Part shown: in pieces, positions 1 through 64,000 of the stretch
Layout of the letters: each line of letters opens with the position of its first letter
Position numbering within the stretch: the first letter of the stretch is position 1
Assembly (NCBI GenBank): GCA_041393215.1
Contig: JAWKKP010000018.1
Location: forward strand, 20,675 to 84,674
DNA from: Draconibacterium sp.
GTDB lineage: Bacteria > Bacteroidota > Bacteroidia > Bacteroidales > Prolixibacteraceae
Direction of reading: 5' to 3'
Length of the DNA: 64,000 nt
Made by a program: the position numbers and the translations under genes
The notes under the pieces: model-generated
Seen by the model: the letters and a program-made list of their open reading frames with translations, nothing else
The model's database searches: none
Told to the model about the DNA's origin: nothing

Positions 1-80
1 TACTTAAAAAAATACATATATTTGTAATGCAAATATCAAGGTTACGTAAAGTAGTTTTTTTAAAAAAGTTCTTTGTAAAG

Positions 81-106
81 TGTAACGAATTGAAAAAAGC
101 AACGTC
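81..106 (+). promoter_or_regulatory. Putative ECF-sigma promoter TGTAAC-N16-CGTC
   Basis: TGTAAC at 81-86 and CGTC at 103-106 with a 16-nt spacer. The same architecture recurs at 2719-2744. Confidence 0.6.
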
Positions 107-169
107 AATAACAAGGAAAACAAGAAAGCAAAAAGGAAAACAACAGAATTAACAGAAACGAACAGAGCC

Positions 170-604
170 ATGAAAACAAAAAACAATGTTCAGAAAACAA
201 TTTTAAGATCAGGTGCAGTAGTAGTAAGTCTTGTATTAATAAGTTTAACAGTTAGTGCACAGGATTTTTGGAGAAAACTTTTGGTTAATAGCAGTATTAA
301 TGAAATTGCTCTCGCTATGTCAGAAACATCAAAAAAAGATGAAATTCCGGCAACTTCGAAGTCTGATTTTTCAGCTGTTTATTTTCTTCAGGAGGAGATT
401 GAAGTACCGTTGCATATTGAAGAGTGGATGACCGATAAAGATAATTTTAGCGATGAAGCTTTTAAGCTTGAAGTTGAGCGGGAAGGTAAATTAGAACTGG
501 AAAATTGGATGTTAAATGAAGATTCATTTGGAAACAGCCAGGAAGGTGAACCAGAATTAGAAATTGAAAACTGGATGGTATCAGAAAGAGTATGGAATAG
601 TTAA
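170..604 (+). CDS. Secreted/periplasmic acidic protein with three E-x-E-xx-L-x-(I/L)-E-x-W-M repeats, function unknown
   Basis: Basic N-terminus, hydrophobic stretch and VSA/Q cleavage-like site. Repeats EVPLHIEEWM, EGKLELENWM and EPELEIENWM. Confidence 0.75.
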   Translation: MKTKNNVQKTILRSGAVVVSLVLISLTVSAQDFWRKLLVNSSINEIALAMSETSKKDEIPATSKSDFSAVYFLQEEIEVPLHIEEWMTDKDNFSDEAFKLEVEREGKLELENWMLNEDSFGNSQEGEPELEIENWMVSERVWNS

Positions 605-669
605 TTTGTTCCATGCTTTATTTTTTTGAGAGGACAAAATTTGTTAGTAATAAAAGAAATATAATAAAA

Positions 670-1005
670 ATGAAGATTGAAAACGCAAAGGCACAAATGA
701 GGAAAGGGGTTCTTGAGTACTGCATTCTGCTTGTACTTCGAGGAGAACCACTCTACGCCAGCGATATCATTGAAGCTTTGAAAGAGGCAAAGATGATTGT
801 AGTTGAAGGAACACTTTATCCGTTGCTTACCAGGTTGAAAAATGCCGGTTTGTTAGGTTATCGTTGGGAGGAATCAACACAGGGCCCACCTCGTAAATAT
901 TATGAGTTGACCGATAGTGGTCGCAAGTTCTTAGGAGAGTTGGAAGATTCATGGAACGAATTAGTTGATGCTGTCGAGAAAATTAAAAATAGCCATACAA
1001 TATAA
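670..1005 (+). CDS. PadR-family transcriptional regulator
   Basis: QMRKGVLEYCIL, EGTLYPLLTRL and GPPRKYYELT motifs. Start moved from 613 to the ATG at 670. Confidence 0.93.
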   Translation: MKIENAKAQMRKGVLEYCILLVLRGEPLYASDIIEALKEAKMIVVEGTLYPLLTRLKNAGLLGYRWEESTQGPPRKYYELTDSGRKFLGELEDSWNELVDAVEKIKNSHTI

Positions 1006-1023
1006 CCAGTCAAAGAAAAGAAA

Positions 1024-2601
1024 ATGAAAAAGACATTTACTATAAATATAAGCGGAACTATTTTTCATATCGAAGAAGATGCTTATGAAGTACTTCAAAA
1101 ATACCTTGTAAACCTGAAAAATCATTTTGGGCCAAGCGAAGAGGGGAAGGAAATAATTTCGGACATTGAAGCTCGAATTGCAGAAATATTTAGTGAAAAA
1201 TCATCAGACGAAAAAAAAGTTATTACGGCTGAATGGGTGAGTGAAGTTATTGGTATTATGGGAACGCCTGAAGACTTTATGCAGGAAGAGGAAGAATCAG
1301 ATGAGGGTTATGCAGATAACGAGGCCAAACGTAAACGTAGATTGTATAGGGATCCTGAACGGAGGGTTTTGGGCGGGGTCTGTGGTGGCTTGGGTGCTTA
1401 CTTCAATATGGATCCGGTAGTACTTCGAATTATCTTTGTTGTGTTGTTTTTTCTTACATCCGGAGCGGCTTTATTGGCTTACTTCATACTTTGGATTGCG
1501 GTTCCGAAAGCAATTAATACTGCCCAGAGACTTGAAATGCGGGGACAGGAAGCTACCGTAAAAAACATTGAACGCTCCATAAAAGAAGAAGTTAAAGAGG
1601 TAAAGGAGAGCTATAAGAGATTTAAAGAATCGGATACCTATTCAAAGGGTAAAAAAGGAGTAGAAACTGCAGGAGATGTGACTTATAGTGTTTTTAAGAT
1701 TATCCTGAAAGTATTTGTAATTATTATTGGTGTTATTCTAATTGTCTCAGGATTCTTTGGTTTGCTCGGATTTATTTCATCGATGATAATAGGGCATTCA
1801 TTTGTTCAGGGATGGCCTATGATTTGGGGACCAGAGATTCATGTTCCGGGATTTCTTAATCATTTTGTTGAACCTGGTACAGTAACATTTGGAATGATTG
1901 CGGTCGGACTCTTAACAGGCATACCACTACTGGCAATGTTATTCGTAGGAACAAAGCTTGTATTCAGGTACAAAACAAACAATACTGCCATTGGATTAAC
2001 GATGGTTGGAATCTGGTTAATTGCCCTGGTTTCGTTAATTGTTGTCTCAGCAAGTCAGGTAGGAAACTATAAAACGAAATCTTCTTTAACCAATACTGAA
2101 ACTATCTCTTGCGACTCCTGCCAAACTCTCTATTTGGAGTTGGGCGACGATAAATATGACGACTATGCAAAAATGGATTTCGAAATTGAAAATTTCAAAG
2201 TTGCAGTGGTCGATGGTGAAGAGGTCATGCTGGGCCAGCCTCAGTTGGATATTGAAAAATCGGGTAATGAAAATTTTTCAATATTGGTAAAAAAAGCTTC
2301 ACGTGGCAGAACAAGAGAAGATGCAAAGGAAGCTACAGAAGATATTATTTACCGATACGAATTAACAGATTCAACTATGGTTTTTGATCCTTATTTCCTT
2401 TTGAAGGAAGGAGTTAAGTGGCGTGGTCAGGAGGTGGAGATAACTGTAAAAGTTCCTGAAGGGAAAGCAGTTTATCTTGACGATGATATGGTAAAAATTA
2501 TTCATGATATTGAAAACGTGTCGAATACCTGGGATGGGGATATGGTAGGAAAAATATGGATAATGAAACCGGAAGGGCTTACAATGAAAGATTCAGATTA
2601 A
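1024..2601 (+). CDS. pspC: PspC domain-containing membrane protein
   Basis: RRLYRDPERRVLGGVCGGLGAYF PspC motif; N-terminal MKKTFTINISG typical of Bacteroidota PspC proteins; several TM helices; follows PadR. Confidence 0.9.
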   Translation: MKKTFTINISGTIFHIEEDAYEVLQKYLVNLKNHFGPSEEGKEIISDIEARIAEIFSEKSSDEKKVITAEWVSEVIGIMGTPEDFMQEEEESDEGYADNEAKRKRRLYRDPERRVLGGVCGGLGAYFNMDPVVLRIIFVVLFFLTSGAALLAYFILWIAVPKAINTAQRLEMRGQEATVKNIERSIKEEVKEVKESYKRFKESDTYSKGKKGVETAGDVTYSVFKIILKVFVIIIGVILIVSGFFGLLGFISSMIIGHSFVQGWPMIWGPEIHVPGFLNHFVEPGTVTFGMIAVGLLTGIPLLAMLFVGTKLVFRYKTNNTAIGLTMVGIWLIALVSLIVVSASQVGNYKTKSSLTNTETISCDSCQTLYLELGDDKYDDYAKMDFEIENFKVAVVDGEEVMLGQPQLDIEKSGNENFSILVKKASRGRTREDAKEATEDIIYRYELTDSTMVFDPYFLLKEGVKWRGQEVEITVKVPEGKAVYLDDDMVKIIHDIENVSNTWDGDMVGKIWIMKPEGLTMKDSD

Positions 2602-2624
2602 TAGTTAACAGCACAAAATTCAAG

Positions 2625-2662
2625 AATTCCCTGTAATGAAAATTGCAGGGAATTTTATTTTT
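2625..2662 (+). terminator. Rho-independent terminator after pspC
   Basis: AATTCCCTGTAAT-gaaa-ATTGCAGGGAATT stem followed by a T-rich tract. Confidence 0.85.
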
Positions 2663-2718
2663 AATGAGTTGTAGCGGCGTTTATTCAGGAATTCCGGGAA
2701 ATTTTATGGATATACTGA

Positions 2719-2744
2719 TGTAATGAACTACTTTCCAAACCGTC
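2719..2744 (+). promoter_or_regulatory. Putative ECF-sigma promoter TGTAAT-N16-CGTC
   Basis: Matches the element at 81-106 in both boxes and spacer; lies upstream of the DUF4252 gene. Confidence 0.55.
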
Positions 2745-2834
2745 ATTAGAATATTAAATTTAATCATAAAATCAAAAAGAAGAATTTTTAGACGTGTCCG
2801 AAACTTTTCTTTTAAAATAATCAAATTAGAAAAA

Positions 2835-3341
2835 ATGAAAGCAATTAGATTTTTAATTTTTATAATCGCGATCTCGATGGTTCAGTTTGTAAACGGGCAA
2901 AGCAAATCAGATAAAATGTATGATGTATTCGCGAATAAGGAAGGTGTTACCAATTTTAGCTTCTCAAAAAATATGGTCGACGCAATAAATATAAATGTGG
3001 GTGAAGATGATGAAGAACAAAAGGTTACAGGAGACTTGCAGCTGATTCGTTTTATGTCGTATAACCCCAAAAAAGGGGAACTCTCGGGTTCTGAATTTAC
3101 AAAAAAGGCTATTGGTTTTTTACCAAAAACATCGTATAAAAAATTCGAAGATGATGGTGATAATGATGCGGAAATATGGCTTTTAGGCGGGAAAAGAAAA
3201 TTTAAGGAATGTCATGTTTTTACAAATAGTGATGACGATGGTCAAATTCGGCTAGTGGTTTCATTTTACGGTGATTTCACTGTTAGCGATTTGGATAAAC
3301 TGAAGAAAAAAAGTGAAGATTTTTCAAATACTGAAGAGTAA
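2835..3341 (+). CDS. DUF4252-like periplasmic protein
   Basis: Signal peptide, then FANKEGVTNFSFSKNM and LVVSFYGDFTVSDLDKL, which resemble DUF4252 proteins. Confidence 0.75.
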   Translation: MKAIRFLIFIIAISMVQFVNGQSKSDKMYDVFANKEGVTNFSFSKNMVDAININVGEDDEEQKVTGDLQLIRFMSYNPKKGELSGSEFTKKAIGFLPKTSYKKFEDDGDNDAEIWLLGGKRKFKECHVFTNSDDDGQIRLVVSFYGDFTVSDLDKLKKKSEDFSNTEE

Positions 3342-3353
3342 TTACACATATAA

Positions 3354-3388
3354 AGCAGCCTGAAATTTTAATCAAATTCCAGGCTGCT
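3354..3388. terminator. Hairpin between convergent genes
   Basis: AGCAGCCTG...CAGGCTGCT inverted repeat. Confidence 0.65.
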
Positions 3389-3508
3389 AAATCTTTTAAA
3401 ATCGGCTATTTCTACGAAATTCTTACTTCAGAATTAAGTGTGTTCAGCAACGGCACTCACGAAATTATGTTTGGGTATAATTTCCTTGGTGGAAATTAGC
3501 ATGCATTC

Positions 3509-6229
3509 TTAATGTTTCAGGAATTTTAAAGAAGAAGTTTTATTGTTTTGAACAACCTGAACAATGTAAACTCCTGCTTCCCAACTATCTACATTCACTT
3601 TTTTATCCATCATATTAACAAAACCGGATTGATAAATTACTCTTCCGCTGGCTGAGAATATTCTGATTTCTGACATAACATTGCTCGATGTAATATTTAT
3701 CTCTGTTTGAGCCGGATTAGGATAGAGTAAAATATTTTCCGACTGAATTTTAATGTCTCTGGCATCTGTAGAAATATCAGGGTCGATAAATTTTCGTGTT
3801 GAATACAGCCGGTATTCTCCCGGAGCCAAAGTAAAGGTTTGCTGCGGCGCATCAAACTCAACAGAATCGCGGCTAAAGTAACGATACCATTTGCCTGATG
3901 CCGGGAAAGTTACTGTGACATTTTTTTGTGTGATATCGAAATTACCTAATGCCACAACATGGTTGTTCCCGTTACTCAGGCGATACCATTTTACAGATCC
4001 TGTTAAATTATAGTCAAAATCATCCGGCGTAAATTCCTCATACGTTTGTTTTAGTTCATTCAGCTTTGCCATTACTTTATAAACATCCGTCCTGTTTGAA
4101 TCATCAAGATAATTCCAATAGGGAGGCTTTTCACCTAAGCGTCCACCAAAGTCGTTAATGGATACATCGTAACCTCGTTCTCCAAATTGCCAAATCATTT
4201 TTGGTCCGGGTAATGGTAAATGAAAAAGAGAGTTTAACTCAATTCTATCCAATGCAGTATTCAGATTTTTGATATTATAATCACCTGACGATAATCCGCT
4301 TTGCTTTATGGTGTACATTATCCGTTCTTCGTCGTGGCTTTCGGGGTACGAAACAAGATTAGGTTCGTTCCAACCTCTTTCACTGTAAATGGCCCACGAC
4401 AAATCTGAACTACCTGTATTTCCTGTAGCAGCCTGCTCGTAGGAACCATGCATATTACCCCAAAGCAGAATGCCATGATTGGCCAGTTCGGTTTCTTCCT
4501 TATTTTCCGAAAGATGTTCCAGAATGACCAGGGCATCATTTTTACGAGCCCAAATCTCGTTAGCCATTCTTTCCAGAATTTGTATTCTGGATGCGTCATA
4601 AGCCCAACCGTCTCCTGGCGTGTTTGTAAATCCTTTGGTAAAATCGAAGCGGAATCCGTCAACTTTATATTCGTTCATCCAAAAACTGTTAACACTGTCC
4701 ACAAGTTCTTTTACAACATCTGCTTCATGGTTGAAATCATATCCCCAACTATAAGCCGAATTTGGAGATGTAACATTGTACCAGGGATTTTCCGGTAGAA
4801 TTATCCAGTTGTTCATGTACATCTGTACAAATGGACTTTGTCCGTAACTGTGATTCAACACCATATCAATCACCACCGCAATTCCTCTTTTGTGGCATTC
4901 GTCAATCAGCTTTTTGAGTTCATTTTTTGGACCGTAATATTTGTCGGGTGCAAAATAGAAAGCCGGATTGTAACCCCAGCTACTGTTTCCTTCGAATTCA
5001 TTTACAGGCATCAATTCAAGTACATTTATCCTTAAATTTTCAAGATAATCCAGTTTTTCACGTACGGCTTTAAATGTGTGTTCTTCTTTAAAATCGCGAA
5101 CAAGCAGTTCATAAATTACCAGTTTGCTTTTATCCGGAATCTGAAAATCGGGGACTTCCCAGTTAAATTCATCCTGACCGGGCTGAAGAACAGATACTAT
5201 TCCGGATGTGATGCTTCCAGGGTAAGGCATTAAATCAGGATACACAGATGAACTTATGTATTTGTCGTCCCAGGGATTTAAAATCTTTTCGGCATAAGGA
5301 TCCGCAATTTTAATTTCCCCGTCAATAAAATATTGAAATGCATATTCTTTGCCTTTTTCAAGATTTGAAATTTCAAGCCAGAAATAAAATCCATCCTTAT
5401 TCATTTTGTATTCTTTAGTGGCTTTCCAGTCATTAAAATCACCAATTACGGAAACCGAATCTTTTAATGGAGCCCAAAGAACAAGTGCCACGGAATTATC
5501 ACTTATGTAATTGATTCCTTTTCTATATTCTTTTGGTTTCGGAACAGTTACAATACCGTCGGACACAAAAACCAAAACCGAATCGCGTTCAATTTCTGTA
5601 TCATCTGCAGCTTCAGCGATAATCCAAGTTTGCCCGCCCTGGTTAAAAAGATAATTTGCAGAAATGGCAGTTCCATTTTCCTGTGCTATAACTTCATCGT
5701 TAATAAATAGTTTTAAAGCTGCGTCTTTCGTGGCTGTGGCTGAAATATTTGCGGATTCGTTTAAATTGAAAAATGATTTATTTGAAGGCTCTGTGATTTT
5801 AACCGTTAAACTGCTGACATCGACATAAAGGTTGTCGGACTGTTTTTTTGAGTCGGAAGAACGAAATACAAAAGCCAGTTTTAAGATTTTTTCTTCGGCA
5901 GGAACATCATAAAAAGTATAAATGTCAGGAGAAATCTCGAGTTCATAAATACCATTTCCCTTGTTGGTTAATTTAGGTTGTGTTGTGTTGTTTCCCCAAT
6001 TTTCGATAACATATTTCCAATCCGTGTCCGATGCACTGCTTTTCGTTATTAACCCTGTGTGTGCGTATAAATCGTCGGTGTAATAACCTAACCTGTCCTC
6101 TTTTGAAGAATCGAAAGTAATGGTAACTTTTTGGTCCGCAAGTGGTAATTCAGGACTGGTTGTTATCTGGGCATTTACAGAAAAAGCAAGTGCCAGAAGA
6201 AATATAATTATGAAAGATTTTGGAAACAT
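3509..6229 (-). CDS. T9SS-secreted GH13 alpha-amylase/pullulanase-type enzyme (N-terminal accessory domain, CBM48-like domain, catalytic domain, T9SS CTD)
   Basis: GH13 regions DMVLNH, DGFRFD, ILEH and SHDEER; C-terminal LLYPNPA...GVYIVQV CTD; signal peptide from the ATG at 6229. Confidence 0.92.
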   Translation of the reverse strand: MFPKSFIIIFLLALAFSVNAQITTSPELPLADQKVTITFDSSKEDRLGYYTDDLYAHTGLITKSSASDTDWKYVIENWGNNTTQPKLTNKGNGIYELEISPDIYTFYDVPAEEKILKLAFVFRSSDSKKQSDNLYVDVSSLTVKITEPSNKSFFNLNESANISATATKDAALKLFINDEVIAQENGTAISANYLFNQGGQTWIIAEAADDTEIERDSVLVFVSDGIVTVPKPKEYRKGINYISDNSVALVLWAPLKDSVSVIGDFNDWKATKEYKMNKDGFYFWLEISNLEKGKEYAFQYFIDGEIKIADPYAEKILNPWDDKYISSSVYPDLMPYPGSITSGIVSVLQPGQDEFNWEVPDFQIPDKSKLVIYELLVRDFKEEHTFKAVREKLDYLENLRINVLELMPVNEFEGNSSWGYNPAFYFAPDKYYGPKNELKKLIDECHKRGIAVVIDMVLNHSYGQSPFVQMYMNNWIILPENPWYNVTSPNSAYSWGYDFNHEADVVKELVDSVNSFWMNEYKVDGFRFDFTKGFTNTPGDGWAYDASRIQILERMANEIWARKNDALVILEHLSENKEETELANHGILLWGNMHGSYEQAATGNTGSSDLSWAIYSERGWNEPNLVSYPESHDEERIMYTIKQSGLSSGDYNIKNLNTALDRIELNSLFHLPLPGPKMIWQFGERGYDVSINDFGGRLGEKPPYWNYLDDSNRTDVYKVMAKLNELKQTYEEFTPDDFDYNLTGSVKWYRLSNGNNHVVALGNFDITQKNVTVTFPASGKWYRYFSRDSVEFDAPQQTFTLAPGEYRLYSTRKFIDPDISTDARDIKIQSENILLYPNPAQTEINITSSNVMSEIRIFSASGRVIYQSGFVNMMDKKVNVDSWEAGVYIVQVVQNNKTSSLKFLKH

Positions 6230-6245
6230 GGTGTGCAAATTAAAT

Positions 6246-6280
6246 AAAAAAGGGGCTGACCGGTTGCCCGGACAACCCCT
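6246..6280 (-). terminator. Intra-locus terminator-like hairpin between the SusE-like gene and the GH13 gene
   Basis: Minus strand AGGGGTTGTCCGG-gcaa-CCGGTCAGCCCCT followed by a T-tract. Confidence 0.75.
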
Positions 6281-6296
6281 GTCGATCTAACTAAAC

Positions 6297-8027
6297 TTAT
6301 TGTTTTGTGATTCTGTATGTAAATCCGGTTGCCGAATCCAGGATCAGTTCGATAAAATAGTCGCCGGCAGTAACAGAAATATTATCGCCGTTGTATTCCA
6401 AAGAGCCATCCACGCCGGTATCACCCAGGTTAATATCCCAACCGTCGTTTGCACGGAATTTTATGCTTCCGTCAGTTAGTGTGATATTTGCGCTCCAGAT
6501 ATTTTCACCTTTTTCAGCAGTCATTGACATGTTGGTATCTTCACCCCATCCACCGGGTGTTGCATCTCCGATTATGCCCCAATATGTTTCGAGTACAGAA
6601 TATGACATATCGTTGAAATTGGTACGAACCCTGTAGAATCCGTCCGTTTCAATAGACAGGTTATCTTCGTCAGCCTGAGCCAGAAAACCTTCCATGGTTT
6701 TGCTTTTTCCGAAGTCGCCATCCCAACCGTTATTCGTCGGAACAAATTTGAAACCAGAACCATCAACCGTAATGTATTGATAGGTGTCGTAAACTCCGGT
6801 TTCTACCATCTGCATCGGGATTGCATTTTCAGGACTCCAGCCGGCAACCACAGAGCCGCCAAGGATTTTTGGATTATCAGCAACGGTTACTGTTTTGGTA
6901 TTCAGGTCAACAACAACAAGGTAATATCCATCAACTGCACCTTCATTTTTAATATTTCCGCCACCGGGGTTAGAACAACCGATGAAATTGTCGAATCTGT
7001 CCGCTCCAATACCGTTATCCCAGCTTCCTTTTACCGGGAAGAATTTAAATTCTTTACCTGCTTTTAAATCATAAACGCCAGTCCATACATTCGGAGAAAC
7101 AAATTTCATTTCGATTGCATTATTGATATCCCAACCAACAGAGGTTGCTTCACCAACAATATATATTGGCTGACTCCAGTTCATGAATTCAATATAAACT
7201 TCAAAAACTTCTTTCATCCAAACAAAGTCGGAGGCAATAGCTTTTACAGTCCATTTGTATGATCCATCTTCGATATCCTTCTGCTCCAATAAAGTTTTCC
7301 ATTCACCCTGGGTCATCGATACCTTGCTTTCTGTTCCGCTCTCATCTGAATCGAGAACAACCAAAGGATTTGAAAAATCTCCGTCAAGGTTATCAAGGTA
7401 AAATTTATAGGTTACACTGCCCGAAGAAACAGTTGCGTCGTCCCAGTCGAATGTCACTGTTTCGGTTTCTTTTGACCCGTCAAGCTGAAGGATGCTTTTA
7501 TCGAGTGGGCTTGTCAGTGCAAAATTTCCAACGCCCACGCTGCTAAGCGCTAACTTTAAAGAATTGGCTACCTGACCATATTTAATGTTCGGAGAGCCGT
7601 TTTCAACTTTTACGTTCCATTTTACTGAAGCTACACCCGAAGCTCCCGCAGCATTATATATCTCCTGTAATTCGCCCAGGGTAAGCGTAACCATAGCGTT
7701 ACTGCCAGAGTTATCAGAAGCTTTTGACCAGATAGGATTTGAAAAATCGCCATCAGGTTTGTCAAAAACAATCGTATAAGTTATTGGGCTTCCCAAACCC
7801 GACTCGGCTTTTCCCCAGTTAAAAACATAGGTTTCAGAGAGTGCTCCTGTATTTATTTTTACAGTGTCGTTATTTTCAGGGCTTGCCAGCTCAAAGCCCG
7901 TTATCGCTTCACCGTTTACCGTGAAATCTCCGACTTCTTCCATGCAAGATGATAACATGGCGATGAAGGCAAGGAATAATATATTTTTAATCCACTTTTT
8001 CATTGTACTAATTTTTTTTGTTGCCAT
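6297..8027 (-). CDS. susE: SusE/SusF-like starch-binding outer-membrane lipoprotein
   Basis: Lipobox MLSSC; two SusE-like N-terminal domains; YIVGEATSVGW and WGIIGDATPGGW...IKFRANDGWDINLG CBM motifs. Start may be 8003. Confidence 0.85.
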   Translation of the reverse strand: MATKKISTMKKWIKNILFLAFIAMLSSCMEEVGDFTVNGEAITGFELASPENNDTVKINTGALSETYVFNWGKAESGLGSPITYTIVFDKPDGDFSNPIWSKASDNSGSNAMVTLTLGELQEIYNAAGASGVASVKWNVKVENGSPNIKYGQVANSLKLALSSVGVGNFALTSPLDKSILQLDGSKETETVTFDWDDATVSSGSVTYKFYLDNLDGDFSNPLVVLDSDESGTESKVSMTQGEWKTLLEQKDIEDGSYKWTVKAIASDFVWMKEVFEVYIEFMNWSQPIYIVGEATSVGWDINNAIEMKFVSPNVWTGVYDLKAGKEFKFFPVKGSWDNGIGADRFDNFIGCSNPGGGNIKNEGAVDGYYLVVVDLNTKTVTVADNPKILGGSVVAGWSPENAIPMQMVETGVYDTYQYITVDGSGFKFVPTNNGWDGDFGKSKTMEGFLAQADEDNLSIETDGFYRVRTNFNDMSYSVLETYWGIIGDATPGGWGEDTNMSMTAEKGENIWSANITLTDGSIKFRANDGWDINLGDTGVDGSLEYNGDNISVTAGDYFIELILDSATGFTYRITKQ

Positions 8028-8029
8028 GA

Positions 8030-8905
8030 TTATTCATATTGTTGAAATTCAAATTCGAAAGCTTTGGTTTGCACAACCGTTACCGATCCATCCTGATTAT
8101 ACACTTCACCGGAGAATACAACCTTGCACTTAACAACATCGTCAATTGACTTTCCCTCGGCAAATTCACCTAACATTTCAGGAAGAAAAGTACAGGCATA
8201 TTCTTCTTCGGATGTAAATGTGGTTGCCAGATCTTCTGCACTTACAACTGCAGTACCGTTTTCATCGAGTAATGAAATAGCTGCTGTAATGTTATCCGCA
8301 ATTTGAAGTTTTGCATCTTCTCCTGATTCAATCTGTGCAAGGTTTAGATACGTAGTAACTACATCTTTAACCGAAACCTGCGATGGAAATGTCCTGAAAT
8401 AAGAGAATTCAAATTCCAGCGGCAACAATGAAATGGCGGTTGCCAAGTCACCAGGAGTTTGTTTACTTCCGTCCTGTGAGCGCAAAAGAAAACCGAATTG
8501 TTTGATTTTTCCTGGCGTATCGCCAACCCCAAATAGTTCTGCAACATTGTGAAATGTAACTTCATTACCGGCGCGTGTAACCGTTTTAGGTAACGAAAGG
8601 GTAAATTTATTTGGGTCTCCGGCAATCGGGTCAAGTTTTGCGTTGGGTGAAATACTTCCCCAACTGGGGCTTCCTTCATCATACACAAGTAATATCTCCG
8701 ATGGACTTAAACCAGGCGCCCAGGCCCAGATATATACATCTGTTAATCCCTGAACAGCGGATCCGGTGACATCAAAAACGATGGTTACATTTTCAGTTAA
8801 CGCATCAATTTCGGATGGTGTTACTGTGAAAGTCGGGGCACTGTTTTGTGCTTTAAGCCCGAATGATCCAAGTATTATTAATAATAGAACAAATATCTTT
8901 CTCAT
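8030..8905 (-). CDS. Secreted PUL accessory protein, possibly glycan-binding (DUF4961-like is uncertain)
   Basis: Signal peptide; N-terminal domain resembles the N-terminus of the downstream GH13; lies inside the sus operon. Confidence 0.65.
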   Translation of the reverse strand: MRKIFVLLLIILGSFGLKAQNSAPTFTVTPSEIDALTENVTIVFDVTGSAVQGLTDVYIWAWAPGLSPSEILLVYDEGSPSWGSISPNAKLDPIAGDPNKFTLSLPKTVTRAGNEVTFHNVAELFGVGDTPGKIKQFGFLLRSQDGSKQTPGDLATAISLLPLEFEFSYFRTFPSQVSVKDVVTTYLNLAQIESGEDAKLQIADNITAAISLLDENGTAVVSAEDLATTFTSEEEYACTFLPEMLGEFAEGKSIDDVVKCKVVFSGEVYNQDGSVTVVQTKAFEFEFQQYE

Positions 8906-8911
8906 GATTTG

Positions 8912-9406
8912 CTAATTTTTAGTAAGAGAATAAGTGTATTTGATTTTAACTTTTCCGGATTCCGCCTGAACTCTGTTTTCCCTGAATTCAACTTTCCCGA
9001 TAATCACATCGGCAAGACTACCCAGTGACACGGTTTGAGTTTCGGTTCCGTTTGTTAAAATAATGGCCGAAGGATAATCACTGTTATTAACCTCCCAGTT
9101 GCCACTTTCAAGCATCTGCATATATGACGATCCTTTGTCGGAAGTAAATGTTCCGTCTTCGTTAAATGTGATCGAAAAATCAGTGTAAGGATGTCCCTGA
9201 AATGCATTGGTCAAATCTTTGGAAGAAGCAAAATCAGGGAAGCTTTTTGATTCAGCGTCCGCATCAATTTGTTCAAATTTTACCATATTCCAGGTTCCTG
9301 AAAGCATCGGGATATAATTTGTCTTTTCTCCAATTGGCGGAATTTCATCCTGCTTGCAGGAGAATATCATTGATGCTATAAATAGTATTACAAATATCTT
9401 TTTCAT
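8912..9406 (-). CDS. Lipocalin-like (DUF5004-like) lipoprotein
   Basis: Lipobox IFSC; LSGTWNM and GNWEV lipocalin-like motifs; directly follows susD. Confidence 0.65.
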   Translation of the reverse strand: MKKIFVILFIASMIFSCKQDEIPPIGEKTNYIPMLSGTWNMVKFEQIDADAESKSFPDFASSKDLTNAFQGHPYTDFSITFNEDGTFTSDKGSSYMQMLESGNWEVNNSDYPSAIILTNGTETQTVSLGSLADVIIGKVEFRENRVQAESGKVKIKYTYSLTKN

Positions 9407-9416
9407 AATTTACTTT

Positions 9417-10799
9417 TTAATTTGGTTCTGGATTTGGAACAAAAACTTCATTGGCTTCGGATGCCCCGAATTGAATAACCAACCCGACATAATCCCAGTT
9501 AACGCCTCTTATAATGATATCTTCGCCTGCAGCTCCCCTGCGTTTCAGGTCATGAAGCCGATAGCCTTCGCCCATTAATTCCAATCGTCTTTCGGTGTGG
9601 GCTGCATTTAGTATAGCTACATTGTCTGCTGTTTCAAGCAGGTTTTTCGAAGAACTTCCATAAGCTCTCTCCCTTATGTCGTTAACTTCTTTAATTGCTG
9701 CCGGTTTATCTACTGACGATTTTAGCATTGCAGCTTCTGCCTTTAAAAGTTTTAATTCGGAAAGCCTGATTACAGGTACCACCGGGAATTCATAATTGAA
9801 TTTGGTCATCGCAATGTATTCATTGTCGGCCCCCGGGTTAAAAACCTGGTACCAATTTTCGGTTCTTTTATCGCCTGCATTTGCTTTAATTACGTTTGTA
9901 TATACGTCAGGCGAAATACGGATGTTTGGAATATTTGTACCGTCAGAACGAAAAACGCCGAAATCTCCACCTACTCTTTTCCCTGATACTTCGTTCGATA
10001 CAAGTTTAAAAACAGCATCATCGCCCGGATTGTAATCTTCAAAGTCGGTTGCAAATGTAAAACTTCCACTTTCGATAACTTCAGAGGCCTTTGCAAACGC
10101 ATTGTCGTAATCATGCATCTGGAAATATACCTGGGCTAAAGCTCCTTTTGCTGCCCATTTGGTTGCATAAACATAACCTGAATTTTCAGCAGGTAAATCA
10201 CTTTCAGCATCGGTTAAATCTGAAATAATTTGCTGGTAAACCTCAGCAACGGTATTACGGGGAAGCAATTCAACCTTCGTGTTGGTTTTAATAACTATTC
10301 CCGGATGACTATTGTCTGAAGTGTAACCATAAGGTTGAGCAAACAAACGAACTACAGCAAAGTGAGCAATTCCCCTCAGGAATTTGGCTTCCGCTGTCAT
10401 TCGGGTTGCGTCGTCAGCACTTAGGCCAGAAACACTTTCTAAATTCTCGAGCACGAGATTCGAGCGCAAAATACAGATGTACGCTTGTTCGTAGGATTCG
10501 TTATCGGTAAAATAACCAGTGGTGTAACGTTTATATATATTTACCATTTCATCGGTAATACCATCTCGCAGCACCATATTATCACCAAGCAATTCCGAGG
10601 TACGTTGAAAGCGGCCGCCATAGAATCCATTCACAACATCGTATGCCGCATTTAACAGTTCCTGTAAATCGTTTTTTGTTTGAAGAGCGTCTGATTCCAG
10701 GATTACTCCTTCATCAACTGGGTCAATTGTAAGCAAGCTTTCACAACCTGAAAACAGAACTCCAAACAAGAATATAATTGCTAAATATTTATTTTTCAT
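9417..10799 (-). CDS. susD: RagB/SusD nutrient-binding lipoprotein
   Basis: Lipobox FSGC; AEAKFLRGIAHFAVVRLF, VIRLSELKLLKAEA and ERRLELMGEGYRLHDLKR motifs. Confidence 0.95.
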   Translation of the reverse strand: MKNKYLAIIFLFGVLFSGCESLLTIDPVDEGVILESDALQTKNDLQELLNAAYDVVNGFYGGRFQRTSELLGDNMVLRDGITDEMVNIYKRYTTGYFTDNESYEQAYICILRSNLVLENLESVSGLSADDATRMTAEAKFLRGIAHFAVVRLFAQPYGYTSDNSHPGIVIKTNTKVELLPRNTVAEVYQQIISDLTDAESDLPAENSGYVYATKWAAKGALAQVYFQMHDYDNAFAKASEVIESGSFTFATDFEDYNPGDDAVFKLVSNEVSGKRVGGDFGVFRSDGTNIPNIRISPDVYTNVIKANAGDKRTENWYQVFNPGADNEYIAMTKFNYEFPVVPVIRLSELKLLKAEAAMLKSSVDKPAAIKEVNDIRERAYGSSSKNLLETADNVAILNAAHTERRLELMGEGYRLHDLKRRGAAGEDIIIRGVNWDYVGLVIQFGASEANEVFVPNPEPN

Positions 10800-10811
10800 C
10801 GTTGTAAGTCT

Positions 10812-13800
10812 TTAAAATGTTATGTTCAAACCTAAGGTTCCAATTTTTTCCTGGGGAGGTGTGAGGAAACTTACGTTAGCACTCATGTTACGGTCTCTTG
10901 GATCATCATGATCTCTGGCTACTTCGGGGTCAGCTCCAGGGTATTTGGTAAAAGTCAACAAGTTTGTTCCCGTTACAAAAACCCTCATCGATGAAATTCC
11001 AACTTTATGTAATCCTTTCGGAGGAATTGTATAAGATAGAGTAAGGTTTTTCAACCGAAGATAATCTCCATCGAATAGCCACATTGTTGAGTTAAACCAT
11101 TGTTCCCCGTCTTTTCCGTAGGTTGATCCTTCTCTTGACATACGCGGATATTTGGCTTCATCGCCGGGTTGTCTCCAACGATCAAAAATATCGGTTCTGA
11201 AATTCCAGTCTGAAGCCAGCCCCATCTGTCTTTTCGATGATGAGTCATAAATTTGAGCACCAACACTAAAAGTAAACAAGGCGCTCAATTCCAATCCTTT
11301 ATAACGGAATGTATTGGTAAAACCTCCTGTAAAGTCTGGAATTACCTTTCCTGCAGGGACAGCGTAGCCTTCTTCTCCTTCGAATTTGTATGTTTTAGTT
11401 TCGTTTCCTTCTTTATCAAGATAAATTGGGCGTCCGTCTGCCGGGTCGATTCTGGAGAATCTTACCAACCTGTTTGTTCCAACCGGATAACCCTTTAAAA
11501 TACGGGTATCGTTTGTTCCTCCACCGATTTCTTCTGTGGTTAAACCACCAACATCGGTTACTTCGTTTCGCAATGTTGAAATGTTAAATTGCGTATCCCA
11601 CTGAAAATCGCCGACCAGGTTTTTTGTTGTAATGCTAAATTCTAAACCTTCATTTTCGATGGTAGCAATGTTTTGCCATTGACTCCCATAACCCGATGTG
11701 GTTGTAATTGCCACATTAATGAAAACATCTTCCGATTTTTTAAAGAAATAGGCCGCCTCGGTTGCAATACGTCCTTCAAAAAGGCGTGCTTCAAATCCAA
11801 GGTCGTAACTTTTTGTTGTTTCCCATTTTAAATCCGGATTTGCAAATTTTTCCGGATAGCGGATTGGCAAGTCGTTATATTTTTGCGATTCAGTTGTTGA
11901 AAGTCGGTAAGTTCCGATGTGTTCATAGTTTGGAATACTTGAGTTCCCGGTAATCCCGTAACTGGCTTTTAGTTTCAGGAACGACAACCACTTACTGTCA
12001 CTCAGGAAATCTTCTTCCGTCATAATCCAGCCTAAAGCGAACGTAGGGAAATATCCGTATTTGTTGTTTTTCCCGAATCTTGAAGAACCGTCTGTACGCA
12101 ATGTTGCCTGGGCGATGTAGCGTTCTTTATATAAATAGTTCAGTCTTCCGAAGAAGCTGATAAAACGCCAGTGTTCATCCCTTAATTTTTCAGTGCTTTC
12201 AACATTTTCGCGGCTTTCATCCCAATTTGTATTCGAACCGGTTGTTAAAGATTCCTGAAGTTCGTGTCCAAGCATGGCTTTCAGATCGTGGTCTTCATTT
12301 GCAAGCTTGAAATCATAATTGGCAACTACGGTGTAATTCCAGTTATATACTTCCCGGTTATTTTCCCAACGGTAATCTTTGCCTGATGATCTCATTGCGC
12401 CCTGTTCGAGCCCAACATTTTTGAAATCCATGTAATCAAGGGCTCCGTTAAGGTTAAATGAAAGTTTTGTTGTTGGAGCATAGTTAATATTCAAACTATT
12501 AATAGTACGGAATTCCTTGTTAGTTTCGTCGCGAAGTTTATTTACCATTACAGGGTTTCCAGAATTTCCGCCACCCCTGAAGAAGGTACCATCGTTATTG
12601 TAAATAGGATAAATTGGCAAAGCGTATCCCATTGCAGAACCTAAACCACCGTCCCAGGGGTTTCCCGGAAGCGCGGTATTAGTTTGAGCGACAGAAGAAG
12701 AAAGGGCCGCATTAAATTTTTGTGAAGGCGTAAAGTTAAGGTTCAGGTTACCATTATTACGTTTCATGTCGTTATCAACCAGGTATGATTGGTTATCGGT
12801 TAAAGAACCTCCAACACGAGCGATTAAATTTTTAGCGATACCAAAGTTGGCGCTTAAATTATACTCTTGTTTAAATCCGGTTCTTGTAACTTCATCCCAC
12901 CAGTCGGTGTCGTTTTGTTTTGCTCCTTCCCAAGTCAAACCTCCAGGTAAACCGGTTGGAATTCCTGTATTTCCGTCATTTTCCCATGCTTCCTGGTACA
13001 GTTGTAACCATTCTGCCGAGTTCGTCATGTTCACTTTTTTTGTCGGTCCACTGACACTAAGCTTCGTGTTAAACTCAATTTTCAGGGCACTTCCTTTTGC
13101 TTTTTTGGTAGTAATAATTACAACCCCGTTAGCTCCTCTGGAACCGTAAATACCCGTAGCCGAAGCATCTTTTAAAACTTCAATGGATTCAATATCGTTT
13201 GGGTCGATAGATGACAGAGGATTTAAGTTCATACCTCCGGTTCTGCCTCCTAAACCAAAAATGTCGTTGGTAATTGGAATCCCATCAACAACATATAAAG
13301 GATCTCCGGCAGCGTTAATTGAAGCGACCCCCCTTACACGGACAATAGCACCGGAACCAGCCATTCCACTCCCGGTGGTTACACTTACTCCCGGTGCCTG
13401 CCCAGCCAGTACACCTTCGAAAGAAGATGTAAGCTTACTTTCGATATCCCTGCTGTCAATTTTAGCAATGGAACCGGTTATTTCCCGTTTTGTCTGAATA
13501 CCATAGCCTACCACAACAATTTCATCCAGTTGCTCCGTGTCAACGTTAAGAGCGACATTAAGAGTTGTTGTTTCGCCAACAACAAATTCGGTAGTTTTGT
13601 ACCCAATATATGAGAATTGAAGCGTTGCCCCCTGTTCTACATTTATTGAATACACTCCCTCAAAGTTTGTGATAGCTCCTTGCGTCGTCCCTTTAACTAT
13701 TATAGTTACACCTGGCAATGATTCACCGCTTTGTGCGTCGGTAATTTTACCAGTAATTGTTTTTAATTGCCCATAACTACTTGTGAAAGCAAGAATGGCA

Positions 13801-13844
13801 ACCAAAAACAAAAATGCTTTAAGGTTTTTTTGTATAATCCTCAT
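10812..13844 (-). CDS. susC: SusC/RagA TonB-dependent transporter
   Basis: N-terminal carboxypeptidase-regulatory-like domain; DIESIEVLKDASATGIYGSRGANGVVIITTK; DLKWETT; C-terminal Phe. Confidence 0.97.
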   Translation of the reverse strand: MRIIQKNLKAFLFLVAILAFTSSYGQLKTITGKITDAQSGESLPGVTIIVKGTTQGAITNFEGVYSINVEQGATLQFSYIGYKTTEFVVGETTTLNVALNVDTEQLDEIVVVGYGIQTKREITGSIAKIDSRDIESKLTSSFEGVLAGQAPGVSVTTGSGMAGSGAIVRVRGVASINAAGDPLYVVDGIPITNDIFGLGGRTGGMNLNPLSSIDPNDIESIEVLKDASATGIYGSRGANGVVIITTKKAKGSALKIEFNTKLSVSGPTKKVNMTNSAEWLQLYQEAWENDGNTGIPTGLPGGLTWEGAKQNDTDWWDEVTRTGFKQEYNLSANFGIAKNLIARVGGSLTDNQSYLVDNDMKRNNGNLNLNFTPSQKFNAALSSSVAQTNTALPGNPWDGGLGSAMGYALPIYPIYNNDGTFFRGGGNSGNPVMVNKLRDETNKEFRTINSLNINYAPTTKLSFNLNGALDYMDFKNVGLEQGAMRSSGKDYRWENNREVYNWNYTVVANYDFKLANEDHDLKAMLGHELQESLTTGSNTNWDESRENVESTEKLRDEHWRFISFFGRLNYLYKERYIAQATLRTDGSSRFGKNNKYGYFPTFALGWIMTEEDFLSDSKWLSFLKLKASYGITGNSSIPNYEHIGTYRLSTTESQKYNDLPIRYPEKFANPDLKWETTKSYDLGFEARLFEGRIATEAAYFFKKSEDVFINVAITTTSGYGSQWQNIATIENEGLEFSITTKNLVGDFQWDTQFNISTLRNEVTDVGGLTTEEIGGGTNDTRILKGYPVGTNRLVRFSRIDPADGRPIYLDKEGNETKTYKFEGEEGYAVPAGKVIPDFTGGFTNTFRYKGLELSALFTFSVGAQIYDSSSKRQMGLASDWNFRTDIFDRWRQPGDEAKYPRMSREGSTYGKDGEQWFNSTMWLFDGDYLRLKNLTLSYTIPPKGLHKVGISSMRVFVTGTNLLTFTKYPGADPEVARDHDDPRDRNMSANVSFLTPPQEKIGTLGLNITF

Positions 13845-13944
13845 TTTAAATTTTATTAGTTTGTGAATTTTACAACGTTTTAGTTAAACTTTAATACTTA
13901 ATTTTAATAGGCAAGAAATCAACAAATTACAAGTACTTCTTAGT

Positions 13945-13952
13945 TAACTTTG
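13945..13952 (+). promoter_or_regulatory. Bacteroidota sigma70 -7 element (TAACTTTG) pointing away from susC
   Basis: Exact TAnnTTTG match; no clear -33 TTTG. Confidence 0.45.
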
Positions 13953-14019
13953 GCTAAAATCCTGTGCGAATCTAAAAAAAATGTTAAGAAATTGTAACGC
14001 TTTTTAACATACTAATTAA

Positions 14020-14045
14020 TGCAAACGTTTGCGGTTACGTTTGCG
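14020..14045. promoter_or_regulatory. LacI-type operator (GCAAACGTTTGC palindrome) plus a tandem half-site
   Basis: Perfect 12-bp palindrome at 14021-14032 with central CG, an extra ACGTTTGC at 14037-14044, and an identical core at 16293-16306. Confidence 0.8.
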
Positions 14046-14195
14046 CTCAATATGTTATAAAACAGGTAGTTACTGGTGGGGCGTGTTCGCTTGAAAAATC
14101 AATGCGAAAAATTTACGAAAACATAAGTTTAAAGTTATTTTTGAAGGCACTATTTTTTTGAAAGTATAAAGTTCTTGTAAACCAATCTTGGGCAT

Positions 14196-15152
14196 TTGAA
14201 GAGTGAAAACGAAATACCAGCCAAACCGTTTATAAAATGGGCAGGAGGAAAAGGCCAGTTATTGGATAAGTTTCTTTCATTTTATCCCGATGAATTGAAA
14301 TCGGGCAAAATCAATCATTATTATGAACCTTTCATTGGGGGCGGCGCTGTTTTTTTCGATGTTGTTCAGAAATTCAATATTAATAAAGCATTTCTATACG
14401 ACATAAACGAAGAACTGGTACTTACTTACAAGGTTATTCAAAAAGATGTATCTAAACTTATCGGGACACTCGATTCAATTCAAAAGGAATATTTCAAACT
14501 AAATGAAACTGAAAAAACAGAATACTTTTATACTACCCGATTAATTTTCAACGAGAACAGGTTGTCAACAAACTATTTAAAGTATTCCGAAAACTGGATC
14601 TTAAGAGCTGCCCAAATTATTTTTTTAAATAAAACCTGCTTTAATGGATTATTCAGGTTTAATGCCAAAGGAGAATTCAACGTTCCGGCCGGAAAATATA
14701 AAAATCCGAAAATTCTGGACGAGCAGAATCTGCTGAAAGTTTTCGAAATTTTGAAAATAGCAACTATCAAAAAGGCCGATTTTATGGCAGTGGAAAAAGA
14801 TATAGTTGAAAATTCATTTGTTTATTTTGACCCACCTTACCGGCCACTGAATGCAACTTCGAGTTTTACGGCTTACAGCAAACATAAATTCGAAGACGAA
14901 GAACAAACAAAACTGGCGCAGTTATATTCCAGGCTGGATAAAAAAGGTATTAAGCTGATGTTGAGCAATTCGGATCCGAGAAACAGCGATCCAAACGATG
15001 ACTTTTTTGATATAATTTATAAAGATTTCAATATTAAAAGAATTCCGGCTACAAGAATGATAAATTCAAAAGCATCGAAAAGAAATGCAATAAACGAAAT
15101 TGTGGTAACTAATTATATTTCAAAAACATGTCATACGCAAACTAAATTATAG
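14196..15152 (+). CDS. dam: Dam-family (D12 class) N6-adenine DNA methyltransferase, orphan
   Basis: KPFIKWAGGK, YYEPFIGGGAVFF, NKTCFNGLFRFN and FVYFDPPY motifs; TTG start; no adjacent restriction endonuclease gene. Confidence 0.92.
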   Translation: MKSENEIPAKPFIKWAGGKGQLLDKFLSFYPDELKSGKINHYYEPFIGGGAVFFDVVQKFNINKAFLYDINEELVLTYKVIQKDVSKLIGTLDSIQKEYFKLNETEKTEYFYTTRLIFNENRLSTNYLKYSENWILRAAQIIFLNKTCFNGLFRFNAKGEFNVPAGKYKNPKILDEQNLLKVFEILKIATIKKADFMAVEKDIVENSFVYFDPPYRPLNATSSFTAYSKHKFEDEEQTKLAQLYSRLDKKGIKLMLSNSDPRNSDPNDDFFDIIYKDFNIKRIPATRMINSKASKRNAINEIVVTNYISKTCHTQTKL

Positions 15153-15247
15153 CTGAATTAGCTTAAATTGGGAATATATATTATTTTTATAAATGTTGAT
15201 AAACTAACAATTAAAATCACCCGCCTTTTAAGAATAAACCTGGAAAA

Positions 15248-16264
15248 ATGAAAAACGGATTAGTTACAATAAAAGATATTGCACGTGAGCTAAAGATTTC
15301 TCCGTCAACTGTTTCCAGAGCTTTGAAAAATCATCCTGACATTAGTGAAGAAACCAAAAAGGCAGTTAACGATCTGGCTGCAAAATTAAATTACCAGCCA
15401 AATGCGGTTGCACTAAGTTTAAAGCAACGACGAAGGAGCACAATCGGCGTGATTATTCCTGAGATTGTTCATTATTTTTTCTCATCCGTTATTAGTGGTA
15501 TTGAAGATGTTGCTTATGATGCGGGTTATAATGTTATCATTTGCCAGTCGAATGAAAGATATGATCGCGAAGTAGCGAATGCCCGAACCTTGCTGGCAAA
15601 TCGAGTTGATGGTATTTTGGTATCGGTGTCGAAAGAAACCAGGGATTTTAGCCATTTTCATAATTTAAAAGACAACGGTGTGCCCCTGGTTTTTTATGAT
15701 AGGGTAATTCCGGATTTTCAGGCTGATCAAATCATCATCGACGATCTTGATGCTGCTTACAGGGCTACAAAACATTTAATCGAAGGGGGTTTCAGCGAAA
15801 TTTTTCATTTTGCAGGACCGCAAAATCTGCTCATTGGCCAGCAACGCAGAGACGGTTATTTGAAGGCGTTGAAAGAGACTGGATTAGAAATCGTTAACAG
15901 TCGGATTATTGAAGCCGATAACTTTGAAAAGGCACGCTTAACTGTCTTAAATATTCTTGAAAACAAACTTCCAATAGACGGAATATTTGCCGTAAACGAT
16001 TTAACCGCAATTGGGGCGATGCAAACACTTCAGAAAAGGGGAGTTAAAATTCCGAATGAAGTTGCTGTCGTGGGTTTTTCCGATGGCCGGTTATCGGGTA
16101 TTACTGACCCGACATTAACTTCTGTCGATCAACATGGATATGAAATGGGCTCAATTGCAACGGAGTTATTGCTAAAAAGAATATTCTCGGAAAACAGGGA
16201 TTATCCTTTCGAAACAAAAGTCCTGAATGCGAACCTGATCATAAGAGGTTCATCGGTCCGCTGA
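15248..16264 (+). CDS. LacI-family transcriptional regulator (probable maltose/starch regulator)
   Basis: VTIKDIARELKISPSTVSRAL helix-turn-helix, hinge YQPNAVALSL and periplasmic-binding-type sensor domain. Confidence 0.95.
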   Translation: MKNGLVTIKDIARELKISPSTVSRALKNHPDISEETKKAVNDLAAKLNYQPNAVALSLKQRRRSTIGVIIPEIVHYFFSSVISGIEDVAYDAGYNVIICQSNERYDREVANARTLLANRVDGILVSVSKETRDFSHFHNLKDNGVPLVFYDRVIPDFQADQIIIDDLDAAYRATKHLIEGGFSEIFHFAGPQNLLIGQQRRDGYLKALKETGLEIVNSRIIEADNFEKARLTVLNILENKLPIDGIFAVNDLTAIGAMQTLQKRGVKIPNEVAVVGFSDGRLSGITDPTLTSVDQHGYEMGSIATELLLKRIFSENRDYPFETKVLNANLIIRGSSVR

Positions 16265-16292
16265 AAAAAAATTCAAAAAAATTTTTTTTCTC

Positions 16293-16306
16293 TGCAAACG
16301 TTTGCA
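16293..16306. promoter_or_regulatory. LacI-type operator TGCAAACGTTTGCA
   Basis: Perfect 14-bp palindrome upstream of the MFS-pgmB-GH65 genes. Confidence 0.82.
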
Positions 16307-16361
16307 ACAATACTTTTTCACAAAAAATGCTTGTTATTAGGGGCTTACGCCGACTTTGAAA

Positions 16362-16394
16362 TTTGGATTATTCATTTTTTGTGTTTTATATTTG
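16362..16394 (+). promoter_or_regulatory. Bacteroidota sigma70 promoter (-33 TTTG, 21 nt, -7 TATATTTG)
   Basis: Canonical consensus and spacing upstream of the MFS gene. Confidence 0.75.
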
Positions 16395-16492
16395 TACAGG
16401 CAAATCAATATTTTCAACTTCTTTTTTAACTCGCGAACATCCAAAACGCTGAAATATTAATTTTAGCAAACCAACATTTTAACATAGTTACT

Positions 16493-18010
16493 ATGAGAAA
16501 AAAACCATTGCTGAGTTTTTGGCAAATTTGGAACATGAGTTTCGGTTTTTTAGGAATTCAGTTTGGATTTGCTCTTCAAAACGCCAATGTATCCCGGATA
16601 TTTGAAACTTTGGGAGCCAGCGTTGAAGATATTCCGATTTTATGGATTGCAGCTCCTGTTACCGGACTTATTGTTCAACCCATAATCGGGCACATGAGCG
16701 ACAAAACATGGAATCGTTTAGGGCGTCGTCGCCCATATTTTCTAACAGGTGCTATTCTGGCTTCACTTGCATTATTAATAATGCCAAATTCACCGATATT
16801 ATGGGTTGCAGCAGGAATGCTCTGGATAATGGATGCATCCATTAATATATCCATGGAACCATTTCGTGCATTTGTCGGTGATATGCTTTCCAGCGAACAA
16901 AGAACCAAAGGATTTTCAATGCAAAGCTTTTTTATTGGAACAGGAGCCGTTGCCGGATCGCTTTTACCTTACTTAATGACCAATTGGTTTGGCATTGAGA
17001 ATACTGCACCTGAAGGAATTATTCCTTCCTCAGTTAAATGGTCTTTTTACATTGGCGGCGCTGTATTTTTAATTGCGGTGTTATGGACTGTTATTCGTAC
17101 AAAAGAGTATTCCCCAAAAGAAATGGAAGTTTTTGAGGAAGAAAAAATCAAAACGAATCCTAATGCACAAAGTAGTTATCGTTCACCTGAAAAGCTTCAA
17201 AATGTTTTCCTAAGAAACGGATTGATTTTCCTTTTGGTTGGGTTGGCATTCTGTTATTACGTTTTTTTCAAAAATCTTGAAAAAGAACTTTACATCCTTG
17301 GAGGAGGTCTTGCCATTTATGGCATAATTCAACTGGTTACAATGACTTTAACAAAAGCGGACAGGGTAAAAAACGGATTAGTTGAAGTTATTACAGATAT
17401 GGTAAATATGCCAAAAACGATGGGACAATTGGCGGTCGTTCAGTTTTTCTCGTGGTTTGCGCTTTTTTCGATGTGGATTTACACTACAGCGGCAGTAACA
17501 AGCCATATTTACGGTACAAGCGATACAACTACTGTTATGTATAATAAAGGAGCAGATTGGGTTGGAGTTTTGTTTGGTACGTATAACGGTTTTGCTGCTT
17601 TGGTTGCATTTGGACTTCCAGTTCTTGCCAAATTCACCAGTCGTAAAACAACTCATGCAATTTCATTGGTAATCGGAGGAATTGGTTTATTGTCATTTTA
17701 TGTTATCTCAAATCCAAATGTTTTATTGTTGTCAATGGTTGCTGTCGGTATAGCATGGGCAAGTATTTTATCGATGCCTTATGCAATTCTTACCGGTTCT
17801 TTGCCGGCAAAAAAAATGGGTGTTTATATGGGAATTTTCAACTTTTTCATTGTAATTCCACAAATTCTGGCGGCCAGTATTCTCGGATTTTTTATGACTC
17901 ATTTTTTTAACGACGATGCCATGTGGGCATTGGTAGTAGGTGGATTTTCTATGATAATTGCGGCTATTTCGGTCGCTTTTGTCGATGATGTTGATAGTCC
18001 GAAAAAGTGA
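16493..18010 (+). CDS. MFS maltose/maltodextrin transporter (MalT/sucrose-transporter-like)
   Basis: SFWQIWNMSFGFLGIQFGFALQ, GRRRPYF and MGVYMGIFNFFIVIPQ; many TM helices; starch locus context. Confidence 0.9.
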   Translation: MRKKPLLSFWQIWNMSFGFLGIQFGFALQNANVSRIFETLGASVEDIPILWIAAPVTGLIVQPIIGHMSDKTWNRLGRRRPYFLTGAILASLALLIMPNSPILWVAAGMLWIMDASINISMEPFRAFVGDMLSSEQRTKGFSMQSFFIGTGAVAGSLLPYLMTNWFGIENTAPEGIIPSSVKWSFYIGGAVFLIAVLWTVIRTKEYSPKEMEVFEEEKIKTNPNAQSSYRSPEKLQNVFLRNGLIFLLVGLAFCYYVFFKNLEKELYILGGGLAIYGIIQLVTMTLTKADRVKNGLVEVITDMVNMPKTMGQLAVVQFFSWFALFSMWIYTTAAVTSHIYGTSDTTTVMYNKGADWVGVLFGTYNGFAALVAFGLPVLAKFTSRKTTHAISLVIGGIGLLSFYVISNPNVLLLSMVAVGIAWASILSMPYAILTGSLPAKKMGVYMGIFNFFIVIPQILAASILGFFMTHFFNDDAMWALVVGGFSMIIAAISVAFVDDVDSPKK

Positions 18011-18123
18011 GATGAAAGGAACATATTTATCTAGAGTAGAACAATGATTTTAATAAGGGAGTTTTCACGAAGCAATTTATTTGACACCTATGATGCCATT
18101 GGAAACATACAATTTTAATTAAA

Positions 18124-18777
18124 ATGAAGGGAATCAAAGCATTTATATTCGATCTCGATGGAGTAATTGTTGATACAGCAAAGTATCATTACATGGCATG
18201 GAAAAACCTGGCAAATAGTCTGAATTTCGATTTTACAGAAGAAGATAATGAGCGACTGAAAGGTGTTAGCCGGGAGGATTCGCTTAACATTCTTTTAGAA
18301 ATTGGAGGAAAGGACGTTGATGAAAAAACAAAAACAAAGCTTGCATCGAAAAAAAATAAGCAATATGTGGGTTTAATTTCTAAAATGACACCCGAAGAGA
18401 TTCTTCCCGGAGTAACCAATTTTCTGCAATCGGCAAAGGAAAACGGGATAAAAATTGTTCTCGGTTCAGCAAGTAAAAATGCACCGTTAATTCTCAAACA
18501 AATTGAATTGGAACATTTATTCGATGCAGTAATTGACGGGAATAAAGTCAGCAAAGCCAAGCCGGATCCCGAAGTATTCTTAAAAGGTGCTTCTGCAATA
18601 CATGTGCCTTATAGTCAATGTATTGTTTTTGAGGATGCAATTGCAGGAATTGAAGCTGCAAAAAATGCCAATATGGTTGCTGTTGGTGTTGGTGATTCAA
18701 AAATTCTGAAATCGGCGGATGTTGTTATCAGCGGATTTGACGGATTAACGGTAGGCGATTTATTGAAGATAGTTTAG
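18124..18777 (+). CDS. pgmB: Beta-phosphoglucomutase
   Basis: HAD motif FDLDGVIVDTAKYHY, GSASKNA, KPDPEVF and FEDA; adjacent to a GH65 gene. Confidence 0.95.
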   Translation: MKGIKAFIFDLDGVIVDTAKYHYMAWKNLANSLNFDFTEEDNERLKGVSREDSLNILLEIGGKDVDEKTKTKLASKKNKQYVGLISKMTPEEILPGVTNFLQSAKENGIKIVLGSASKNAPLILKQIELEHLFDAVIDGNKVSKAKPDPEVFLKGASAIHVPYSQCIVFEDAIAGIEAAKNANMVAVGVGDSKILKSADVVISGFDGLTVGDLLKIV

Positions 18778-18895
18778 TTTGAATAATGAATGACCGGAAT
18801 AGAGTTGAAATAATATTCAGGAGGATTTGCACAAAAGGCAAAAATAAAAATGGGAGTTCCATGAGTTACTTTTTAAATAGACAATTTTAAAACGA

Positions 18896-21205
18896 ATGAA
18901 AAATTATATAAAGCATCACGAATGGAAAATTATTGAAGAGGGTTTTAATCCTAAAAATAATCGCATTTCTGAAAGTATCTTCAGTATTGGCAACGGTAAA
19001 ATGGGACAGCGTGCCAATTTCGAAGAAAAATATTCGGGCGATTCGCTTCAGGGATCGTATGTTGCAGGAATTTACTATCCCGACAAAACCCGGGTTGGAT
19101 GGTGGAAAAATGGCTATCCGGAGTACTTTGCCAAAATAATCAATTCGACAAACTGGATTGGAATTAACATTTTAGTTAATGGTGAAGAACTTGATTTGGC
19201 GAGCGCAAAAGTTCTATCATTTCAACGGATTCTTGACATGCAACATGGATTATTGGTTCGTAATTTTGTTGCTGAATTAACGAATGGAAACCGAATTGAA
19301 GTTCAGTCCAAGCGCTTTGTAAGTATTGACGAAACAACACTTGGAGCAATAAGATATTCTGTTAAAGCTTTAAATTTTTCAGGCGAAATTTCGGTAACAC
19401 CATATCTTGATGGCGATGTTTACAACGAAGATTCCAATTATGATGAAAAATTTTGGGTAGAGATTTCAAAAGAAGTAAATCAGGATGAAGGTTTTCTGAC
19501 GGTAGAAACCCTGAAAACAAAATTTCAGGTTTGCACTGGAATGGGTTTTCAGATTTTTAAAAATAATGAGCCGGAAAAATCACCCATAAAAAGCTCATTC
19601 AGAGATAAACGAATAGAATCATCTCAGTCAGTTATTGTTAAGAAAGGCGACGAAATAAATATCGAAAAACTCACGGTCACAGTTTCTTCTCTCGATTTTG
19701 AAAATGAAGAACTAGTTGCAAAGGCAAAAAGCAGTATCAAATCAGCCAAGGCCACCGGATTCGATCAATTATATGAAAATCATAAAAATAAATGGTTAAA
19801 TAAATGGGAAACCAGCGATATTAAAATCGAAGGAGATGTAGCCGCCCAGCAAGGCATCCGTTATAATATTTTTCAGTTAAACCAAACTTACTCAGGTGAA
19901 GATGAACGGCTCAACATTGGCCCAAAAGGATTTACCGGGGAAAAGTATGGAGGTGTTACTTATTGGGATACAGAAGCTTATTGTGTTCCGTTTTATCTTA
20001 GCACCACTCCAATAGATGTTTCAAGAAAGCTTTTACTCTACCGGCATCGCCACTTGGGCAGGGCAATTGAAAACGCCGAGAAACTTGGTTTTAACAGTAA
20101 TGCGGCATTATACCCCATGGTTACCATAAATGGAGAAGAGTGCCATAACGAGTGGGAAATTACTTTTGAAGAAATTCACCGTAATGGCGCAATAGCCTAT
20201 GCAATTTATAACTATGTAAACTATACAGGCGACAAAGAATATCTGGCGCCTTACGGTTTTGAGGTTTTGCTCGGAATCAGCAGGTTTTGGAGCCAAAGGG
20301 TCAACTGGTCCAATGAAAAACAAAAGTATGTCATACTTGGGGTTACGGGCCCCAATGAATACGAGAATAATGTAAATAATAACTTCCATACCAATTACAT
20401 GGCGGTGTGGACGTTAAAATATACACTCGAGGTAATCGATTTTCTACAGAAAGAGTATCCATTTTTATATGGCGAATTGGTAAATAAGTGGAAATTCAAC
20501 GAATTGAAGGAGACCAGTCGTTGGAAGGACATTATGGCGAATATGTATTTTCCTTTTGACAAGGCAAATAATGTATTTCTTCAGCAGGATGGTTTTAACG
20601 ACAAAGAACTAATTCCGGTTTCTGAACTGGCAGAAAGTAACAAGCCAATTAATCAAAAATGGTCATGGGACAGAATTTTGCGTTCATGTTACATCAAACA
20701 GGCTGATACATTACAAAGTATGTTTTGGTTTGAAAACAATTTTACGGCAGAAGAATTAAAACGCCATTTTGATTATTATGAACCACTTACGGTTCATGAA
20801 TCCTCGCTTTCTCCCTGTGTTCATTCGATTTTAGCGGCAAAAATCGGTTATGAGGAAAAATCGTATGAAATGTATTTACGCACTTCCCGGCTCGATTTGG
20901 ACGATTACAACAACGATACTGAGGATGGTTTGCACATTACCAGTATGGGTGGCACCTGGATGGCTTTTGTAATGGCATTTGGAGGAATGCGTGCCCGTGA
21001 GGGGAAATTGATTTTCAATCCTTTTATCCCGAATAACTGGAAATCTTATGCATTCCGAATCGATTTTCGCGAAGCACATTTGAGCCTTGAAATGAAGAAC
21101 GAGGGTTTGACAATCGTCAACTATTCGGCTAAAGATGTTTCTTTGGTTGTTTGGGGAAAGGAAATTGAAATACATGGAAATAGCACAAATAAAATTTCGA
21201 AATAA
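18896..21205 (+). CDS. GH65 maltose phosphorylase
   Basis: GPKGFTGEKYGGVTYWDTE, TGPNEYE, IKQAD and HESSLS GH65 motifs. Confidence 0.93.
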   Translation: MKNYIKHHEWKIIEEGFNPKNNRISESIFSIGNGKMGQRANFEEKYSGDSLQGSYVAGIYYPDKTRVGWWKNGYPEYFAKIINSTNWIGINILVNGEELDLASAKVLSFQRILDMQHGLLVRNFVAELTNGNRIEVQSKRFVSIDETTLGAIRYSVKALNFSGEISVTPYLDGDVYNEDSNYDEKFWVEISKEVNQDEGFLTVETLKTKFQVCTGMGFQIFKNNEPEKSPIKSSFRDKRIESSQSVIVKKGDEINIEKLTVTVSSLDFENEELVAKAKSSIKSAKATGFDQLYENHKNKWLNKWETSDIKIEGDVAAQQGIRYNIFQLNQTYSGEDERLNIGPKGFTGEKYGGVTYWDTEAYCVPFYLSTTPIDVSRKLLLYRHRHLGRAIENAEKLGFNSNAALYPMVTINGEECHNEWEITFEEIHRNGAIAYAIYNYVNYTGDKEYLAPYGFEVLLGISRFWSQRVNWSNEKQKYVILGVTGPNEYENNVNNNFHTNYMAVWTLKYTLEVIDFLQKEYPFLYGELVNKWKFNELKETSRWKDIMANMYFPFDKANNVFLQQDGFNDKELIPVSELAESNKPINQKWSWDRILRSCYIKQADTLQSMFWFENNFTAEELKRHFDYYEPLTVHESSLSPCVHSILAAKIGYEEKSYEMYLRTSRLDLDDYNNDTEDGLHITSMGGTWMAFVMAFGGMRAREGKLIFNPFIPNNWKSYAFRIDFREAHLSLEMKNEGLTIVNYSAKDVSLVVWGKEIEIHGNSTNKISK

Positions 21206-21209
21206 AATC

Positions 21210-23060
21210 ATGCAAAAACTTATCCTCACTTTAACTATTGTTTTATTTTTTCTGAATTCATTCGCCCAACCCGGCAAGCTTGAAAGAGTTGAACCCATGT
21301 TCTGGTGGGCTGGAATGAAATCTCCCGAATTGCAGCTAATGGTGTATGGTGATAAAATTTCAGAAACCAATGTTGTATTGAATTATCCCGGGGTTAAGCT
21401 GGAAGCCGTTTCAAAGGTTCAGAATCCCAATTATTTATTTATTGATTTGGTGCTTGATGAAAATGTTCAAGCCGGAAAATTTGATATCCTTTTTCGAAAA
21501 GAAGATAAAACGGTTGCAAGTTATACTTATGAGTTAAAAGCTCGTGAAAGGAATTCTGGGAATCGAAAGGGATTTAATTCGTCGGATGTAATTTATTTGA
21601 TAACACCCGACCGGTTTGCAAACGGAAATCCAGAAAACGATTGGGTTGAAGGAATGAAAGAAAGACCCAACCGCAATGATAAAGATGGAAGACATGGTGG
21701 CGATATTCGGGGGATAATTAATTCACTGGATTACATTCAAAAACTGGGTTTTACTGCAGTTTGGTTAAATCCAGTTCTGGAAAATAACATGACCCAGGTT
21801 TCGTATCATGGTTATTCTACCACCGATTTTTACAGGGTTGATCCGCGTTACGGGACAAATGAAGAGTACCGCGAGTTAAACGATGAACTGGATAGACGCG
21901 GGATGAAACTGATCATGGACATGATCTTTAATCATTGTGGTTCGGAACATTGGTGGATGAATGATTTACCAATGGATGACTGGATTAATAACTATCCTGA
22001 TGTGAAAATTACCAGCCATCGAAGAACTGTAAATGAGGATCCCCACGCATCGGAAGCGGATAAAAAGGCAATGTCTGAAGGTTGGTTTGTTCCTTCGATG
22101 CCTGACTTAAATCAACAAAACCGCTTTTTGAAGGAATACCTGATTCAGAATAGTATCTGGTGGATTGAGTTTGCAGGTTTGGAAGGAATCAGGCAGGATA
22201 CCTGGCCCTATCCCGATAAATATATGATGGCAGAATGGACAAAACGAATTCTTGAAGAATACCCGGATTTTAATATTGTTGGTGAAGAATGGAGCATGAA
22301 TCCCGCTATCGTTTCATATTGGCAGAAAGGGAAAATCAATTCCGATGGCTATATGAATTATCTGCCTAGTTTGATGGATTTTCCTTTGCAAAATGCAGTA
22401 AGTAAAGCGCTGAACAATGAGGAAACCTGGGGAACCGGATTGATTGAATTGTATGAAGCTTTGGCAAACGATTTCCTTTATCCGAATGCCGGAAACCTGG
22501 TAATATTTCCTGATAATCACGATATGTCACGTTTTTATGTACAGGTTAGAGAAGACCTGAGTTTGCTAAAAATGGGTATTGCTTTTTTTCTTACCACACG
22601 GGGAATTCCCCAAATTTACTATGGCACAGAAATATTGATGAGACATGAAGGTGATGAACATGGAAATATCAGGGCTGATTTTCCAGGAGGCTGGAAAGAC
22701 GACAAAATAAATGCTTTTACGGGTGAAGGTTTAAGTAGTCAGCAAAAGGAAATGCAAAACTACATTTCTGTTATTCAAAACTGGCGAAAAAATAAACCTG
22801 TAGTTCACGATGGAAAACTCATACATTTTGCACCTGAAAATGGAATTTATGTTTACTTCAGGTACGATAGCAACGATAAAATAATGGTTGTACTCAATAA
22901 AAGTACCAGTGAACAGACAATTTCAACTCAACGTTTTTCAGAAATGATTGGCGATTGTAAAACGGGGAAGGAAATTATTTCAGGGAAGAAAATTCAGGAT
23001 ATTTCCAAATTCAAAATTGAGCCAAAATCAGCAATGATTATTGAGATGAACACAGATTAA
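21210..23060 (+). CDS. GH13 cyclomaltodextrinase/neopullulanase (SusA-like), periplasmic
   Basis: Signal peptide from the ATG at 21210; RVEPMFWWAGM N-terminal domain; DMIFNH, GIRQDT, GEEW and NHDMSR. Confidence 0.92.
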   Translation: MQKLILTLTIVLFFLNSFAQPGKLERVEPMFWWAGMKSPELQLMVYGDKISETNVVLNYPGVKLEAVSKVQNPNYLFIDLVLDENVQAGKFDILFRKEDKTVASYTYELKARERNSGNRKGFNSSDVIYLITPDRFANGNPENDWVEGMKERPNRNDKDGRHGGDIRGIINSLDYIQKLGFTAVWLNPVLENNMTQVSYHGYSTTDFYRVDPRYGTNEEYRELNDELDRRGMKLIMDMIFNHCGSEHWWMNDLPMDDWINNYPDVKITSHRRTVNEDPHASEADKKAMSEGWFVPSMPDLNQQNRFLKEYLIQNSIWWIEFAGLEGIRQDTWPYPDKYMMAEWTKRILEEYPDFNIVGEEWSMNPAIVSYWQKGKINSDGYMNYLPSLMDFPLQNAVSKALNNEETWGTGLIELYEALANDFLYPNAGNLVIFPDNHDMSRFYVQVREDLSLLKMGIAFFLTTRGIPQIYYGTEILMRHEGDEHGNIRADFPGGWKDDKINAFTGEGLSSQQKEMQNYISVIQNWRKNKPVVHDGKLIHFAPENGIYVYFRYDSNDKIMVVLNKSTSEQTISTQRFSEMIGDCKTGKEIISGKKIQDISKFKIEPKSAMIIEMNTD

Positions 23061-23102
23061 TTGTAAATTACGCTGAAAAAAAACTAAATTCATAATCAAA
23101 AA

Positions 23103-24479
23103 ATGAAGTCAAAAATATTTATCCTTTTCCTCATTTTTGGAATTTTATTAACAACAGCCTGCAATCAAACAAGAAAAAATGCTTCGGAAGTTGTAAATGA
23201 GGAAATTACGAATCCTTTGTCATGGGCTGATGACGCTGTAATGTATGAAGTAAATATCAGGCAGTTCACACCTGAAGGAACATTTAATGCCTTTTCAAAA
23301 CACTTGCAGCGTTTAAAAAATCTTGGTGTTGAAATACTCTGGTTTATGCCCATTCATCCAATTGGGGAGAAAAACAGGAAAGGAACGCTGGGTTCGTATT
23401 ATTCTATAAAAGACTACAAAGCTGTGAATCCTGAATTTGGGACATTTGAAGATTTTAAATCGTTAGTGAGCAAGGCACATGAAATGGGATTCAGGGTTTT
23501 GATTGATTGTGTGGCGAACCATACTTCGTGGGATAATGTTTGGATGAAGGATCATAAAGACTGGTATACACAGGATTCTTTGGGAAATATTGTTCCGCCG
23601 GTTTCCGATTGGAGTGATGTTGCCGATTTAAATTACGATAACCCCGGATTAAGGGCCGCAATGATCGATGCTATGAAATTTTGGGTAGCAAAAGCCGACA
23701 TTGATGGTTATAGGTGTGATTATGCAGGTGGTGTTCCAACCGATTTTTGGGAAAGTGCCCGGGCTTCCTTAGATAGCATTAAGCCGGTTTTTATGTTGGC
23801 CGAGGATGAGGATCATCTCGATCTGCTGAACAAAGCATTTGATTGTTATTATGGATGGACCATGCATCATTATATGAATGAAATATACAGTGGCGAAAAA
23901 TCGGTAATCGACATTAAAGGATATTTTGCCCAGGTTGATTCTACCTATCCGGAAGGCACTTATCCGATACAATTTACCTCGAATCATGATGAGAATAGTT
24001 GGAATGGAACGGCCAACGAACGTCTTGGATCAGCAGTGAAAACATTTGCAGCGCTTTCGTTTACGGTTCCCGGCATGCCATTGATTTACAACGGACAGGA
24101 AGTGGGCTTAAATAAAAGGCTCGAATTTTTTGAAAAAGATAAGATTGATTGGAACGGTGACTTGTCAATAACAGAATTATATTTAAAGCTGATTGAACTC
24201 AAAAAGAACAATGAAGCGCTTTGGAACGGATCTGCCGGAGGCGCAATTGTTTTTCTCGATACTTCGGATCCGGGAAAATTGCTGGCTTTTAAGAGGGAAA
24301 AGGATGGAAATTCGATTACTGTAATCATGAATTTATCGGATGAAACATTGGAGGGTTCTGTATCATCTGTTCGCGAAAACGAAATAAAAGAATATTTCTC
24401 CGGAAGAAAAATCACATTTGGGAATGATGAAATTCTTGTGCTAAAACCATGGGAATATCTTGTTTTCGAAAAAAAATGA
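23103..24479 (+). CDS. GH13 alpha-amylase-family lipoprotein
   Basis: Lipobox LTTAC; MYEVNIRQFT, DCVANH, DGYRCD and SNHDENSWNG. Confidence 0.9.
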   Translation: MKSKIFILFLIFGILLTTACNQTRKNASEVVNEEITNPLSWADDAVMYEVNIRQFTPEGTFNAFSKHLQRLKNLGVEILWFMPIHPIGEKNRKGTLGSYYSIKDYKAVNPEFGTFEDFKSLVSKAHEMGFRVLIDCVANHTSWDNVWMKDHKDWYTQDSLGNIVPPVSDWSDVADLNYDNPGLRAAMIDAMKFWVAKADIDGYRCDYAGGVPTDFWESARASLDSIKPVFMLAEDEDHLDLLNKAFDCYYGWTMHHYMNEIYSGEKSVIDIKGYFAQVDSTYPEGTYPIQFTSNHDENSWNGTANERLGSAVKTFAALSFTVPGMPLIYNGQEVGLNKRLEFFEKDKIDWNGDLSITELYLKLIELKKNNEALWNGSAGGAIVFLDTSDPGKLLAFKREKDGNSITVIMNLSDETLEGSVSSVRENEIKEYFSGRKITFGNDEILVLKPWEYLVFEKK

Positions 24480-24574
24480 AAAAAATAAAATTTTTTTTCA
24501 GTTTTCTGAACCTTTTTCAAAAACCGGTGTTTTACTGATACCACAAAATGTAAATCTCACGATTTACTACCATA

Positions 24575-24655
24575 ATGATGGTTTGGTTTTTGGTTTAGTT
24601 TAGGTTTAGGTTGATTGAGAAAAGGCTGGTTGTTGAACTAGCCTTTCTTCTTTTT
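24575..24655 (+). other. G/T-rich GGTTT(A/G) repeat tract followed by a terminator (3'UTR or sRNA candidate)
   Basis: ATGATGGTTTGGTTTTTGGTTTAGTTTAGGTTTAGGTTGATTGAG, then an 11-bp stem AAAGGCTGGTT/AACTAGCCTTT (24621-24646) and a U-tract. Confidence 0.5.
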
Positions 24656-24678
24656 ATGGCACGCCCATTTTGATCAAT

Positions 24679-24708
24679 AAAAAAGGATGCTTTTTCTAAA
24701 ACATCCTT
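24679..24708 (-). terminator. Terminator of the TetR gene
   Basis: AAGGATG/CATCCTT stem with a minus-strand T-tract. Confidence 0.6.
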
Positions 24709-24735
24709 AATTTATATAATTTATAGACCGAACTT

Positions 24736-25338
24736 CTATCTTTTCATAATGCCGTAGCACATAATCTTAAGAATAATATCGACACTGGTTTCCAGGTTGG
24801 CAGTTCCGTAATAACCGGCTGAAAGAGGCATTTCCAACCCTTTAATTGCTGTTGTTATTCCAATAGCTGCAAGATTAAAATCATAAATCTCAAATTCATT
24901 TTTCCGAACTCCTTCAATCAAAATTCGTTTTATCATTCTGATTTCATCCTGCTCGTATCGGTGTTTTACTTCCTCAATAAATCCAACTGCAGTAATATCG
25001 TTTTCGATGGCATGATAAAAGTTTGCCAATCCACGAAATGTTTTCAGTTTCGTCAAAATATAATCACGCAGTTTATCAACAGGATCGGTATTTCGATTTA
25101 TTACAATTTCGAGTTCGTGTGCCAGAATTTCGACCTCTTTCATGATGACCGCCTGAAATAAATCTTCTTTGCTTTTAAAATAATAGTAAAGCGAACTTTT
25201 CCCTTTTCGAACTGCATTTGCAATGTCGTCGAGGGTTGTTTTTTTATAGCCGTATTTGCTGAAAATCTCGCGGGCAATTTTTAGGATGTTTTCACGGTTA
25301 AGGTCTTTTTTATTCCCGTTGCTACTGTTGATTTGCAT
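24736..25338 (-). CDS. TetR/AcrR-family regulator
   Basis: AREIFSKYGYKKTTLDDIANAVRKGKSSLYYYFKSKEDLF helix-turn-helix; -7 element TATATTTG at 25375-25382. Confidence 0.95.
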   Translation of the reverse strand: MQINSSNGNKKDLNRENILKIAREIFSKYGYKKTTLDDIANAVRKGKSSLYYYFKSKEDLFQAVIMKEVEILAHELEIVINRNTDPVDKLRDYILTKLKTFRGLANFYHAIENDITAVGFIEEVKHRYEQDEIRMIKRILIEGVRKNEFEIYDFNLAAIGITTAIKGLEMPLSAGYYGTANLETSVDIILKIMCYGIMKR

Positions 25339-25484
25339 TATTATCTTCCTTTAACTGCATTCAAAAATCGAAAACAAATATAACCATTTATTTTACCCAA
25401 GAAATAGTTTTGAACTTTTTAACTTTGCAGACGAGATGCAGTATAGAGTCTCGAAAGTCCTTTAAATAGGTGAATTATATGTAG

Positions 25485-27665
25485 TTACTGTTCGAAATGG
25501 CTTGCATTCTTCTCTTTCGAAAGCAAAAAATCAAGTTGTTTTCTCTCCAGGTTGGTACGCCAGATTTTTACCGTAACTTCATCGCCAAGCTGATACGTTT
25601 TATGAGAATGTCGTCCAACCAGTGAATAATTCTTTTCATCAAAAAAATAAAAATCGTCATCCAGTTCGCGTATTGGAACCATGCCTTCAATTTTGTTTTC
25701 CAGCTCAACATAAATACCCCAGTCGGTAACTCCGGAAATAACACCGTTATAAATTTTTCCGATGTAATCCTGCATAAATTCAACCTGTTTGTATTTTATT
25801 GAAGCCCTTTCAGCATTTGCAGCCCGGGTTTCCATGTCGGAAGAATGTTTGCATAGTTCTTCGTATTTTATTTCGTTTACCGAGCGTCCACCGGCCAGAT
25901 ACTTTTCAAGTAAACGGTGAACCATCATATCCGGATATCGGCGGATAGGAGAAGTAAAATGAGTGTAATATTCAAAAGACAAACCATAATGACCGATATT
26001 TCTCGTTGAATAAGCGGCTTTTGCCATTGCCCTGATGGCAAGTGATTCAAACAGGTTTTGCTCCTTTTTCCCTTTCACATTTTCAAGGAGCTGGTTGAGC
26101 GAAGTGGAAATGGCTTTTGGTGTTGTAAGCTGAATACCATATCCGAAACGGGCAATAAACGAATTAAACGATACCAGTTTGTCTGTATCCGGCTTGTCAT
26201 GAATTCGGTAAACAAAGGTTTTTGGTGTTTTCTCCTTTTCTTTTTTTCCAATAAATTCGGCTACTTTTTTATTGGCCAGCAACATAAATTCTTCAATCAG
26301 TTGGTTGGATTCTTTTGCTTCTTTAAAAAACACCGAAAGTGGTTTTCCGGCCTGATCAATTTCAAATTTCATTTCAATCCTGTCAAAAGCAATGGACCCC
26401 ATTTTGAATCTCTGAGCCCGTAATTTTTTTGCCAAATCGTTCAAGGTTAACATTTCAGGAGAATAGTCACCTTCACCGGTTTCAATTATTTGCTGAGCTT
26501 CCTCGTAGGTAAATCTGCGGTTGGAGTGAATTATGGTTTTACCAAACCACTGCTTTACAAGGTCTGCCTGTTCTGTTAACTCGAAAATAGCCGAAAAACA
26601 AAGTTTATCTTCATTAGGGCGTAAAGAACAAACACCATTGGAAAGCCTTTCCGGCAACATGGGCACTACCCTGTCTACCAGATAAACCGAAGTAGCACGG
26701 TTTTTCGCTTCTTCTTCAATAATTGTATTTGGTGTAACATAGTGTGTTACGTCAGCAATGTGAACACCAACTTCCCAGTTGCCGTTTTTGAGTTTTTGCA
26801 ACGAAAGTGCATCGTCAAAATCTTTGGCATCAACCGGGTCAATGGTGAAAGTTACAATGTCTCTTACATCCCGACGTCCTTTAATCTCTTCTTCTGAAAT
26901 TTCTAACGGAATTTTCTCGGCTGCTTTATCTACATTTTCAGGGAATTTGTGTGGCAGTTCAAATTCGGCAAGAATTGCATGCATTTCGGCATCATTGTTT
27001 CCTGCATCTCCCAAAACTTCTTTTATTTCACCAAATGGATTGCGCGCACTGGCAGGCCATTCAACAATTTCAGCAATTGCTTTTTGTCCGTCTTTGGCCC
27101 CATTCAGTTTTTCGATAGGAATAAAAATATCAAAGCCTACTTTTCCTGCAGGAATTAAAAATGCAAAGTTTCTTGATATTTGCATGGTTCCCACAAAAAC
27201 CGATTTTGCACGTTCCAGAATTTCTACAACTTCTCCTTCCAAATCATGTTTTTTCCGTCGGGCATACAACCGAATTCTTACTTTGTCGCCCTCCATGGCA
27301 TGGTTTAGATTTTTTGCTGAGACGAGCACAGGCCTTTCAACTTCTTCGCTGTTTATATAGGCAAAACCCTGGGGTTGCAACTCTACAATTCCAATTGCAC
27401 TTCCGGTTTTTGCTTTCAGCTTAAACTTGCCATGTGAAATCTGGTCGAGATAATCGTCGTCTTTTAGTTCCTGTAAAACCACATTTACAAGTTTCCGGGT
27501 TTCCGGATCTTTTATTCCCAGCCAGGTGGAAATTTGTTTGTAGTTTACTGTTTTTGAAGGCTCTTCGTAAAGAAGAGTGAGTATTGCATTTTTTAGTTTT
27601 TTCTTGTTAAAAGTTCCCGATTTTACCTTTTTTAATCGTCGGTTTTTATTCTTTTTTTTGGCCAT
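25485..27665 (-). CDS. rnr: Ribonuclease R
   Basis: TIDPVDAKDFDDALS, HFTSPIRRYPD and a C-terminal S1 domain. Confidence 0.96.
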   Translation of the reverse strand: MAKKKNKNRRLKKVKSGTFNKKKLKNAILTLLYEEPSKTVNYKQISTWLGIKDPETRKLVNVVLQELKDDDYLDQISHGKFKLKAKTGSAIGIVELQPQGFAYINSEEVERPVLVSAKNLNHAMEGDKVRIRLYARRKKHDLEGEVVEILERAKSVFVGTMQISRNFAFLIPAGKVGFDIFIPIEKLNGAKDGQKAIAEIVEWPASARNPFGEIKEVLGDAGNNDAEMHAILAEFELPHKFPENVDKAAEKIPLEISEEEIKGRRDVRDIVTFTIDPVDAKDFDDALSLQKLKNGNWEVGVHIADVTHYVTPNTIIEEEAKNRATSVYLVDRVVPMLPERLSNGVCSLRPNEDKLCFSAIFELTEQADLVKQWFGKTIIHSNRRFTYEEAQQIIETGEGDYSPEMLTLNDLAKKLRAQRFKMGSIAFDRIEMKFEIDQAGKPLSVFFKEAKESNQLIEEFMLLANKKVAEFIGKKEKEKTPKTFVYRIHDKPDTDKLVSFNSFIARFGYGIQLTTPKAISTSLNQLLENVKGKKEQNLFESLAIRAMAKAAYSTRNIGHYGLSFEYYTHFTSPIRRYPDMMVHRLLEKYLAGGRSVNEIKYEELCKHSSDMETRAANAERASIKYKQVEFMQDYIGKIYNGVISGVTDWGIYVELENKIEGMVPIRELDDDFYFFDEKNYSLVGRHSHKTYQLGDEVTVKIWRTNLERKQLDFLLSKEKNASHFEQ

Positions 27666-27746
27666 TTCGAGCTTGTTTAATTGCTGTACAAGTTAGTTCT
27701 TTTATCAGTGTCTGATGTTGAATTTTATATTTTAACATAAAATTTA

Positions 27747-28808
27747 TCACTTCCATTCTGTTTGTTTCTGATACCAGTTTTCCGTTTCGTCCCAGATTTT
27801 CTCAGGGTTACGTTGCTCATTCATTAATTCATAAGCATAGTCGGTTAGTTTATCAATTGCTGCCCCATATCGGTGAAATAGAGTTTTAAATTCCGCAAAA
27901 CTGATTCCGGTTTGTTTGGCAATATCAAATTTTTCCAGGTTCATTTCGTAGTTGTCTTCTACTTGCATATTTTCGATAGCACAGGGCAGGGGCTTTTTAA
28001 TGGTATTAAGAACCTGGGTTATTGTTTTCGGTGTCAGGAAATTGGTTTCTTCTATCGTTTCAATCTGATCGGGCCGAAAAGAGATTATTTTGTGGAGCTC
28101 CTTCACTGTTCCTGTTAAGCTGGAATTTTGATTCCAAATTTCCACTTTTAATTTAGAATTTAATTCGGAAAGCTGAAAAACATCTTTCTTTTGTTTTACA
28201 ACCATGTGGAAATTTGAAGGCGTATTTAAATGAATGATATAACTGGTTTTCGAACTTGTATTGCTCTGAATATTTTGTAATTGGTTGCTTTGTGTCTCTG
28301 AATTAAATGTTACTGAACCTCCAATTATTTCAAAATATTTTAAAAGTTCAATAAAAAAGCGTGAAGTGTTGAACTTGTATTCTTTTAAAATTATCCCGTT
28401 TAATTGATCTTGGTTCAGAAATGACATGTTTTCCGGAACTTTGGTTTTTATAATTTCCGGCCTGTCGTCCGAAATAAATCGATAAATATGATTTGTAAAA
28501 TCAATTGTAAGCTTATTAAAATTCAAATAAATTACCTTTTGAGGTTGTGCCAAATGAGGGGCCAGTTGAAATAGTTTTTCCCAATGTTTTCGTTGCTGTT
28601 TTAAGCCAAATAAATTAATGCTCTTTGTTGGTAATGTGCAGGTCGTCTGAAAAACATCATGTCTTTTTAATCGGGTTGTAAAATGAACTAAAACTGAAAT
28701 ACCGTTTAACTGGTTTTCAATTGCTTTTAAAACACCTTCGATACTTGGATTTTTAAAGACAAGTTCGAAATTTTTACTAGAATTAACTTTTGGTGAAGAA
28801 AAAACCAT
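27747..28808 (-). CDS. Hypothetical protein; degenerate GlpD-like (FAD oxidoreductase fold) homologue
   Basis: Collinear GlpD-like motifs (I.G...A......G.SVL; LAPHLAQP; EY....R..IE.LK....GG.V; L..RYG), but GxGxxG is absent. Confidence 0.55.
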   Translation of the reverse strand: MVFSSPKVNSSKNFELVFKNPSIEGVLKAIENQLNGISVLVHFTTRLKRHDVFQTTCTLPTKSINLFGLKQQRKHWEKLFQLAPHLAQPQKVIYLNFNKLTIDFTNHIYRFISDDRPEIIKTKVPENMSFLNQDQLNGIILKEYKFNTSRFFIELLKYFEIIGGSVTFNSETQSNQLQNIQSNTSSKTSYIIHLNTPSNFHMVVKQKKDVFQLSELNSKLKVEIWNQNSSLTGTVKELHKIISFRPDQIETIEETNFLTPKTITQVLNTIKKPLPCAIENMQVEDNYEMNLEKFDIAKQTGISFAEFKTLFHRYGAAIDKLTDYAYELMNEQRNPEKIWDETENWYQKQTEWK

Positions 28809-28899
28809 GAATTTAAATTATAGACCGCTAAACTAATTTAACAACTCATAACATTCAATGTTTGCAGGAATTTGTATGTTTGTAATCCATTTTTAGAAC

Positions 28900-30840
28900 A
28901 TGAAGTTTACCGGAAAAATACCATTATTAATCGTAATTGCCCTGGCGTGGATTGTGGTAATTTCTTCGTGTGCTAATTTAGGAATGCCAACCGGAGGACC
29001 GCGTGACTCGATTCCCCCGGTTTTACTAGAAACTACTCCTGAATTTAAAGCGCTGAATTATAAGGGAGATGAAGTTCGGTTTACGTTTGATGAATACATT
29101 AATACCGACAATATTTCTGAAGAGCTGGTAATTTCTCCTCCTTTGGCAAAACGGCCGGTTATTCGCACAAAATCAAAAACATTGATTATTGAGTTTAATG
29201 AAGATTTAAAAGACAGCGCCACGTATTCGCTCGATTTTAAAAATTCGATAGCTGATAATAATGAAAAAAATCCGTATAAGAACATGCGCTTTTCTTTCAG
29301 CAACTGGGATGTTTATGATTCGCTCCGGGTTGCAGGCCGCGTAATGAATGCGTTTAACCTGGAGCATGTAGAGAAAAGCCTGATTATGTTGTACCGTAAT
29401 CTGCACGATTCTGCTGTGTTTACTTTACGACCGGATTATATTGCCAAAACGGATGAAACCGGAATGTTTTTAATCGATAATATTGCTCCCGGAAAATATC
29501 ATCTTTTTTCAATTTCGGACGCAAATAACAATATGAAATACGATGAAAGTGCAGAAGAAATTGCCTTTGTTGATTCGCTGATCATTCCATCGGCGACTTT
29601 CCGTCCCGATCTTGATACAATGGTAAGTGGGGTCGATTCATTTCTGATATTAGGGCATACTCATTTCTACCCCAATCCTGTTTATATGCACCAGTTTACG
29701 GAAGATATTTTTGATCAGTATGTTGACAGCTACAAGCGTGAATCAGCCAATCAGTGTGTATTTGTCTTTGGTGAATCTGTAAAAGATACTTTTATGGTAA
29801 ATGTTATAAACAAGGAAACAAAACCTGACTGGTATCAGTTGGAATACAACGAAAAGATGGATTCACTAATACTTTGGATTGCAGATACTACACTTGTGAA
29901 AACAGATTCGTTGTTAATGGAAATTTCTTATTTTCAATTAGATTCAGCTAAGCAGTTGTATGTGCACAAAGATACGCTTGAGATGAATTTTACAAAAAAG
30001 GTGGGCGATGATTCAAAGCGAAAAAAGAAATCGAAAGAAGAGGAAGAAAAACCGGAGCCGACTCCACAGTTTAGCTGGAAGACCAGTCTTAGTTCGACAA
30101 CAGTGGAACTAAATGAGGGTATCGGTTTAATTGCGCCAGAACCAATTGCTACGTTTGACCCGAAAAAAATAAGGCTGTTCCATACCGAGGATTCGCTTAA
30201 AACGCCATTGCTGTTTACTATTGCAGAAGATACAACCGCATGGAGAAGATATAATTTGTTGTATAAGTGGGAGCCGGAAACCGAATACACGCTCGAAATT
30301 GATTCTGCAGCTTGTATAAATATTTATGGGATTACCAGTAAAAAATTTACAAAGAAGTTTAGTTCCCGGGAAGAAGACTATTACGGGTCGTTAAATATGA
30401 TTTTAACAGGTGTTGAAATGCCAATGCTGGTTCAACTTGTAAAAAACGATGACAATGAAAATGTAGTGCGCGAGAAATCGATTAATGAAGATGGTAACGT
30501 GCTTTTCGAGTTTTTACCTCCGGGAAAACTGAAAATCAAAGTTATTTACGATAAAAACGATAACGGGAAGTGGGATAACGGAAGTTACCAGGATAAAATT
30601 CAGCCAGAAAGAGTGGCATATGTAAACGAAATTCATAAAGTACGTTCGAACTGGAGCGAAGAAATTCGCTGGGATGTAAAACCCGACCCAACTTTTGTAA
30701 AGAATATTCGCGATTATGAACTCGAAGAGCAAAAACGAAAAGAAGCGGAGAAAAAAGCACGTGAGGATGCGCAACGCGAACAGAAACAAAATAATTCAAA
30801 CTTAATGCAGGGAGGCGGATCAAATATTCTGCGTCAATAG
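28900..30840 (+). CDS. Ig-like (Big_5) domain lipoprotein, conserved Bacteroidota type
   Basis: Lipobox ISSCAN followed by PTGGPRDSIPP; FTFDEYI; VIYDKNDNGKWDNGSY...QPERV. Confidence 0.8.
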   Translation: MKFTGKIPLLIVIALAWIVVISSCANLGMPTGGPRDSIPPVLLETTPEFKALNYKGDEVRFTFDEYINTDNISEELVISPPLAKRPVIRTKSKTLIIEFNEDLKDSATYSLDFKNSIADNNEKNPYKNMRFSFSNWDVYDSLRVAGRVMNAFNLEHVEKSLIMLYRNLHDSAVFTLRPDYIAKTDETGMFLIDNIAPGKYHLFSISDANNNMKYDESAEEIAFVDSLIIPSATFRPDLDTMVSGVDSFLILGHTHFYPNPVYMHQFTEDIFDQYVDSYKRESANQCVFVFGESVKDTFMVNVINKETKPDWYQLEYNEKMDSLILWIADTTLVKTDSLLMEISYFQLDSAKQLYVHKDTLEMNFTKKVGDDSKRKKKSKEEEEKPEPTPQFSWKTSLSSTTVELNEGIGLIAPEPIATFDPKKIRLFHTEDSLKTPLLFTIAEDTTAWRRYNLLYKWEPETEYTLEIDSAACINIYGITSKKFTKKFSSREEDYYGSLNMILTGVEMPMLVQLVKNDDNENVVREKSINEDGNVLFEFLPPGKLKIKVIYDKNDNGKWDNGSYQDKIQPERVAYVNEIHKVRSNWSEEIRWDVKPDPTFVKNIRDYELEEQKRKEAEKKAREDAQREQKQNNSNLMQGGGSNILRQ

Positions 30841-30892
30841 GAAAAATAATCCTTTAAAAATTAATTATCTTTAATTCAAAATCGAAATTGTT

Positions 30893-31189
30893 ATGGCAAG
30901 TATAAAAGACTTAAAAAAAGATATCGACATGTTGATGTCGCTGGTTTTAAACGATTGTTTTTATGTATTGGAATATAATTCGAAAGTAGATTCAGAAGCA
31001 ATTATGAAAATTGCTGCAGACGTCATTCAAATGCATCGCGAATTGCGTTTACAGGTTAATCATCCGGACGGAAAAGACAACCCGAAACTCGTTAGAAAAT
31101 ATTATAGGCAAATTGTTAACGAAATGTTGAAATATACTGATGATTCGCTGGAACGATTATCTGCTGAAGTTAAAAAAGTTGCCGACTAA
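30893..31189 (+). CDS. Small conserved Bacteroidales hypothetical protein
   Basis: The MASIKDLKKDI...HP.GK...LVRKYY pattern resembles a common Bacteroidales small-protein family. Confidence 0.7.
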   Translation: MASIKDLKKDIDMLMSLVLNDCFYVLEYNSKVDSEAIMKIAADVIQMHRELRLQVNHPDGKDNPKLVRKYYRQIVNEMLKYTDDSLERLSAEVKKVAD

Positions 31190-31294
31190 AACTTTCAATA
31201 GAAACTACAACCCTCAATTCTTTCGGTTTATCATTTTCTGTAATTACTGGAAGTTGAAGTTTTGATTTATTTATATAGAATAAAATCAGGATAT

Positions 31295-31324
31295 TTTGGG
31301 ATTTTTTTCTTTTAATTACCTTTG
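31295..31324 (+). promoter_or_regulatory. Sigma70 promoter of the hemerythrin-luxR pair
   Basis: TTTG at 31295-31298 and TACCTTTG at 31317-31324. The -7 element overlaps the GTG used by the ORF track, so the true start is more likely the ATG at 31348. Confidence 0.65.
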
Positions 31325-31347
31325 TGCCTTTAAAACAAAGGCTATTA

Positions 31348-32103
31348 ATGAATAATTACTTTCCGTTTACTGAAAAAACACGATTAGCAGACCTTATTCA
31401 TCAGGATTATAAACTTATACCCGTAATCGGTCGGTTTGGAATCAAATTTGGATTTGGAAATAAAACCGTTTCCGAAGTTTGCCGAGACTATAACATTAAC
31501 AAATGGTTTTTCCTCGAAATAATCAATTCATTTCATAATAGTAATTATTTTCCTACCGAAGAACTTCAACACTTTTCGGCACAAACAATGGTAAGTTATC
31601 TTTCAAACACGCACGCCTGGTATTTAAATGTTAAGGTGCCGGAGATTGAGGATTCCATTAATGAGATGAAACGTTTGGCTCCCAATGAGGATGTAAAGAA
31701 CATAAAACTAATCAGCGACTTTTTTCAGGAATATAAAAACGAATTGGTAATTCATTTGGATGAAGAAGACTCTAAAGTTTTTCCTTATATTATCTCGCTG
31801 GAGAAATCGCTGGAGATGGGGGTTTTTGATAAGGAACTAATTCGGAAAATCCAGGATGAATCGATTGAAGAGTACGAACGAAATCATGATAACCTTGAGG
31901 TTAAACTGGCCGATTTAAAAAATCTGATTATCAAATATCTTCCTCCCGTTTCGTCTTACGATTCATGTCAAAGATTACTCATCGAGCTGTTCCGTTTGGA
32001 AGCCGATATTGAAAATCACACCCGGATTGAGGAGAAAGTGTTGGTGCCGAAAGTAAAATTGCTGGAACAGGAAATAATTCAAATTAGTGGAGCAGGAAAA
32101 TAA
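31348..32103 (+). CDS. RIC/YtfE-like hemerythrin (di-iron) domain protein
   Basis: ScdA_N-like N-terminus; candidate iron ligands HAWY, HLDEED, HD and HTRIEE. Confidence 0.8.
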   Translation: MNNYFPFTEKTRLADLIHQDYKLIPVIGRFGIKFGFGNKTVSEVCRDYNINKWFFLEIINSFHNSNYFPTEELQHFSAQTMVSYLSNTHAWYLNVKVPEIEDSINEMKRLAPNEDVKNIKLISDFFQEYKNELVIHLDEEDSKVFPYIISLEKSLEMGVFDKELIRKIQDESIEEYERNHDNLEVKLADLKNLIIKYLPPVSSYDSCQRLLIELFRLEADIENHTRIEEKVLVPKVKLLEQEIIQISGAGK

Positions 32104-32695
32104 AAAGATCCAGGTAGCGGTTATTGCACAGCAGTTTTTAACCCGGTTGGGAATAAAAACAATTTTAAGTGTAATTGGGATTGAGCCGGAAGTTCTGGAA
32201 TCAAATAATTTTTATGATTTGAAAAATATACTGGCACGCCAGAATTTCGATTTTATGATTTTGAGCGAAGACATTTTGCCATTACCGAAAAATATAAGCC
32301 TGAACGAATTAACCGGGCTAAGCAAAAATACCCGGTTAATGGTTATTAGCGATAAAAAAATTGAAAATTGCCCATGTTCCAATTTCGTTTTGTATTCCGA
32401 TAATCAGAAAGAAGTACTGGAGAAGTTTCAGGAATTCTTTTTTGAACCTGAAAATAACTCATCGGTTGAAGGCAATGAAAATGTTTTAAGTGAACGGGAA
32501 ATTGATATTTTAAGGGAAGTTGCCTCCGGGTTTTCAAACAAAAAGATAGCAGATAAACTCCATATTAGCATAAACACTGTAATTACCCATCGAAAAAATA
32601 TTACTGAAAAACTGGGTATAAAAACCATTGCCGGACTAACTGTTTATGCATTAATCAACAATATTATCGACGCTGAAAATTTAAAGAATTTTTAA
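32087..32695 (+). CDS. LuxR-family regulator with a degenerate receiver-like domain
   Basis: LSEREIDILREVASGFSNKKIADKLHISINTVITHRKNITEKLGIK helix-turn-helix; GTG start overlapping the hemerythrin gene by 17 nt. Confidence 0.9.
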   Translation: MEQENKKIQVAVIAQQFLTRLGIKTILSVIGIEPEVLESNNFYDLKNILARQNFDFMILSEDILPLPKNISLNELTGLSKNTRLMVISDKKIENCPCSNFVLYSDNQKEVLEKFQEFFFEPENNSSVEGNENVLSEREIDILREVASGFSNKKIADKLHISINTVITHRKNITEKLGIKTIAGLTVYALINNIIDAENLKNF

Positions 32696-32883
32696 GACCT
32701 TTTGTTCTTAATTCGTCATGTTTAGGTAGAGCTTATTCTTTATCTATTCTTTTAGAACTCTAAAATCATAATTTTTAATGATCGGAAGGGATACATGATT
32801 GATTAATTTTGAAAGCAATAAGAGGTAATACGTTGGATTAATTTTTTAAAATCACTTTTAACAACACAGCATTATAATAAAAT

Positions 32884-32891
32884 TAACTTTG
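32884..32891 (+). promoter_or_regulatory. -7 element TAACTTTG for the uORF-TBDT transcript
   Basis: Exact TAnnTTTG ending 16 nt before the ATG at 32908. Confidence 0.65.
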
Positions 32892-32907
32892 CTGTCGATT
32901 GAAAATT

Positions 32908-33264
32908 ATGATATTTATACGTCGGCATATTAAGTTTCTGTTTGTTTTTGTTTTGCCAGTTTATTTATTTATTGTTCAGCAAACCATTCAGAACAAACAT
33001 ACGCATTTCTATCCCAATGGAATTGTGGTAATTCATTCGCACCCGGTTAACAAGGAAGCAGGTCAGCCAATGAATAGCCAGGGGCATTCAAAAACCGAAA
33101 TATTATTGTATGCTTCATTGCATTTTGATTTGTATAAAACTTCCGATTTCACATTCATTGAATTTGTTCAAAACGGGGAATCGAGAAACTTCTATATTGC
33201 CGACGAACGATTAGAATATACTGAATTATATCTTGAAACAATTCCACGCGGTCCACCGGCATAA
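32908..33264 (+). CDS. His-rich upstream ORF (118 aa) with C-terminal RGPP arrest-peptide motif (DUF2946/CruR-like architecture)
   Basis: Hydrophobic residues 8-23; His at 31, 33, 43, 45, 60 and 72; ends IPRGPPA*; 71 nt upstream of the TBDT gene. Confidence 0.8.
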   Translation: MIFIRRHIKFLFVFVLPVYLFIVQQTIQNKHTHFYPNGIVVIHSHPVNKEAGQPMNSQGHSKTEILLYASLHFDLYKTSDFTFIEFVQNGESRNFYIADERLEYTELYLETIPRGPPA

Positions 33265-33335
33265 TGTTTTTCACCTTTTAAAACTTTCTGCCTAAACTAC
33301 CAAAGAGATTTTATTTACCAAATCATTTTTTTACA

Positions 33336-35720
33336 ATGAAAAAGTTAATAGCGCTTTTTGTGCTATCAAGTATATGTGCGATAATTTCGGCGCAACCAGC
33401 ACCTCCACTTTCGGATGACAATTCAAAGAAAAAATTAAACACAGATGCCATGTTATTTGGTGATGTAAAATCGGAAGGAGTGCACATTCCGTTTGCAACA
33501 ATAGTAATAAAAGGAACAACCATTGGAACTGCTGCTGATGCAACCGGGCATTTTAAAATAACCAATCTCCCGGTAGGTAAACAAACGGTAGTTGTTTCCG
33601 CCATTGGTTATAAAACTGCAGAAAAAGAATTTAATCTTGAAACCAAAAAAAGTATAACATTTTTATTTGAGCTGGAACCTGATAACATTGGAATTGACCA
33701 GGTTGTGGTTTCGGCCGATCGCAATGTAAAAAGCAGACGCGAATCACCAACCATTGTTAATAGTATTAATCCATCGTTATTATCAAGAACTCAAAATGTA
33801 ACACTCAGCGAAGGTTTAAATTTTTCGCCAGGACTCAGAATGGAAAATAATTGTCAGAATTGCGGGTTTTCGCAAATCAGAATGAATGGTTTGGAAGGGC
33901 CGTATTCGCAGATATTAATTAATTCGCGCCCGGTTTTTAGCGGATTGGCGGGAGTTTACGGTCTGGAACTTATTCCGGCAAATATGATTGAACGCGTGGA
34001 GGTAATTCGTGGCGGCGGTTCGGCCATGTATGGAAGCAATGCAATTGCCGGAACCATCAATTTAATTACGAAAGATCCGGTTATCAACAACTTTTCAGTA
34101 GCCGGAAGTTTGGGTTCAGTAAAACCATCAGAAAAAGAAAATAGCAGTGATTACAGCCTGAATTTAAACGGATCGTTTGTAAGCGACGACTATAAAACCG
34201 GAATGAGTTTGTTTGGTTTTACCCGTAAAAGAAATCCATACGATGCTAACAGTGATGGTTTTTCAGAGCTTGCATTGATAGAAAACACAACGCTCGGAAC
34301 GCGAATTTATCAACGGATTTCTCATCGTGGTAAGTTAACTATTGACTATTTTAATATTGGCGAATTCCGTAGGGGTGGAAATAAATTTGAACTTCCTTTA
34401 CATGAAGCTGATATCACTGAAAGCGTAAAACATAAAATAAATTCGGGTGCTGCAACATTCGATTTATTGATGCGCGAATCCGATAAATTCTCTGTTTTCT
34501 TTTCAGGGCAAAGTGTCGATCGTGATTCATATTATGGCGCACATCAGGATTTGTCGGCCTACGGAAACACAAAAGATTTTACTTTTTCCTCGGGTGCGCT
34601 TTATATTCGGCAGGTGGAAAAATTTTTGGTTTCCCCTGCAACAATTACTTCCGGGCTTGAATGGAACGGAAGTAATTTGGAAGATACAAAATTGGGTTAC
34701 TACAATCCGGTTGATGACGTTCACTACGGAAATACATTGGTGGCCAATCAGGGAGTTTCAACTCAAGCTGGTTTTTTACAATCCGAATGGAAAATGAAAT
34801 CGTTGATTTTTACTGCCGGGTTTCGGTTCGACCATTACGAAGTTTCCGATAAAACTCATGAAAGTGACGACATTTCAGGGAATGTTTGGAGTCCGAGGCT
34901 AAGTCTTCTTTATAATATTACAGAACATTTTCAATTCAGATCTGGATTGGCAAGAGGTTTCAGGGCTCCTCAAATTTTTGATGAGGATTTGCATATTGAA
35001 ACTTCGGGCTCCAGAAAGGTAATTCACGAAAATTCTCCCGATTTAAAACAGGAAACTTCAACCAGTTTTACTTCTTCGCTCGATTTTACTGAAGATCACG
35101 GTCGCTGGCAATACCAGATTCTTATAGAAGGTTTTTATACGAAGCTGATGAATCCATTTTCAAACACTTACGGGCAACCCGATGAAAACGGAACCGTAAT
35201 TTACACCCGCGTTAATGCGGAAGACGGGGCTACAGTGAAAGGAGTAAGTTTAGAGTTTAACTTGTCGCCATCAGCGCGGTTCCAGTTGCAATCGGGTCTT
35301 ACCATCCAAAGAAGTGAGTTTGAGAAGCCACAGGAATTTAACGAAACACAATTTTTTCGTTCGCCGGATCGATATGGATACATCAGTTTAAACTATAGTC
35401 CAACCCTGCCTCTTAATATTGCTTTTACCGGAAATTATACCGGGCCGATGTTCGTTCCTTATTTTGGCCCTTTGGCAGAAAACATGGAAATTGGCCAGTT
35501 AAATAAAACCGGAAGTTTCTTTGATGCAGGCATAAAATTGAGCTATGATTTTGAAATTGCTGATGTGATTACCATGCAGGTGAATGGTGGAATTAAGAAT
35601 ATTTTCAATAGTTACCAGGATGATTTTGATACCGGTATTGATCGCGATCCGGCATATATTTACGGGCCACTTACCCCGCGAACTGTTTATTTTGGCATAA
35701 AATTCGGAAATCTGCTGTAA
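33336..35720 (+). CDS. TonB-dependent receptor (non-SusC, probable metal/cofactor importer) with a CQNC motif in the plug
   Basis: Carboxypeptidase-regulatory-like N-domain; RMENNCQNCGFSQIRMNGLEG; IERVEVIRGGGSAMYGSNAIAG; beta-barrel C-terminus. Confidence 0.92.
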   Translation: MKKLIALFVLSSICAIISAQPAPPLSDDNSKKKLNTDAMLFGDVKSEGVHIPFATIVIKGTTIGTAADATGHFKITNLPVGKQTVVVSAIGYKTAEKEFNLETKKSITFLFELEPDNIGIDQVVVSADRNVKSRRESPTIVNSINPSLLSRTQNVTLSEGLNFSPGLRMENNCQNCGFSQIRMNGLEGPYSQILINSRPVFSGLAGVYGLELIPANMIERVEVIRGGGSAMYGSNAIAGTINLITKDPVINNFSVAGSLGSVKPSEKENSSDYSLNLNGSFVSDDYKTGMSLFGFTRKRNPYDANSDGFSELALIENTTLGTRIYQRISHRGKLTIDYFNIGEFRRGGNKFELPLHEADITESVKHKINSGAATFDLLMRESDKFSVFFSGQSVDRDSYYGAHQDLSAYGNTKDFTFSSGALYIRQVEKFLVSPATITSGLEWNGSNLEDTKLGYYNPVDDVHYGNTLVANQGVSTQAGFLQSEWKMKSLIFTAGFRFDHYEVSDKTHESDDISGNVWSPRLSLLYNITEHFQFRSGLARGFRAPQIFDEDLHIETSGSRKVIHENSPDLKQETSTSFTSSLDFTEDHGRWQYQILIEGFYTKLMNPFSNTYGQPDENGTVIYTRVNAEDGATVKGVSLEFNLSPSARFQLQSGLTIQRSEFEKPQEFNETQFFRSPDRYGYISLNYSPTLPLNIAFTGNYTGPMFVPYFGPLAENMEIGQLNKTGSFFDAGIKLSYDFEIADVITMQVNGGIKNIFNSYQDDFDTGIDRDPAYIYGPLTPRTVYFGIKFGNLL

Positions 35721-35742
35721 TCCGTTTTCAGGGATAGATATT

Positions 35743-35781
35743 AAGGGCTACTTGTTGATACTAAGTGGCCTTTATTTATTT
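35743..35781 (+). terminator. Terminator after the TBDT gene
   Basis: AGGGCTACTT/AAGTGGCCTT stem plus T-rich tail. Confidence 0.75.
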
Positions 35782-35840
35782 GACACAGCACAAAAGATTA
35801 TTAATTTTACATCGTTTATTTAATAAGTAAATTTTTCAGT

Positions 35841-36740
35841 ATGAATGAATCGAATGTTCAGCAGAATAAAAGTAAAGATTTGAGAAATAACATTATTGTA
35901 ATCGCTCTCTCTGTAATTTTAGTGGCCGTGGTTGTTTTGTTTTTTATGCAACGAAAAGAACACCGGGCAATGTTGGGAGATATTAAGGCTGAAAAAGATT
36001 CGATTCAATTTGAACTCACACAGATTTCTGCTGGTTACGATTCGTTGAGAACGGAAAACGATACCATTAATGAACAGCTCGTTTTGGCCCAGTCGAAAGT
36101 AAGAGATTTGTTACTTGAGGTTGAACAAACCAAAAAGGTGAGTTATGAGAAAATTAACGACTATCAAAAGCAAGTAACTACTTTACGGGGAATTATGCGG
36201 GACTTTGTTGTGCAAATTGATTCTTTAAACCGAAGAAATGAGCAATTAATGGCGGAAAACCTGCAAGTGAAAGAACAATTTAAGGAGTCTGAAATTCGAA
36301 ACGAAAAGCTAAACCAGGAAAAAGCAAAACTTCAGCAAAACCTTCAATTGGCGGCCATGCTTGAAACGCGCGAACTAACCGTTGATGCATTGAATTCAAG
36401 AAGTAAGGAAACCAAATTTGCAAATCGTGCCGAAAAAATAAGAATATACTTTATTTTAAACAGCAATGTAACTGCTAAAAGAGGGGCCAAAAATATTTAC
36501 GCCAGAATTATGCGCCCGGATCAGCTTTTGTTAACCAAATCGCCCAACAATATTTTTCAGTTTGAAGATTTGAAAATACCGTATTCAGCCATGCGCGAAA
36601 TCAATTATGAAGGGCTGGAACTACCTGTTGCCATATATTGGGATAACACCGATGAACCTGCTTTAATGCCGGGTCAGTATGTTGTTAATCTTTTTGCTGA
36701 CGGAAGTGAAATTGGCGAAGCAACTCTGGAATTGAAATAA
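35841..36740 (+). CDS. Membrane-anchored coiled-coil protein of unknown function
   Basis: Single N-terminal TM helix, long Q/E/K/L-rich heptad region and a globular beta-rich C-terminus. Confidence 0.75.
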   Translation: MNESNVQQNKSKDLRNNIIVIALSVILVAVVVLFFMQRKEHRAMLGDIKAEKDSIQFELTQISAGYDSLRTENDTINEQLVLAQSKVRDLLLEVEQTKKVSYEKINDYQKQVTTLRGIMRDFVVQIDSLNRRNEQLMAENLQVKEQFKESEIRNEKLNQEKAKLQQNLQLAAMLETRELTVDALNSRSKETKFANRAEKIRIYFILNSNVTAKRGAKNIYARIMRPDQLLLTKSPNNIFQFEDLKIPYSAMREINYEGLELPVAIYWDNTDEPALMPGQYVVNLFADGSEIGEATLELK

Positions 36741-36899
36741 GCTTTTTTCAGGAATTCGTTATCTAAAAATACCAGTAGTTTATTTTAATTATCACTTTAA
36801 GTTCAAATCGAACATCTGAAGGAGAATTTTGCAGTTTGAACTGGTTTTTAAACTATTTTAGATGCAGAAATCCTTTTATAAAGGAGCAACTGCCGAAGC

Positions 36900-38273
36900 A
36901 TGAAACATCTTATAAAAATAAATTTCACCCTCGTACTTGTTTCTTTAATACTGCCACTTTTTGCACAAAACGACTTAAAACAGCCAGATCTGAAAGTTTA
37001 TCTTTCTGAAGATAAGAGTTCCTATGCAGGAATTACAATGGTGAATCAAATATGGACACGGTATATCTGGAATAATCCGGATGTTAATGGTGTGCAGCAA
37101 TACAGCGATTTTGATTTAGGGGTTCGCAGGAGCAGGCTTACATTTTATACTTATCTTTTCGATCGTGCTTTGGTTTCGGCTCAAATAGGAGCCGATGGGA
37201 TGACCTATCGTTCAAAGGAAAAAGCAGCGTTGAACCTGATTGATTTGGAGTCGGAATTTATTATACAAAAAGAGAAACTTCATATTGGTTTTGGGTTAAA
37301 TTCCTGGAATGGGGTTTCGCGTTATAACAACCGAAAAATAGAAGAGTTCCTTGTTGTTGATAATCCGGGTTTTGCTTATCCTTTGAATGGTACTTTTGAT
37401 CATTTGGGACGACAGCTTGGAGTTTATGCAAAGGGAACTTTGAGCAAACTGCATTACCGGGTTTCGCTGGTAAAACCATTTGAAACAGGTGTAGATTCAG
37501 TTTCAACCCCGGTTACCACAGAGCTGGTAAACGAAAATTTTGCAGTAAAAGGATACTTTGAGTGGCAGTTTTTCGACAAGGAAAATACACTCTTTCCTTA
37601 TATGACCATGAATAATTTGGGGCGCGCCAAAATGTTGAACGTTGGCCTTGGTTTTTACTATCATCCGCAGGCGATGCTGGTGGAAGCTGATAAAGATTTA
37701 TCAACCGTAGATCCCTATTTGGCAGCGCTTCTCAAACTTTCCGGACAGGAGGAACAAATATGGGAATTAGCCGATTATTATCCTTCGGGAGTAAGCGACA
37801 TATTTTTAGCCGCAGTTGATGTGTTTCTCGATGTTCCTACAAAAAGAAACGGGGCGATAACTTCTTATCTGGGTTATTACTACAATTTTTTTGGACCGGA
37901 TTATTTACGTTCTATGAGCATAATGAATGTTTCAAAAATGTCGGCCGATATTGCACTTCCGCAGGGAATTGGAAATTCGGAGTGGGCAACCGGTACGGGT
38001 CACATTGTTCGTGGCGAGTTCGGTTATTTACTTCCGGGAAGAGGAATGAAAAACCGTTTTCAGCCTTACGGAGCATTTACCATAAAAAGTTTTGAAGCGC
38101 TCGACGATATTTCTTTTCAGTATGATGCTGGAATCAACTGGTTGTGGTACGGTCACAATTTGAAATGGACACTTCAATATTCCTCGCGGCCAATTTTTAC
38201 TTTAGTCGAAGGAAAAAATAAAAGGACCGAATCAAAAGGACAAATTATTTTGCAAACTCAAATCTACTTTTAG
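36900..38273 (+). CDS. Putative outer-membrane beta-barrel (porin-like) protein
   Basis: Signal peptide, DLGVRRSRL, alternating aromatic beta-strands and C-terminal QTQIYF. Confidence 0.7.
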   Translation: MKHLIKINFTLVLVSLILPLFAQNDLKQPDLKVYLSEDKSSYAGITMVNQIWTRYIWNNPDVNGVQQYSDFDLGVRRSRLTFYTYLFDRALVSAQIGADGMTYRSKEKAALNLIDLESEFIIQKEKLHIGFGLNSWNGVSRYNNRKIEEFLVVDNPGFAYPLNGTFDHLGRQLGVYAKGTLSKLHYRVSLVKPFETGVDSVSTPVTTELVNENFAVKGYFEWQFFDKENTLFPYMTMNNLGRAKMLNVGLGFYYHPQAMLVEADKDLSTVDPYLAALLKLSGQEEQIWELADYYPSGVSDIFLAAVDVFLDVPTKRNGAITSYLGYYYNFFGPDYLRSMSIMNVSKMSADIALPQGIGNSEWATGTGHIVRGEFGYLLPGRGMKNRFQPYGAFTIKSFEALDDISFQYDAGINWLWYGHNLKWTLQYSSRPIFTLVEGKNKRTESKGQIILQTQIYF

Positions 38274-38373
38274 TGAATAAATTGAGCGGATTTGTGATCA
38301 ATCTCATCAACTATTTATACTCCCCATTGCACAAAAATAAGTACTTTCACTGGCTGAAAATAAGTTGTGAATT

Positions 38374-38823
38374 ATGCCAAAAATAAGGGTAACCAAAAGG
38401 TTCCATTTCGAAATGGCGCATACCCTTTATGAATATGATGGATTGTGTCGGAATATCCATGGACATTCCTATAATCTGGAAGTTACATTAATGGGTGAAC
38501 CCAGAAAAGAACCTTTGCACCCTAAGGATGGAATGATCATTGACTTTAGTGAACTTAAGGAAATTGTAAAGTCGCAGATTGTTTCCCGGTTTGACCATGC
38601 ATTAATGGTAAACTGCCTGGTTCCGAATGAGCAGAAAGAAATTCTGAAGAAATCAACAAATCGCTTAATCGTTGTTGATTTTCAACCCACTTCCGAAAAT
38701 ATTGCAGCTTATATTGCCGAAATACTTCAACAACATTTGCCTTCAGATGTTTTGTTATTTAGTATAAGGTTGTACGAAACCATAACTTCGTTTGCAGAGT
38801 GGTTTGCATCCGATAATCAATAA
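38374..38823 (+). CDS. queD: 6-carboxy-5,6,7,8-tetrahydropterin synthase
   Basis: FHFEMAH, CRNIHGHSY, IIDFSELK, PTSEN and RLYET motifs. Confidence 0.93.
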   Translation: MPKIRVTKRFHFEMAHTLYEYDGLCRNIHGHSYNLEVTLMGEPRKEPLHPKDGMIIDFSELKEIVKSQIVSRFDHALMVNCLVPNEQKEILKKSTNRLIVVDFQPTSENIAAYIAEILQQHLPSDVLLFSIRLYETITSFAEWFASDNQ

Positions 38824-38824
38824 A

Positions 38825-41611
38825 ATGAAAAACATGGCTGAAACTGAGACTCAGAAACTTTTTTTACTTGATGCTTTTGCACTTATTTACCGTAGTTATT
38901 TTGCTTTTATCCGCAACCCCCGGTTTAATTCAAAGGGAGTGAATACCTCAGCAATGTACGGTTTTACAAATACGCTAATTCAACTTTTAGAGAAGGAAAG
39001 CCCGCATTATATTGGTGTTGTTTTTGATGTTTCGGCTCCAACATTCAGGCATAAAATGTTTGAAGCATATAAAGCTAACCGCGAAGAAATGCCAGAAGAT
39101 TTGAGAAAATCAATTCCCTACATCCGCAATATCATCAAGGCATTTAATATTCCGATAATTGAAATGGAGGGTTTTGAAGCCGACGATGTCATTGGAACGC
39201 TGGCTCAAAAAGGGCTAAAAGAAGGATTTGAAACCTACATGATGACTCCCGATAAAGATTATGCGCAGCTGGTTACCGACAAAATTTACATGTACAAACC
39301 CGGAAAATCCGGTGGCGATTCCGAGGTTTGGGGAGTGAATGAAGTAAAAGAAAATTTTGGAATTGAAAATCCGGAGCAGGTTATTGACATATTAGGATTA
39401 ATGGGCGACTCGGCCGACAATATTCCTGGTTGCCCGGGAATTGGCCCCAAAACAGCCGAAAAACTGATTGCTGAATTTGGGAGTATCGACGGAATTTATG
39501 CCAATATTGACAAGCTTAAAGGAAAGCAAAAGGAAAACCTGATTGAATTCGAAAAACAGGTAAGGCTTTCGAGGGAATTGGCTGTTATAATTAAAGATGT
39601 TCCAATCGAATTCAACAAGAAGGATCTTATTCGGGAGGATTTCAACAAAGAAGCTCTAAAGGCAATTCTTGAAGATTTGGAATTTAAATCTGTTGCTGAA
39701 CGCCTTAATTTAAAAGAAGTTGAAAGAAAGGCAGAAACGGCTCAGCAAGGAACATTGTTTGGCGATGAGGTTCCGGTAGAAACCGTGGTGAATTCAAGAA
39801 ATACGTTTGACACGGTTCCGCACCAATATTATTTAATTGAAAATGAAATGCAGCGGGCAAGCCTGCGGGCAGAACTATCCGTGCAGGAAGAATTTTGTTT
39901 CGATACAGAAACCACAGGACTCGATACGCAAACAGCTGAATTAGTATGTATATCGTTTTCGTTCAGAAAGCATGAAGCTTTTTGTGTTACGGTTCCTAAA
40001 AATCGGGAGGAAGCTCAAAAAGTGGTGGATGAATTCCGTGAGATATTTGCTGACGAGAATATTACCAAAATTGGTCAAAACATTAAATACGATATGCTGA
40101 TGCTCAGCAATTACGGAATCGAAGTTAAAGGACGACTTTACGATACCATGCTGGCACACTATTTAATTCAGCCCGAAATAAAACACAACCTCGATTTTTT
40201 ATGTGAGATTTATCTGAATTACCAAAAGATTGAAACGGAGGAATTGATTGGAGGAAAGGGCAAAAACCAGATTACAATGCGTTCGGTTCCGGTGGAAAAG
40301 CTCCGGGATTACGCATGTGAGGATGCCGATTTAACTTTTCAATTGAAGCATGCCATCGATCCTGATTTGGACAAAACAGGAGTACGTGAGCTTTTCGAAA
40401 CATTGGAAATGCCTTTGGTTCCGGTTTTGGTGCATATGGAGAATGCTGGTGTTAAAATTAATGTACAGGAATTAAAAGCGTATGCCGAAGTTTTGCGTGA
40501 ACAAATTATTCAGCTTGAAAAAGACATTTTTGAGTTGGCAGGAGAAGAGTTTAATATATCGTCGCCAAAACAGTTGGGGCCTATTTTGTTTGAAAAACTG
40601 AAAATAGATTCCAATGTAAAAATGACGAAAACCAAGCAATATTCCACTTCGGAAGATGTTTTGGTACGATTAGCTGACCGGCATCCGATTGTAAACAAAA
40701 TACTTGAATTCCGCGGATTGAAAAAACTGCTTTCAACTTATGTAGAAGCATTACCAACCATGATGAACCCCAAAACAGGGAAAATACACACTTCATTTAA
40801 TCAGGCTATTGCAGCAACAGGAAGGTTAAGTTCTGTAAATCCGAACTTACAGAATATTCCGATTCGTGACGAGAGTGGCCGGGAAATCCGGAAGGCGTTT
40901 ATCCCTTCTGATGACGAACATGTCTTTCTTTCGGCTGACTATTCTCAGATTGAACTTCGGGTAATGGCGGCAATGAGCCAGGATGAAGAGATGCTGAAAG
41001 CGTTTAACGAAGAAAAAGATATCCATTCCATAACAGCAGCAAAGATTTATCATGTTTCTGAAAAAGAAGTAAATTCCGATATGCGGAGAAAAGCGAAAAC
41101 CGCCAACTTCGGAATTATTTACGGAATTTCAGCATTTGGGTTGGCGCAACGCTTAAATATTCCACGCACTGAAGCAAAGGAATTGATTGATGGTTACTTT
41201 GAAAATTTTCCTAAAATCAAAGGGTTTATGGATAAACAAATCGAACTGGCAAGAAATCAAGGGTTTGTTCAAACAATTAAAGGAAGAAAGCGTTATTTAA
41301 ATGATATAAATTCGGCAAATGCAGTAGTTAGAGGGGTGGCCGAGCGGAATGCCATAAATGCTCCGATTCAGGGTTCAGCTGCCGATATTATAAAAATAGC
41401 GATGATTAATATTTATAAGCAGCTCGTGGCGCAGGGTTTAAAGTCGAAGATGGTGTTGCAGGTTCACGATGAATTAAATTTTGATGTTTTAACCACAGAA
41501 TTGGATAAAGTAAAGAAAATTGTGAAAACCGAAATGGAGAACGCCGTTGAGATTGGTGTTCCTTTAACTGTTGAAATAAACGCGGCCACTAACTGGCTTG
41601 ATGCACATTAA
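38825..41611 (+). CDS. polA: DNA polymerase I
   Basis: 5'-3' exonuclease (LLDAFALIYRSYF), 3'-5' exonuclease (FDTET), and polymerase motifs DYSQIELR, KTANFGIIYG and QVHDEL. Start is 38825 or 38834. Confidence 0.98.
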   Translation: MKNMAETETQKLFLLDAFALIYRSYFAFIRNPRFNSKGVNTSAMYGFTNTLIQLLEKESPHYIGVVFDVSAPTFRHKMFEAYKANREEMPEDLRKSIPYIRNIIKAFNIPIIEMEGFEADDVIGTLAQKGLKEGFETYMMTPDKDYAQLVTDKIYMYKPGKSGGDSEVWGVNEVKENFGIENPEQVIDILGLMGDSADNIPGCPGIGPKTAEKLIAEFGSIDGIYANIDKLKGKQKENLIEFEKQVRLSRELAVIIKDVPIEFNKKDLIREDFNKEALKAILEDLEFKSVAERLNLKEVERKAETAQQGTLFGDEVPVETVVNSRNTFDTVPHQYYLIENEMQRASLRAELSVQEEFCFDTETTGLDTQTAELVCISFSFRKHEAFCVTVPKNREEAQKVVDEFREIFADENITKIGQNIKYDMLMLSNYGIEVKGRLYDTMLAHYLIQPEIKHNLDFLCEIYLNYQKIETEELIGGKGKNQITMRSVPVEKLRDYACEDADLTFQLKHAIDPDLDKTGVRELFETLEMPLVPVLVHMENAGVKINVQELKAYAEVLREQIIQLEKDIFELAGEEFNISSPKQLGPILFEKLKIDSNVKMTKTKQYSTSEDVLVRLADRHPIVNKILEFRGLKKLLSTYVEALPTMMNPKTGKIHTSFNQAIAATGRLSSVNPNLQNIPIRDESGREIRKAFIPSDDEHVFLSADYSQIELRVMAAMSQDEEMLKAFNEEKDIHSITAAKIYHVSEKEVNSDMRRKAKTANFGIIYGISAFGLAQRLNIPRTEAKELIDGYFENFPKIKGFMDKQIELARNQGFVQTIKGRKRYLNDINSANAVVRGVAERNAINAPIQGSAADIIKIAMINIYKQLVAQGLKSKMVLQVHDELNFDVLTTELDKVKKIVKTEMENAVEIGVPLTVEINAATNWLDAH

Positions 41612-41613
41612 TA

Positions 41614-41769
41614 ATGATTTTTGAAATAGAAACAGAAGAAGACTACCAGCAGGGACTTCGGCGATTTTTGGAAATAGCCGGAAGTCACAACAGCGAAGAA
41701 GAGAAAGAGTTAATTCTTTTAATGGAATTAATGGAAAAATACGAGCGCAATAACTGTTCGTCAAGCTAA
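41614..41769 (+). CDS. 51-aa protein resembling the N-terminal domain of HigA-type antitoxins, without the HTH (absent from ORF track)
   Basis: MIFEIETEEDYQQGLRRFLEIAGSHNSEEEKELILLMELMEKYERNNCSSS; ATG 2 nt after the polA stop. Confidence 0.65.
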   Translation: MIFEIETEEDYQQGLRRFLEIAGSHNSEEEKELILLMELMEKYERNNCSSS

Positions 41770-42722
41770 TTCAAAAAAAAATTATTTACTAGAGATTGGT
41801 ATTTCGTTAACGATTTTGATTTTTTTATCTGTTTAAAAAGTTTCTCTCCGTGGGGGAAACTGTGGCTGAAATAAATCCAAAACTGTTTCATTTTATTCAA
41901 AGCATTTCCTTCGTTATCCATCGTTTCCATATAGTCTTTTAAAACAAGCTGATGAAACTGAAATAATTTCTCCGATTTTTCTTTTGCAGTTAATAGAATA
42001 CCTTGAATTTCTGCGGGGAGAAATGGGTTCATTAAAATCCCGCGACCCAACATCCAATCGTTACTATCCTGAAATCGCTCCTTCATTTTTGAATAATCAT
42101 GATAAGAATGGATATCGCCATTATATACCAGCGGATGTTGTAGCCGGGATTTAGCGTAGGCAAAAGTATCAAGGTCGATTGTTCCGCTATAAAGCTGCCT
42201 GGCAACTCTTGGATGCAAAATAACCTCTGTTAAAGGGAACTGGTTTAATACCGGAATGATTGCCTGAATCTCGTCAGCGGAATGCAATCCGGCCCGAAGC
42301 TTTACCGAAAGCCGGAGTTCTGTTTTTTCATAAAAGCGAGTCAGAATTTCTTTCAAAATATCAGGATTTGGCAGTATTCCAGCTCCTCTTCCCTGGTTGG
42401 TGACCATTGGATACGGACATCCCAAATTAAGGTTCAGTTCGGTGTAGCCCTGGTTTTTTAAAAGTTCGGAAAGAAGAATCATTTCTTTTGAATCTTTTAC
42501 CAAAACCTGCGGAATGGCATTCTTTGGATTATTCTGAAGGAAAATCTCCTTTTCATATTTTTTCAGGATTGTATTGTTTTTTATTGAAATATAGGGAATA
42601 AAGAATTTGTCAACACCTGAAAAAACAAGCGAATAATTTTTCCGGTAAATGTAATCGGTAAATCCCTGCAAAGGAGCGAGATGAATTTTTGAGTGAGCCA
42701 ATTTCAAAAGGTTATTACTCAT
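41766..42722 (-). CDS. tRNA-dihydrouridine synthase family protein
   Basis: LAPLQG, NLNLGCPYPMV, SVKLRAG, ILHPR, YNGDI and MLGRG; -7 element at 42753-42760. Confidence 0.92.
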   Translation of the reverse strand: MSNNLLKLAHSKIHLAPLQGFTDYIYRKNYSLVFSGVDKFFIPYISIKNNTILKKYEKEIFLQNNPKNAIPQVLVKDSKEMILLSELLKNQGYTELNLNLGCPYPMVTNQGRGAGILPNPDILKEILTRFYEKTELRLSVKLRAGLHSADEIQAIIPVLNQFPLTEVILHPRVARQLYSGTIDLDTFAYAKSRLQHPLVYNGDIHSYHDYSKMKERFQDSNDWMLGRGILMNPFLPAEIQGILLTAKEKSEKLFQFHQLVLKDYMETMDNEGNALNKMKQFWIYFSHSFPHGEKLFKQIKKSKSLTKYQSLVNNFFLN

Positions 42723-42822
42723 AGTGCATTAAAAACGAAAATCAAAATCCTGCAAATATATTCTACCGGCGCAATTCTACAATCCACATTCATTTAATAT
42801 CTTTGCCGGGTAAATACAGTGA

Positions 42823-43755
42823 ATGGCGAATTTTGGAAAATACAGTAAAAATGGAACTTTCGCATATTATTCGCTACAACGTGCGGGAGAAGTAAATCAA
42901 GAGCAGGAATCTTTGGCCGGGCAGGATACTGTAATAACACAAACGGATACATTTCTGCAGCCCACTACAAATATTGTTCAAAATTGGAAGTGGCTGGGTA
43001 CTAAAAAGATGGTTGTTCCCGGGTCGGAATACTTGTCAACTATCGATTATGCCGAGATAATGTCGGCAGATACGTTGCAACCCGCTACCATTGAATTGCC
43101 CGTTTATAAATTTAACCGATATAATACAGATTGGCTGACTCTAATTTTATTGCTTGTCCTGGTTCTTTTGGCAACAGTTCGGGTTGGTTATGCCAAATAT
43201 ATCAGTACGTTGTTTCAGTCAATCGTAAATTATTCAACAGCTTTCCGGATGTTTCGCGAAAAAAACTATTCGATTTTACATGGAGCCTCGCGCTTGGAGG
43301 CCTTGTATTACATTGTCTTTTCTGTTTTCCTTTTTCAGATTTTGGCTCTCTACTTTTTTGGCGCTGAAAAAACTGGTATTATCTTTTACGGAAAAACGTT
43401 AGCTTTTATTGTTCTTTATTTTGTTTCAAAAAAAACGATTTATAAAGCATTGGGAACAATTTTCAATGGAGTTGCCGAAACTTCAGAGTTTCTTTTTAGT
43501 TTGGATAACTTTAACCGGGTTACGGGTATAATTTTAATTCCGATCGTGGCCTTAATCGCTTTCTATCCTTACGAAAACATTAACTTTATTGTGCTTCTGG
43601 GAGGATTAACGGTTGTTGGATCGTATTTATTTTTGTTACAAAGAGGAATTTCAATTTTATTAAAAAAACAATTTTCTATATTTTATCTCTTTTTATACCT
43701 TTGTACCCTTGAATTTTTACCCTTGCTTTTAATTTATAAAGTAATAGTTGAATAA
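42823..43755 (+). CDS. DUF4271-family membrane protein
   Basis: C-terminal FYLFLYLCTLEFLP; usual position before hemD; -7 element TATCTTTG at 42798-42805. Confidence 0.85.
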   Translation: MANFGKYSKNGTFAYYSLQRAGEVNQEQESLAGQDTVITQTDTFLQPTTNIVQNWKWLGTKKMVVPGSEYLSTIDYAEIMSADTLQPATIELPVYKFNRYNTDWLTLILLLVLVLLATVRVGYAKYISTLFQSIVNYSTAFRMFREKNYSILHGASRLEALYYIVFSVFLFQILALYFFGAEKTGIIFYGKTLAFIVLYFVSKKTIYKALGTIFNGVAETSEFLFSLDNFNRVTGIILIPIVALIAFYPYENINFIVLLGGLTVVGSYLFLLQRGISILLKKQFSIFYLFLYLCTLEFLPLLLIYKVIVE

Positions 43756-43789
43756 TAAGGGGTTTAAGTTTCATTAAAAGCAGAATAAT

Positions 43790-44536
43790 TTGAAAATCAG
43801 AAGTATCTTAGTTTCACAGCCAGATCCGGGAACGGCAAAGTCTCCATATCATGAACTGGCCGAGAAAAATGGGTTGAAAATAGACTTTAGGCCTTTTATA
43901 CAGGTTGAAGGTGTATCGGCAAAAGAATTCCGCCAAACCAGGATTCATATTTTGGAGCATACCGCCGTAATTTTTACCAGTCGAACAGCAATTGACCATT
44001 TCTTTCGCATCAGTCAGGAACTGCGTTTAACCATCCCCGATACCATGAAATACTTTTGTATTTCAGAAGCCACCGCGTTCTATTTACAGAAATATATTGT
44101 GTATCGAAAACGCAAAATATTTTATGCCGACGGAAGATTCTCCGATTTAACCAGTGTTATGAAAAAGCACAAAGATGAGAAGTTTCTCGTGCCGTTATCT
44201 GATATTCATAAGCCTGAAATCCCGCTTTTACTCGATAAGGATAATTATAAATACACCAAGGCAATTTTGTATCGCACGGTGAGCAGCGACTTATCGGACT
44301 TAAGCGATATTAAATACGATATCCTTGTGTTTTTCAGTCCTTCCGGAATTAAATCACTTTTTCAGAATTTCCCCGATTTTCAGCAAAATGATACGTTAAT
44401 TGCCTGTTTTGGGCCAACAACGGCAAAAGCTGTTCGCGAAGCAGGACTGCGTTTGGATATTGAAGCCCCTACTTCTCAAGCTCCTTCAATGACCATGGCG
44501 CTTGAGCAATACATAAAGAAGAACAATAAAGTTTAG
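43790..44536 (+). CDS. hemD: Uroporphyrinogen-III synthase (Bacteroidota HemD-like)
   Basis: ILVSQP, DFRPFIQVEG, FTSRTAIDHFF and LVFFSPSGIKSL; TTG start. Confidence 0.85.
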   Translation: MKIRSILVSQPDPGTAKSPYHELAEKNGLKIDFRPFIQVEGVSAKEFRQTRIHILEHTAVIFTSRTAIDHFFRISQELRLTIPDTMKYFCISEATAFYLQKYIVYRKRKIFYADGRFSDLTSVMKKHKDEKFLVPLSDIHKPEIPLLLDKDNYKYTKAILYRTVSSDLSDLSDIKYDILVFFSPSGIKSLFQNFPDFQQNDTLIACFGPTTAKAVREAGLRLDIEAPTSQAPSMTMALEQYIKKNNKV

Positions 44537-44551
44537 TTGAAAAAAGATTTA

Positions 44552-44594
44552 TAATTTTGAAAGGCTGTTCGTCAACCGACGGGTAGCCTTTTTT
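44552..44594 (+). terminator. Terminator after hemD, overlapped by a -7 promoter element
   Basis: 14-bp stem AAAGGCTGTTCGTC/GACGGGTAGCCTTT plus T-tract; TAATTTTG at 44552-44559. Confidence 0.7.
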
Positions 44595-44601
44595 GATTCG
44601 A

Positions 44602-45012
44602 ATGAAACAAGACCCGGAAAATACAGGAAACGCTCCAATTAAGCTGACCTTTCATAAAGAGGAACGGCTTTGTAGTAAAAAAATCATTGAAAAACTCTTT
44701 TTGGAAGGAAAAACTTTCCTGACTTTTCCCATTAAGGTTGTATATATTCAAAACCCGGTTCCTTCAAAATTTCCGGTACAGGCAGGATTTTCCGTTGGTA
44801 AAAAAATATTTAAACGCGCCGTTCACCGAAATTTTATAAAACGAAGAATGCGCGAAGCCTACCGGCTGAACAAAAACGAGTTATACCTGCAAATGGGCGA
44901 CAAACAAATGGCGGTATTTTTTATTTTTGTAGGAAAAACCATTCCCGAATATGCGTTAATTGAATCTACAATGAAAAAAAGTATTAAGAAGCTGATAAAC
45001 GAAATTTCTTAA
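44602..45012 (+). CDS. rnpA: Ribonuclease P protein component
   Basis: TFHKEERL and FSVGKKIFKRAVHRNFIKRRMREAYR (RNR motif). Confidence 0.93.
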   Translation: MKQDPENTGNAPIKLTFHKEERLCSKKIIEKLFLEGKTFLTFPIKVVYIQNPVPSKFPVQAGFSVGKKIFKRAVHRNFIKRRMREAYRLNKNELYLQMGDKQMAVFFIFVGKTIPEYALIESTMKKSIKKLINEIS

Positions 45013-45026
45013 TTTGCCCAACTCCT

Positions 45027-46406
45027 ATGAAACCAACGGATATACCCGGACTATTAACGAAACAAAATGTTTTTTTTAATTCCCGTGCCACGCTTCCTGT
45101 CAATTATAGAATAGATAAACTAAAACAGCTAAAGAAAGCCATTCAAAAATACGAAAGGGAAATTCTGGATGCACTTTATGCCGATTTAGGGAAAAGTGAG
45201 TTTGAAGCGTTTTCGGGGGAGGTGGGCCTTTCTGTTAGAGAAATCTCATTTCATATTCGAAACTTAAAGAAGTGGTCTAAACCCAAAAGGGTTTCAACTC
45301 CGTTGTTTTTATTTCCTTCAAAAAGTTGCATCTGCAAACAACCTTATGGAAAAGTGCTGATTATGGTACCGTTTAATTACCCGCTCATGCTCGCCATTAT
45401 TCCGTTAGTGGGTGCAATTTCTGCCGGAAATGTTGCCATTATAAAACCTTCGGAGTTAACAGCGAAGACCACGGTTGTAATCAACAAAATAATTTCGGAA
45501 ACCTTTAACCCAGAACACGTAGCTGTTGTGCAGGGTGGAGTTGAAGTTGGCCGCGAATTACTGGCACAACGGTGGGATATGATATTTTTTACCGGAAGCT
45601 TACCGGTGGGTAAAATGGTAATGGAGGCGGCAGCTAAAAATCTTACTCCCGTGGTGCTGGAATTGGGAGGAAAAAATCCGGTAGTGGTGGATAAGGATGC
45701 CCATCTTGAAACGGCTGCCAAACGAATTATCTGGGGAAAAATGTTTAATGCAGGGCAGTCGTGTGTTGCCCCCGACTATTTGCTTGTTAACGAAGAAATC
45801 AGGGAAGAATTTCTAAAGCTTCTGAAAAAGGCAATTGTTCAGATGTACACTGAAAATCCGAAGGAGAGCAAAGATTTTGCCCGGATTATCAATGAAAAGG
45901 CAATCGACAGGCTCGTCAAAATAACAGAAAACGAAACAATTTATACCGGTGGGGAATCGGATAGGAAAGAAAACTATTTTGCCCCAACCATAATAACCGA
46001 TGTCAATGCGGATTCGCCGTTAATGCAGGAAGAAATTTTCGGGCCGGTTTTGCCGGTCATTTCTTTTAACGAATTAGACGATGCAATTCATCATATTAAC
46101 TCCGCAGAAAAACCACTGGTGGCCTACTTTTTCTCCGAAAACAAGAAAAAGCAAAGGAAATTTCTGGATTCAACTTCTTCGGGAGATGCCTGCATAAACG
46201 AAGTTGTTGTGCATTTCACCAACTTTTCGCTTCCTTTTGGGGGCATTGGTTATAGCGGGATGGGCAAATACCAGGGCAAATACAGTTTTGAGGCTTTTTC
46301 TCACCGCCGCTCGGTAATGAAAACCACTACCCGTTTCGATATTCCTTTCCGCTATCCACCCATCAAAAAATATGTGCTGAAAGCGATTCGCCAGGTATTC
46401 CGATGA
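45027..46406 (+). CDS. Aldehyde dehydrogenase (ALDH3-like)
   Basis: PFNYP, IIKPSE, FFTGS, LELGGKNP, NAGQSCVAPD and EEIFGP. Confidence 0.95.
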   Translation: MKPTDIPGLLTKQNVFFNSRATLPVNYRIDKLKQLKKAIQKYEREILDALYADLGKSEFEAFSGEVGLSVREISFHIRNLKKWSKPKRVSTPLFLFPSKSCICKQPYGKVLIMVPFNYPLMLAIIPLVGAISAGNVAIIKPSELTAKTTVVINKIISETFNPEHVAVVQGGVEVGRELLAQRWDMIFFTGSLPVGKMVMEAAAKNLTPVVLELGGKNPVVVDKDAHLETAAKRIIWGKMFNAGQSCVAPDYLLVNEEIREEFLKLLKKAIVQMYTENPKESKDFARIINEKAIDRLVKITENETIYTGGESDRKENYFAPTIITDVNADSPLMQEEIFGPVLPVISFNELDDAIHHINSAEKPLVAYFFSENKKKQRKFLDSTSSGDACINEVVVHFTNFSLPFGGIGYSGMGKYQGKYSFEAFSHRRSVMKTTTRFDIPFRYPPIKKYVLKAIRQVFR

Positions 46407-46471
46407 ATTTGCACGGCTTATGTCCTTTAACGAATTACACGGCTGCAGCTGCACTTCTGTTTTCTTTCCTT

Positions 46472-46618
46472 TGGAAGAAGAGAAATTCCACATCGAATAA
46501 GGTTCCTGCCGTATGAAACCATTGATATTCCAAATAGAATTGACTTGCTGCCATAGAGAATTACTATCATTCCAAATGGAATTATCTTTCTGCGCTTTGG
46601 AATTATCTTTCTGCCGCG
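46472..46618. repeat. Degenerate 21-nt tandem repeat (7 units, with A/B alternation giving a 42-nt period)
   Basis: Units start at 46472, 46493, 46514, 46535, 46556, 46577 and 46598. The last two share TGGAATTATCTTTCTGC exactly. Confidence 0.7.
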
Positions 46619-46821
46619 TAGTTTTAATTCCGTGAAAACGTTTACCCGGGCGGAATACGAACGAAGCAAGAGAAAAAACAGGGTCGGAATGGTTTTGGCT
46701 CAGCGTCTCTTATTCCCGCTCCTGAAGATTGGGCCTGATAGGGCGGAACAGAACGGCGCGGGAATAAAAACCGGGCAAAAGCATTGGTTTAGAGGGCGGG
46801 CAAATGCTTACAAAAGCTGAT

Positions 46822-46876
46822 AAAAAACCAAGCCGGAAAAGTGTAGTTGTATACCTGTTTTCCGGCTCGGTTTTTT
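46822..46876. terminator. Bidirectional terminator
   Basis: AAAAAACC-a-AGCCGGAAAA...TTTTCCGGCT-c-GGTTTTTT. Confidence 0.85.
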
Positions 46877-46889
46877 ATCTGGAATAAGT

Positions 46890-47981
46890 TTATTCTTCAT
46901 CCATAATTTCGGTTTGCATACGCACCGAATCTTCATGGATTAACTGGAAAAGGATTTTTACAAAAGTTTCATTTAAATCGAGCTTATTCCCCAGTTTAAC
47001 GCGGTCTTCCATTAACTGGCTCCAGCGGTTAATTTGCAATGCAGTAACATTGTTATCTTTTTTGTAGCGGCCAATTTCTTTTACAATGGCCACCCTCGAA
47101 GAAAGGGTTTCGAGCAGTTCGGCGTCGATGGCATCAATGCGGTTACGCAATACATCCAGTTGGTTTTCGAAATCGGGATTACTTGCCGATTCATGCCGGA
47201 TTACCAAACGGTCAAGCAATTTGGCCAAATCGGCAGGAGTAACTTGCTGGGCGGCATCGCTCATTGCGCAGGAAGGATCGCGGTGCGATTCAATCATTAA
47301 TCCATCCATACCCATATCGAATGCTTTTTGCGAAATTTCGTAAAGCAGTTCGCGTTTTCCTGCAATGTGGCTCGGGTCGCAAATAATGGGTAAGTTTGGC
47401 ATCATCCGGCGAAGTTCAATTACGGTTTGCCAGTTCGGATAATTACGGTAGGGCGAATCCCGGAAAGGGGTAAAACCGCGGTGAATGGCTACAATATTTT
47501 TAATGCCTGCCTGGTAAATTCGCTCAACAGCTCCAAGCCAAAGTTGAGCGTCGGGGTTCACGGGGTTTTTAATCATAACCACCGCATTGGTACCTTTTAC
47601 TACATCGGCAATTTCCTGAACTACAAAAGGACTTGCAGTGGAACGAGCTCCAATCCAGAGAACATCCAGCCCTGCTTTTAACGCTTCTTCGGTATGTTGT
47701 GCGTTTGCCACTTCCGTTCCGACGGGAAATCCTGTTTCTTTCTTTACCATTTGCAGCCATTTCAGGCCGATAGAGCCAACGCCTTCAAACGATCCGGGGC
47801 GGGTTCTGGGTTTCCAAACGCCACCGCGGTAAACAAAAACGCGTTTATCTTTTGCCAGTAACCGGGCAGTTTCCAGTGCCTGTTCTTCCGATTCAAGGCT
47901 GCACGGGCCTGCAATCAATAGCGGGTTGTCGATGTTGGGCAACCAGGCTTTTATCGGATTAATATCCAGTTTTATTGTCAT
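46890..47981 (-). CDS. Bifunctional DAHP synthase / chorismate mutase
   Basis: IAGPCSLES, WKPRTRPGSFEG, WIGARST and CDPSHIAG; C-terminal LRNRIDAIDAELL chorismate mutase domain. Confidence 0.93.
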   Translation of the reverse strand: MTIKLDINPIKAWLPNIDNPLLIAGPCSLESEEQALETARLLAKDKRVFVYRGGVWKPRTRPGSFEGVGSIGLKWLQMVKKETGFPVGTEVANAQHTEEALKAGLDVLWIGARSTASPFVVQEIADVVKGTNAVVMIKNPVNPDAQLWLGAVERIYQAGIKNIVAIHRGFTPFRDSPYRNYPNWQTVIELRRMMPNLPIICDPSHIAGKRELLYEISQKAFDMGMDGLMIESHRDPSCAMSDAAQQVTPADLAKLLDRLVIRHESASNPDFENQLDVLRNRIDAIDAELLETLSSRVAIVKEIGRYKKDNNVTALQINRWSQLMEDRVKLGNKLDLNETFVKILFQLIHEDSVRMQTEIMDEE

Positions 47982-47983
47982 TT

Positions 47984-48880
47984 TTATTTGGTATAAAGTT
48001 TAACTAATCTTTCTTCATTTTTTACAAAGTGAGGGTTTTCACCCTCCAGAATGCCTCGTATTTTATTGGCGTTTTCAATTAATTCCTGAAGTCTCTCGTC
48101 GTCTTTGTTAAACAAACAATCGCGAAACTCCTGCAGGTGTTTGATGTAAACATCAAGCGATTCAACAACGTAATTGCGATTTTGTTGAAAAATAGGATGC
48201 CACATTGAACCGGAACTTTTGGCAAGCCGAACGGTTGAACGAAATCCACCACTTGCCAAATCGAAAATAATTTTACGGTTTTCTTTTGTTTGAACTGCAT
48301 TGGCGAGCGCGTAAGCTGCAGCGTGTGGCAGATGAGATACAAAAGCGGTACTGTGGTCTTGTTCATCGGAAGTCATATAGGCAATGTCCATTCCCAGGTT
48401 TTGGAACATTTTTTCAATCAGCGCCAAATGTTGCGGGCCAGAATCCTGCTGATCACAAATGATGGTAATTTTCCCTTTGAAAAGATCTTCAAGAGCCGCA
48501 GTTGGGCCTGAATTTTCGGTTCCTGACATGGGATGTGCCGGAACAAAATTTCTTCTTCGCGGATGGTCTTTCACCATTTCAACAATTACGCTTTTGGTAG
48601 AGCCCATGTCGGTTACCGTTGTGCTGCTTTTAATCAAGTCGAGCACTTTTGGGAGAACAAACAGTTCTTTATCTACCGGTATGGCAATCACCACAATGTC
48701 GGCATCGGCTACGCCATCTTCCAGCGGAACGATTTTATCAACCAACCCGATTTCAAGTGCTTTTGCAGCATGGTCGCTGTTGGCTTCCACACCAATCAGT
48801 TCGGTTGCAAATTTCGACTTTCGAAGGTCTTTGGCTATTGAACCGCCAATTAATCCTAGTCCGATTATTGTTGTTTTCAT
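47984..48880 (-). CDS. tyrA: Prephenate dehydrogenase
   Basis: IIGLGLIGGS, DMGSTK, HPMSGTE and VSHLPH. True ATG is at 48880, downstream of the attenuator. Confidence 0.93.
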   Translation of the reverse strand: MKTTIIGLGLIGGSIAKDLRKSKFATELIGVEANSDHAAKALEIGLVDKIVPLEDGVADADIVVIAIPVDKELFVLPKVLDLIKSSTTVTDMGSTKSVIVEMVKDHPRRRNFVPAHPMSGTENSGPTAALEDLFKGKITIICDQQDSGPQHLALIEKMFQNLGMDIAYMTSDEQDHSTAFVSHLPHAAAYALANAVQTKENRKIIFDLASGGFRSTVRLAKSSGSMWHPIFQQNRNYVVESLDVYIKHLQEFRDCLFNKDDERLQELIENANKIRGILEGENPHFVKNEERLVKLYTK

Positions 48881-48896
48881 TTTTACATTATTTATC

Positions 48897-48929
48897 AAAA
48901 AAAAAGGCCTCGACTTTTTCGAGACCCTT
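48897..48929 (-). terminator. Attenuator terminator in the tyrA leader
   Basis: AGGGTCTCGA-aaaag-TCGAGGCCTT followed by a long T-tract. Confidence 0.85.
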
Positions 48930-48959
48930 AGGTAAAATATCTTCAATTAACACAATATC

Positions 48960-49034
48960 CTACTTCCTGATCCCGATTTGCGAACCATAATAAAAGTAGA
49001 AGTAGAAAAAAGTATTGTTAATATTCATTTTCAT
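48960..49034 (-). CDS. Phe/Tyr-rich leader peptide MKMNINNTFFYFYFYYGSQIGIRK
   Basis: Eight consecutive Phe/Tyr codons upstream of a terminator and tyrA; -7 element TATATTTG at 49054-49061. Confidence 0.9.
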   Translation of the reverse strand: MKMNINNTFFYFYFYYGSQIGIRK

Positions 49035-49124
49035 TTCACAAGTGTTGTGGCGACAAATATAGATATATATTTTTAAAATGAAACAGAGGAAATAAAATTG
49101 CTTACAATTACTTGTTATTTTCCT

Positions 49125-51593
49125 TTAATTTTTAACAATTTTTTTTGAATAAACCGAACTCCCATTTTCTTTTATGGTAAGAAAATACATTCCTGAAGGC
49201 AAGCCACTTAAATCGAATTCCCGGTGTATTTCACCATCGCTGTCTTCTTGTTGAAGTATAGAAATCTTTTGGCCGGACAAATTGCTTAATTCAAACGTTA
49301 GCTTATCAAAGGTGTTTTTTGAATAAACATTTACATTCAGAATATGATTTGCAGGATTAGGGTAAACCCTGATATTTTTCGGCGATAGTTGTGCTAATGG
49401 CGACGAAACGGTCTTTTGAATCTGAAGATTGTCAATGGTCCAACCCCAGCCATTTGCAAAAGGATCGGAATACAAACGAAAGCGAATCCGAATTGTATCG
49501 CCAGCTTTAAAATTTCCGTTTTCCAGCATGTTGATTTCCCGTTCCATGTACCATTCGGGAATAGCAACCGCTGTTGAATTGTTTTCAGAAATGTTATCGT
49601 TGTATTCCTGTTCCCATGTAGAATTTGCCCTTGAATCGTAACCATCGGTTAAGGGCAACCAGGTTTCTCCTTTGTCCTTACTTCCTTCAACAATTACATA
49701 ATCCCAGAATTCTTCGTCACCGAACTTTGTAAGCACTTCTCCTGGTTCAACCAAAACAATTTCATCGAAAGCCATAATTGCATTATCTAAAAGGATAACA
49801 GGACGTTTTAACTGTGTTGAAAAATTCCAAAAGGCGTTATTTACCTCAGGGCTGGGGTAAGGGTGTGGGCTTTGAAGAGCAGCATTGTTGAATAGCTTTG
49901 CCTGATAAATATCAAAGTCAGAAAGAATAAAATCAGAGGTAGGGTTGTTGAAATCATTAAAGTAAGTTACCACCGGATCGAAAATCTTTTGAATTTTAAA
50001 CGAAAACGATTCATCTTGGGGAATGGTAGTATTGTTTCTGGCTACGGAGGAATCAATTGCAGTTATGCGGTAACTTATTTCGTCGCCGTCATTTAAATCG
50101 TTTAAATCAATATTGAATAGTGAAGAATAGGTTGTTTCCGAGTCCTTTTTCAACCCAAACGGATTTTGCGTAACCCCGTTAATTGAATATTCAACATAAA
50201 CGGTATCAATGCCCAGGTTATCATCTGCATATGTTTCGAGTTTTAAATTTTTTCCATCGGCGATGAAATAAGGAACAGGTGTGTGTACTATCTCTGGCGC
50301 CTCATTATCGGGGCCTATTTTTACTGAACAAAATTCAGACGGTGCATCTCCGGGAAACAGGAAGGTTCTGTTTTGATTATCTGTGGCTGTTATGTAGTAT
50401 TGAATCTCTGGTAATCCGAATTTTGGATAAATCGTAGCAGAAAAATGTGTGCCGTCTTTATTGGGGATGAACAGCAAGGAGTCAACATGATTTTCAAAAC
50501 CAGTTGTTGAATAATAAAGGATTAAAGAACTTGTGTCAAGTCCAAATTCGCTTTCAACAGAAATATTAAAAACAATTGGCTTGATTTCTTCGATGTCTTT
50601 GGGCCTATCAATATTTAGTGTAATTATACTCCAACCAATGTCGGCCAGAATTCCTTTCGTAAGTGGTCCAGGGTCATGCACTGCTTCTCCTCTCCCAATG
50701 GCATGTGTCATCAGTGAATTTCCTGACGAAACAGGATAATTTTCATCATTTAAGTGATAAATGCTCGATCCGCTGTCAAATTTAGAAGGCGCATACAGCT
50801 GTGGACTATTGCCATTATTGTTCCAAATTGCTGATGGACTGTTCGCAAACAATAGCCCGGTAAGGGCACTATACAATTTTGTAGATGGAACATCGTAAAC
50901 CGAAGGATCGACAAGTGGCAATTTATCATTACCTATGACTAGGTAATCGTATGATGTTGCGTCACCGATTTCGTTGAATTCGTACAGCCCCTGATCACCT
51001 GAAACACTAAAGAACCCGTTAAATCCCAGACCATGTGCTATTTCGTGTAATACAACCGTTACAAAATCATAGAGTAAATCGGGAGTTTTACCGTCAGTTC
51101 CATAATACCAGCTCGTGCTTTTATTAAAAGTGGCTTCAATGTCGGGATATGAAATTGAGTTAATATCTGTTTTTGCCTCTTTTTCGGCAAGAGAGATGGG
51201 ATAATACCGATCTTTATGAGGTGCATTTTTAAAATTACTCACATAGTCAGCCGGACTTGCGCTGCCTAAAACACCGGATCTCATTGTTCTCCAATTGGCT
51301 TGCACATATATTGGCACAGGGGATTCAATTATGCTTTCCCAAATGGAAACTGCATATTCGAAAGCCTTTTTAGCCTCATCAGGAAACTGGCTGTAGGTGA
51401 CGATAAAGTCTGATTTTTTTTCACCCGACTTTAAGAGAAATTCTTTTGGAGGTGAAATATATGCCTTTTCAATTTTGTCGGATGCATAACATACAACAGG
51501 TAAAGGGGTTATTTTTTTATACTTATTTCCGCTTTGAGCAACAACTGGGACAGTAAATAATAAAATTAAAAGCGACAGAAGTATTTTGTTCAT
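49125..51593 (-). CDS. T9SS-secreted zinc metalloprotease-like protein, paralogue 1
   Basis: Signal peptide; LHEIAHGLGF and GSSIYHL; C-terminal VYPNPA...SGMYFL CTD. Confidence 0.82.
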   Translation of the reverse strand: MNKILLSLLILLFTVPVVAQSGNKYKKITPLPVVCYASDKIEKAYISPPKEFLLKSGEKKSDFIVTYSQFPDEAKKAFEYAVSIWESIIESPVPIYVQANWRTMRSGVLGSASPADYVSNFKNAPHKDRYYPISLAEKEAKTDINSISYPDIEATFNKSTSWYYGTDGKTPDLLYDFVTVVLHEIAHGLGFNGFFSVSGDQGLYEFNEIGDATSYDYLVIGNDKLPLVDPSVYDVPSTKLYSALTGLLFANSPSAIWNNNGNSPQLYAPSKFDSGSSIYHLNDENYPVSSGNSLMTHAIGRGEAVHDPGPLTKGILADIGWSIITLNIDRPKDIEEIKPIVFNISVESEFGLDTSSLILYYSTTGFENHVDSLLFIPNKDGTHFSATIYPKFGLPEIQYYITATDNQNRTFLFPGDAPSEFCSVKIGPDNEAPEIVHTPVPYFIADGKNLKLETYADDNLGIDTVYVEYSINGVTQNPFGLKKDSETTYSSLFNIDLNDLNDGDEISYRITAIDSSVARNNTTIPQDESFSFKIQKIFDPVVTYFNDFNNPTSDFILSDFDIYQAKLFNNAALQSPHPYPSPEVNNAFWNFSTQLKRPVILLDNAIMAFDEIVLVEPGEVLTKFGDEEFWDYVIVEGSKDKGETWLPLTDGYDSRANSTWEQEYNDNISENNSTAVAIPEWYMEREINMLENGNFKAGDTIRIRFRLYSDPFANGWGWTIDNLQIQKTVSSPLAQLSPKNIRVYPNPANHILNVNVYSKNTFDKLTFELSNLSGQKISILQQEDSDGEIHREFDLSGLPSGMYFLTIKENGSSVYSKKIVKN

Positions 51594-51709
51594 TCTCTGT
51601 TTCTTAATAGAATATAAATACAAATGAAACTGTTTAAATGTTTTCAGCGCAATTTACAGTTTGAATTTGGTTTTAGATGAATAAAATGAAATTCAAATAA
51701 AGCTGCATA

Positions 51710-51741
51710 AAAAAATGCTGAAGTTAACTTCAGCATTTTTT
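51710..51741. terminator. Perfect 32-bp palindrome, bidirectional terminator-like
   Basis: AAAAAATGCTGAAGTT|AACTTCAGCATTTTTT. Confidence 0.8.
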
Positions 51742-51797
51742 CAAACATCATTCTTTTAGAATACAGCGAGAGAGTTTTCTCCTCCATAAACCGCACC

Positions 51798-51905
51798 CTA
51801 GATATTTTGCGATTTCTTGGCAAAAACCAGATTGTAGAAAACTACTAAAGAGGTTATTAAGCCAATGAGTGCTGCAACAAATGCAATTAATAATAAAGTT
51901 TTCAT
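51798..51905 (-). CDS. 35-aa single-TM small protein (absent from ORF track)
   Basis: MKTLLLIAFVAALIGLITSLVVFYNLVFAKKSQNI; ATG 4 nt after the stop of the upstream protease gene. Confidence 0.5.
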   Translation of the reverse strand: MKTLLLIAFVAALIGLITSLVVFYNLVFAKKSQNI

Positions 51906-51909
51906 CTTC

Positions 51910-54372
51910 CTAATTTTTAATTATTCTTTTTGTTATGGTATTAAAGTTTTCGTCGGTAATGCTTGCCAGGTAAGTTCCTGATTGAATAGATGATAAATCA
52001 ACATTTAATTTTGAGTTAAAACGAATGTCATAATTGGTTTCACGGTACACAGCTTTTCCTGTTAAATCAGTAATCGTTATTTCAACCGATGATTGGTTTA
52101 CCATACTCATACAATCAATGGTAAGATTATTTTTAAAAGGATTTGGATAAATGTTTATGTCCTGGCCAGCTAGTATGTCGTCATTGGCGGTATTAATATT
52201 TTGTATCAGCAGGTTATCGATTGCCCATCCCCATCCGTTAACCGAGTTGTCGGAAGCAAGACGGAAGCGAAACAAGACTGTATCGCCTGCAGAAAATGTA
52301 CCATTTTCGGTTAGGTTGATGGTATGTTTCCAGAACATATTTTCGTGGCCCGATGCATCGGACATATTACTCTTAAGTGAATTTGAGAATTGCATTTCCC
52401 AGGATTCATTGATTCTGGAATCGTAACCATCTGCAAGCGGTTTCCATGTTTTACCATTGTTGTTGCTTGCCTCAACAATTACATAATCCCAGAAAATATC
52501 GTCGGTAAACCGGGTTCCTTGTTCACCAGGCTCAACCAGTACAATTTCATCAAAAGTCATTTGGCCATTTTCTTCCAAAATAATGGGGTATTTTAACTGA
52601 GCTGTAAGATTATACCTCTCTTGTTGAATTTCTGATTCTGGATAAGGACTTGCTGTGTGAAGTGTTCCGTTGCTAAATCCGGCGGGAACATCAATGTTGA
52701 AGTCATTTACAGTAAAATCATTTGATGTTTTGTTGAAATCAGAGAAATATCCGGTAAGTGGTTGGTATGTTTCAAAAACTTCTACCCCGTAATACCCGTT
52801 TGCAGGTAAACTTTTTTTGTTCTTTCGTAACGAATTGTCCTCTGCCACTATTTTGTATTCTACAACGTCGCTGCTTTTTAAGTGATAAGGAATATGTAAA
52901 CTCCCTTCATAAATATCATCTTTCGAGGCCCTTAACTGGAAAGGTTCCTGATTAACCCCATTAATTCTATATTCAACTTTCACCGATTGAATTCCAAGAT
53001 TGTCAGTTGCAATTGCGGTAAAATCGATAACCGGATTTGAATTAAGCACCATTTTTGTAGGATTGTGCTTCAATGAAGGCGCATAATAATCGGTGCCAAT
53101 TTTAAACGATAATATATTTAATGGTGCACGGTTGGGGTATGTAAGTGATTTGTTGTCGGTAGTTTTTGCTGAAAAATAATATTGAAATTTTCCCTTATAG
53201 AAACTAACCGGGAGTTCGCCTTCGAATTGGTTGCTCGAATTATTGTAAGATAATAAAAGTGAATCTTTTGTGGTGAAGTAGTCTTTTGAGAAGACCACTT
53301 TTACATTTGATTTGTCGATGTTCGAGCCACTGATAATATTGGTTTTAATAGGAAGTTTCTCGACCGATTCTTCAATATCCTGAATTTCTGCAAGCTTGAA
53401 CGAAACAGCGTTCCAGCCAATCTCCGATAAAATATACAAGGTCTTTTCGCCCACATTATGAATTGCTTCGCCTTTGTAGCTGTATGGCGACATTAATTCG
53501 TTTTGTTCGCCTGCATTAATATTTGCCTCTTTTAAATGATAAATACTTCCGCCGGGATTCCAGATGTTTGGTGCATATATCATAGCAGAACCCGATTCGT
53601 TTTCAGTAGAGTAATTAAAATTAAGGTTGTTTGACGTAAGTTGACTATGTAGTTCTGCAGAAGGACTTTTGAACAGATTGTTGTCAGCAAGTCTTTGGTT
53701 TAGGGAATTATAAACAAAATAATCATAAGCACTTGGAGTTGTAGTCGAATTATTTACTTCACCCAGGTCGTTAACATTGTCGAAAAAGCCTGAAATTCCG
53801 AGTCCGTGAGCAATTTCGTGTAAAGCAACGGTAACCATATCATAAGCTGCTTCATCAGTATTTCCATCAATTCCGAAATACCACGTTTTAAGACTGTTAA
53901 AAACACATTCGATGTCAGCTTCTTTTGAGCCGTTTAATTCTTTCCCTGTTAATTTTTCGGCCAAAGCTACCGGATAGTAGATATTACCAAGTGGTGCCTC
54001 TGCAAAGTTTTTATGAAATGTAGCAGGTCTCCCGTTGGCAATAATTTTGCCTTCGAGATTTTCCCATCGTGCAACAATATTGATTGTAACCGCAGAAGAA
54101 ATATGTTGTTCCCAAATAGAAACAGCATAGGCAAAGGCATTTTTGGCTTCTTCCGGGAAATTAACATAAGTTATGTTCATGTTGCACTCTTTCGTGCTCC
54201 CCGATTTTAAATACTGACCTGATAAACCTGAAGGAATGAAAGTTCTGTTTACTTCTTCCAACCCGATATTTACAGGACTCTTTGCCCTAATAATATCTTC
54301 GTGAATATTATTTTGGCCAAGCGCAATACCTGAGGTTACAACAAAAAGTAGCGAAATAAGCGTCCATCTCAT
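51910..54372 (-). CDS. T9SS-secreted zinc metalloprotease-like protein, paralogue 2
   Basis: LHEIAHGLGI and GGSIYHL; FDEIVLVEPGE...FWDYVIVE shared with paralogue 1; IYPNPF...SGTYLA CTD. Confidence 0.82.
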   Translation of the reverse strand: MRWTLISLLFVVTSGIALGQNNIHEDIIRAKSPVNIGLEEVNRTFIPSGLSGQYLKSGSTKECNMNITYVNFPEEAKNAFAYAVSIWEQHISSAVTINIVARWENLEGKIIANGRPATFHKNFAEAPLGNIYYPVALAEKLTGKELNGSKEADIECVFNSLKTWYFGIDGNTDEAAYDMVTVALHEIAHGLGISGFFDNVNDLGEVNNSTTTPSAYDYFVYNSLNQRLADNNLFKSPSAELHSQLTSNNLNFNYSTENESGSAMIYAPNIWNPGGSIYHLKEANINAGEQNELMSPYSYKGEAIHNVGEKTLYILSEIGWNAVSFKLAEIQDIEESVEKLPIKTNIISGSNIDKSNVKVVFSKDYFTTKDSLLLSYNNSSNQFEGELPVSFYKGKFQYYFSAKTTDNKSLTYPNRAPLNILSFKIGTDYYAPSLKHNPTKMVLNSNPVIDFTAIATDNLGIQSVKVEYRINGVNQEPFQLRASKDDIYEGSLHIPYHLKSSDVVEYKIVAEDNSLRKNKKSLPANGYYGVEVFETYQPLTGYFSDFNKTSNDFTVNDFNIDVPAGFSNGTLHTASPYPESEIQQERYNLTAQLKYPIILEENGQMTFDEIVLVEPGEQGTRFTDDIFWDYVIVEASNNNGKTWKPLADGYDSRINESWEMQFSNSLKSNMSDASGHENMFWKHTINLTENGTFSAGDTVLFRFRLASDNSVNGWGWAIDNLLIQNINTANDDILAGQDINIYPNPFKNNLTIDCMSMVNQSSVEITITDLTGKAVYRETNYDIRFNSKLNVDLSSIQSGTYLASITDENFNTITKRIIKN

Positions 54373-54742
54373 TTCATTTCGATTTTATGGTTTTAAGACA
54401 AACCTTAAAACAAAAATTAATGAGGCAATAATGATTGAATAACTAGCTATGGCAAAGCTGTAGTTCTGTTCTTCCGTAAGTTTTTAATCTGGTTGACTGG
54501 GTTTGTAAATATAACCAACCAGTGGGTTTGTAAAAAAACTATTTCAACACAACTTTTAAGCAGCCATCGGCTCCAACATCATTTTTTTAAATACTTTTGA
54601 AACTTTAATTTGCACTATTGCAATTTGTGAATTCAAAAGCGCCTGCCTCATGACAGTTTTTTATTTATGGGTTTGCAAGCGTAAAAATAGGAATAAAATT
54701 CATTAATACAAGCATTTTTTTTAGATTCACAACAATAAAAAT

Positions 54743-56212
54743 ATGTTTAAAAGAAATTTTATGAAATTTTTATCAACAACATTACTGGCTGTTACTGTTC
54801 TGTTTATGCTAATTGGATTTAAGCCGGAAAAGAAATATTATGATGAACTATACCGGCCGCAATTCCATTTTACACCGGAAAAGAACTGGCACAACGATCC
54901 GAATGGTTTGGTGTATTATGATGGTGAATACCACATGTTCTACCAATATAATCCGAAAGGGAATGAATGGGGTTATATGCATTGGGGGCATGCGGTGAGC
55001 AAAGATTTAGTTCATTGGGAACATTTACCTATCGCGTTATATCCGGATGATAATTCAGAGGATAAAGTAAACTGCACTGCTTTTTCGGGGTCAGCAATTG
55101 TAGATGAAAATAATTTGCTCGAAAAACAACAGGGAGATGTAAAAACGCTGATTGCTTTTTATACCAGTCAGAATTGTGGACAGCGAATAGCTTACAGTAC
55201 AGATAAAGGAAGAACATGGGAGAAGTACGAAGGAAATCCGATAATTCCTTATGATGAAAAAGATGATGCACGGGATCCAAAAGTATTCTGGCATAACGAA
55301 TCTCAGAAATGGGTAATGGTATTGTACCGGAAGACCTCTGAAGATGACAAATCAAAAGGGGTTTCTATCTATAATTCTGATAATTTAATTGATTGGCAGT
55401 GGAAAAGCCATGTACCCGGTTTTTTTGAATGCCCCGATTTAATTCAATTAAAGGTAACCAATCGACCGGATGAGTTGAAGTGGGTACTTTTCGATGGAGA
55501 CGGATCTTATTTAATTGGCGCTTTTGATGGTGAAATATTTACACCGGAATCAGCAAAAATTAGTAGTGATTTTGGGAAAAATTATTATGCTACGCAAACC
55601 TGGAGCAATATTCCAAAAGAAGATGGAAGAACTCTGCAAATTGCATGGATGAGAGGGGGCAAATTTCCCCAAATGCCTTTTAACGGACAAATGTCTTTTC
55701 CCTGTGAGCTTTCACTTACCAAATTCAATTTTGGTTATAAATTAGTTCGCAAACCGGTAAAAGAAATAGAACAGCTGCACGGAAAACATTATAAATGGGA
55801 TAACAAGAACCTGATTCCCGGGATTAATAAAAATATTGTAAAGGGTGTAAAGGGTGACTGTTTGCACATTATTGGGGAATTCGACTTAAAAACATCGGAA
55901 AGCTTTGGCTTTATGGTTCGACAAAATAAAAAAAATCAGGGAGCTGAAATTCTTTATAACAGAAAAAGAGGTACGCTTTCAGTTTTAAATTCAACGGTAC
56001 CTGTGGTTCCTGTCGATAATAAAATTTCGTTGGAAATATTGCTTGACAGAGCATCAATAGAAATATTTATTAATGGCGGACAAGCCGTTATTTCCAACTG
56101 TTTCACGCCTGAAGAAGATGCCGACGATTTAGTTCTTACCACTTCCGGGGGAGAATTGATGGTGGATAAACTGGATATTTATAAAATGGAATCAGCCTGG
56201 TCTGAAAATTAA
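54743..56212 (+). CDS. GH32 beta-fructosidase (levanase/exo-inulinase type)
   Basis: WHNDPNG, WGHAVS, FSGS, RDP and ECPD motifs; N-terminal signal. Start may be 54761. Confidence 0.94.
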   Translation: MFKRNFMKFLSTTLLAVTVLFMLIGFKPEKKYYDELYRPQFHFTPEKNWHNDPNGLVYYDGEYHMFYQYNPKGNEWGYMHWGHAVSKDLVHWEHLPIALYPDDNSEDKVNCTAFSGSAIVDENNLLEKQQGDVKTLIAFYTSQNCGQRIAYSTDKGRTWEKYEGNPIIPYDEKDDARDPKVFWHNESQKWVMVLYRKTSEDDKSKGVSIYNSDNLIDWQWKSHVPGFFECPDLIQLKVTNRPDELKWVLFDGDGSYLIGAFDGEIFTPESAKISSDFGKNYYATQTWSNIPKEDGRTLQIAWMRGGKFPQMPFNGQMSFPCELSLTKFNFGYKLVRKPVKEIEQLHGKHYKWDNKNLIPGINKNIVKGVKGDCLHIIGEFDLKTSESFGFMVRQNKKNQGAEILYNRKRGTLSVLNSTVPVVPVDNKISLEILLDRASIEIFINGGQAVISNCFTPEEDADDLVLTTSGGELMVDKLDIYKMESAWSEN

Positions 56213-56221
56213 AAATTGATT

Positions 56222-56707
56222 ATGATGAAAGCATTTATATTCGTTCTGTTCTTTTTCGTTTCGAATATTCTGGTAGCCCAAAACATAAGTATTTATAATC
56301 CTAATGCCGATGCAAAAGCGGAAATTGCTGCCGCCATTAAGAAAGCAGCAAGTGAACATAAACATGTGTTTTTGCAAATTGGAGGAAACTGGTGCCCCTG
56401 GTGTGTGAAGTATCATAATTTTGTCCATGACGATACTGAAATCAAAACCTTTGTTGATAATAATTTTGTGGTTGTTAAGGTAAATTATGATCCGAAAAAT
56501 AAGAATGAAGAAGTGCTTGCCAGTCTGGGCTTTCCACAGCGTTTTGGTTTTCCTGTTTTTGTAGTTCTTAACGAAAAAGGCGAGCGGATTCATACCCAAA
56601 ATTCAGCTTTTCTGGAAAAAGATAATGGGTATGATCGCGATCGAGTTTTACAATTTTACAAGCATTGGGCGCCTGCAGCATTGGATCCAAATTCCTATAG
56701 AAAGTAA
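56222..56707 (+). CDS. Periplasmic thioredoxin-family protein
   Basis: Signal peptide; GGNWCPWC and FGFPVFVVL. Confidence 0.88.
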   Translation: MMKAFIFVLFFFVSNILVAQNISIYNPNADAKAEIAAAIKKAASEHKHVFLQIGGNWCPWCVKYHNFVHDDTEIKTFVDNNFVVVKVNYDPKNKNEEVLASLGFPQRFGFPVFVVLNEKGERIHTQNSAFLEKDNGYDRDRVLQFYKHWAPAALDPNSYRK

Positions 56708-56761
56708 GTTTTTCTTGTTACTGGTATGCAGAATTAAAGCGATTTTGGATTTTGCTTGAAG

Positions 56762-57466
56762 TTAAAGTAAAAAATTGAAATCTTCTCCTGCCGATAGTTC
56801 AACAGGTTTTTCACCTTTTTTGAATATCCTGCAAGTTCGGTCGCCAATTAATTCGAGATTTCCGTTTTCCAGTTTAAACATGGTTCCTTCGCGAAGTCCG
56901 GCTACATAAACTTCCGGATTTACTTCAAGAAATTCTTCAATACGTTGTTCGCGGGTTTCTCCACCATGACCTTCCGGGTTGGCATCTAAATAATGCGGAT
57001 TAATCTGAAAAGGAATCAAGCCAGTGCAGTCAAACCCTTTTGGAGCCACAATTGGCATGTCATTCGTTGTGCGAAGTGTTGGACAGGCAACATTTGAGCC
57101 GGCACTCCAACCCATATAAGGTGTTCCGTTAAAGGCCTTTTCCCGGATGGGATTCATTAATTTCAATTCGTGTAATTTCCTAACCAGCTGCCATGTATTT
57201 CCTCCGCCCACTACTATAGCTTCAGCATCCCAAATCGCTTTTATCTGATTTTCGAAGGTGTGAATTCCTATAATGTGGTGTCCAATTTCAGTAAACCGTT
57301 CTTCTACCTTTTCGCAATATGAATCATACGAAAAAGTAACGGCTGCATATGGAATAAAAACGGCTGTTACAGGTTTATCTCCCAAAAATTTCTGAATTTC
57401 ATATTTCGGATAATCCAAATAGGGTTCACCCGGCATTGTCGAGTTACTAATCAGTAGTAGTTTCAT
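56762..57466 (-). CDS. pepE: Dipeptidase E (peptidase S51)
   Basis: VGGGNTWQL, GWSAGSNVA, TTNDMPI and QINPHY...GETRE. Confidence 0.95.
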   Translation of the reverse strand: MKLLLISNSTMPGEPYLDYPKYEIQKFLGDKPVTAVFIPYAAVTFSYDSYCEKVEERFTEIGHHIIGIHTFENQIKAIWDAEAIVVGGGNTWQLVRKLHELKLMNPIREKAFNGTPYMGWSAGSNVACPTLRTTNDMPIVAPKGFDCTGLIPFQINPHYLDANPEGHGGETREQRIEEFLEVNPEVYVAGLREGTMFKLENGNLELIGDRTCRIFKKGEKPVELSAGEDFNFLL

Positions 57467-57540
57467 TGTTCTCTTTTTAATTTTTTTGCAAAAAAATAAT
57501 GAATTTATCAGAGGTGAAATGATTTAAAACATGTGATAAA

Positions 57541-58305
57541 TTATTCATACAAATCTTTTAAATCACTATTGGCCATTTCAACAAAAAAATCAGCAACTTT
57601 TGCGGTTACATCTTCCAGGTATTTCTTCCCTTTTTCTGCTGTAGCCATTTTGGGATTTCCAACGCCGGTATCTTCAGTAACTTTATCCCATTTTCTTGGA
57701 ATCCAGGCAGTTTTATTTTTTAGTCCTTCCATTTTGGGCAATTTGGCTGCTCCGTCTCCTGCTTCTTCCAAAGGTCTTACCAAATGTGGAAAGTAGTGCA
57801 TAATTACGCTGGTTTCCATTTCCCCTGCATGATCGCCTCCTTCTTCAAAGTAGTTGGCAAGATTCATTATTTTAAACCACTCCACCAAACTTATCAGCAT
57901 TTCCGGAAATTGGGGTTGAACTTCCCGAATCATCGGTTTAAAATCGTTTCCACCGTGTCCATTCATCAATATTAATTTTCTGATTCCCTGGTTATAAAGT
58001 GCGTGAACGATACTTTTAAAAATTGCAGTTTGCACGGATGGCGGTGTGTGAAGGCAAAATGGTAATTCAATTTGACCGGGATTTTGTACACCCAAAGGAA
58101 TAACCGGTAGCACCATAATTTTTGCTCCTTTTTCCCAAGCTTTTTCAGCGGCTTCTGCTGCAATTGTTGATGTTTCTATTGAATCTGTTCCATAAGGTAA
58201 ATGGTAATTGTGCGGTTCGGTTGCTCCCCATGGAAGTATGGCTACATCATATTTTTGATTTTTTACTTGTTTCCAGTTCGTTTCTTCTAAAATAAATGGT
58301 CTCAT
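57541..58305 (-). CDS. Creatininase-family protein
   Basis: PWGATEPHNYHLPYGTD, NGHGGN and HAGEMETS. Confidence 0.92.
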   Translation of the reverse strand: MRPFILEETNWKQVKNQKYDVAILPWGATEPHNYHLPYGTDSIETSTIAAEAAEKAWEKGAKIMVLPVIPLGVQNPGQIELPFCLHTPPSVQTAIFKSIVHALYNQGIRKLILMNGHGGNDFKPMIREVQPQFPEMLISLVEWFKIMNLANYFEEGGDHAGEMETSVIMHYFPHLVRPLEEAGDGAAKLPKMEGLKNKTAWIPRKWDKVTEDTGVGNPKMATAEKGKKYLEDVTAKVADFFVEMANSDLKDLYE

Positions 58306-58390
58306 ATTGTTAAGTTTTTTATTTTAATATCAATGTTTAATGGTGTTTGGTGCAACACAATCAGTTCAATTTTTTAGGATTAGCATTCAG

Positions 58391-59221
58391 CTAAAAACGA
58401 AGCAAGGTAATTCCAAAAGAAAACGGAGTAAGTTCAGGCCCCTTTTCTTTATAAAAGAGTTTGGTGAAATCGTAACAAGCAAAAAGATTGATCCATCGAT
58501 ATCCGGTCCGTACCATAAATCCGTATTTAAAATCATGTAGCGAATAATTGTCAGGAACTTTTAGCTTCTGTTTCTTATCGGTCCGGTACTTTATTTTTGT
58601 GTGGCTATTTACCCGATAACCCATGTATACTCCCGATGAAATGTAAAGCCTGTTTTCGTAATGATTGATGGGTATCTGAAATTCAACAAGTACAGGAAGC
58701 GTTAAATAAAACATGGATAGTTTTGATTTCTGATTATCATCAAAATACAACTCTTTGGGAATGATTGTACCATCCGGCTGCCGCTCAATAGTTGTATTTT
58801 TATCCAAACGATAACTCTGAAACTGCATGCCAATTCCGGTTACCAATCCAATTGTATTCCGGTTGTGTTGTAACCCGATACTTTGCTGAATGAGATTAAT
58901 ATACAGAGAATTCGAACGAAGAAGATCATTCTTCATAAATTCAGTTTCATCGTTGGAATAGTCGGGAAACAAAAGTGCATTAAAACCCAAATCCACACCA
59001 GCCCAGTGTCCCGAAAATTTATCCTGCCAGAAATTAAATCCGTTCCGGGTGATTGATTTTACATCAATTTTCCTGAGAATTTTTTCCGGATCCTGCTGAA
59101 TCGAAATTATCGTATCTGCTTCCTGGGCAAGTAAATAGAAGCGGCTTAAAACGACAAAAGCAAATAGCAAAAAATATTTGAGATAGATTGTTTCTGTTTT
59201 CAATGGCATATCAATATTCAT
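58391..59221 (-). CDS. Outer-membrane beta-barrel protein
   Basis: GHWAGVDLG and YLTLPVLVEFQ; aromatic beta-strands; C-terminal Phe. Start is 59221 or 59209. Confidence 0.75.
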   Translation of the reverse strand: MNIDMPLKTETIYLKYFLLFAFVVLSRFYLLAQEADTIISIQQDPEKILRKIDVKSITRNGFNFWQDKFSGHWAGVDLGFNALLFPDYSNDETEFMKNDLLRSNSLYINLIQQSIGLQHNRNTIGLVTGIGMQFQSYRLDKNTTIERQPDGTIIPKELYFDDNQKSKLSMFYLTLPVLVEFQIPINHYENRLYISSGVYMGYRVNSHTKIKYRTDKKQKLKVPDNYSLHDFKYGFMVRTGYRWINLFACYDFTKLFYKEKGPELTPFSFGITLLRF

Positions 59222-59438
59222 ACATTCTAATTTTGAACAGAATATTATTACTGGCAAATTTAAACGATTCAGAAAGAAATAATGTTGAAAAGCCGGTAAA
59301 AATTAAAACGCGACTGTAATAATTGGTGAAAAGATAAAATTTAGGGATTAATTTAATATTCGTAAAGAAAAATTTATAAATGTCTGAAATTCATTTTAAA
59401 AGAATACCTTTGCGCCGATTATTTTTATAAATTTTTGA

Positions 59439-61104
59439 ATGACATTATTTAAAGAAATGGGGCTGAGCGCCGAAATCAGATCGGCTATTGAAGAGTTAGG
59501 ATTTGAGCAGCCCACTCCAATACAGGAAAAAACGATTCCTTTTTTATTGGAGAGTACTCAGGACATGATTGCGCTTGCGCAAACCGGAACAGGAAAAACA
59601 GCAGCCTTTGGATTACCAATTATACAGCAGATTGACCAGGAACGGAAAACAGTTCAAGCCCTGATTTTAAGCCCTACCCGTGAACTTGCAATCCAAATTG
59701 CAAACGATTTGGAAAACTATTCGAAAAACCTTGGAAAACTGAAAATTGCCGTGGTTTATGGTGGTGCCGACATCAAAAAACAAATTAACGATCTGGAGAA
59801 AAAAGTTCAGGTTGTAGTTGGAACACCGGGTAGAACACTGGATTTAATTAAGCGTAAAAAACTTAGTGTTAACGAAATAAAGTGGGTGGTTCTGGATGAG
59901 GCTGATGAAATGCTCTCAATGGGGTTTAAAGATGATTTGGATGCCATTTTAGAAAACTCACCGGAAGAAAAACAGACATTGCTGTTTTCTGCAACCATGC
60001 CTAACGAAATTGTTGCTATATCTCAGAAATACATGAAAAATATTTTTGAGATTTCGGTTGGAAAAAGGAACACCGGTGCAGAAAATGTGGAACATCACTA
60101 CTACGTGGTGCACGCAAAAGATCGTTACATTGCCTTAAAAAGAGTAGCCGATATTAACCCGAATATTTACGGAATAATATTTTGCCGAACCCGGGCCGAA
60201 ACCAAAGATGTTGCCGATAAGTTGATGCAGGATGGATACAATGCCGATGCACTTCACGGCGATTTATCGCAGGCACAGCGCGACCATGTAATGAACCGTT
60301 TCAGAAGCATTTACAAATGCTTGTTGCTACATTGCTGCTCGCGGGCTCGATGTTAATGATTTAACGCATGTAATTAATTACAATCTTCCCGATTCGGAAG
60401 TTTATGTACACCGTAGCGTACCGGGCGTGCCGGGAAAAAGGAACTTCGGTTACACTTATTCACCTGCGCGGAAAGCTGAAACAGGTAGAAAAAATCATCA
60501 ACAAGCAATTTATAAGGATGTTCCATCAGGTAAGGAAATCTGTGAAAAACAATTGTTTAGCTTAATCGACAAAGTTGAAAAGATTGAAGTTAACGATACC
60601 CAGATTTCGGGTTATGCCGGTAATTTATAAAAACTTGCCTGGCTCGATCGCGGGGAATTGATCAAACATTTTGTTTCGGTAGAGTTTAACCGGTTTTTTG
60701 CAATACTACGAAAATGCTCCTGATATTAATGTTGATAGATCGCACCATAACGAACGTGATTTTGAAAGTGGCCCGGAGAAACCGTGTGAAAGAGACGTGG
60801 TGAAAAAGTTCACGCAGGGAACGCGGAGACCAGAGATCGCGGTAACCGGGGAGGAAGAAGCAACAACGAATATTCCCGATTTTCTTTAGCATGGGTAAAA
60901 AGGAGTGGTACAGAAGCGCACCATTATTGATTTAATCAATCAGAACCTGCCCGGGAAAAATGTTGATATCGGAAGTATTGAGGTGTTAAAAAGTTTTCAT
61001 TTTCAGAAGTGGATAAACGGCATGAAGAAGTTTTTAAAAGCTTTCAAAAATGCCACTTACAAGGACAGCGAATTGGTATTGATATTGCCAACGCAAAGAA
61101 ATAG
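59439..61104 (+). CDS. DEAD-box RNA helicase with DbpA-like C-terminal domain; multiple frameshifts after about 60310 (probably sequencing errors); 3' end approximate
   Basis: Q motif, AQTGTGKT, PTRELA, DEAD and SAT intact. Fragments of ARGLD, HRSGRTGRAG and the DbpA domain continue in shifting frames. -7 element TACCTTTG at 59405-59412. Confidence 0.88.
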
Positions 61105-61127
61105 AGAAAAAATCTGTATAGATGTTG

Positions 61128-61158
61128 AAAAGCTGCTAATGATATGGCAGCTTTTTTT
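61128..61158. terminator. Bidirectional terminator
   Basis: AAAAGCTGC/GCAGCTTTT stem with T-tract. Confidence 0.75.
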
Positions 61159-61169
61159 GTGCCGTAATT

Positions 61170-61486
61170 TTATTTCTTTTATTCGATTTTGCTTTGGGAT
61201 TGAATTTATCCATTATCCAAATCCAGATCGAATCAAGCTTCGGGAGAAACATAAATATCCTTTCATCGGGCATTTTCGCCGATCCATGGGGCGGCAACCT
61301 TTTTCCTGAAGAAAGGCTTTCTCGTTTTTCCGGATCAATCGGGCCATTGAATTCATCTTTAATGATTCCGACACATTTTGTCATCCACCATAAAACAAAT
61401 TCCGCCAAACATCAGCTTTCTTCAAAGAAGCATTGTTTTCTTTTAAAGAGCCACAGATCGGTCGGCTAAAAATTCACTAAAGCCAT
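61170..61486 (-). CDS. TfoX/Sxy N-terminal-domain protein, frameshifted in this sequence; coordinates approximate
   Basis: Reading across frames gives MA.SEFLADR...EEK.MFGGICFMVDDKMCVGIIKDE...RIDPE...KGCRPMD...MKGYIYVSPE. Confidence 0.7.
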
Positions 61487-61495
61487 TTGCTGAAT

Positions 61496-62242
61496 TTATT
61501 GATTTACCAATTCTATAACGGGATGAAGGGTTTTGTTTGAGCAAATAATAGTGAAATTCCGATCGTAATTCTTTTCATTAATAGTAAAATCGAGAGAATT
61601 TCCGTTAAAATCTGATACGATTCCGCCTGCCTCTTCAATAATTAACTTTGGTCCTGCAATGTCCCAGAGCTTTGTAGTTTGATTCAGGCAGGCACCCAGT
61701 TTTCCGTCGGCAGTATAACAAAAGTCGAGTAAAGGTGGTCGATCTCAAATTTCTGACATGTTGAACCAAACGTCCGATGGTTTTTGTTTCTTGCTCTGTT
61801 TCCGGGTTCATCGAATAGTCAGTAAGCTGTAAAATATTCATAGTTCAGTTTCTTTGAAGAAATCTTCATTCAGCAGTGCTCCTTTTCCTTTTTCAGCAAA
61901 GTAAACCTGAAGTTTGTAGGGAATATAGCAGGTAGCAAGTATGGGTTCATTGTTTTTCAGCACACAAATAATAATGCCAAACCACGGTAATCCAGCGGCA
62001 AAGTTCGATGTTCCATCCAGCGGAACCACCCAGGTATATTCCGAATTTCGATACTGAAAACCGGTTTCCCCAGCGTGTTATGATCGGGAAATTTTTCGCC
62101 AATAATTTGCATAATTTTTTCTCCGCTGCCAAATCTGCGAATTGTTACTATACTTTGGCTTTCCTTGGTTTTTATAATCCGAGATTTGCCAACGTATTTC
62201 ATCGCCGTAGAGTTTGCTTTTGAGAGTATCTTCCATCTTCAT
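61496..62242 (-). CDS. Inositol monophosphatase (SuhB-like) family protein, frameshifted; coordinates approximate
   Basis: Fragments DLAAE, PLDGTSNFAAGLPWF and EEAGGIVSDFNG. Confidence 0.8.
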
Positions 62243-62375
62243 ATTTTTCGGTAAGTCAAATATAGGCGTATTTCTGTAGTTACAGTCTGTACTTAAACTT
62301 TAAGCCCATGAAGGGAAATGATATTACTATCTTATTCCCCGGATTGTTTAATTGAATGGATAAAATGGTTGCAAA

Positions 62376-62410
62376 CCTCAAGGCTTCAGGCGGATTCCTG
62401 AAGCTTGAGG
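62376..62410. terminator. Hairpin after the GH97 gene
   Basis: CCTCAAGGCTTCAGG/CCTGAAGCTTGAGG inverted repeat. Confidence 0.65.
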
Positions 62411-62424
62411 CCAATAGCCAGAAG

Positions 62425-64000
62425 CTATTCTTTTTCAAGAATTGCTACCCAGCCTCCGCCGGGAGCCATTTCTATTTTTACATTAGAAGTATTGGTAACT
62501 TTTAATTCCTCTTTTTTATAATCAGCGGCATGTTTGTCTGCGTTCCGTCTTTCAAACTGTCATTTATAATTTCCCTGAGAAGGAAATTAAGGTTAAATCC
62601 AGCGATCGGGAATCAGTCAGTCATAGCGCCAACAAGCCATTTTTCACCTGATTTACGTGCAGCCAGTATGTAGTCGCTGACTTTTGCATCTAAAATTTTG
62701 TGTCGTCCCAAACCGATGGAACTGCCACTTAGAAACTCCATGCATTCCGGTTCGCGATAATAATTGGAAGGATTGTCAGCAAGCATTTGTAGCGGGCTTT
62801 CAAACACTACGTACATTCCCAGTTGATGGCAACGGGTGCCCGGGCTCATCGGCTCTGTAAACACATGGTTGAAATTTTCTTTTGTTGCATTTAACATGGC
62901 ACCGGGAGTAAAATCCATCGGACCGGCAACCATCCGAATAAAGGGAAGTGTTACGTATGTTCCGGATCAGGCCCGGAAATAAAATTTGGATATTTTCTTT
63001 GTAGTCTGCCGGTTTATAGGCTCATAATCAACCAGAAGTTTTCTATTGGCACATTCACGGGCAATTTTTTCGTAAAAGTTAACCATCCACTGATCGTCGC
63101 GCTGCATAAAATCCATTTTTATACCTTTTGCGCCCCATTTTTCAAACTGGTCTAAAGATTCGGTGAGTTTATCTTCAACAGCTTTCCAAACCACCCAGAG
63201 AATAACACCAACATTTTCTTTTTTCCATAATCCACTAATTCCTGAATATTAATATGTTAACATGCATAACATCATCTAAATGATACCAACCTTCGTCGAG
63301 AATAATATATTCAAGACCATATTTCAACAAAATCAATGTAATATTTATAGGTTTCGTTATTTACCCCCGATTCAAAATCAACTCCGTAAATGTTGTTGGC
63401 ATTCCTGATCCCATGCCACTTTTTCGGTTTAATCAATCGGTATTTTCCAGTACATTTTCAGGGAGCCAGTTTATAAATTAATTCGATTGAACTAAATCTG
63501 CGTCTTTTTCAGAAATAACTTCATTGCCCTCCACGGAAAAGTTCGCGTTCCGCACTCACCTGCAATGTAATCCCGGCATATTTGATTGGTTTACATCACG
63601 GTCATTCATTTGTTTGGTTTTCCAAAACAACAGCCGGATATTTTCCAACCAAGGCATTCTTGTTGTCAGCGCCTTTTAAATACATTCCCGGATAATCCAT
63701 TAAATCCGATTCCGAAATGTAAACTTTTACATTGTTGCCACAATCCACCAGCGATGGTCGAACAAAACGGTCGGGTGTGATATCCGATAATTTTAACCGA
63801 AGATACTCACGCTCCCTGATGAGACATCATGCTTTCTTCTTCCGGAAACCGTATGGTCGTTTTGGAAAAGCAAAAGTGGCTTTTTCACTTATCACTAAAC
63901 GGCCCTTTTCTTTTCACGTTCCAACGATATGCCACACCATCATCATAGACTTTTACTTCAAGGCTATAATTCTTAAAAGGAATTGTTATGGCATTATAAA
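62425..64000 (-). CDS. GH97 alpha-glucosidase/galactosidase family protein; 5' end outside the window; frameshifted
   Basis: KWGAKGIKMDFMQRDDQ, VAGPMDFTPGAM, TRCHQLGMYVVFESPLQMLADNPSNY and AARKSGEKW. Confidence 0.88.

Follow-up and report, generated by a model that had tools for sequence, protein, structure and literature searches.

The closest described relatives of the gene reported here are the adenine methyltransferase DpnM, from the DpnII system of Streptococcus pneumoniae, and the Dam methyltransferase of Escherichia coli. DpnM methylates GATC, and its gene shares a cassette with those for a second methylase and the DpnII endonuclease. E. coli Dam is solitary in the chromosome and has MutH and SeqA as its partners. 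Solitary methylases of the Dam type are common. To our knowledge, housekeeping Dam systems do not deplete GATC, and depletion of such a site is usually read as active restriction pressure. The orphan Dam of the Halobacteria (cHG W) is a solitary gene of patchy distribution that is found where GATC is frequent (Fullmer et al. 2019; PMC6471742).

The gene described here, dam, lies in a 64,000-nt stretch of DNA (hereafter the window; contig C18, positions 20675-84674) of a Draconibacterium sp. genome, G000, which comprises 5.6 Mb in 66 contigs with a G+C content of 37.9%. Its product has in common with DpnM the alpha-class motif order, the FxKWxGGK and DPPY motifs, and the FNGLxR recognition loop. 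However, nothing resembling the second methylase or the endonuclease of the DpnII cassette is adjacent to it, and the genome has no DpnII-family gene. The product belongs to the same family as E. coli Dam, with the GATC-contact positions conserved, and both genes are solitary in the chromosome; E. coli has MutH, whereas G000 has no MutH (PF02976). E. coli, as far as we know, does not avoid GATC, whereas G000 has half of the expected GATC sites. The orphan Dam of the Halobacteria is likewise patchy within its clade, and the frequency of its motif likewise co-varies with its presence, but the direction is opposite: the Halobacteria carry Dam in GATC-rich genomes, and the genus studied here carries it in GATC-poor ones (PMC6471742). 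Compared with the PADLOC oMTase and MTase_II models and the NCBI Dam annotation, the gene itself shows no difference. The existing NCBI and PADLOC annotation is silent on its fixed site in the maltose locus, on the depletion of GATC, and on a protein of the family DUF7004. We read dam as a working solitary methyltransferase that belongs to the Dam/DpnM family and most likely acts on GATC sites across the whole chromosome, and we place the probability of this reading at about 0.75.

The dam Gene and Its Predicted Product

14196..15152, forward strand: dam, solitary Dam-family (alpha-class, D12) N6-adenine DNA methyltransferase, 318 aa, TTG start

The 318 codons of dam are open from the TTG in a single uninterrupted frame. 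The translated frame matched PF02086 (MethyltransfD12) with an E-value of 1.3e-56 and 192.6 bits (cut-off 22), covering profile positions 1-253 of 253, and TIGR00571 ('dam') with 269.4 bits (cut-off 114.85). A preliminary description of the window had assigned these coordinates to an intact Dam-family methyltransferase, and the two full matches agree with that assignment. The motifs follow the alpha-class order, with FIKWAGGK (K14), motif I (EPFIGGGAVF) near residue 45 and motif IV at D212-P-P-Y215. Motif I and DPPY align with DpnM and E. coli Dam, and all of the motifs are intact.

The closest solved relative was M.DpnIIA (DpnM, PDB 2DPM), with an E-value of 3e-52 over the full length, and the second was E. 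coli Dam (PDB 2G1P), with an E-value of 6.5e-30. In the alignment, residues K9, N120, L122, R124 and P134 of E. coli Dam, which we take to be the GATC contacts in the 2G1P structure, correspond to K14, N150, L152, R154 and P164 of the dam product. Y119 of E. coli Dam corresponds to F149, the same residue as in DpnM. The product is predicted to be a real and complete Dam-family (D12, DpnM-like) N6-adenine methyltransferase. The conserved contact positions, together with the homology to DpnM, point to GATC, which on this comparison is its likely target.

In PADLOC, the best model for dam was oMTase PDLC03735 ('orphan methyltransferase'; 3e-99), and MTase_II PDLC03294 matched at 2e-88. As a kind of gene, dam is ordinary, and its close relatives are publicly annotated as 'Dam family site-specific DNA-(adenine-N6)-methyltransferase [Draconibacterium sp.]'.

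Organization of the Locus

10812..13844, reverse strand: susC-like TonB-dependent transporter with Plug and CarboxypepD_reg domains, left border of the dam site
14020..14044, no strand assigned: LacI-family operator from a motif scan, palindrome TGCAAACGTTTGCG (14020-14033) plus half-site CGTTTGC at 14038
14136..14143, forward strand: Bacteroidetes-type -7 promoter-like box TATTTTTG, after GTTTAAAG (consensus match only)
15153..15247, forward strand: dam-lacI spacer, 95 nt, containing the lacI promoter-like box
15248..16264, forward strand: LacI-family regulator of the maltose locus, 338 aa, with PF00356 and Peripla_BP domains
16293..16306, no strand assigned: second operator from a motif scan, perfect palindrome TGCAAACGTTTGCA, upstream of the MFS-HAD-GH65-GH13 operon

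The dam gene is divergent from susC, with susD and SusE/F-like genes further on the susC side. To the right of dam and co-oriented with it are lacI, an MFS gene, a HAD gene, a GH65 gene and two GH13 genes. The orientation shared with lacI, the 95-nt gap between the two genes and the position of dam downstream of a LacI operator had all been described before, and each was confirmed. The lacI orthologues are 69-89% identical across the genus; the susC of the window shares no more than 31-33% identity with its counterparts in two other dam-bearing loci, L005 and L027.

The operator palindrome TGCAAACGTTTGC(G/A) occurs in only two copies in the 5.6-Mb genome, at 14020 and 16293. The first copy lies within the susC-side part of the intergenic region, a stretch of ~240 nt that is conserved across the genus, and it is invariant in 11 aligned intergenic regions.

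The TATTTTTG box lies 52 nt before the dam start codon. It is also found upstream of dam in the metagenome-assembled genome (MAG) L005 and in G056, with near-variants in G009, G050 and G051. Within the spacer, a lacI promoter-like box, TATTTTTA, is present at 15182-15189, 66 nt ahead of the lacI ATG (consensus match). Of the six dam-bearing loci, five have the corresponding TAYTTTTA box at -63 to -69, and the sixth, G007, has it at -37. No terminator-like hairpin was found in the 95-nt spacer, the fold of which was no better than that of shuffled sequence, so that read-through from dam into lacI is possible. The layout suggests that dam forms a separate transcription unit ahead of the lacI promoter; it would be transcribed from its own Bacteroidetes-type box, ~100 nt downstream of the LacI operator, and may run on into lacI. 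We also considered that dam had captured the lacI promoter, having been inserted between lacI and that promoter. This idea was dropped because lacI keeps its own conserved promoter-like box inside the spacer.

The preliminary description had offered, as one of two readings, a carbon-source-responsive methylase. LacI would then control dam via the upstream operator, and the methylome would follow maltose or starch. Such control would fit a gene that shares an intergenic region with the operator and starts 162 nt downstream of it, is co-oriented with lacI without a terminator between them, and keeps this position in six genomes. However, the operator centre lies ~110 nt upstream of the -7 box of dam, and the two do not overlap. 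The operator-bearing intergenic regions (13845-14195 and 16265-16492) hold no GATC, as had been noted, and methylation feedback there is thus ruled out. The absence of the site from these regions stands, but chance suffices to account for it: the probability of finding none in 579 nt is 0.33 given the 122 sites in the 64 kb of the window, and the local composition predicts about 0.9 and 0.5 sites in the two regions.

Distribution and History of dam

The clade of dam orthologues was present in 10 of the 41 genus genomes, with 61-69% identity to the dam of the window; the dam of MAG L005 was 78% identical. The arrangement of reverse-strand susC, dam and lacI was found in six genomes (G000, MAG L005, G007, G043, G050 and G051). 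The comparison of synteny proposed in the preliminary description thus places dam at the same site in several relatives and not in one strain only. In at least 13 genomes, an orthologous lacI faces susC directly, with no dam between them; the ~240 nt of intergenic sequence and the operator are conserved in all of these.

In a tree built from lacI and the MFS gene, G000, L005 and G007, which were the dam-bearing genomes then included, fell into different, well-supported subclades. The grouping of these three as one clade was rejected by the AU test (p = 7e-55), which implies either several losses or several gains of dam. A tree of lacI DNA with all six dam loci required at least three state changes by parsimony. 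The resolved subclades of the dam tree are those of the lacI tree: G000 groups with L005, G043 groups with G050 and G051, and G007 stands apart in both. The basal branches of both trees are poorly resolved.

The Dam-less genomes within the dam-bearing clade (G021, G010, G012 and G004) have intergenic regions of 419-526 nt, as against 341-355 nt. The lacI-proximal intergenic part in G004 and G010 weakly matches the dam-lacI spacer, and a similar box was seen by eye in G021. No remnants of dam were detected in the Dam-less intergenic regions, where homology consists of roughly the first 236 nt and the weak spacer matches. A recent horizontal import of dam was rejected, because its GC3 is typical for the G000 genome and its subclades follow those of lacI. 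The history that we favour is that dam would be an old resident of the susC-lacI gap, vertically inherited and repeatedly lost. Repeated gain at one site is a possible alternative, given only three parsimony changes on the lacI tree.

The sister of the whole genus dam clade is the dam of G033, a genome of another family, in which the dam stop codon is overlapped by a gene for a 163-aa PD-(D/E)XK protein (PF20472, 1e-51). In G040, a DpnII-like cassette combines dam with a similar nuclease and with a second methylase that has a DPPY motif. These relatives support a restriction-modification ancestry, in which dam would descend from the methylase of a DpnII-like system.

The dam gene was also found where the maltose genes are missing, which can be seen from a landmark at the right-hand end of the maltose locus:

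24577..24655, forward strand: conserved non-coding element of about 75 nt, with a GGTTT-rich stretch, a GC hairpin and a T-run

This element sits after the last maltose gene, is present in 38 of the 41 genus genomes, and belongs to no Rfam family. In G003, G016, G018 and G056, dam is followed by the element 113-445 nt later, and the maltose operon is absent there. G003, G016, G018 and G009 have no orthologous lacI (best match of 43-48% identity), and the dam locus of G056 has no lacI. No operator was identified within the fetched flank upstream of dam in G003, G016, G018 and G009. In G056, a maltose intergenic remnant with a shortened single operator copy is kept upstream of dam, and an HTH-containing ORF occupies the place of susC. 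Several lineages have thus kept dam with no maltose block around it.

The retention of dam without an adjacent maltose operon speaks against a role in carbon regulation. A member of the LacI regulon would have an operator that overlaps its promoter or lies just beyond it on the downstream side, and would keep this association wherever it occurs, and dam was found to do neither. It persists without an orthologous lacI in five genomes, adjoins the post-maltose element in four of those five, and in four has no operator upstream; conversely, 13 genomes run the same locus with an orthologous lacI and without dam. With its own conserved box as well, dam gave no support to control by LacI, which we consider highly improbable.

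Search for a Partner Nuclease

No nuclease, transposase or tRNA gene was found near dam, the neighbours of which are susC and lacI, and no tRNA gene is present anywhere in the window. This is in keeping with the earlier observation that dam has no endonuclease, transposase or mobile-element marks beside it. Searches of the G000 genome for the DpnII (PF04556), MutH/Sau3AI (PF02976) and PDDEXK_11 (PF20472) families returned no member, and no GATC nuclease of known families was found in this genome. As a control, the PF02976 search of the E. coli genome gave a match. A decayed nuclease beside dam was considered and rejected, as tblastn with the PD-(D/E)XK protein of G033 against the genome and all of the loci returned only G033 and a fragment in G040. 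The dam flanks of different genomes had no repeats in common except the conserved downstream element, and an Rfam search of the window gave no match.

GATC Frequency

The G000 genome contains 9507 GATC sites, with an observed/expected ratio of 0.55 under a second-order Markov model and of 0.49 when the expectation is taken from base composition. The ratios for TCGA, AGCT and CATG in the same genome were 0.83-0.93. The preliminary description had regarded GATC as common in the genes of the window; the genome-wide ratio of 0.55 contradicts this.

For comparison, 20-60 kb was sampled from each of 22 other genus genomes; 60-kb resamples of G000 had a standard deviation of ~0.06. The GATC observed/expected ratio was 0.24-0.59 in the genomes that carry an intact Dam, whatever its lineage (n = 11), and 0.57-0.98 in those without an intact Dam (n = 12), with a mean of 0.77 in the latter, which is a mild depletion too. 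Across the 23 genomes, the two groups differed for GATC (Mann-Whitney p = 5e-5, a value that overstates independence because the genomes are related), and did not differ for CATG, GTAC and TCGA. The data contain about three independent contrasts, namely G000 against G021, G050 and G051 against G012, and G007 against G023 and G019. Within the genus, depletion of GATC tracks the presence of Dam, as a correlation. Carrying a Dam goes with an approximately two-fold depletion. Given the saturation of synonymous sites between these species, the carriers must still be maintaining this depletion, under some present pressure on GATC. No GATC cluster resembling an origin-like site was found; the only significant clusters, which are the top ones, fall inside coding repeats.

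On the simplest reading, the methylase would still protect against a GATC-directed activity, and would not be a carbon-responsive regulator. Within one genus, the carriage of Dam goes with the loss of about half of the GATC sites, with no known GATC nuclease present. In practical terms, the Dam status of a Draconibacterium strain should predict which DNA preparations transform it.

DUF7004 as a Candidate Partner

The depletion of GATC and the co-occurrence of an unlinked gene for a DUF7004 protein suggest that dam may not be truly partnerless.

Contig C6 of G000, 392595-393080, unlinked to dam: DUF7004 homologue, 161 aa, beside a transaldolase gene

In G001 and G035, a Dam gene converges with the gene for a 174-aa DUF7004 protein (PF22539), and the G000 homologue is 50% identical to this protein. 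A DUF7004 gene adjoins a Dam gene in four genomes in total, being convergent with it in G001, G035 and G057 and in tandem with it in G255. The transaldolase neighbourhood of the G000 gene is shared with two other Prolixibacteraceae genomes.

Within the genus, a Dam-type gene, intact or broken, is carried by 13 of the 14 genomes with DUF7004. DUF7004 was present in 13 of the 18 genomes with a Dam-type gene and in 1 of the 23 without one (Fisher p = 6e-6). The carriers comprise eight of the ten dam-clade genomes, five genomes with another Dam lineage (one of these Dam genes being broken) and one genome with no detected Dam. Across the order, DUF7004 scored over the cut-off in 7 of 251 genomes, from six families. 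Dam scored over the cut-off in all seven, whereas it did so in 74 (29%) of the 251 overall; G057 and G255 have Dam and DUF7004 side by side. The GATC observed/expected ratio was at most 0.63 in all 12 sampled genomes with DUF7004, as it was in genomes with either gene, and at least 0.69 in all 10 sampled genomes with neither Dam nor DUF7004.

The DUF7004 family has invariant acidic residues, an EENK motif and a basic KKRxKRLG helix. Its AlphaFold model is confident (pLDDT 90.9) and consists of three short strands followed by six helices. A fold search of this model against the PDB gave no match to a nuclease or any other structure (best E = 0.84, TM 0.33). The sequence had no match in PADLOC, NCBIfam or the PDB, and the one paper found to mention the family does not bear on what it does.

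Dam and the unlinked DUF7004 could together form a chromosomally fixed, split GATC system, in which DUF7004 would act either as a nuclease on unmethylated GATC or as a reader of the methylated site. The two genes would be co-inherited and co-lost across the Prolixibacteraceae, with GATC kept at half of its expected frequency. We put this forward tentatively, with the odds against it. Two genomes do not follow the pattern. G050 has dam, has no DUF7004 by HMM, and yet has a GATC ratio of 0.32, the second-lowest of those sampled; DUF7004 as the sole cause of the depletion is weakened by this genome. G055 has DUF7004, no detected Dam, and a GATC ratio of 0.57. These exceptions make DUF7004 a lead and not an explanation. 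It is nonetheless a concrete and cheaply testable candidate, either for a new restriction-enzyme fold or for a new reader of methylated DNA.

If DUF7004 were a small enzyme with a new fold that cleaves or nicks GATC sites lacking methylation, Dam and DUF7004 would be a split restriction-modification pair; the cutting would keep GATC rare and would make dam indispensable. The adjacency of the two genes in four genomes, their co-occurrence in the genus and in the order, and the separation of the GATC ratios between genomes with DUF7004 and genomes with neither gene are all consistent with such a pair, as are the invariant acidic residues, the EENK motif and the basic helix of the protein. The confident model, however, resembles no nuclease or other solved fold, the sequence matches nothing in the three databases, and both G050 and G055 go against a strict pairing. 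Furthermore, dam and DUF7004 are both at conserved chromosomal loci, and such loci are unusual for restriction systems. A cutting activity for DUF7004 is, on balance, doubtful.

The same co-occurrence and adjacency would also be expected of a housekeeping pair, with DUF7004 as a reader of methylated or hemimethylated GATC and a functional analogue of SeqA or MutH, in replication timing, repair strand discrimination or gene control. Vertical inheritance, conserved loci and purifying selection are common to both genes; MutH is absent from G000; and DUF7004 is largely helical, with a basic helix. Depletion of GATC is, however, not known from housekeeping Dam systems, and the significant GATC clusters lie in coding repeats and not at an origin-like site. 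The comparison with the haloarchaeal orphan Dam, which is found in GATC-rich genomes, points the same way (PMC6471742). The DUF7004 model has no fold match to SeqA or MutH, and most members of the genus have neither Dam nor DUF7004, so that the pair is dispensable. We regard a housekeeping role of this kind as unlikely.

Selection on dam and Further D12 Matches in the Genome

The dN/dS of dam was 0.06-0.11, with dS above 2 (saturated) even in the closest species pair. Three further matches to D12 methylases were present in G000, on contigs C11, C26 and C65. The match on C11 is a C-terminally truncated Dam, located by inspection among relaxase-, coupling protein- and ParA-like genes, and the match on C26 is distant. 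C65 (1970 bp) contains a near-identical second allele of dam and is 98.5% identical to positions 14168-16136 of the window. The 29 differences between the two all fall in 14182-15013, which corresponds to dam and the 14 nt upstream of it, and none fall in the 1.1 kb of lacI. Within dam, 18 of the differences are synonymous and 9 are non-synonymous.

These data bear on the other reading of the preliminary description, a neutral insertion left from a restriction-modification system. Its restriction-modification part is upheld by the relationship to DpnM and by the arrangements in G033 and G040; its neutral part is not. A methylase left over from a dead restriction system and drifting without function would be expected to have no linked nuclease, to be patchily distributed, as dam is at 10 of 41 genomes, and to have family relatives in restriction-modification cassettes. 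It would not be expected to keep such a low dN/dS over saturated synonymous divergence, to retain all of its motifs, to persist where its neighbours are gone, or to be linked with the frequency of GATC, and the excess of synonymous changes in the second allele, 18 against 9, also speaks against drift. We find a functionless relic scarcely credible. Purifying selection and the retention of dam where the maltose operon is absent instead suggest that dam does something that the cell needs, other than maltose regulation. A methylase that resembles a stray insertion is thus held at one chromosomal site under purifying selection. The second allele on C65 may represent a second copy of the gene or a second strain.

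The second dam allele and the apparently exchanged susC/susD cassette

A second allele of the solitary Dam-family methylase gene (dam; window 14196-15152, plus strand) was identified on a small contig of the same genome.

C65:1-1970, second dam allele, the counterpart of window 14168-16136

The two sequences differ at 29 positions, all of which (29/29) lie either within dam or in the 14 nt that precede it, with 18 differences being synonymous and 9 non-synonymous. The 1.1 kb lacI part of the contig showed no differences from the window. Three readings fit the contig: a recombination tract, a second copy or a second strain.

On the other side of dam lies the susC/susD cassette.

10812-13844 (susC) and 9417-10799 (susD), both minus strand, susC/susD cassette

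The window's susC shares 31-33% identity with the susC of other dam-bearing loci (L005, from a MAG, and L027), and 75% with that of the relative G023. Conservation extends over the intergenic region and the part of the locus on the side of lacI. The cassette has apparently been exchanged at the maltose locus.

LacI operators and the remnant locus of G056

Both LacI operators lie approximately 95-115 nt upstream of the nearest putative Bacteroidetes -7 box, with no overlap between operator and box at either site (window 14020-14143 and 16293-16394). This spacing means either that the true promoters lie at other sites or that the LacI-family regulator acts at a distance. At the G056 dam locus (L114), the operator is reduced to one GGCAAACGTTTGCGC, and what remains of the intergenic region of the maltose locus is adjoined by an ORF in the expected susC position.

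L114 (contig C171 of G056) 1000-1200, ORF ending in an HTH-like segment

A conserved element and a candidate partner protein

A conserved non-coding element follows the last maltose gene.

24577-24655, plus strand, element of approximately 75 nt

The element comprises a GGTTT-rich stretch, a hairpin and a T-run, and was found in 38 of 41 genus genomes; no matching family was present in Rfam. In four relatives, dam lies a short way upstream of the element, whereas the Dam gene next to it in G005 and G054 is of another lineage and has the opposite orientation.

The proposed unlinked partner of Dam is encoded outside the window.

C6:392595-393080, minus strand, DUF7004 (PF22539) protein of 161 aa

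Its distribution across the genus and order is nearly confined to genomes with Dam, and its gene is immediately adjoined by dam in G001, G035, G057 and G255. The fold was predicted with confidence, and the predicted model matched no structure in the PDB.

Dam relatives and other D12 methylases

Two Dam relatives adjoin a small PD-(D/E)XK nuclease (PF20472).

L017 (G040), Dam relative with nuclease
L030 (G033:C147:4500-5986), Dam relative with nuclease

Both nucleases carry the motif ECKxQQVAGSVDEKL, and in G040 a second DPPY methylase comes next. The gene layout resembles that of DpnII, although the nuclease belongs to another family.

Two further D12 methylases were found in the window's own genome.

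C11:176923-177648, minus strand, C-terminally truncated Dam (241 aa) with 42% identity to the Dam of the window
C26:76621-77535, plus strand, distant D12-class methylase (62 bits)

The truncated gene is surrounded by genes that, judged by inspection, resemble those for a relaxase, a type IV coupling protein and ParA, and its surroundings look like a conjugative element. The distant methylase gene overlaps the end of a 467-aa ORF without assigned function.

Follow-up and report, generated by a model that had tools for sequence, protein, structure and literature searches.

In Bordetella pertussis, the receptor gene bfrG is controlled through arrest and Rho by CruR (Bp2923), a member of DUF2946 that carries CXXC and RAPP motifs (PMC9426467). 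According to a survey of RGPP/RAPP uORFs upstream of TonB-dependent receptors by Chiba and colleagues (EMBO J 2025; PMC12992588), CruR arrest has been demonstrated in vitro and such uORFs are enriched 5′ of these receptors; both RAPP and RGPP have been published as arrest motifs (PMC12992588, PMC10951233). In the Bacteroidales, the PG1236–CdhR pair of P. gingivalis is induced 7–20-fold by iron depletion and also by NO, and CdhR regulates hmuYR (PMC10434189, PMC11018363). This pair (PG1236–PG1237) and BT0519–0520 of B. thetaiotaomicron share a single layout, in which a hemerythrin protein of ~240–250 aa is followed by a LuxR-type regulator of ~200 aa, with overlapping stop and start.

The window, a 64,000-nucleotide stretch of Draconibacterium sp. 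DNA, brings homologues of the PG1236–CdhR pair next to a candidate arrest leader and its receptor gene (Table 1). The preliminary description had listed four co-oriented genes with promoters at 31317 and 32884 and a closing terminator, all of which are there in the sequence, and its identification of a hemerythrin, a LuxR regulator, an RGPP ORF and a non-SusC receptor with CQNC proved correct. The locus is nonetheless not the single conserved four-gene module that it proposed, but two obligate two-gene cassettes side by side. At a probability of roughly 0.55, we read them as two separate metal-acquisition regulatory cassettes that evolution has repeatedly brought together. Each cassette has published precedent, and the novelty lies in their repeated pairing and in a fixed-length "ruler" within the leader. 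The features of the locus lie well beyond chance expectation.

Table 1. Features of the two cassettes, in window coordinates.
Feature	Position	Strand	Details
−7 promoter box, hemerythrin–LuxR operon	31317–31324	+	TACCTTTG; fits Bacteroidota consensus TAnnTTTG
Hemerythrin-domain protein, homologue of PG1236 (CdhR partner)	31348–32103	+	251 aa; Pfam Hemerythrin E 4e-8
CdhR-type regulator	32087–32695	+	202 aa; degenerate Asp-less receiver and LuxR/GerE helix-turn-helix; GerE E 2e-18
−7 promoter box, leader–receptor operon	32884–32891	+	TAACTTTG; fits Bacteroidota consensus TAnnTTTG
Leader/sensor protein	32908–33264	+	118 aa; N-terminal membrane helix, His motifs, variable linker, PRGPPA-stop
Proposed ribosome-arrest site RGPP	33247–33258	+	Codons CGC GGT CCA CCG, then one Ala codon and stop
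Leader–receptor spacer	33265–33335	+	71 nt; C-rich, G-poor (14 C, 4 G)
TonB-dependent receptor	33336–35720	+	794 aa; Pfam CarbopepD_reg_2, Plug, TonB-dependent barrel
CQNC in receptor plug	33852–33863	+	Residues 173–176
Intrinsic-terminator-like hairpin	35742–35774	+	13 pairs, then TTTATTT (T-run); closes operon

The TACCTTTG box lies 24 nt upstream of the hemerythrin ATG at 31348; the alternative GTG start at 31324 overlaps this box and is therefore less likely. At 26 of 44 orthologous loci a TAnnTTTG element occurs within 70 nt 5′ of the small ORF, mostly 14–31 nt away. The RNA data are assembled metatranscriptome contigs, not reads, and give no basis for transcript ends: one spans 31284–32299, two from two runs end within the leader–receptor spacer at 33303 and 33308, and the contigs begin 5′ of the predicted transcription starts.

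The leader belongs to a conserved family with 27 database homologues, present in 64 of the 121 genomes of the window's taxonomic family. Its His motifs, HTH-x9-HSHP and GHSKTE, are followed by a 56-residue variable linker, and an alternative TTG start at 32899 would lengthen the protein to 121 aa. Across the 27 homologues R117, P119 and P120 never vary and G118 is conserved in >90%, followed by a variable tail of 1–15 residues. The corresponding motif in 49 further family ORFs is RGPP (24), RAPP (19), RSPP (5) or RDPP (1); 50/51 matches to the family HMM end in R-[GASD]-P-P, and eight phylum-wide loci have mostly R-x-P-P, with the variants KSPP, RPPP and RASP. The synonymous codons of the motif vary between loci, and selection therefore acts on the peptide. 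The last His motif and the Arg are 54–57 residues apart (56 in 36/49, 54 in 11/49), even as the linker sequence varies; this fixed spacing is new for the leader. An AlphaFold2 model, of low confidence (pLDDT 65), predicts a helix at residues 2–29, a β-hairpin (33–37 and 43–47) and disorder elsewhere. In the window's genome no other ORF of 50–220 aa has both a hydrophobic N-terminus and an R[AGS]PP tail and is also followed by a long ORF.

Like CruR and CutF of Rhodobacter capsulatus, the leader is encoded first in its operon, immediately 5′ of a TonB-dependent transporter gene, and is a small exported or membrane protein in which a variable linker joins a conserved metal-ligand motif to a C-terminal RAPP-type motif only a few residues short of the stop codon. 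We propose for the leader the same logic as for CruR and CutF, namely that a nascent chain senses metal and, through arrest or its release, sets expression of the downstream gene (PMC9426467; PMC12992588; bioRxiv 10.1101/2025.02.05.636593). Its sequence supports such a CruR-like role as a RAPP-type arrest leader ahead of a receptor: an invariant R-x-P-P with a variable tail, the constant spacing, a C-rich, G-poor spacer and an obligate receptor all uphold the earlier suggestion of an arrest leader. The ORF and its RGPP end were likewise correctly noted, but the term "uORF" undersells a 118-aa, apparently membrane-anchored protein. Several features set the leader apart. It has no DUF2946 match, and its ligands are His (HxH, HxHP, HxHS) rather than CXXC; its N-terminus appears from sequence and model to be in most cases a membrane anchor and not a cleaved signal peptide; and its receptor partner does not resemble OprC and carries CxxC in the plug. 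The leader comes from Bacteroidota, a phylum that Roy et al. do not list in their survey of DUF2946 synteny. Members of the family are already present in the source data of the Chiba survey, for example HCE57455.1, which ends in ...GLRGPPFLQIS and precedes a TonB-dependent receptor; these entries are labelled "hypothetical protein", and the survey's uORFs share the near-C-terminal motif position and a localization signal. A term search of the survey's main text returned no description of the family, and the His motifs, the 54–57-residue spacing, the CxxC-plug partner and the hemerythrin–LuxR link were likewise absent from the text searched.

The spacer between leader and receptor is a candidate Rho-loading or attenuation region. 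A C/(C+G) ratio of ≥0.78 is reached by only 4% of the 603 co-oriented 40–100-nt spacers in the window's genome, which encodes rho, and C exceeds G in 17/17 orthologous spacers of ≤80 nt; long spacers (130–330 nt) at other loci lack the C skew. No significant or conserved hairpin was found in the spacer (fold z-score 0.27). The receptor follows the leader at all 35 loci that extend far enough, from 36 leader loci fetched, one contig stopping before the receptor position; the same order recurs at further loci, including 8/8 phylum-wide. Without exception, 52/52 receptor homologues have E-x-x-C-Q-[NT]-C in the plug, and a plug CxxC is present at 8/8 phylum-wide loci. SusC identity was rejected (TIGR04056, 60 bits versus a cut-off of 368), the receptor falls under the cut-off of every NCBIfam receptor family, and the nearest solved structure is CirA (E 1e-21).

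The other cassette is homologous to PG1236–CdhR and BT0519–0520. The preliminary description knew of no characterization of the combined circuit in Bacteroidota, a view outdated by these iron- and NO-regulated pairs, one of which controls hmuYR. The hemerythrin-like protein shares 34% identity with the PG1236-type protein over 237 aa (E 4e-43), and the regulator is 32% identical over 158 aa to the CdhR-type protein (E 2e-20). Six His/Glu ligand positions (H89, H136, E140, H180, H224 and E228) are invariant in hemerythrin homologues. The regulator's start overlaps the hemerythrin stop by 17 nt, and the two genes are probably translationally coupled. Its AlphaFold2 model (pLDDT 91.5) gave LiaR, StyR, FixJ, NarL and VpsT as top Foldseek matches, and the phosphoacceptor position is S60, variable among homologues; the protein is an Asp-less pseudo-receiver regulator. 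Hemerythrin and LuxR genes are adjacent and co-oriented at 78/79 named loci and 30/30 family loci, and the two have been reported as one fused protein in Prevotella intermedia (PMC10434189). This adjacency, the Asp-less pseudo-receiver and the fusion lend support to the idea that the hemerythrin is the input partner of the regulator. Unlike PG1236–CdhR, the window's pair sits directly 5′ of a receptor operon with its own arrest-type leader, and in contrast to the CdhR target hmuYR, the receptor is not HmuR-like and hmuY is absent.

We propose that leader and receptor (cassette 1, 32884–35774) would be transcribed from their own promoter. The N-terminal helix would direct co-translational insertion of the 118-aa leader into the inner membrane, placing its His-rich hairpin (HxH...HxHP...HxHS) in the periplasm, and the ribosome would stall at R-G-P-P, with 56 residues between the last His motif and the peptidyl-transferase centre, approximately the length of the ribosomal tunnel plus translocon. 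Under scarcity of the sensed metal the stall would persist, the ribosome hiding the start of the spacer, and transcription would continue into the receptor gene. Metal on the emerging His motif would induce folding that tugs the nascent chain and releases the stall; the freed ribosome would terminate, and Rho or another attenuation step would then lower receptor expression. The hemerythrin–regulator pair (cassette 2, 31317–32695) would be the Bacteroidales CdhR system, in which a hemerythrin-like di-iron protein of the cytoplasm signals iron status, and possibly NO or O2, through protein contact with the pseudo-receiver of a phosphorylation-independent NarL/FixJ-type regulator. In the window's genome this pair would have been inserted beside cassette 1, replacing a DUF3859 gene, and the regulator's target is probably the promoter region 32696–32907.

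The gene-neighbourhood survey speaks against a four-gene module. At the 36 fetched loci with the closest leader homologues the hemerythrin–LuxR pair is absent (0/36), and a divergent DUF3859 gene takes its place in the same backbone at ~21; ~73/80 hemerythrin–LuxR cassettes lie away from any leader–receptor pair, and most adjoin unrelated genes. The link between the cassettes is therefore facultative. At orthologous loci the four genes lack synteny, and what survives of the supposed co-occurrence is repeated pairing in other genera, in varied orders. On such counts the cassettes might be neighbours by accident, which we regard as rather unlikely: hemerythrin–LuxR would have been inserted by a lineage-specific rearrangement, the receptor would answer to the leader alone, and the pair would run a dispersed iron- or NO-stress regulon elsewhere, as CdhR does. 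It fits this account that the leader–receptor unit has its own conserved promoter, that a search for an operator common to both promoter regions found none, and that other genomes of the same genus contain no close homologue of the hemerythrin gene, the best being 39% identical. Accident sits poorly, however, with co-location that spans at least five genera and takes at least four gene orders, including leader→hemerythrin→LuxR. The cassettes are linked in the window's genome and in seven others of the family sample from four other genera (twice in one genome), as well as in Saccharicrinis, Roseimarinus and several MAGs (uncultured-genome assemblies), and at three loci the leader lies immediately 5′ of hemerythrin–LuxR. 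At least five (at least 5–6) linkage changes are needed on the receptor tree, where the window's receptor branches from within the DUF3859-type loci, far above the ~0.1–0.5 co-locations estimated by chance for 10-kb neighbourhoods. CdhR, furthermore, is a known regulator of a TonB-dependent receptor operon (PMC11018363). Because the cassettes recur together in other genera with differing gene orders, a functional link between them is likely, and dual control of the receptor is plausible.

Two further readings concern the individual proteins. The small protein could be stably lodged in the inner membrane and bind metal as a partner of the receptor, for example as a periplasm-facing metallochaperone or signal transducer, with R-x-P-P as a structural or processing motif. 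We consider this improbable, even though its first 70 residues, which include the membrane helix and six His/Glu positions, show the strong conservation expected of a working protein, the linker of one subfamily contains another hydrophobic helix, and arrest at R-x-P-P is predicted rather than demonstrated. Although the C-terminal half varies and is predicted to lack order, its length is constant within 1–2 residues, and a ruler therefore fits better than a fold. RGPP and RAPP, proven arrest motifs, are reported to be strongly avoided in proteomes (PMC12992588), the tail beyond the prolines varies freely in the homologues, and the leader also heads a non-receptor operon at the three loci where it precedes hemerythrin–LuxR. 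More doubtful still is that the hemerythrin-like gene encodes an ordinary RIC/YtfE iron–sulfur repair enzyme with the LuxR gene as a mere operon companion. The protein aligns over its full length with S. aureus ScdA (E 6e-5), shares ScdA_N-like and hemerythrin domains and the H...HxxxE...H...HxxxE ligand pattern with RIC/YtfE/ScdA, and has close homologues annotated by JGI as "regulator of cell morphogenesis and NO signaling". But it scores 76 bits against a TIGR03652 (RIC) cut-off of 205 and lacks one His ligand and the N-terminal Cys-Cys, which is replaced by Gly-Phe; a separate canonical RIC with the CC motif adjoins hcp in one relative; and, unlike RIC/YtfE/ScdA, this type is almost always coupled to a regulator, to the point of the reported P. 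intermedia fusion. The protein thus has a RIC-like fold but is not a canonical RIC.

Under the favoured reading of two separate, repeatedly paired cassettes, iron is the candidate metal that best fits the gene context. The clues conflict: iron is suggested by FeoAB, flavodoxin and CdhR, while NiFe hydrogenase and the CxxC plug would also suit Ni, Co, Zn or Cu. Neighbouring genes include FeoAB, flavodoxin and DUF6686. A NiFe hydrogenase adjoins one locus.

The preliminary description had grouped four co-oriented genes with two promoter sites and a closing terminator into one candidate metal/redox module, and all of these elements were found, both promoter sites fitting the consensus TAnnTTTG. 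We treat the genes here as two cassettes: a leader, the small ORF for a His-rich protein, together with the TonB-dependent receptor gene that follows it, and a hemerythrin-like gene together with a LuxR-type regulator gene. An alternative GTG start of the hemerythrin-like gene (31324) falls within the TACCTTTG box. The inverted repeat CCTTTGT-N9-ACAAAGG (31319-31341) overlaps both this -7 box and the 5' end predicted for the hemerythrin transcript; it may act as an operator or form a hairpin in the 5'-UTR. A search for an operator common to both promoter regions returned only trivial AT-rich 8-mers. Downstream of the receptor, the DUF8429/DUF8428-type gene is conserved across genera.

Features of the locus and arrangements of the two cassettes in relatives. 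Positions without a prefix are those of the window; L, fetched locus; G, genome of the comparison samples; C, contig.
Feature	Location	Strand	Remarks
-7 box of hemerythrin-LuxR	31317-31324	+	TACCTTTG; fits Bacteroidota consensus TAnnTTTG
Hemerythrin-like gene	31348-32103	+	ATG 31348 is the best start
LuxR gene	32087-32695	+	17-nt overlap with hemerythrin gene
-7 box of leader-receptor	32884-32891	+	TAACTTTG; fits Bacteroidota consensus TAnnTTTG
Small ORF (leader)	32908-33264	+	118 aa; homologues start at the same Met
TonB-dependent receptor gene	33336-35720	+	CarbopepD_reg, Plug and barrel domains (Pfam)
Terminator-like hairpin	35742-35774	+	13 pairs, then T-run; closes the unit
Membrane-anchored coiled-coil protein, 299 aa	35841-36740		beyond terminator; DUF8429/DUF8428 in relatives
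DUF3859 gene	L001:5532-5915	-	127-131 aa in ~21 related loci; no signal peptide; ~80 nt from leader ORF
Order hemerythrin, LuxR, leader, receptor	G067 (contig C69), G107, G088, G034		
Order leader, receptor, hemerythrin, LuxR	G083, G117, Saccharicrinis FJH54 and FJH62, Roseimarinus sediminis		
Order hemerythrin, LuxR, OprB porin, FeoA-FeoB, leader, receptor	G090, L078 (G090:C8:28000-40000)	one strand	FeoA-FeoB fusion of 828 aa
Convergent cassettes	G067 (contig C57), L100		5 kb apart
Order leader, hemerythrin, LuxR	L087:4550-4943, L088:4519-4945, L099:3464-3839		three Bacteroidales MAGs; spacer ~55 nt, no receptor in between

A database search returned 27 homologues of the small ORF, the named ones being from Draconibacterium, Mariniphaga or Maribellus. 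Their alignment reveals a basic N-terminus, a hydrophobic helix, a His region, a weakly conserved linker and a terminal motif, in that order. Residues H34, T35, H36, G41, H46, H48, P49, P57, H63, E67 and I68 are invariant, as are R117, P119 and P120 at the C-terminus, where G118 is conserved in more than 90% and one sequence reads RAPP; a free tail of 1-15 residues follows the PP. The window leader ends in PRGPPA-stop, and R-[GASD]-P-P is present in 50/51 family ORFs, with the 49 distinct ORFs divided among RGPP (24), RAPP (19), RSPP (5) and RDPP (1). The codons of the motif vary from locus to locus, which argues for selection on the peptide. Members of the family were found in 64/121 Prolixibacteraceae genomes, representing 26/36 genera, and in 9/301 genomes of an even sample of the phylum. 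Within the window's genome, ORFs of 50-220 aa were scanned for a hydrophobic N-terminal region, a tail with R[AGS]PP and a long ORF further downstream; the leader alone has all three. No Pfam family matched the 121-aa form of the leader at E 0.01 or better, and the one NCBIfam match, HypB, was judged spurious, arising from the His-rich HypB prefix.

Spacing within the leader is nearly constant. In 36/49 ORFs, 56 residues separate the last His motif (HxH[ST]) from the Arg; 11 ORFs have 54, one has 55 and one has 57, and the window leader has 56. By a rough estimate, some 55 residues span the ribosomal tunnel plus the translocon channel. A linker of fixed length and variable sequence would look like a ruler from a sensor to the peptidyl-transferase centre. 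The AlphaFold2 model of the leader (pLDDT 65, insufficient for fold searching) contains a helix at residues 2-29 and a beta-hairpin bearing both HxH pairs, with the rest disordered. In the leader subfamily most often linked to hemerythrin-LuxR pairs (loci L068, L070, L071, L079, L090 and L091), the linker includes a second hydrophobic helix and the spacing is 54 residues instead of 56.

This organization has a characterized counterpart in Bordetella. CruR, which belongs to DUF2946 and carries CXXC as well as RAPP at its C-terminus, is encoded first in the bfrG receptor operon, and copper sensing by its nascent chain relieves arrest and leads to Rho-dependent termination (PMC9426467); arrest of CruR has been demonstrated in vitro (PMC12992588). 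Like CruR, the leader carries a RAPP-type motif just before the stop codon and heads an operon, with its own -7 box, right before a TonB-dependent transporter gene. Unlike CruR, it lacks a match to the DUF2946 profile (PF11162) and any conserved Cys in place of the CXXC motif, its invariant residues being H34, H36, H46, H48, H63 and E67. With arrest peptides of the RAPP/RGPP type (ApdA, ApdP, SecM class), the leader shares an R-[AG]-P-P core near the C-terminus and variable sequence upstream. By analogy, the leader-receptor unit most likely works as CruR-bfrG does. Bacteroidota are not listed in the DUF2946 synteny survey of Roy et al. More broadly, RGPP/RAPP uORFs are strongly enriched ahead of TonB-dependent receptors (RGPP 4450 versus 125 for the AGPP control; PMC12992588), and leader-family members appear as 'hypothetical protein' in the paper's source-data files 24 and 27, so that the kind of leader is known and the family catalogued. 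A search of the main text of PMC12992588 by terms found no description or experimental test of the leader family, and no arrest-activity tests of RSPP or RDPP variants were found in the RAPP/RGPP literature consulted here for arrest peptides.

The spacer between leader and receptor is C-rich and G-poor. Its 71 nt include 14 C and 4 G; across 603 co-oriented spacers of 40-100 nt in the same genome, C/(C+G) has a mean of 0.51 and is at least 0.78 in only 4%. C exceeds G in 17/17 orthologous spacers of up to 80 nt, and the skew is absent from longer ones. A rho gene was found in the window's genome. RNA contigs of two wastewater metatranscriptomes (X11 and X14) span the leader ORF and stop within the spacer, at 33308 and 33303; these ends bear on termination and are suggestive only, as they belong to assembled contigs, not reads, that start upstream of the predicted transcription start. 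A conserved spacer hairpin masking the receptor start, in the style of SecM or CutF, was rejected upon folding of 17 short spacers, which gave z values of -2.2 to +0.3 and no common structure. In several orthologues (L001, L002, L007 and L012), a terminator-like hairpin extends from the leader stop codon and is followed by a T-run, as in L002 (TGTCTTTG...CGAAAGACA TTATTTTTT), with only a weak version in the window. These hairpins may constitute an attenuator variant of leader control.

Every fetched locus that extends far enough encodes a homologous receptor downstream of the small ORF. In the plug, 52/52 receptor homologues carry E-x-x-C-Q-[NT]-C-G-F-[ST]-Q, paralogues of 35% identity included, and the eight phylum-wide receptor loci have CQNC, CQYC or CNNC. 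Identification of the gene product as a TonB-dependent receptor outside the SusC group was borne out, with 60 bits for SusC/RagA (TIGR04056) against a cut-off of 368; no SusD gene lies downstream, the next gene being that of the DUF8429/DUF8428 protein past the terminator. The TonB-dependent heme receptor family (TIGR01785) was likewise rejected at 106 bits versus a cut-off of 317, and the window receptor reaches the cut-off of none of the curated NCBIfam receptor families. Among solved structures, CirA is nearest to it (E 1e-21). The window's own genome (C15:71067-73379, minus strand) and two relatives (L001:8870-11203 and L002:8879-11212) also encode a receptor paralogue of 35% identity whose plug contains CQTC; no family leader was detected beside it, and in some relatives it is convergent to the leader-linked receptor.

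The first gene of the other cassette had been described as encoding a RIC-like di-iron protein, which is correct as to the hemerythrin domain (Pfam Hemerythrin, E 4e-8) and the similarity to RIC, but the protein scores 75.8 bits for canonical RIC (TIGR03652) against a cut-off of 204.7 and lacks the Cys-Cys motif. In its ScdA_N-like N-terminal domain, GIKFGFGN replaces the RIC sequence GIDFCCGG. Candidate di-iron ligands are H89, H136, E140, H180, H224 and E228, which are invariant in the hemerythrin homologues, and a counterpart of the YtfE ligand that we take to be His105 is missing from the alignment of the window protein. Genome G014 encodes a 425-aa protein comprising a canonical RIC (GIDFCCGG) and a second hemerythrin domain (L164:262-3217; G014:C21), directly downstream of hcp, so that the true NO-repair RIC is a separate paralogue. 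The same 425-aa protein had been a candidate hemerythrin-regulator fusion and was discarded as such on account of this domain composition. The hemerythrin family occurs in 203/301 genomes of the order, and no hemerythrin-regulator fusion was among the matches listed from these 301.

Pairing of the hemerythrin-like gene with a LuxR gene is tightly conserved. A LuxR gene lies directly 3' of all of the best 30 hemerythrin homologues (37-62% identity) in the Prolixibacteraceae sample and downstream in 78 of the 79 evaluable among 80 named loci, with stop and start mostly overlapping or near-abutting. The LuxR protein has a GerE helix-turn-helix (E 2e-18), and its AlphaFold2 model (pLDDT 91.5) comprises a receiver domain and a helix-turn-helix. 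Top Foldseek matches are LiaR, StyR, FixJ, NarL, VpsT and EvgA, with E values of 5e-10 to 1e-8 for LiaR, StyR, FixJ, NarL and EvgA. Like NarL/FixJ response regulators, the protein thus joins a receiver fold to a LuxR-type helix-turn-helix; unlike them, it has Ser60 for the acceptor Asp and Ala14-Gln15 for the acidic pair after beta-1. The acceptor column varies among S, N, D, E, H and T across 30 homologues, and Pfam Response_reg gave no match in the protein even at E 0.5. With the acceptor Asp variable or absent and the acidic pair missing, a phosphorylation-independent pseudo-receiver regulator is predicted.

Related pairs have been studied in other Bacteroidota. In P. gingivalis, PG1236 encodes a hemerythrin-like protein and PG1237 a LuxR-type regulator, CdhR; iron depletion induces the PG1236-PG1237 operon and B. 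thetaiotaomicron BT0519-0520, 7-fold and 16-20-fold, respectively (PMC10434189, PMC11018363). For P. gingivalis and B. thetaiotaomicron, the literature describes a pair that iron depletion or NO induces and that controls the operon of a TonB-dependent receptor (PMC10434189, PMC11018363); for the window's pair, the evidence consists of its position next to a receptor operon. In Prevotella intermedia, hemerythrin and regulator are reported to be fused in one protein (PMC10434189). As a stand-in for the P. gingivalis pair we used L166, a contig of the metagenome collection matched by the published PG1236 primer; the PG1237 primer search of the genome collection gave no match. On L166, a 236-aa ORF starting with the PG1236 primer sequence overlaps by 4 nt (17 nt in the window) a 199-aa ORF starting with MNIITLK, a match to the PG1237 primer, and the two adjoin an RluA gene. 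Over 237 of its 251 aa, the window hemerythrin shares 34% identity with the first ORF (E 4e-43). For the window regulator and the second ORF, BLASTP gives 32% identity over 158 aa (E 2e-20), with the N-terminal 66 residues of the regulator unaligned. By sequence, the hemerythrin-regulator pair is CdhR-type. The preliminary remark that no characterization of the combined circuit was known in Bacteroidota is outdated as regards the CdhR-type pair, and members of the leader family were catalogued in 2025.

The four genes proposed as a module are not a conserved unit, but their two cassettes are co-located repeatedly. DUF3859 was found in ~21 of the 36 loci with the closest homologues of the small protein, and hemerythrin or LuxR in none of them. 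Six relatives with long contigs share a backbone of TetR, RNase R, Big_5, a 98-aa gene, the small ORF, the receptor and the DUF8429/8428 gene, and in 6/6 a divergent DUF3859 gene occupies the position of the window's hemerythrin-LuxR pair. Hemerythrin homologues in other genomes of the window's genus are at most 39% identical, the closest (59-66%) being those of Saccharicrinis, Carboxylicivirga, Marinilabiliaceae, Geofilum and Puteibacter. Together, the occurrence of these closest hemerythrins outside the genus and the presence of DUF3859 at the same place in relatives argue that the pair was inserted beside a resident leader-receptor unit. On the receptor tree, the window receptor is nested within the DUF3859-type clade, beside a same-genus locus. 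Recent transfer was not apparent from composition, GC and GC3 of hemerythrin-LuxR being equal to those of the neighbours. The DUF3859 protein may serve the leader-receptor unit as an alternative partner or as a regulator; no DUF3859 gene was found in the window's own genome by a search that missed control genomes too and is thus weak.

Co-location takes at least four gene orders. Hemerythrin linkage requires 6 changes on the receptor tree, at least 5 of them forced by well-supported branches, and within 10-kb neighbourhoods it was observed 7-9 times versus ~0.1-0.5 expected by chance on a rough estimate. The series at L078, with FeoA-FeoB between the cassettes, looks like a complete iron-uptake island, and in L087, L088 and L099, where the leader directly precedes the pair, it may gate the regulator itself. 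Flavodoxin and DUF6686 genes lie downstream of the hemerythrin-LuxR pair in ~10 loci, a context that echoes the iron-starvation-induced B. thetaiotaomicron region BT0515-0520. Recurrent linkage argues for a shared regulon, probably one responding to limitation of iron or another metal, and the regulator may plausibly act on the receptor promoter directly.

On a more far-reaching reading, the leader may be a co-translational periplasmic sensor of iron or another divalent metal that uses a 56-residue ruler to gate a dedicated CxxC-plug receptor in Bacteroidota and, in some genomes, a CdhR-type operon, forming with hemerythrin a two-compartment circuit; we hold this reading tentatively, at about one chance in four. 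The nascent chain would read periplasmic metal, and hemerythrin would read cytoplasmic iron, NO or O2. Both cassettes have published precedents; four features appear new and testable, namely the His-based chemistry, the fixed ruler of 54-57 residues, the co-evolving receptor with its CxxC plug, and the recurring link to the CdhR-type pair, with some leaders right before it. In the outer membrane of Bacteroidota, TonB-dependent receptors predominate, and metal control of their non-SusC members is poorly understood. If sensing by the nascent chain is His-based and depends on a linker of strictly fixed length, it would add a second, independent case to the mechanism known from CruR, and a natural test case for how an arrest is released by a ligand that binds beyond the ribosome. 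CdhR is important for heme uptake and for community behaviour of the oral pathogen P. gingivalis; the leader, if the reading is true, would supply the so far missing metal input to the CdhR regulon. The repeated linkage makes this a concrete hypothesis testable in non-pathogenic relatives, including the leader-before-regulator loci.

As to the metal sensed, iron fits best with the FeoAB and flavodoxin genes nearby and with the response of CdhR to iron. Ni, Co, Zn or Cu would also agree with the His ligands, the CxxC of the plug and one NiFe hydrogenase neighbour. That neighbour hints at nickel, against the iron context at other loci. It comprises NiFe hydrogenase genes directly beside a leader-receptor pair of genome G067 (L069:12731-15869), where a Pfam match was obtained for the large subunit only and other ORFs resemble, by sequence, a maturation protease and small subunits.

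Follow-up and report, generated by a model that had tools for sequence, protein, structure and literature searches.

CruR and CutF have established that copper in the periplasm can be sensed by a peptide still being made, which signals this to its own ribosome. CruR (Bp2923, DUF2946/PF11162) of Bordetella pertussis is the small exported or anchored leader of cruR-crtA(bfrG)-bp2921, encoded before a TonB-dependent transporter (TBDT) gene; its CxxC lies 45 aa from a C-terminal RAPP, a spacing that varies by no more than 1-2 residues, and regulation fails when 5 residues are added (PMC9426467). CutF (DUF2946) of Rhodobacter capsulatus, likewise an exported protein that senses metal while still nascent, controls the next gene through a proline-rich stall motif at its C-terminus, in its case by copper-induced stalling and the unmasking of a ribosome-binding site (PMC9973294; bioRxiv 10.1101/2025.02.05.636593). 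ApdA/ApdP and SecM combine the same C-terminal core motif with an N-terminal localisation signal, and their arrest is released by pulling force; these peptides monitor export and precede secDF or secA. Arrest at RAPP and RGPP is robust and EF-P-resistant, and the motifs are enriched in small exported proteins encoded before TonB receptors (PMC12992588).

Leader ORFs (uORFs) ending in RAPP or RGPP before TonB-dependent receptors were catalogued by Fujiwara et al. (EMBO J 2025; PMC12992588), whose RGPP/RAPP source tables include rows for WP_045026041.1 (the Draconibacterium sediminis orthologue of the leader described here), HCE57455.1 and more distant members. The class is already catalogued, and the His-type family presented below is a variant within it. 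That catalogue gives counts only; the His-type family, its ruler, its two architectures and its links to CQNC-plug transporters and CusA/CzcA pumps are undescribed there.

We analysed a 64,000-nt stretch of a Draconibacterium sp. genome (the window), in which such a uORF precedes a TBDT gene (Table 1). It is like CruR in being a small exported or anchored leader before a TBDT, in its metal-ligand motif at a fixed distance from an R-A/G-P-P near the stop, and in a tract of C over G that runs from its 3' part into the spacer. It differs from CruR in that the CxxC and 45-aa ruler are replaced, in its family, by three HxH pairs without cysteine and a ruler of 54-55 aa, and in that this family occurs in Bacteroidota, where CruR homologues are unreported, and stands before a CQNC-plug transporter rather than CrtA. 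The likeness to CutF lies in the general design, whereas fold family and ligands differ and no RNA structure of the CutF kind is predicted at the uORF. By analogy, the uORF is most likely a metal-sensing RAPP/RGPP arrest leader that works as CruR does without being its homologue.

Table 1. Features of the leader and transporter unit, numbered from the first letter of the window.
Feature	Position	Strand	Basis or remark
Second TAnnTTTG box, TAATTTTG	32804-32811	+	read from sequence
Candidate Bacteroidota -7 box, TAACTTTG (TAnnTTTG)	32885..32892	+	16 nt before ATG
Leader ORF (uORF), His-type RGPP arrest-peptide candidate	ATG 32908..TAA 33264	+	118 aa
Codons of N-terminal hydrophobic segment, about residues 9-27	32932..32988	+	RRHIK followed by FLFVFVLPVYLFIV; AlphaFold2
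Codons of His cluster, residues 31-60: H31xH33, x9, H43xH45-P46, (Q58)xH60	32998..33087	+	
C>G tract, uORF 3' end and whole spacer; candidate Rho-utilisation region	33190..33367	+	78-nt sliding window
RGPP codons (cgc ggt cca ccg), predicted stall site	33247..33258	+	motif invariance; CruR analogy
Intergenic spacer, 71 nt (A22 C14 G4 T31)	33265..33335	+	without intrinsic terminator
TBDT gene, 794 aa (CarbopepD_reg_2, Plug and beta-barrel)	33336..35720	+	Pfam
Terminator-like hairpin with T-run, closing the two-gene unit	35742..35774	+	

The leader protein

The original prediction for this locus, an ORF with a hydrophobic N-terminal segment, a His pattern and a P-RGPP-A-stop end lying 71 nt before the receptor gene, was correct in every detail on recheck. 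An in-frame TTG at 32899 would extend the product to 121 aa; the homologue alignment begins at the ATG. The N-terminus reads MIFIRRHIK and then FLFVFVLPVYLFIV, and AlphaFold2 (AF2) models residues 2-29 as a helix (pLDDT about 91) within which L16 and P17 show no variation in close homologues, of which there are sixteen. By the positive-inside rule the hydrophobic segment appears to be an uncleaved signal anchor, N-in/C-out. With its 118 aa and positively charged N-terminus the protein conforms to the small exported type of the RAPP/RGPP class (<300 aa, with a signal or membrane segment at the N-terminus).

The anchor is followed by H31-T-H33 (HTH), nine further residues and H43-S-H45-P46 (HSHP), with additional His at 60 and 73; residue 58 is Gln, where at least 90% of family members have His. 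A beta-hairpin is modelled over residues 30-34/40-44 (pLDDT 75-82 for the His domain), and the cluster is predicted to be a periplasmic metal-binding hairpin. The last ~50 residues are modelled as coil, and the chain ends I-P-R114-G-P-P117-A-stop (cgc ggt cca ccg gca taa, 33247-33264). A Foldseek search of the AF2 model against the PDB gave no match at E <= 0.001, the soluble part being too small and largely coil.

Membership of DUF2946 was rejected: the 118 aa hold no cysteine and hence no CxxC, the window protein has no match to PF11162 at E <= 0.1, and neither does anything else in the genome, while 2 of 64 family members match it, with a best E of about 0.02. Since the leader is not a DUF2946 member, "analogue" is the right term for its relation to CruR, as had been proposed.

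RGPP occurs once in the 5.6-Mb genome, in the leader itself (six frames, ATG-ORFs of >=60 aa). An RGPP-specific depletion was rejected, the counts being too small: xGPP and xAPP are all rare in this genome, and in long ORFs RGPP is expected 5.5 times and observed 0 times, KGPP 10.8 and 0, and AGPP 9.4 and 2, so the rarity by itself is not Arg-specific.

A large family with a fixed ruler

A search for related loci with the alignment of close homologues reached Prolixibacteraceae only. By profile search (E <= 1e-3) the family comprises 816 clusters at 50% identity, nearly all of 105-135 aa. No Pfam or NCBIfam model describes it, and its genes are therefore now annotated as hypothetical or left uncalled; the uORF's one match in these libraries, to HypB, was dismissed as a sub-threshold His-stretch (E = 0.0023; 18 bits, where 35 are required).

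Homologues had been expected to retain both HxH..HxHP and R(G/A)PP, and they do. Across 64 diverse members, with a mean column identity of 30%, the sole invariant columns are H31, H33, G38, H43, H45, R114, P116 and P117; P46, H58 and H60 are near-invariant. Of 148 representatives, 129 carry R[AG]PP (RAPP 85, RGPP 44) and 147 carry [RKH]xPP, always 1-18 residues before the stop. The 12 nt encoding the motif exist in 50 distinct versions across 57 loci, with all synonymous codons represented; selection therefore acts on the peptide, not the RNA.

The third HxH has its last His 54-55 aa before the Arg in 115 of the 148 and 52 aa before it in 23 (range 51-60), across a linker of ~50 aa that is unconserved in sequence and fixed in length. 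The ligand-to-RAPP spacing is thus fixed as in CruR, at a different value from CruR's 45. In about half of the family there is a second transmembrane segment, which ends 21-29 residues ahead of the Arg. The window subfamily lacks it, so the force-generating step may differ between subtypes.

Transporters and efflux pumps downstream

That uORF homologues would lie directly upstream of TonB receptors held for most loci. A TBDT gene follows in all 41 Prolixibacteraceae orthologue loci having enough downstream sequence, and outside this family in 20 of 23 loci, where a homologue of the window TBDT, nearly always with a plug CxxC, starts 41-341 nt after the uORF. In the other three of these 23 distant loci the uORF is followed by genes for a CusB-like adaptor and a CusA/CzcA heavy-metal RND pump (TIGR00914, 919 bits), a link between the sensor and metal homeostasis that does not depend on the TBDT. 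Genes upstream of the uORF differ between orthologous loci (DUF3859 or a 98-aa gene), and a four-gene module of hemerythrin, LuxR, uORF and TBDT was accordingly rejected; the uORF and TBDT alone form the unit.

The plug of the window TBDT carries CQNC at residues 173-176 (nt 33852-33863), within NNCQNCGF (171-178). A plug CxxC is found in 17 of 18 TBDTs behind His-type uORFs and in 7/7 TBDTs of a class scan; it is absent from the TBDTs behind a second uORF family. CQNC in mid-plug is shared with a TonB receptor of Stenotrophomonas maltophilia (V8P27_002357) that is MntR-regulated, with a role in manganese only proposed, and that has a periplasmic thioredoxin-fold partner (PMC13217887); the window TBDT is preceded by a leader peptide instead. 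A secreted thioredoxin-fold CxxC protein is encoded directly 3' of the TBDT in three related loci (L026, L038, L094), whereas the window has no thioredoxin-fold gene, and the gene after its TBDT encodes an unrelated 299-aa protein. CirA and FepA are the nearest solved structures (E 1e-21 or weaker) and give no clue to the substrate. A protein search with the plug region, meant to reach Proteobacterial CQNC receptors, returned only close Bacteroidota relatives among the 120 matches listed.

The spacer and its transcripts

The spacer had been described as C-rich and without a hairpin, and both its composition and a search for terminator-like hairpins, which detected none in the 71 nt, agree with this. 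RNAfold of the region gives only weak A-U-rich stems (z = -1.86). The C>G tract, which peaks at 33230-33327 (C 27%, G 13%), is unusual for the genome and kept in close orthologues: the C-G skew of the spacer, +0.56, is in the top 4.5% of the genome's 606 co-directional spacers of 40-100 nt, and C exceeds G in 24 of 26 short-spacer orthologues as well, with a mean skew of +0.42 vs +0.02. Skew in 12 distant loci is mixed (-0.26 to +0.80), being strong only in the close, Prolixibacteraceae short-spacer orthologues, so that the output step may differ between lineages; several long-spacer lineages have terminator-like hairpins instead. The genome encodes Rho, and the tract, which resembles the Rho site of CruR, may on its base composition serve in Rho utilisation.

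Many orthologues have TAnnTTTG boxes similar to those in Table 1 at 15-25 nt from the start codon, on its 5' side. Four wastewater metatranscriptomes contain transcripts of the uORF, the evidence being very shallow assembled contigs (depth 2-7). Their starts fall at 32831-32870, so the upstream box (32804-32811) or read-through may also serve. Contigs from two runs end at 33303 and 33308, about 40 nt past the uORF stop; one from a third run spans 33232-33514, reading through the spacer.

Proposed mechanism and alternatives

The account that we favour, with moderate confidence and by analogy, is that the uORF is a cis-acting metal-sensing arrest leader of the TBDT gene which exerts Rho-linked negative feedback on uptake. 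From the CruR toeprint (PMC12992588), Pro116 would occupy the P site of the stalled ribosome and the codon for Pro117 its A site. At that point ~80 residues would lie beyond the exit tunnel, with the helix inserted N-in/C-out, the His hairpin (residues 31-45) in the periplasm, and the third HxH just leaving the translocon at a distance of 54-56 residues from the stall. Held over the start of the C>G tract, the stalled ribosome would keep Rho off, and the transporter would be transcribed and translated. With plentiful periplasmic divalent metal, the His cluster would close on the metal, its folding would pull on the chain and the stall would be released; the ribosome would then terminate at the TAA, baring the C-rich RNA, and Rho would terminate transcription in the spacer, switching the importer off. 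Candidates for the metal are Zn, Co and Ni, as suggested earlier, together with Mn and Cu(II); the one sensed by the His-type family is probably other than Cu(I). In vitro, CruR stalls at its RAPP (PMC12992588). Deletion of the CruR export signal left regulation unchanged (PMC9426467), which makes periplasmic sensing insecure even in that model system. Gln at the near-invariant position 58, the missing second transmembrane segment, the mixed skew of distant loci and the contig that crosses the spacer also count against the favoured account.

The arrest might instead be read out by opening the TBDT start region for translation initiation, in the style of SecM-secA and CutF-cutO, a mechanism shown for CutF, itself a DUF2946 leader (bioRxiv 10.1101/2025.02.05.636593). 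The contig that crosses the spacer would fit this; however, no stable structure covers the TBDT start in the window fold, and over 26 loci (the window and 25 short-spacer orthologues) the predicted unpaired probability of the TBDT start region (-18 to +12) is the same whether or not the stall footprint is forced open (0.45 vs 0.46). A gain in accessibility above 0.1 was found in one of the 26. Shine-Dalgarno-based initiation is mostly lacking in Bacteroidota, a further point against start unmasking, which we consider unlikely. A different departure concerns the cue: the arrest could respond to Sec/YidC insertion capacity, or to envelope redox or pH, His being titratable and protonated near neutral pH. 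The second transmembrane segment, found in about half of the family, ends at a position where membrane insertion is known from force-profile work to pull on a stalled chain. Most characterised RAPP-type arrest peptides do monitor Sec/YidC (PMC10987492). The window subfamily is without that segment, however, and the genes downstream are never sec or yidC, being TBDTs or, in 3/23 loci, CusA/CzcA pumps; besides, a beta-hairpin bearing three HxH pairs, with six conserved His in all, is a typical metal site. A non-metal cue thus seems improbable to us.

It could also be supposed that the product acts as a mature small membrane protein, such as a chaperone or metal-binding partner of the TBDT in the periplasm, with RxPP a motif for structure or interaction and no regulatory stall. 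Pairs of a transporter gene and a small accessory gene are common, and conservation of the His domain is good, its model being of moderate confidence. Yet the last ~50 residues are unconserved except for RxPP and are coil in the model; what is kept in the linker is its length and not its sequence, and the motif stays within 1-18 residues of the stop. The same leader stands before two unrelated kinds of metal operon, for import and for efflux, and RAPP and RGPP stall ribosomes in all bacterial systems tested (PMC12992588). We regard a stall-free accessory protein as very improbable; once released, the peptide may well have a further function besides arrest.

Implications

Control of metal uptake normally falls to repressors that bind DNA, Fur, Zur and MntR among them. 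More tentatively than the arrest-leader account itself, we suggest that the His-type uORFs could be the first His-based metal-sensing arrest family outside copper and DUF2946, in which a 54-55-residue force ruler reports on a divalent metal in the periplasm, most likely Mn or Zn, and is wired oppositely to an importer (the CQNC-plug TBDT, off at high metal) and to CusA/CzcA exporters (on at high metal). A sensor of this design is able to turn a detoxification gene on, as CutF shows, and the three pump-preceding family members would need to do so. If this is true, a second, unrelated and very large family using His ligands would mean that the principle evolved more than once, and nascent metal sensing would not be confined to copper or to Proteobacteria; it would operate in Bacteroidota, a phylum that differs from E. 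coli both in translation initiation and in its Rho. The strict ruler makes the idea of force transduction directly testable. The His-type leader would be the missing regulator of the recently proposed CQNC transporter family and a handle on its substrate, and the links to the CQNC plug and to CusA/CzcA would together offer a route to what this widespread family of transporters carries.

The leader and its locus

The original prediction had proposed a His-based RGPP arrest leader, and each of its elements (the ORF, the His motifs, the RGPP end, a C-rich hairpin-free spacer and a following gene for a TonB-dependent transporter, TBDT) was found where it had been placed. We set the start at ATG 32908 rather than at the in-frame TTG 32899, because homologue alignments begin at the ATG. 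The N-terminus reads MIFIRRHIK-FLFVFVLPVYLFIV; there are no cysteines, and the His pattern is H31-T-H33, nine residues, H43-S-H45-P46, then H60, with Gln where the near-invariant His58 sits in the rest of the family. The 5.6-Mb genome has one copy of the leader. Across the six-frame set of the genome's ATG-initiated ORFs of at least 60 aa, RGPP occurs once, in this leader; since the long ORFs of the genome have few xGPP or xAPP tetrapeptides of any kind, the strong argument is conservation, not rarity.

Features of the leader-transporter locus in the window
Feature	Coordinates	Strand	Description
Hemerythrin/RIC-like and LuxR/GerE-type regulator genes	31324-32695		Overlapping genes just upstream of the leader
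Leader ORF	ATG 32908 to TAA 33264	+	118 residues; ORF reading of the sequence
Leader C-terminus	codons 33247-33264	+	I-P-R114-G-P-P117-A-stop
C>G tract	~33190-33367		Peak C 27% / G 13% (78-nt sliding window)
Leader-TBDT spacer	33265-33335		71 nt; A22 C14 G4 T31
TBDT gene	33336-35720		794 aa; CarbopepD_reg, Plug and barrel domains
Terminator-like hairpin	35742-35774		Closes the TBDT gene

The hemerythrin and LuxR genes were considered as part of the unit and rejected: in four relatives the orthologous loci have a DUF3859 or a 98-aa gene in their place, and the pair looks like a lineage-specific insertion.

A histidine-type family with a linker of fixed length

A word-indexed search returned 16 relatives, all from Prolixibacteraceae (e.g. 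Draconibacterium, Maribellus), and a profile search of 1.84 billion representatives gave 816 clusters at E <= 1e-3, nearly all of 105-135 aa and matching end to end. No Pfam or NCBIfam model was found for this family. In an alignment of 64 diverse members, with mean column identity of 30%, invariance is confined to H31, H33, G38, H43, H45, R114, P116 and P117; P46, H58 and H60 are at least 90% conserved. The consensus has three HxH pairs. Among 148 representatives the motif is RAPP in 85 and RGPP in 44, with RSPP, RDPP, RPPP, HAPP, KAPP or KSPP in another 18 and one truncated; a distance of 1-18 residues (median 4) separates it from the stop. The four motif codons take 50 different 12-nt versions among 57 loci, with every synonymous codon in use, so selection acts on the peptide. 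The linker from His cluster to motif, predicted to be coil, has no conserved sequence but a fixed length: the third HxH's last His and the Arg are 54-55 residues apart in 115 of the 148 and 52 apart in 23 (range 51-60).

There are two architectures. A second hydrophobic segment is present in about half of the family (87/161), where it stops 21-29 residues short of the Arg; the subfamily of the window leader is without it. An AlphaFold2 model of the leader, built on the 64-sequence alignment (mean pLDDT 76.7), predicts a membrane helix (residues 2-29), a beta-hairpin (30-34 and 40-44) bearing four His, and a short helix (62-70), the remainder being coil. Foldseek found no structural relative of this model.

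Downstream genes across genomes

The transporter gene comes next in all 41 Prolixibacteraceae orthologue loci having enough downstream sequence. Sampling 401 Bacteroidota genomes gave a match in 20, across several classes; a second sample, 401 genomes of the class, added nine loci, some genomes holding two or three copies. Of 23 intact His-type uORFs outside Prolixibacteraceae, 20 have a homologue of the window's TBDT (E 1e-57 to 1e-276) 41-341 nt downstream. A CxxC in the plug domain, mostly CQNC, is found in 24 of 25 TBDTs behind His-type uORFs, and is missing from those behind a second, unrelated uORF family. The other three uORFs (loci L037, L092 and L096), which are His-type with the second transmembrane segment, head a CusB-like adaptor and a heavy-metal RND pump of the CusA/CzcA family, identified by TIGR00914 (919 bits against a cut-off of 701) and a DFGx3DGA signature. 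This HME-RND signature points to divalent cations. One further pump-associated leader was found in published tables, and in a single genome (G682) two His-type leaders precede TBDTs and a third precedes a pump. Such pump-associated leaders connect the sensor with metal homeostasis by a route that does not depend on the transporter.

In three loci (L026 4767-5231, L038 4882-5355, L094 4812-5285) a gene for a secreted thioredoxin-fold protein with the CxxC-type motif W-C-x-Y-C-K begins at the TBDT stop or overlaps it; Pfam scans of the proteins of L026 and L094 gave matches to Thioredoxin_2, Thioredoxin_7 and Thioredox_DsbH. The arrangement echoes the TBDR-pTFP module of Stenotrophomonas.

Two genomes of another class of the phylum have decayed leaders: in L028 PRASPQ stands in place of the motif and the reading frame continues into the transporter gene, and in L035 the leader frame is broken. 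A homologous CQNC-plug TBDT is still downstream in both, and these natural loss-of-motif variants could serve as comparisons.

The window's genome also encodes, outside the window, a second, unrelated RAPP leader of 104 aa (contig C6:290386-290700, minus strand), with an N-terminal hydrophobic segment, His/Cys motifs EHKHEHFVC...C..C and the end LLRAPPSCQI-stop; it has no Pfam match. Another CarbopepD_reg-type TBDT (746 aa) follows after 270 nt, and the leader resembles the Cys/His leaders before CQNC-less TBDTs in loci L039-L043.

RNA output

No terminator-like hairpin was found in the 71-nt spacer, and its predicted RNA structure is weak. Ranked among 606 co-directional genome spacers of 40-100 nt (mean skew +0.02), its C-G skew of +0.56 is in the top 4.5%. 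The C>G tract runs from the uORF's 3' part into the spacer, the layout described for the Rho site of CruR, the copper-sensing DUF2946 leader of Bordetella pertussis; rho is encoded in the window genome. C exceeds G in 24 of 26 orthologues with 29-100-nt spacers (mean skew +0.42), and C4-5 runs occur in many of these despite diverged spacer sequences. The skew is mixed among 12 distant members; several lineages with 134-330-nt spacers have hairpins, some terminator-like, and at one distant locus a clean intrinsic terminator lies 8 nt past the stop. With C>G tracts in some lineages and terminators in others, regulated termination may be a common theme, implemented in different ways. In the Draconibacterium orientale group (L056, L059, L062, L063, L072) a conserved ~165-nt insert replaces the short C-rich spacer and forms two hairpins, the second terminator-like (GGCGATGGTTTATCGC then TTTTC); it may represent the same switch built on an intrinsic terminator.

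The stall might instead unmask the transporter start region, as in SecM or CutF, the latter the DUF2946 leader of Rhodobacter capsulatus. This found no support: opening the stall footprint takes the predicted accessibility of positions -18 to +12 from 0.45 to 0.46, with a rise in only one of 26 loci. As for termination, the uORF is present in four wastewater metatranscriptomes, where RNA contigs of two independent runs (32831-33303 and 32870-33308) end ~40 nt past its stop, in the C-rich spacer, and one contig of a third run (33232-33514) reads through. These are assembled contigs at a depth of only 2-7, so the ends fit partial termination in the spacer weakly.

Proposed mechanism and relation to known leaders

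Arrest on RAPP and RGPP is robust and EF-P-resistant. When CruR stalls, its two Pro codons occupy the P and A sites, and the stall blocks Rho-dependent termination until relieved by copper (PMC12992588; PMC9426467). By analogy, we propose that the window leader works like CruR. The ribosome would stall at Pro116/Pro117 while the anchored nascent chain shows its His cluster to the periplasm; some 55 residues would separate the third HxH from the peptidyl-transferase centre, about what tunnel and translocon together span. Closing of the cluster on metal would pull the chain and release the stall; Rho could then load on the bared C-rich RNA, shutting off the importer. In pump-associated members the logic would have to be inverted, as in CutF versus CruR. 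Zn, Ni, Co, Cu(II) or Mn would each be compatible with all-His ligands and a conserved Glu64. A recent study of Stenotrophomonas proposed that CQNC-plug receptors are MntR-regulated manganese importers there (PMC13217887).

Membership of the leader in DUF2946 was rejected. The fixed His-to-Arg length does parallel CruR, where the 45-residue CxxC-RAPP spacing varies by no more than 1-2 residues and copper control is lost when five residues are inserted (PMC9426467). Small exported RAPP/RGPP uORFs are reported to be enriched upstream of TonB-dependent receptors across Gram-negative bacteria (Fujiwara et al., EMBO J 2025, PMC12992588), and the window leader falls in that class; its orthologues and distant family members are rows in the source data of that study, which does not describe the His-type family. 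With the class known since 2025, the leader will not surprise specialists, and it is interesting and directly testable. What is new is (i) the delineation of a large histidine-type family that is without any database model, (ii) its fixed-length ruler, (iii) its two architectures, (iv) its co-evolution with CQNC-plug transporters, and (v) its occasional wiring to metal exporters.

Follow-up and report, generated by a model that had tools for sequence, protein, structure and literature searches.

A candidate phenylalanine- and tyrosine-reading leader-peptide attenuator upstream of tyrA and the DAHP synthase/chorismate mutase gene of Draconibacterium

The window analysed here, a stretch of 64,000 nucleotides from Draconibacterium sp., carries on its minus strand a tyrA gene that is followed by a gene for a bifunctional DAHP synthase/chorismate mutase and preceded by a short open reading frame and an intrinsic terminator. 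The features of the locus, in window positions, are as follows:

49061..49054, minus strand: -7 box TATATTTG, which fits the Bacteroidota consensus TAnnTTTG and lies 19 nt 5' of the leader ATG
49034..48960, minus strand: leader ORF MKMNINNTFFYFYFYYGSQIGIRK, 24 codons and UAG, based on ORF translation and conservation
49010..48987, minus strand: putative regulatory codon run UUU UUC UAC UUC UAC UUU UAU UAU (F F Y F Y F Y Y)
48998..49007, minus strand: region 1, UUCUACUUCU, predicted 5' arm of the 1:2 (anti-antiterminator) helix, within the aromatic codons; partner at 48967..48958
48969..48976, minus strand: region 2a, UCGGGAUC (codons Ile-Gly-Ile), predicted 5' arm of the outer antiterminator helix, whose partner is the terminator left arm
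48954..48963, minus strand: region 2b, GUAGGAUAUU, predicted 5' arm of the inner antiterminator helix, which includes the UAG stop (48962..48960)
48932..48941, minus strand: region 3a, GAUAUUUUAC, predicted 3' arm of the inner antiterminator helix, based on folds and pairing in the alignment
48919..48926, minus strand: region 3b, GGUCUCGA, predicted 3' arm of the outer antiterminator helix and at the same time left arm of the terminator
48929..48897, minus strand: intrinsic terminator from the terminator scan, an 11-bp hairpin (48929..48903) and a U9 tract ending at 48897
47984..48880, minus strand: tyrA, prephenate dehydrogenase, 298 aa; true start at ATG 48880, not at TTG 48946
46890..47981, minus strand: bifunctional DAHP synthase/chorismate mutase, 363 aa, separated from tyrA by a 2-nt gap and translationally adjacent to it
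46822..46870, minus strand: terminator-like hairpin CCGAGCCGGAAAA...UUUUCCGGCUUGG UUUUUU, read from the sequence, at the end of the two-gene operon

The -7 promoter, the 24-residue leader with its FFYFYFYY run and the U-tailed terminator 16 nt before the tyrA ATG had been named in a preliminary description of this DNA, and all of them are present at these positions. The identity of the two downstream genes was verified by domain searches. The first product contains PDH_N and PDH_C domains and scores 345 bits against NCBIfam NF006307 (cut-off 295), and the second contains DAHP_synth_1 and CM_2 domains. The gene beyond the operon-end hairpin lies on the opposite strand. The longest tyrA ORF begins at TTG 48946, within the terminator region. 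As all homologues start at the MKTTIIGLGLIGG methionine, this ORF is over-extended through the terminator, as had been suspected.

The promoter call is based on the TAnnTTTG motif and its conservation, which took the place of a sigma-70 promoter scan; the latter found nothing on the minus strand, a null result that is expected in Bacteroidota, for which the scan is uninformative. The box is invariant as TAT[A/C]TTTG in 21 congeners, and a TAnnTTTG box is found in 41 of 44 loci of the family, mostly 18-24 nt 5' of the leader ATG.

The leader ORF holds four Phe and four Tyr codons in a single run of eight. It is located upstream of tyrA in all 21 congeners with enough flanking sequence, and in Draconibacterium, Maribellus and other Prolixibacteraceae the element precedes tyrA at 76 loci, which represent 59 unique sequences. 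Among the loci sampled from other genera of the Prolixibacteraceae, leader ORF and terminator occur together in 44 of 49. The comparison of leaders in related genomes that the preliminary description suggested has been carried out and shows the arrangement to be kept in dozens of species. A scan of the whole genome for short ORFs with aromatic residues at 6 or more of 8 positions and a terminator behind them returned only this element and one weak match.

Within the genus the length of the peptide is conserved and so is its G-S-x-x-G-I tail, a conservation from which a functional peptide could be deduced. We rejected this idea, since across genera the tail follows the terminator arm: its variants (GIRK, GVEQ, QEIG, EETES and FDER) change whenever the arm changes, indicating that the constraint acts on the RNA and not on the peptide. 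In the alignment the third codon positions of the tail are invariant where they are paired. The last codons of the leader appear to be set by the requirement that they resemble the right arm of the terminator, so that the RNA constrains the peptide.

The terminator, AAGGGUCUCGA-AAAAG-UCGAGGCCUUU (48929..48903), forms 11 pairs with a dG of -14.4 kcal/mol, and from the end of its U run at 48897 to the tyrA ATG the distance is exactly 16 nt. As MAFFT misregistered the right arm, terminators of the relatives were scored sequence by sequence; hairpin and U tract were detected in all 59 unique sequences, with dG values of -13.6 to -18.8.

The 171-nt leader folds with a z-score of -2.88 relative to dinucleotide shuffles. 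In the minimum free energy folds UUCUACUUCU pairs with GGAAGUAGGA and a second helix of 6 bp is formed, so that the 1:2 helix joins the aromatic codons to the stop-codon region. In an alignment of 58 sequences 92.2% of the cells of this helix are paired, a value that drops to 39-63% upon sliding of the partner. Two-sided, compensatory changes occur in 8 of its 16 pairs (28 cells), for example between a Phe codon (UUC/UUU) and the stop codon (UAG/UAA), and the covariation score was reached by none of 500 shuffles.

The preliminary description had proposed an antiterminator helix that could be extended into the left arm of the terminator. The pairing itself stands, as an inner helix of 10 bp (GUAGGAUAU(U)/(G)AUAUUUUAC, 48963..48954 with 48941..48932), whereas the simple extension does not: the left arm of the terminator is predicted to be sequestered by a separate outer helix of UCGGGAUC (48976..48969) with GGUCUCGA (48926..48919), the two helices lying around a 5x5 internal loop. 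This structure was predicted in 21 of 21 and then in 59 of 59 sequences by constrained folds in which the ribosome footprint was masked, the footprint reaching ~12-15 nt downstream of the A site according to values from E. coli. In the alignment 92.1% of the antiterminator cells are paired (outer helix 91%, inner helix 93%) compared to 31-55% when slid. The UAG stop is positioned within the 5' arm of the inner helix, 6 nt past the 5' arm of the outer one, and this placement is the same throughout the alignment.

Since 30-60% of region-2 shuffles still pair at least 6 nt of the terminator left arm, folding of a single sequence is weak evidence on its own. Left-arm pairing being a poor single-sequence test, we relied on energy differences and on comparative tests. 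The native antiterminator is ~6 kcal/mol more stable than the mean of the region-2 shuffles. Changes in the inner helix are mostly one-sided (G-U/A-U); within the genus almost no two-sided changes were seen in the antiterminator and its covariation score was reached by 99 of 500 shuffles; the columns vary too little for a significant result. We sampled 35 genera and compared cognate with non-cognate duplexes. On average the leader tail pairs with its own terminator arm at -10.35 kcal/mol and with the arms of other genera at -8.01 kcal/mol, and the cognate mean was reached by none of 5000 permutations.

Folds and alignments support three predicted, mutually exclusive RNA structures, namely the 1:2 helix, the antiterminator and the terminator, and we propose that they operate as follows. 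Transcription would start a few bases past the -7 box. As it emerges, the 24-codon leader would be translated. When Phe-tRNA and Tyr-tRNA are both plentiful, the ribosome would proceed to the UAG and, as the stop lies within the 5' half of the antiterminator, would cover UCGGGAUC and GUAGGAUAUU; the terminator hairpin would then form and RNA polymerase would halt 16 nt before tyrA. When either charged tRNA is scarce, the ribosome would stall in FFYFYFYY and keep region 1 off region 2. The freed region 2 could then pair with GAUAUUUUAC and with the left arm GGUCUCGA, giving two helices of about -14 to -17 kcal/mol, upon which the terminator would not form and tyrA and the DAHP synthase/chorismate mutase gene would be transcribed. 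In a leader without a ribosome, region 1 would pair with region 2 and the terminator would form. The logic of such a switch is reasonable: TyrA would be needed upon a shortage of Tyr, and more flux through DAHP synthase/chorismate mutase upon a shortage of Phe or Tyr. If the mechanism holds, disruption of UCGGGAUC should be compensable by changes in GGUCUCGA/UCGAGGCC. We know of no demonstration of transcription-translation coupling in Bacteroidota.

The ribosome-stalling attenuator that the preliminary description had placed over tyrA and the DAHP synthase/chorismate mutase gene fits all the sequence-level tests that were run. We infer translation of the leader, stalling of the ribosome and the response to Phe and Tyr from the sequence and its relatives, and we consider the element to be a classical ribosome-mediated leader-peptide transcription attenuator reading Phe and Tyr codons with a probability of roughly four in five.

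The attenuator could be just as described and yet respond in practice to one amino acid, e.g. Tyr, or to whichever charged tRNA becomes limiting first, in which case dual sensing would be nominal. Indeed, the first gene of the operon is tyrA, while pheA is unlinked to it and carries no leader in this genome or in the congeners examined, where a -7 box lies ~28 nt before the pheA ATG; moreover, the ratio of F to Y drifts among species (e.g. YFYFYFYY, FYYFYFYF and YFYYYFYF). Nevertheless, Phe and Tyr codons are both retained in each of ~100 leaders, none of which is pure Phe or pure Tyr, the second gene of the operon serves both branches, and in the fold models stalling at any codon of the aromatic run frees region 2. 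We regard a response to one amino acid as unlikely.

Very unlikely, in our judgment, is that the switch is set by a factor acting in trans (a TRAP- or PyrR-type protein, a small ligand or uncharged tRNA in the manner of a T-box) and that the ORF is incidental. The N-terminal part of the peptide does show less conservation than the RNA segments. An incidental ORF, however, does not agree with indels that are all of 3, 6 or 9 nt among the unique relatives and so keep the frame, with a start codon whose spacing from the -7 box is fixed, with a stop codon that always falls within region 2, or with a run whose positions remain aromatic across species through non-synonymous F/Y/W swaps as well as synonymous codon swaps. 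In addition, apart from the weak match to Phe_leader described below, no riboswitch or T-box of Rfam was matched at E <= 10.

A regulation that is mainly translational, or that acts via Rho or mRNA stability, with the hairpins modulating for instance the initiation of tyrA, gains something from the 16 nt that separate the terminator from the tyrA start and from the dependence of Bacteroidota initiation on unstructured A-rich leaders. Yet in all relatives the hairpin and U9 tract have the form of a canonical intrinsic terminator, and the tyrA start region is AU-rich, unpaired in every fold and clear of the terminator hairpin, so that we find this explanation hardly credible. That the ORF encodes a functional hydrophobic micro-protein, with the hairpin as its terminator or as an insulator and with a separate promoter for tyrA, is extremely improbable, for despite the conserved peptide length and the tail kept within the genus, just 16 nt without a -7 box lie between the U tract and the tyrA ATG, the tail varies with the terminator arm across genera while its paired third codon positions are invariant, and the genomic context is always tyrA.

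The attenuator reading Phe and Tyr codons would stand over the only DAHP synthase of the organism: no second one was found in the genome, where the other PF00793 match is KdsA and PF01474 has no match. A second, stand-alone chorismate mutase domain is present. The genome probably uses leader attenuation elsewhere too, as trpE is preceded by a WWW leader MKLLKSNNWWWHSNFLQNREEK with a strong hairpin and ilvD by a leader rich in I, L and V; for the leaders of trpE, ilvD and cysK there was no relevant Rfam match at E <= 0.01.

The consensus run of the Prolixibacteraceae leaders is FYYWFYYF. By a hand count a single central Trp codon is found in 26 of 34 other genera, and in Draconibacterium itself it is mostly lost. 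It is therefore conceivable, and we put this forward tentatively as rather less probable than its opposite, that the ancestral leader of the Prolixibacteraceae senses Phe, Tyr and Trp and gates the sole DAHP synthase, having arisen when a leader-pheA-...-tyrA operon split and the leader stayed with tyrA and the DAHP synthase/chorismate mutase gene. If so, the leader would be a single checkpoint where the shikimate pathway begins, and in Draconibacterium, with its Trp codon mostly lost, entry into the pathway that also yields the precursors of Trp, folate and quinones would hang on the status of Phe and Tyr and on basal read-through.

Whatever its ancestry, the present analysis gives a firm annotation to a regulatory element that was unannotated and corrects the start of tyrA to ATG 48880. 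The ~100 leaders documented from 35 genera are enough to build a covariance model and, to our knowledge, this class of aromatic attenuator of the Bacteroidota is absent from Rfam and mentioned once in the literature. As the sole DAHP synthase is placed behind a putative Phe/Tyr-sensing terminator, whereas pheA would be constitutive at the level of transcription, cross-pathway effects on the supply of Trp are predicted.

With respect to known systems, a search of Rfam 15, including Bacteroid-trp, over 48700..49300 at E <= 10 gave chance-level matches only, besides RF01859 Phe_leader as the best match (21.6 bits, E = 0.39), whose alignment covers the terminator and the beginning of the ORF. As the gathering score of that family is 55, the tyrA leader falls outside it. 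The layout nevertheless resembles that of E. coli pheL-pheA and of trpL, hisL, leuL and thrL, in that there are four regions, with the regulatory codons in region 1 and the stop at region 2, and the 2:3 antiterminator overlaps the 3:4 terminator as in the pheL class. Unlike pheL, the tyrA leader would read both Phe and Tyr, has no Shine-Dalgarno sequence and forms a predicted antiterminator of two helices with a 5x5 loop.

In E. coli the thr leader (Thr/Ile) and the ilvGMEDA leader (Leu/Val/Ile) carry interleaved codons, and a shortage of any one of these amino acids relieves termination. Like the tyrA leader they are multivalent, but they differ from it in amino acids, phylum and sequence, and there is no homology; the interleaving of two amino acids, which the preliminary description held to be notable, is textbook. 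The Bacteroid-trp leader, reportedly described by Weinberg in 2010 and included in Rfam, is likewise a leader-peptide attenuator of the Bacteroidota, for a different amino acid and operon.

Closer likenesses are found before pheA. In sister families of the Bacteroidales similar leaders (MHNNSANTFFYFYFYFFGKIE, MKFQSTYYFYFFWTILRNRD and MSTRSFSYFFYFWFEAFK) precede this gene, and in Flavobacterium psychrophilum the pheA-aspC3 leader MNTNNTFYSNNSFYFYWNIGRDCYMVI shows condition-dependent read-through under minimal-nutrient conditions (PMC9723704; 2021, ISME Commun, Table S7). The F. psychrophilum leader and the tyrA leader share the phylum, a promoter of the -7 type, a terminator that precedes genes for aromatic amino acids and a short ORF in which an N-N-T/S motif leads into alternating F/Y codons, the N-N-T-F-(F/Y) resemblance being judged by eye. 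They differ in that the F. psychrophilum leader also contains W and precedes pheA-aspC3, whereas that of Draconibacterium is a compact, strictly interleaved block of eight codons without Trp before tyrA and the DAHP synthase/chorismate mutase gene. As multivalent leaders are textbook and leader attenuation in Bacteroidota has been published, for a Trp leader and for ilvE, hisG and pheA leaders of F. psychrophilum (PMC9723704), the reasons given earlier for novelty, including the occurrence in a phylum poor in Shine-Dalgarno sequences, were overstated. The understanding of attenuation itself is unchanged; the element is real, well conserved and known in kind.

The predicted Phe/Tyr leader-peptide attenuator lies before tyrA on contig C18 of a 5.6-Mb genome that is 99.99% complete. 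The elements listed in the preliminary description (a -7 box, a 24-aa leader and a terminator 16 nt before tyrA) are all present on the minus strand, and the features of the region are as follows:

49061..49054, minus strand: Bacteroidota-type -7 box TATATTTG, read from the sequence
49034 (ATG, 19 nt past the -7 box), minus strand: leader ORF of 24 codons, MKMNINNTFFYFYFYYGSQIGIRK, with its UAG stop at 48962..48960
48929..48903, minus strand: terminator hairpin AAGGGUCUCGA-AAAAG-UCGAGGCCUUU, from the terminator scan, U run to 48897
48880, minus strand: ATG of tyrA, 16 nt beyond the U run
46890..47981, minus strand: DAHP_synth_1 and CM_2 fusion (DAHPS/CM), 363 aa, starting 2 bases past the tyrA stop
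about 46822..46870, minus strand: terminator-like hairpin 3' of DAHPS/CM

As these elements follow one another from the promoter to DAHPS/CM, a hairpin closes the series and the gene beyond it has the opposite orientation, the transcription unit consists of promoter, leader, terminator, tyrA and DAHPS/CM. The spacer between the leader ORF and the terminator hairpin is AU-rich. The domains of the tyrA product are PDH_N and PDH_C, and against the NCBIfam equivalog for prephenate dehydrogenase it scores 345 bits, above the cut-off of 295. The longest tyrA ORF begins at TTG (48946), inside the terminator, and since all homologues begin at the MKTTIIGLGLIGG methionine, the earlier remark that this ORF had been over-extended through the terminator was right. 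Upstream, a gene for an 832-aa protein (49125-51623, minus strand) that has a T9SS sorting domain at its C terminus (Por_Secre_tail) stops 64 nt short of the -7 box, and a scan of this gap found no obvious terminator.

The closest tyrA loci are recorded as Draconibacterium, Maribellus and uncultured Prolixibacteraceae. Among the congeners, all 21 that offer sufficient flanking sequence carry the leader before tyrA, and with public genomes included it occurs in 76 loci representing 59 unique sequences, every one of which has the terminator hairpin (dG -13.6 to -18.8), with U-A, U-G and C-G alternating at its variable positions. The comparison of related leaders proposed in the preliminary description shows the arrangement to be kept across Prolixibacteraceae, where 119 of the 121 genomes sampled have tyrA: 49 loci were picked to cover the other genera, and in 44 of them an ORF with 6 or more aromatics in a stretch of 9 residues lies about 145-250 nt ahead of tyrA and precedes a terminator; most of the remaining loci have weaker versions. 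A TAnnTTTG box precedes the leader ATG in 41 of these 44, mostly by 18-24 nt. Within the leader ORF of relatives, indels are of 3, 6 or 9 nt, the N-terminal residues vary freely and the regulatory run stays aromatic while its codons interchange among UUU, UUC, UAU, UAC and UGG; these features point to a translated ORF rather than an accidental one. In some relatives (loci L075, L015, L034, L035 and L069) insertions of 90-250 nt separate the attenuator U tract from tyrA, that of L075 containing repeated CCTTAGGGT/ACCCTAAGG units and resembling a small repetitive element.

Folded without a ribosome, the leader forms a long hairpin by pairing of the aromatic codons UUCUACUUCU (region 1; 49007..48998) with GGAAGUAGGA (48967..48958, in region 2) around the stop codon, and the terminator also forms; the fold of the 171-nt leader has z = -2.88. 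In an alignment of 58 sequences this 1:2 structure is 92.2% paired vs 39-63% with the partners slid, and 8 of its 16 pairs are altered on both sides (28 cells), as where C/U at the third position of a Phe codon changes together with G/A at the second position of the stop. None of 500 shuffles reached the covariation score, to be read with the caveat that the aligned sequences are related; the more robust pair-count measures also exceeded the shuffles (3/500).

Masking the footprint of a stalled ribosome at each aromatic codon and folding the nascent RNA up to the terminator loop gave the same two-helix antiterminator in 21 of 21 and then in 59 of 59 sequences. The inner helix, GUAGGAUAUU with GAUAUUUUAC, is the pairing proposed in the preliminary description; pairing with the terminator left arm, which had been regarded as an extension of that helix, is in these folds a separate outer helix of UCGGGAUC, which supplies the codons Ile-Gly-Ile, and GGUCUCGA, set apart from the inner one by a 5x5 internal loop. 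The UAG stop sits within the inner 5' arm, 6 nt past the outer 5' arm. In the window the antiterminator has -17.2 kcal/mol, or -13.8 with a ribosome on the last Tyr codon, and the terminator -14.4.

We propose that when charged tRNAs are ample the ribosome would proceed to the stop, cover both 5' arms and block the antiterminator, leading to termination, and that when charged tRNA-Phe or tRNA-Tyr is scarce it would stall in region 1, leaving region 2 free to form the antiterminator and allow read-through. With no translation, the 1:2 and terminator helices would both form and transcription would terminate. What is observed directly is the set of leader elements with their conservation and co-variation; the attenuator fits the classical leader-peptide model in every respect, and we infer translation, stalling and the physiological response. 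Comparative evidence lends good support to the ribosome-stalling mechanism first suggested for this element.

Within the genus the antiterminator shows conservation rather than covariation: 92.1% of it is paired vs 31-55% slid, most changes affect one side of a pair (G-U to A-U or G-C), and covariation did not exceed the shuffle control. Folding of single sequences is not very specific, at least 6 terminator-arm bases still pairing in 30-60% of region 2 shuffles, and the native antiterminator is about 6 kcal/mol better than their mean. For these two reasons the comparison was extended to the whole family, in which the terminator arm varies (GGUCUCGA, GGUCCCGA, GGUUCCG, GGUCUCC, CCUCUGAG, GCCUCAC and others) and the segment from the run to the stop varies in step with it (CGGGAUC, CGGGGUC, CGGAAUC, GGAGAUC, CUCAGGGG, GGUGAG). 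With 35 genera, one representative each, the duplex of this segment with its own arm averaged -10.35 kcal/mol vs -8.01 with the arms of other genera, and 0 of 5000 permutations reached the cognate mean. The peptide tail shifts accordingly among genera (GIRK, GVEQ, QEIGQ, EETES, FDER), and this variation along with the terminator arm argues that in the tail the RNA rather than the peptide is under selection.

In the same 35-genus set, 26 of the 34 other genera have one central Trp codon in the run (FYYWFYYF). The codon is mostly absent from Draconibacterium, and the window leader has none. In this genus Tyr or Phe replaces the central Trp in most species and Cys in a few (YFCFYFYY).

No DAHP synthase besides the DAHPS/CM fusion was detectable in the genome, which has no type II enzyme; an NCBIfam equivalog identifies the other PF00793 match as a KDO8P synthase. 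The genome has a second CM_2 domain, which stands alone. The pheA gene (PF00800; G000:C32:23895, locus L031), encoding a 280-aa prephenate dehydratase without a chorismate mutase domain, is on another contig, unlinked from tyrA. Here and in the congeners examined it has a -7 box about 28 nt before its ATG and no leader peptide. Three other Bacteroidales families have an F/Y(/W)-rich leader before pheA (MHNNSANTFFYFYFYFFGKIE, MKFQSTYYFYFFWTILRNRD, MSTRSFSYFFYFWFEAFK), with tyrA downstream of an aminotransferase gene. As pheA is leaderless here and preceded by a leader there, the Prolixibacteraceae arrangement looks like a split operon whose leader was retained by tyrA-DAHPS/CM.

Other candidate leaders occur in this genome. 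On C12 (minus strand; locus L120) the short ORF MKLLKSNNWWWHSNFLQNREEK, in which three Trp codons follow one another, and a strong hairpin of dG -25.6 precede the anthranilate synthase component I gene trpE by 53 nt (leader about 212230-212330, ATG 212170); it looks like a Trp leader attenuator and has no Rfam match at E <= 0.01. On C20 (minus strand; locus L121) the Ile/Leu/Val-rich ORF MKLLSTIVLVLVVVILEFSGRG and a hairpin of dG -18.8, likely a branched-chain leader, precede a 609-aa ilvD-like gene (ATG 66647). Judging from these two leaders, attenuation would be in general use in this organism. On C17 (plus strand; locus L122) the short ORF MKNTNKNKMNCCCNSEKGRVFLSVND at about 40394, with three Cys codons in a row, and a terminator precede a PALP-family (cysK-like) gene (ATG 40560) by 33 nt. 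This leader may sense cysteine, a specificity for which there is far less documentation than for Trp, His or Phe. The short ORFs MKNISFYILMNCMACSMMCMCNKYISVQKEKRRY and MLNSFVNKKKGACTMMCMCST, on C23 (about 5369, plus) and C49 (minus), share an MMCMC motif, and each has a hairpin and U tract after it; the downstream genes start at C23:5531 and C49:8422, one being glutamyl-tRNA reductase-like and the other a DUF4395 gene.

The interest of the element is local: a tyrA-proximal leader with a leaderless pheA, predicted control of the only DAHP synthase, a lost Trp codon, and a clean demonstration that the terminator shapes the last codons of the leader. Its two interleaved amino acids, initially considered notable, are no novelty, as multivalent leaders with interleaved codons are textbook cases, among them thr (Thr/Ile) and ilvGMEDA (Leu/Val/Ile). 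The tyrA leader would work like pheL and yet is not a member of the Phe_leader family, its best Rfam match, which it hits with 21.6 bits vs a gathering score of 55 (E = 0.39). Nor is the phylum remarkable, as had been thought, since leader attenuation in Bacteroidota is already published. The B. thetaiotaomicron transcriptome paper goes no further than noting that some sORFs recall leader peptides. Guerin et al. 2021 (PMC9723704) mapped a known Bacteroidetes Trp leader and, in Flavobacterium psychrophilum, proposed leader-peptide elements without Rfam matches before ilvE, hisG and pheA-aspC3, the last with the leader MNTNNTFYSNNSFYFYWNIGRDCYMVI and read-through in minimal-nutrient conditions.
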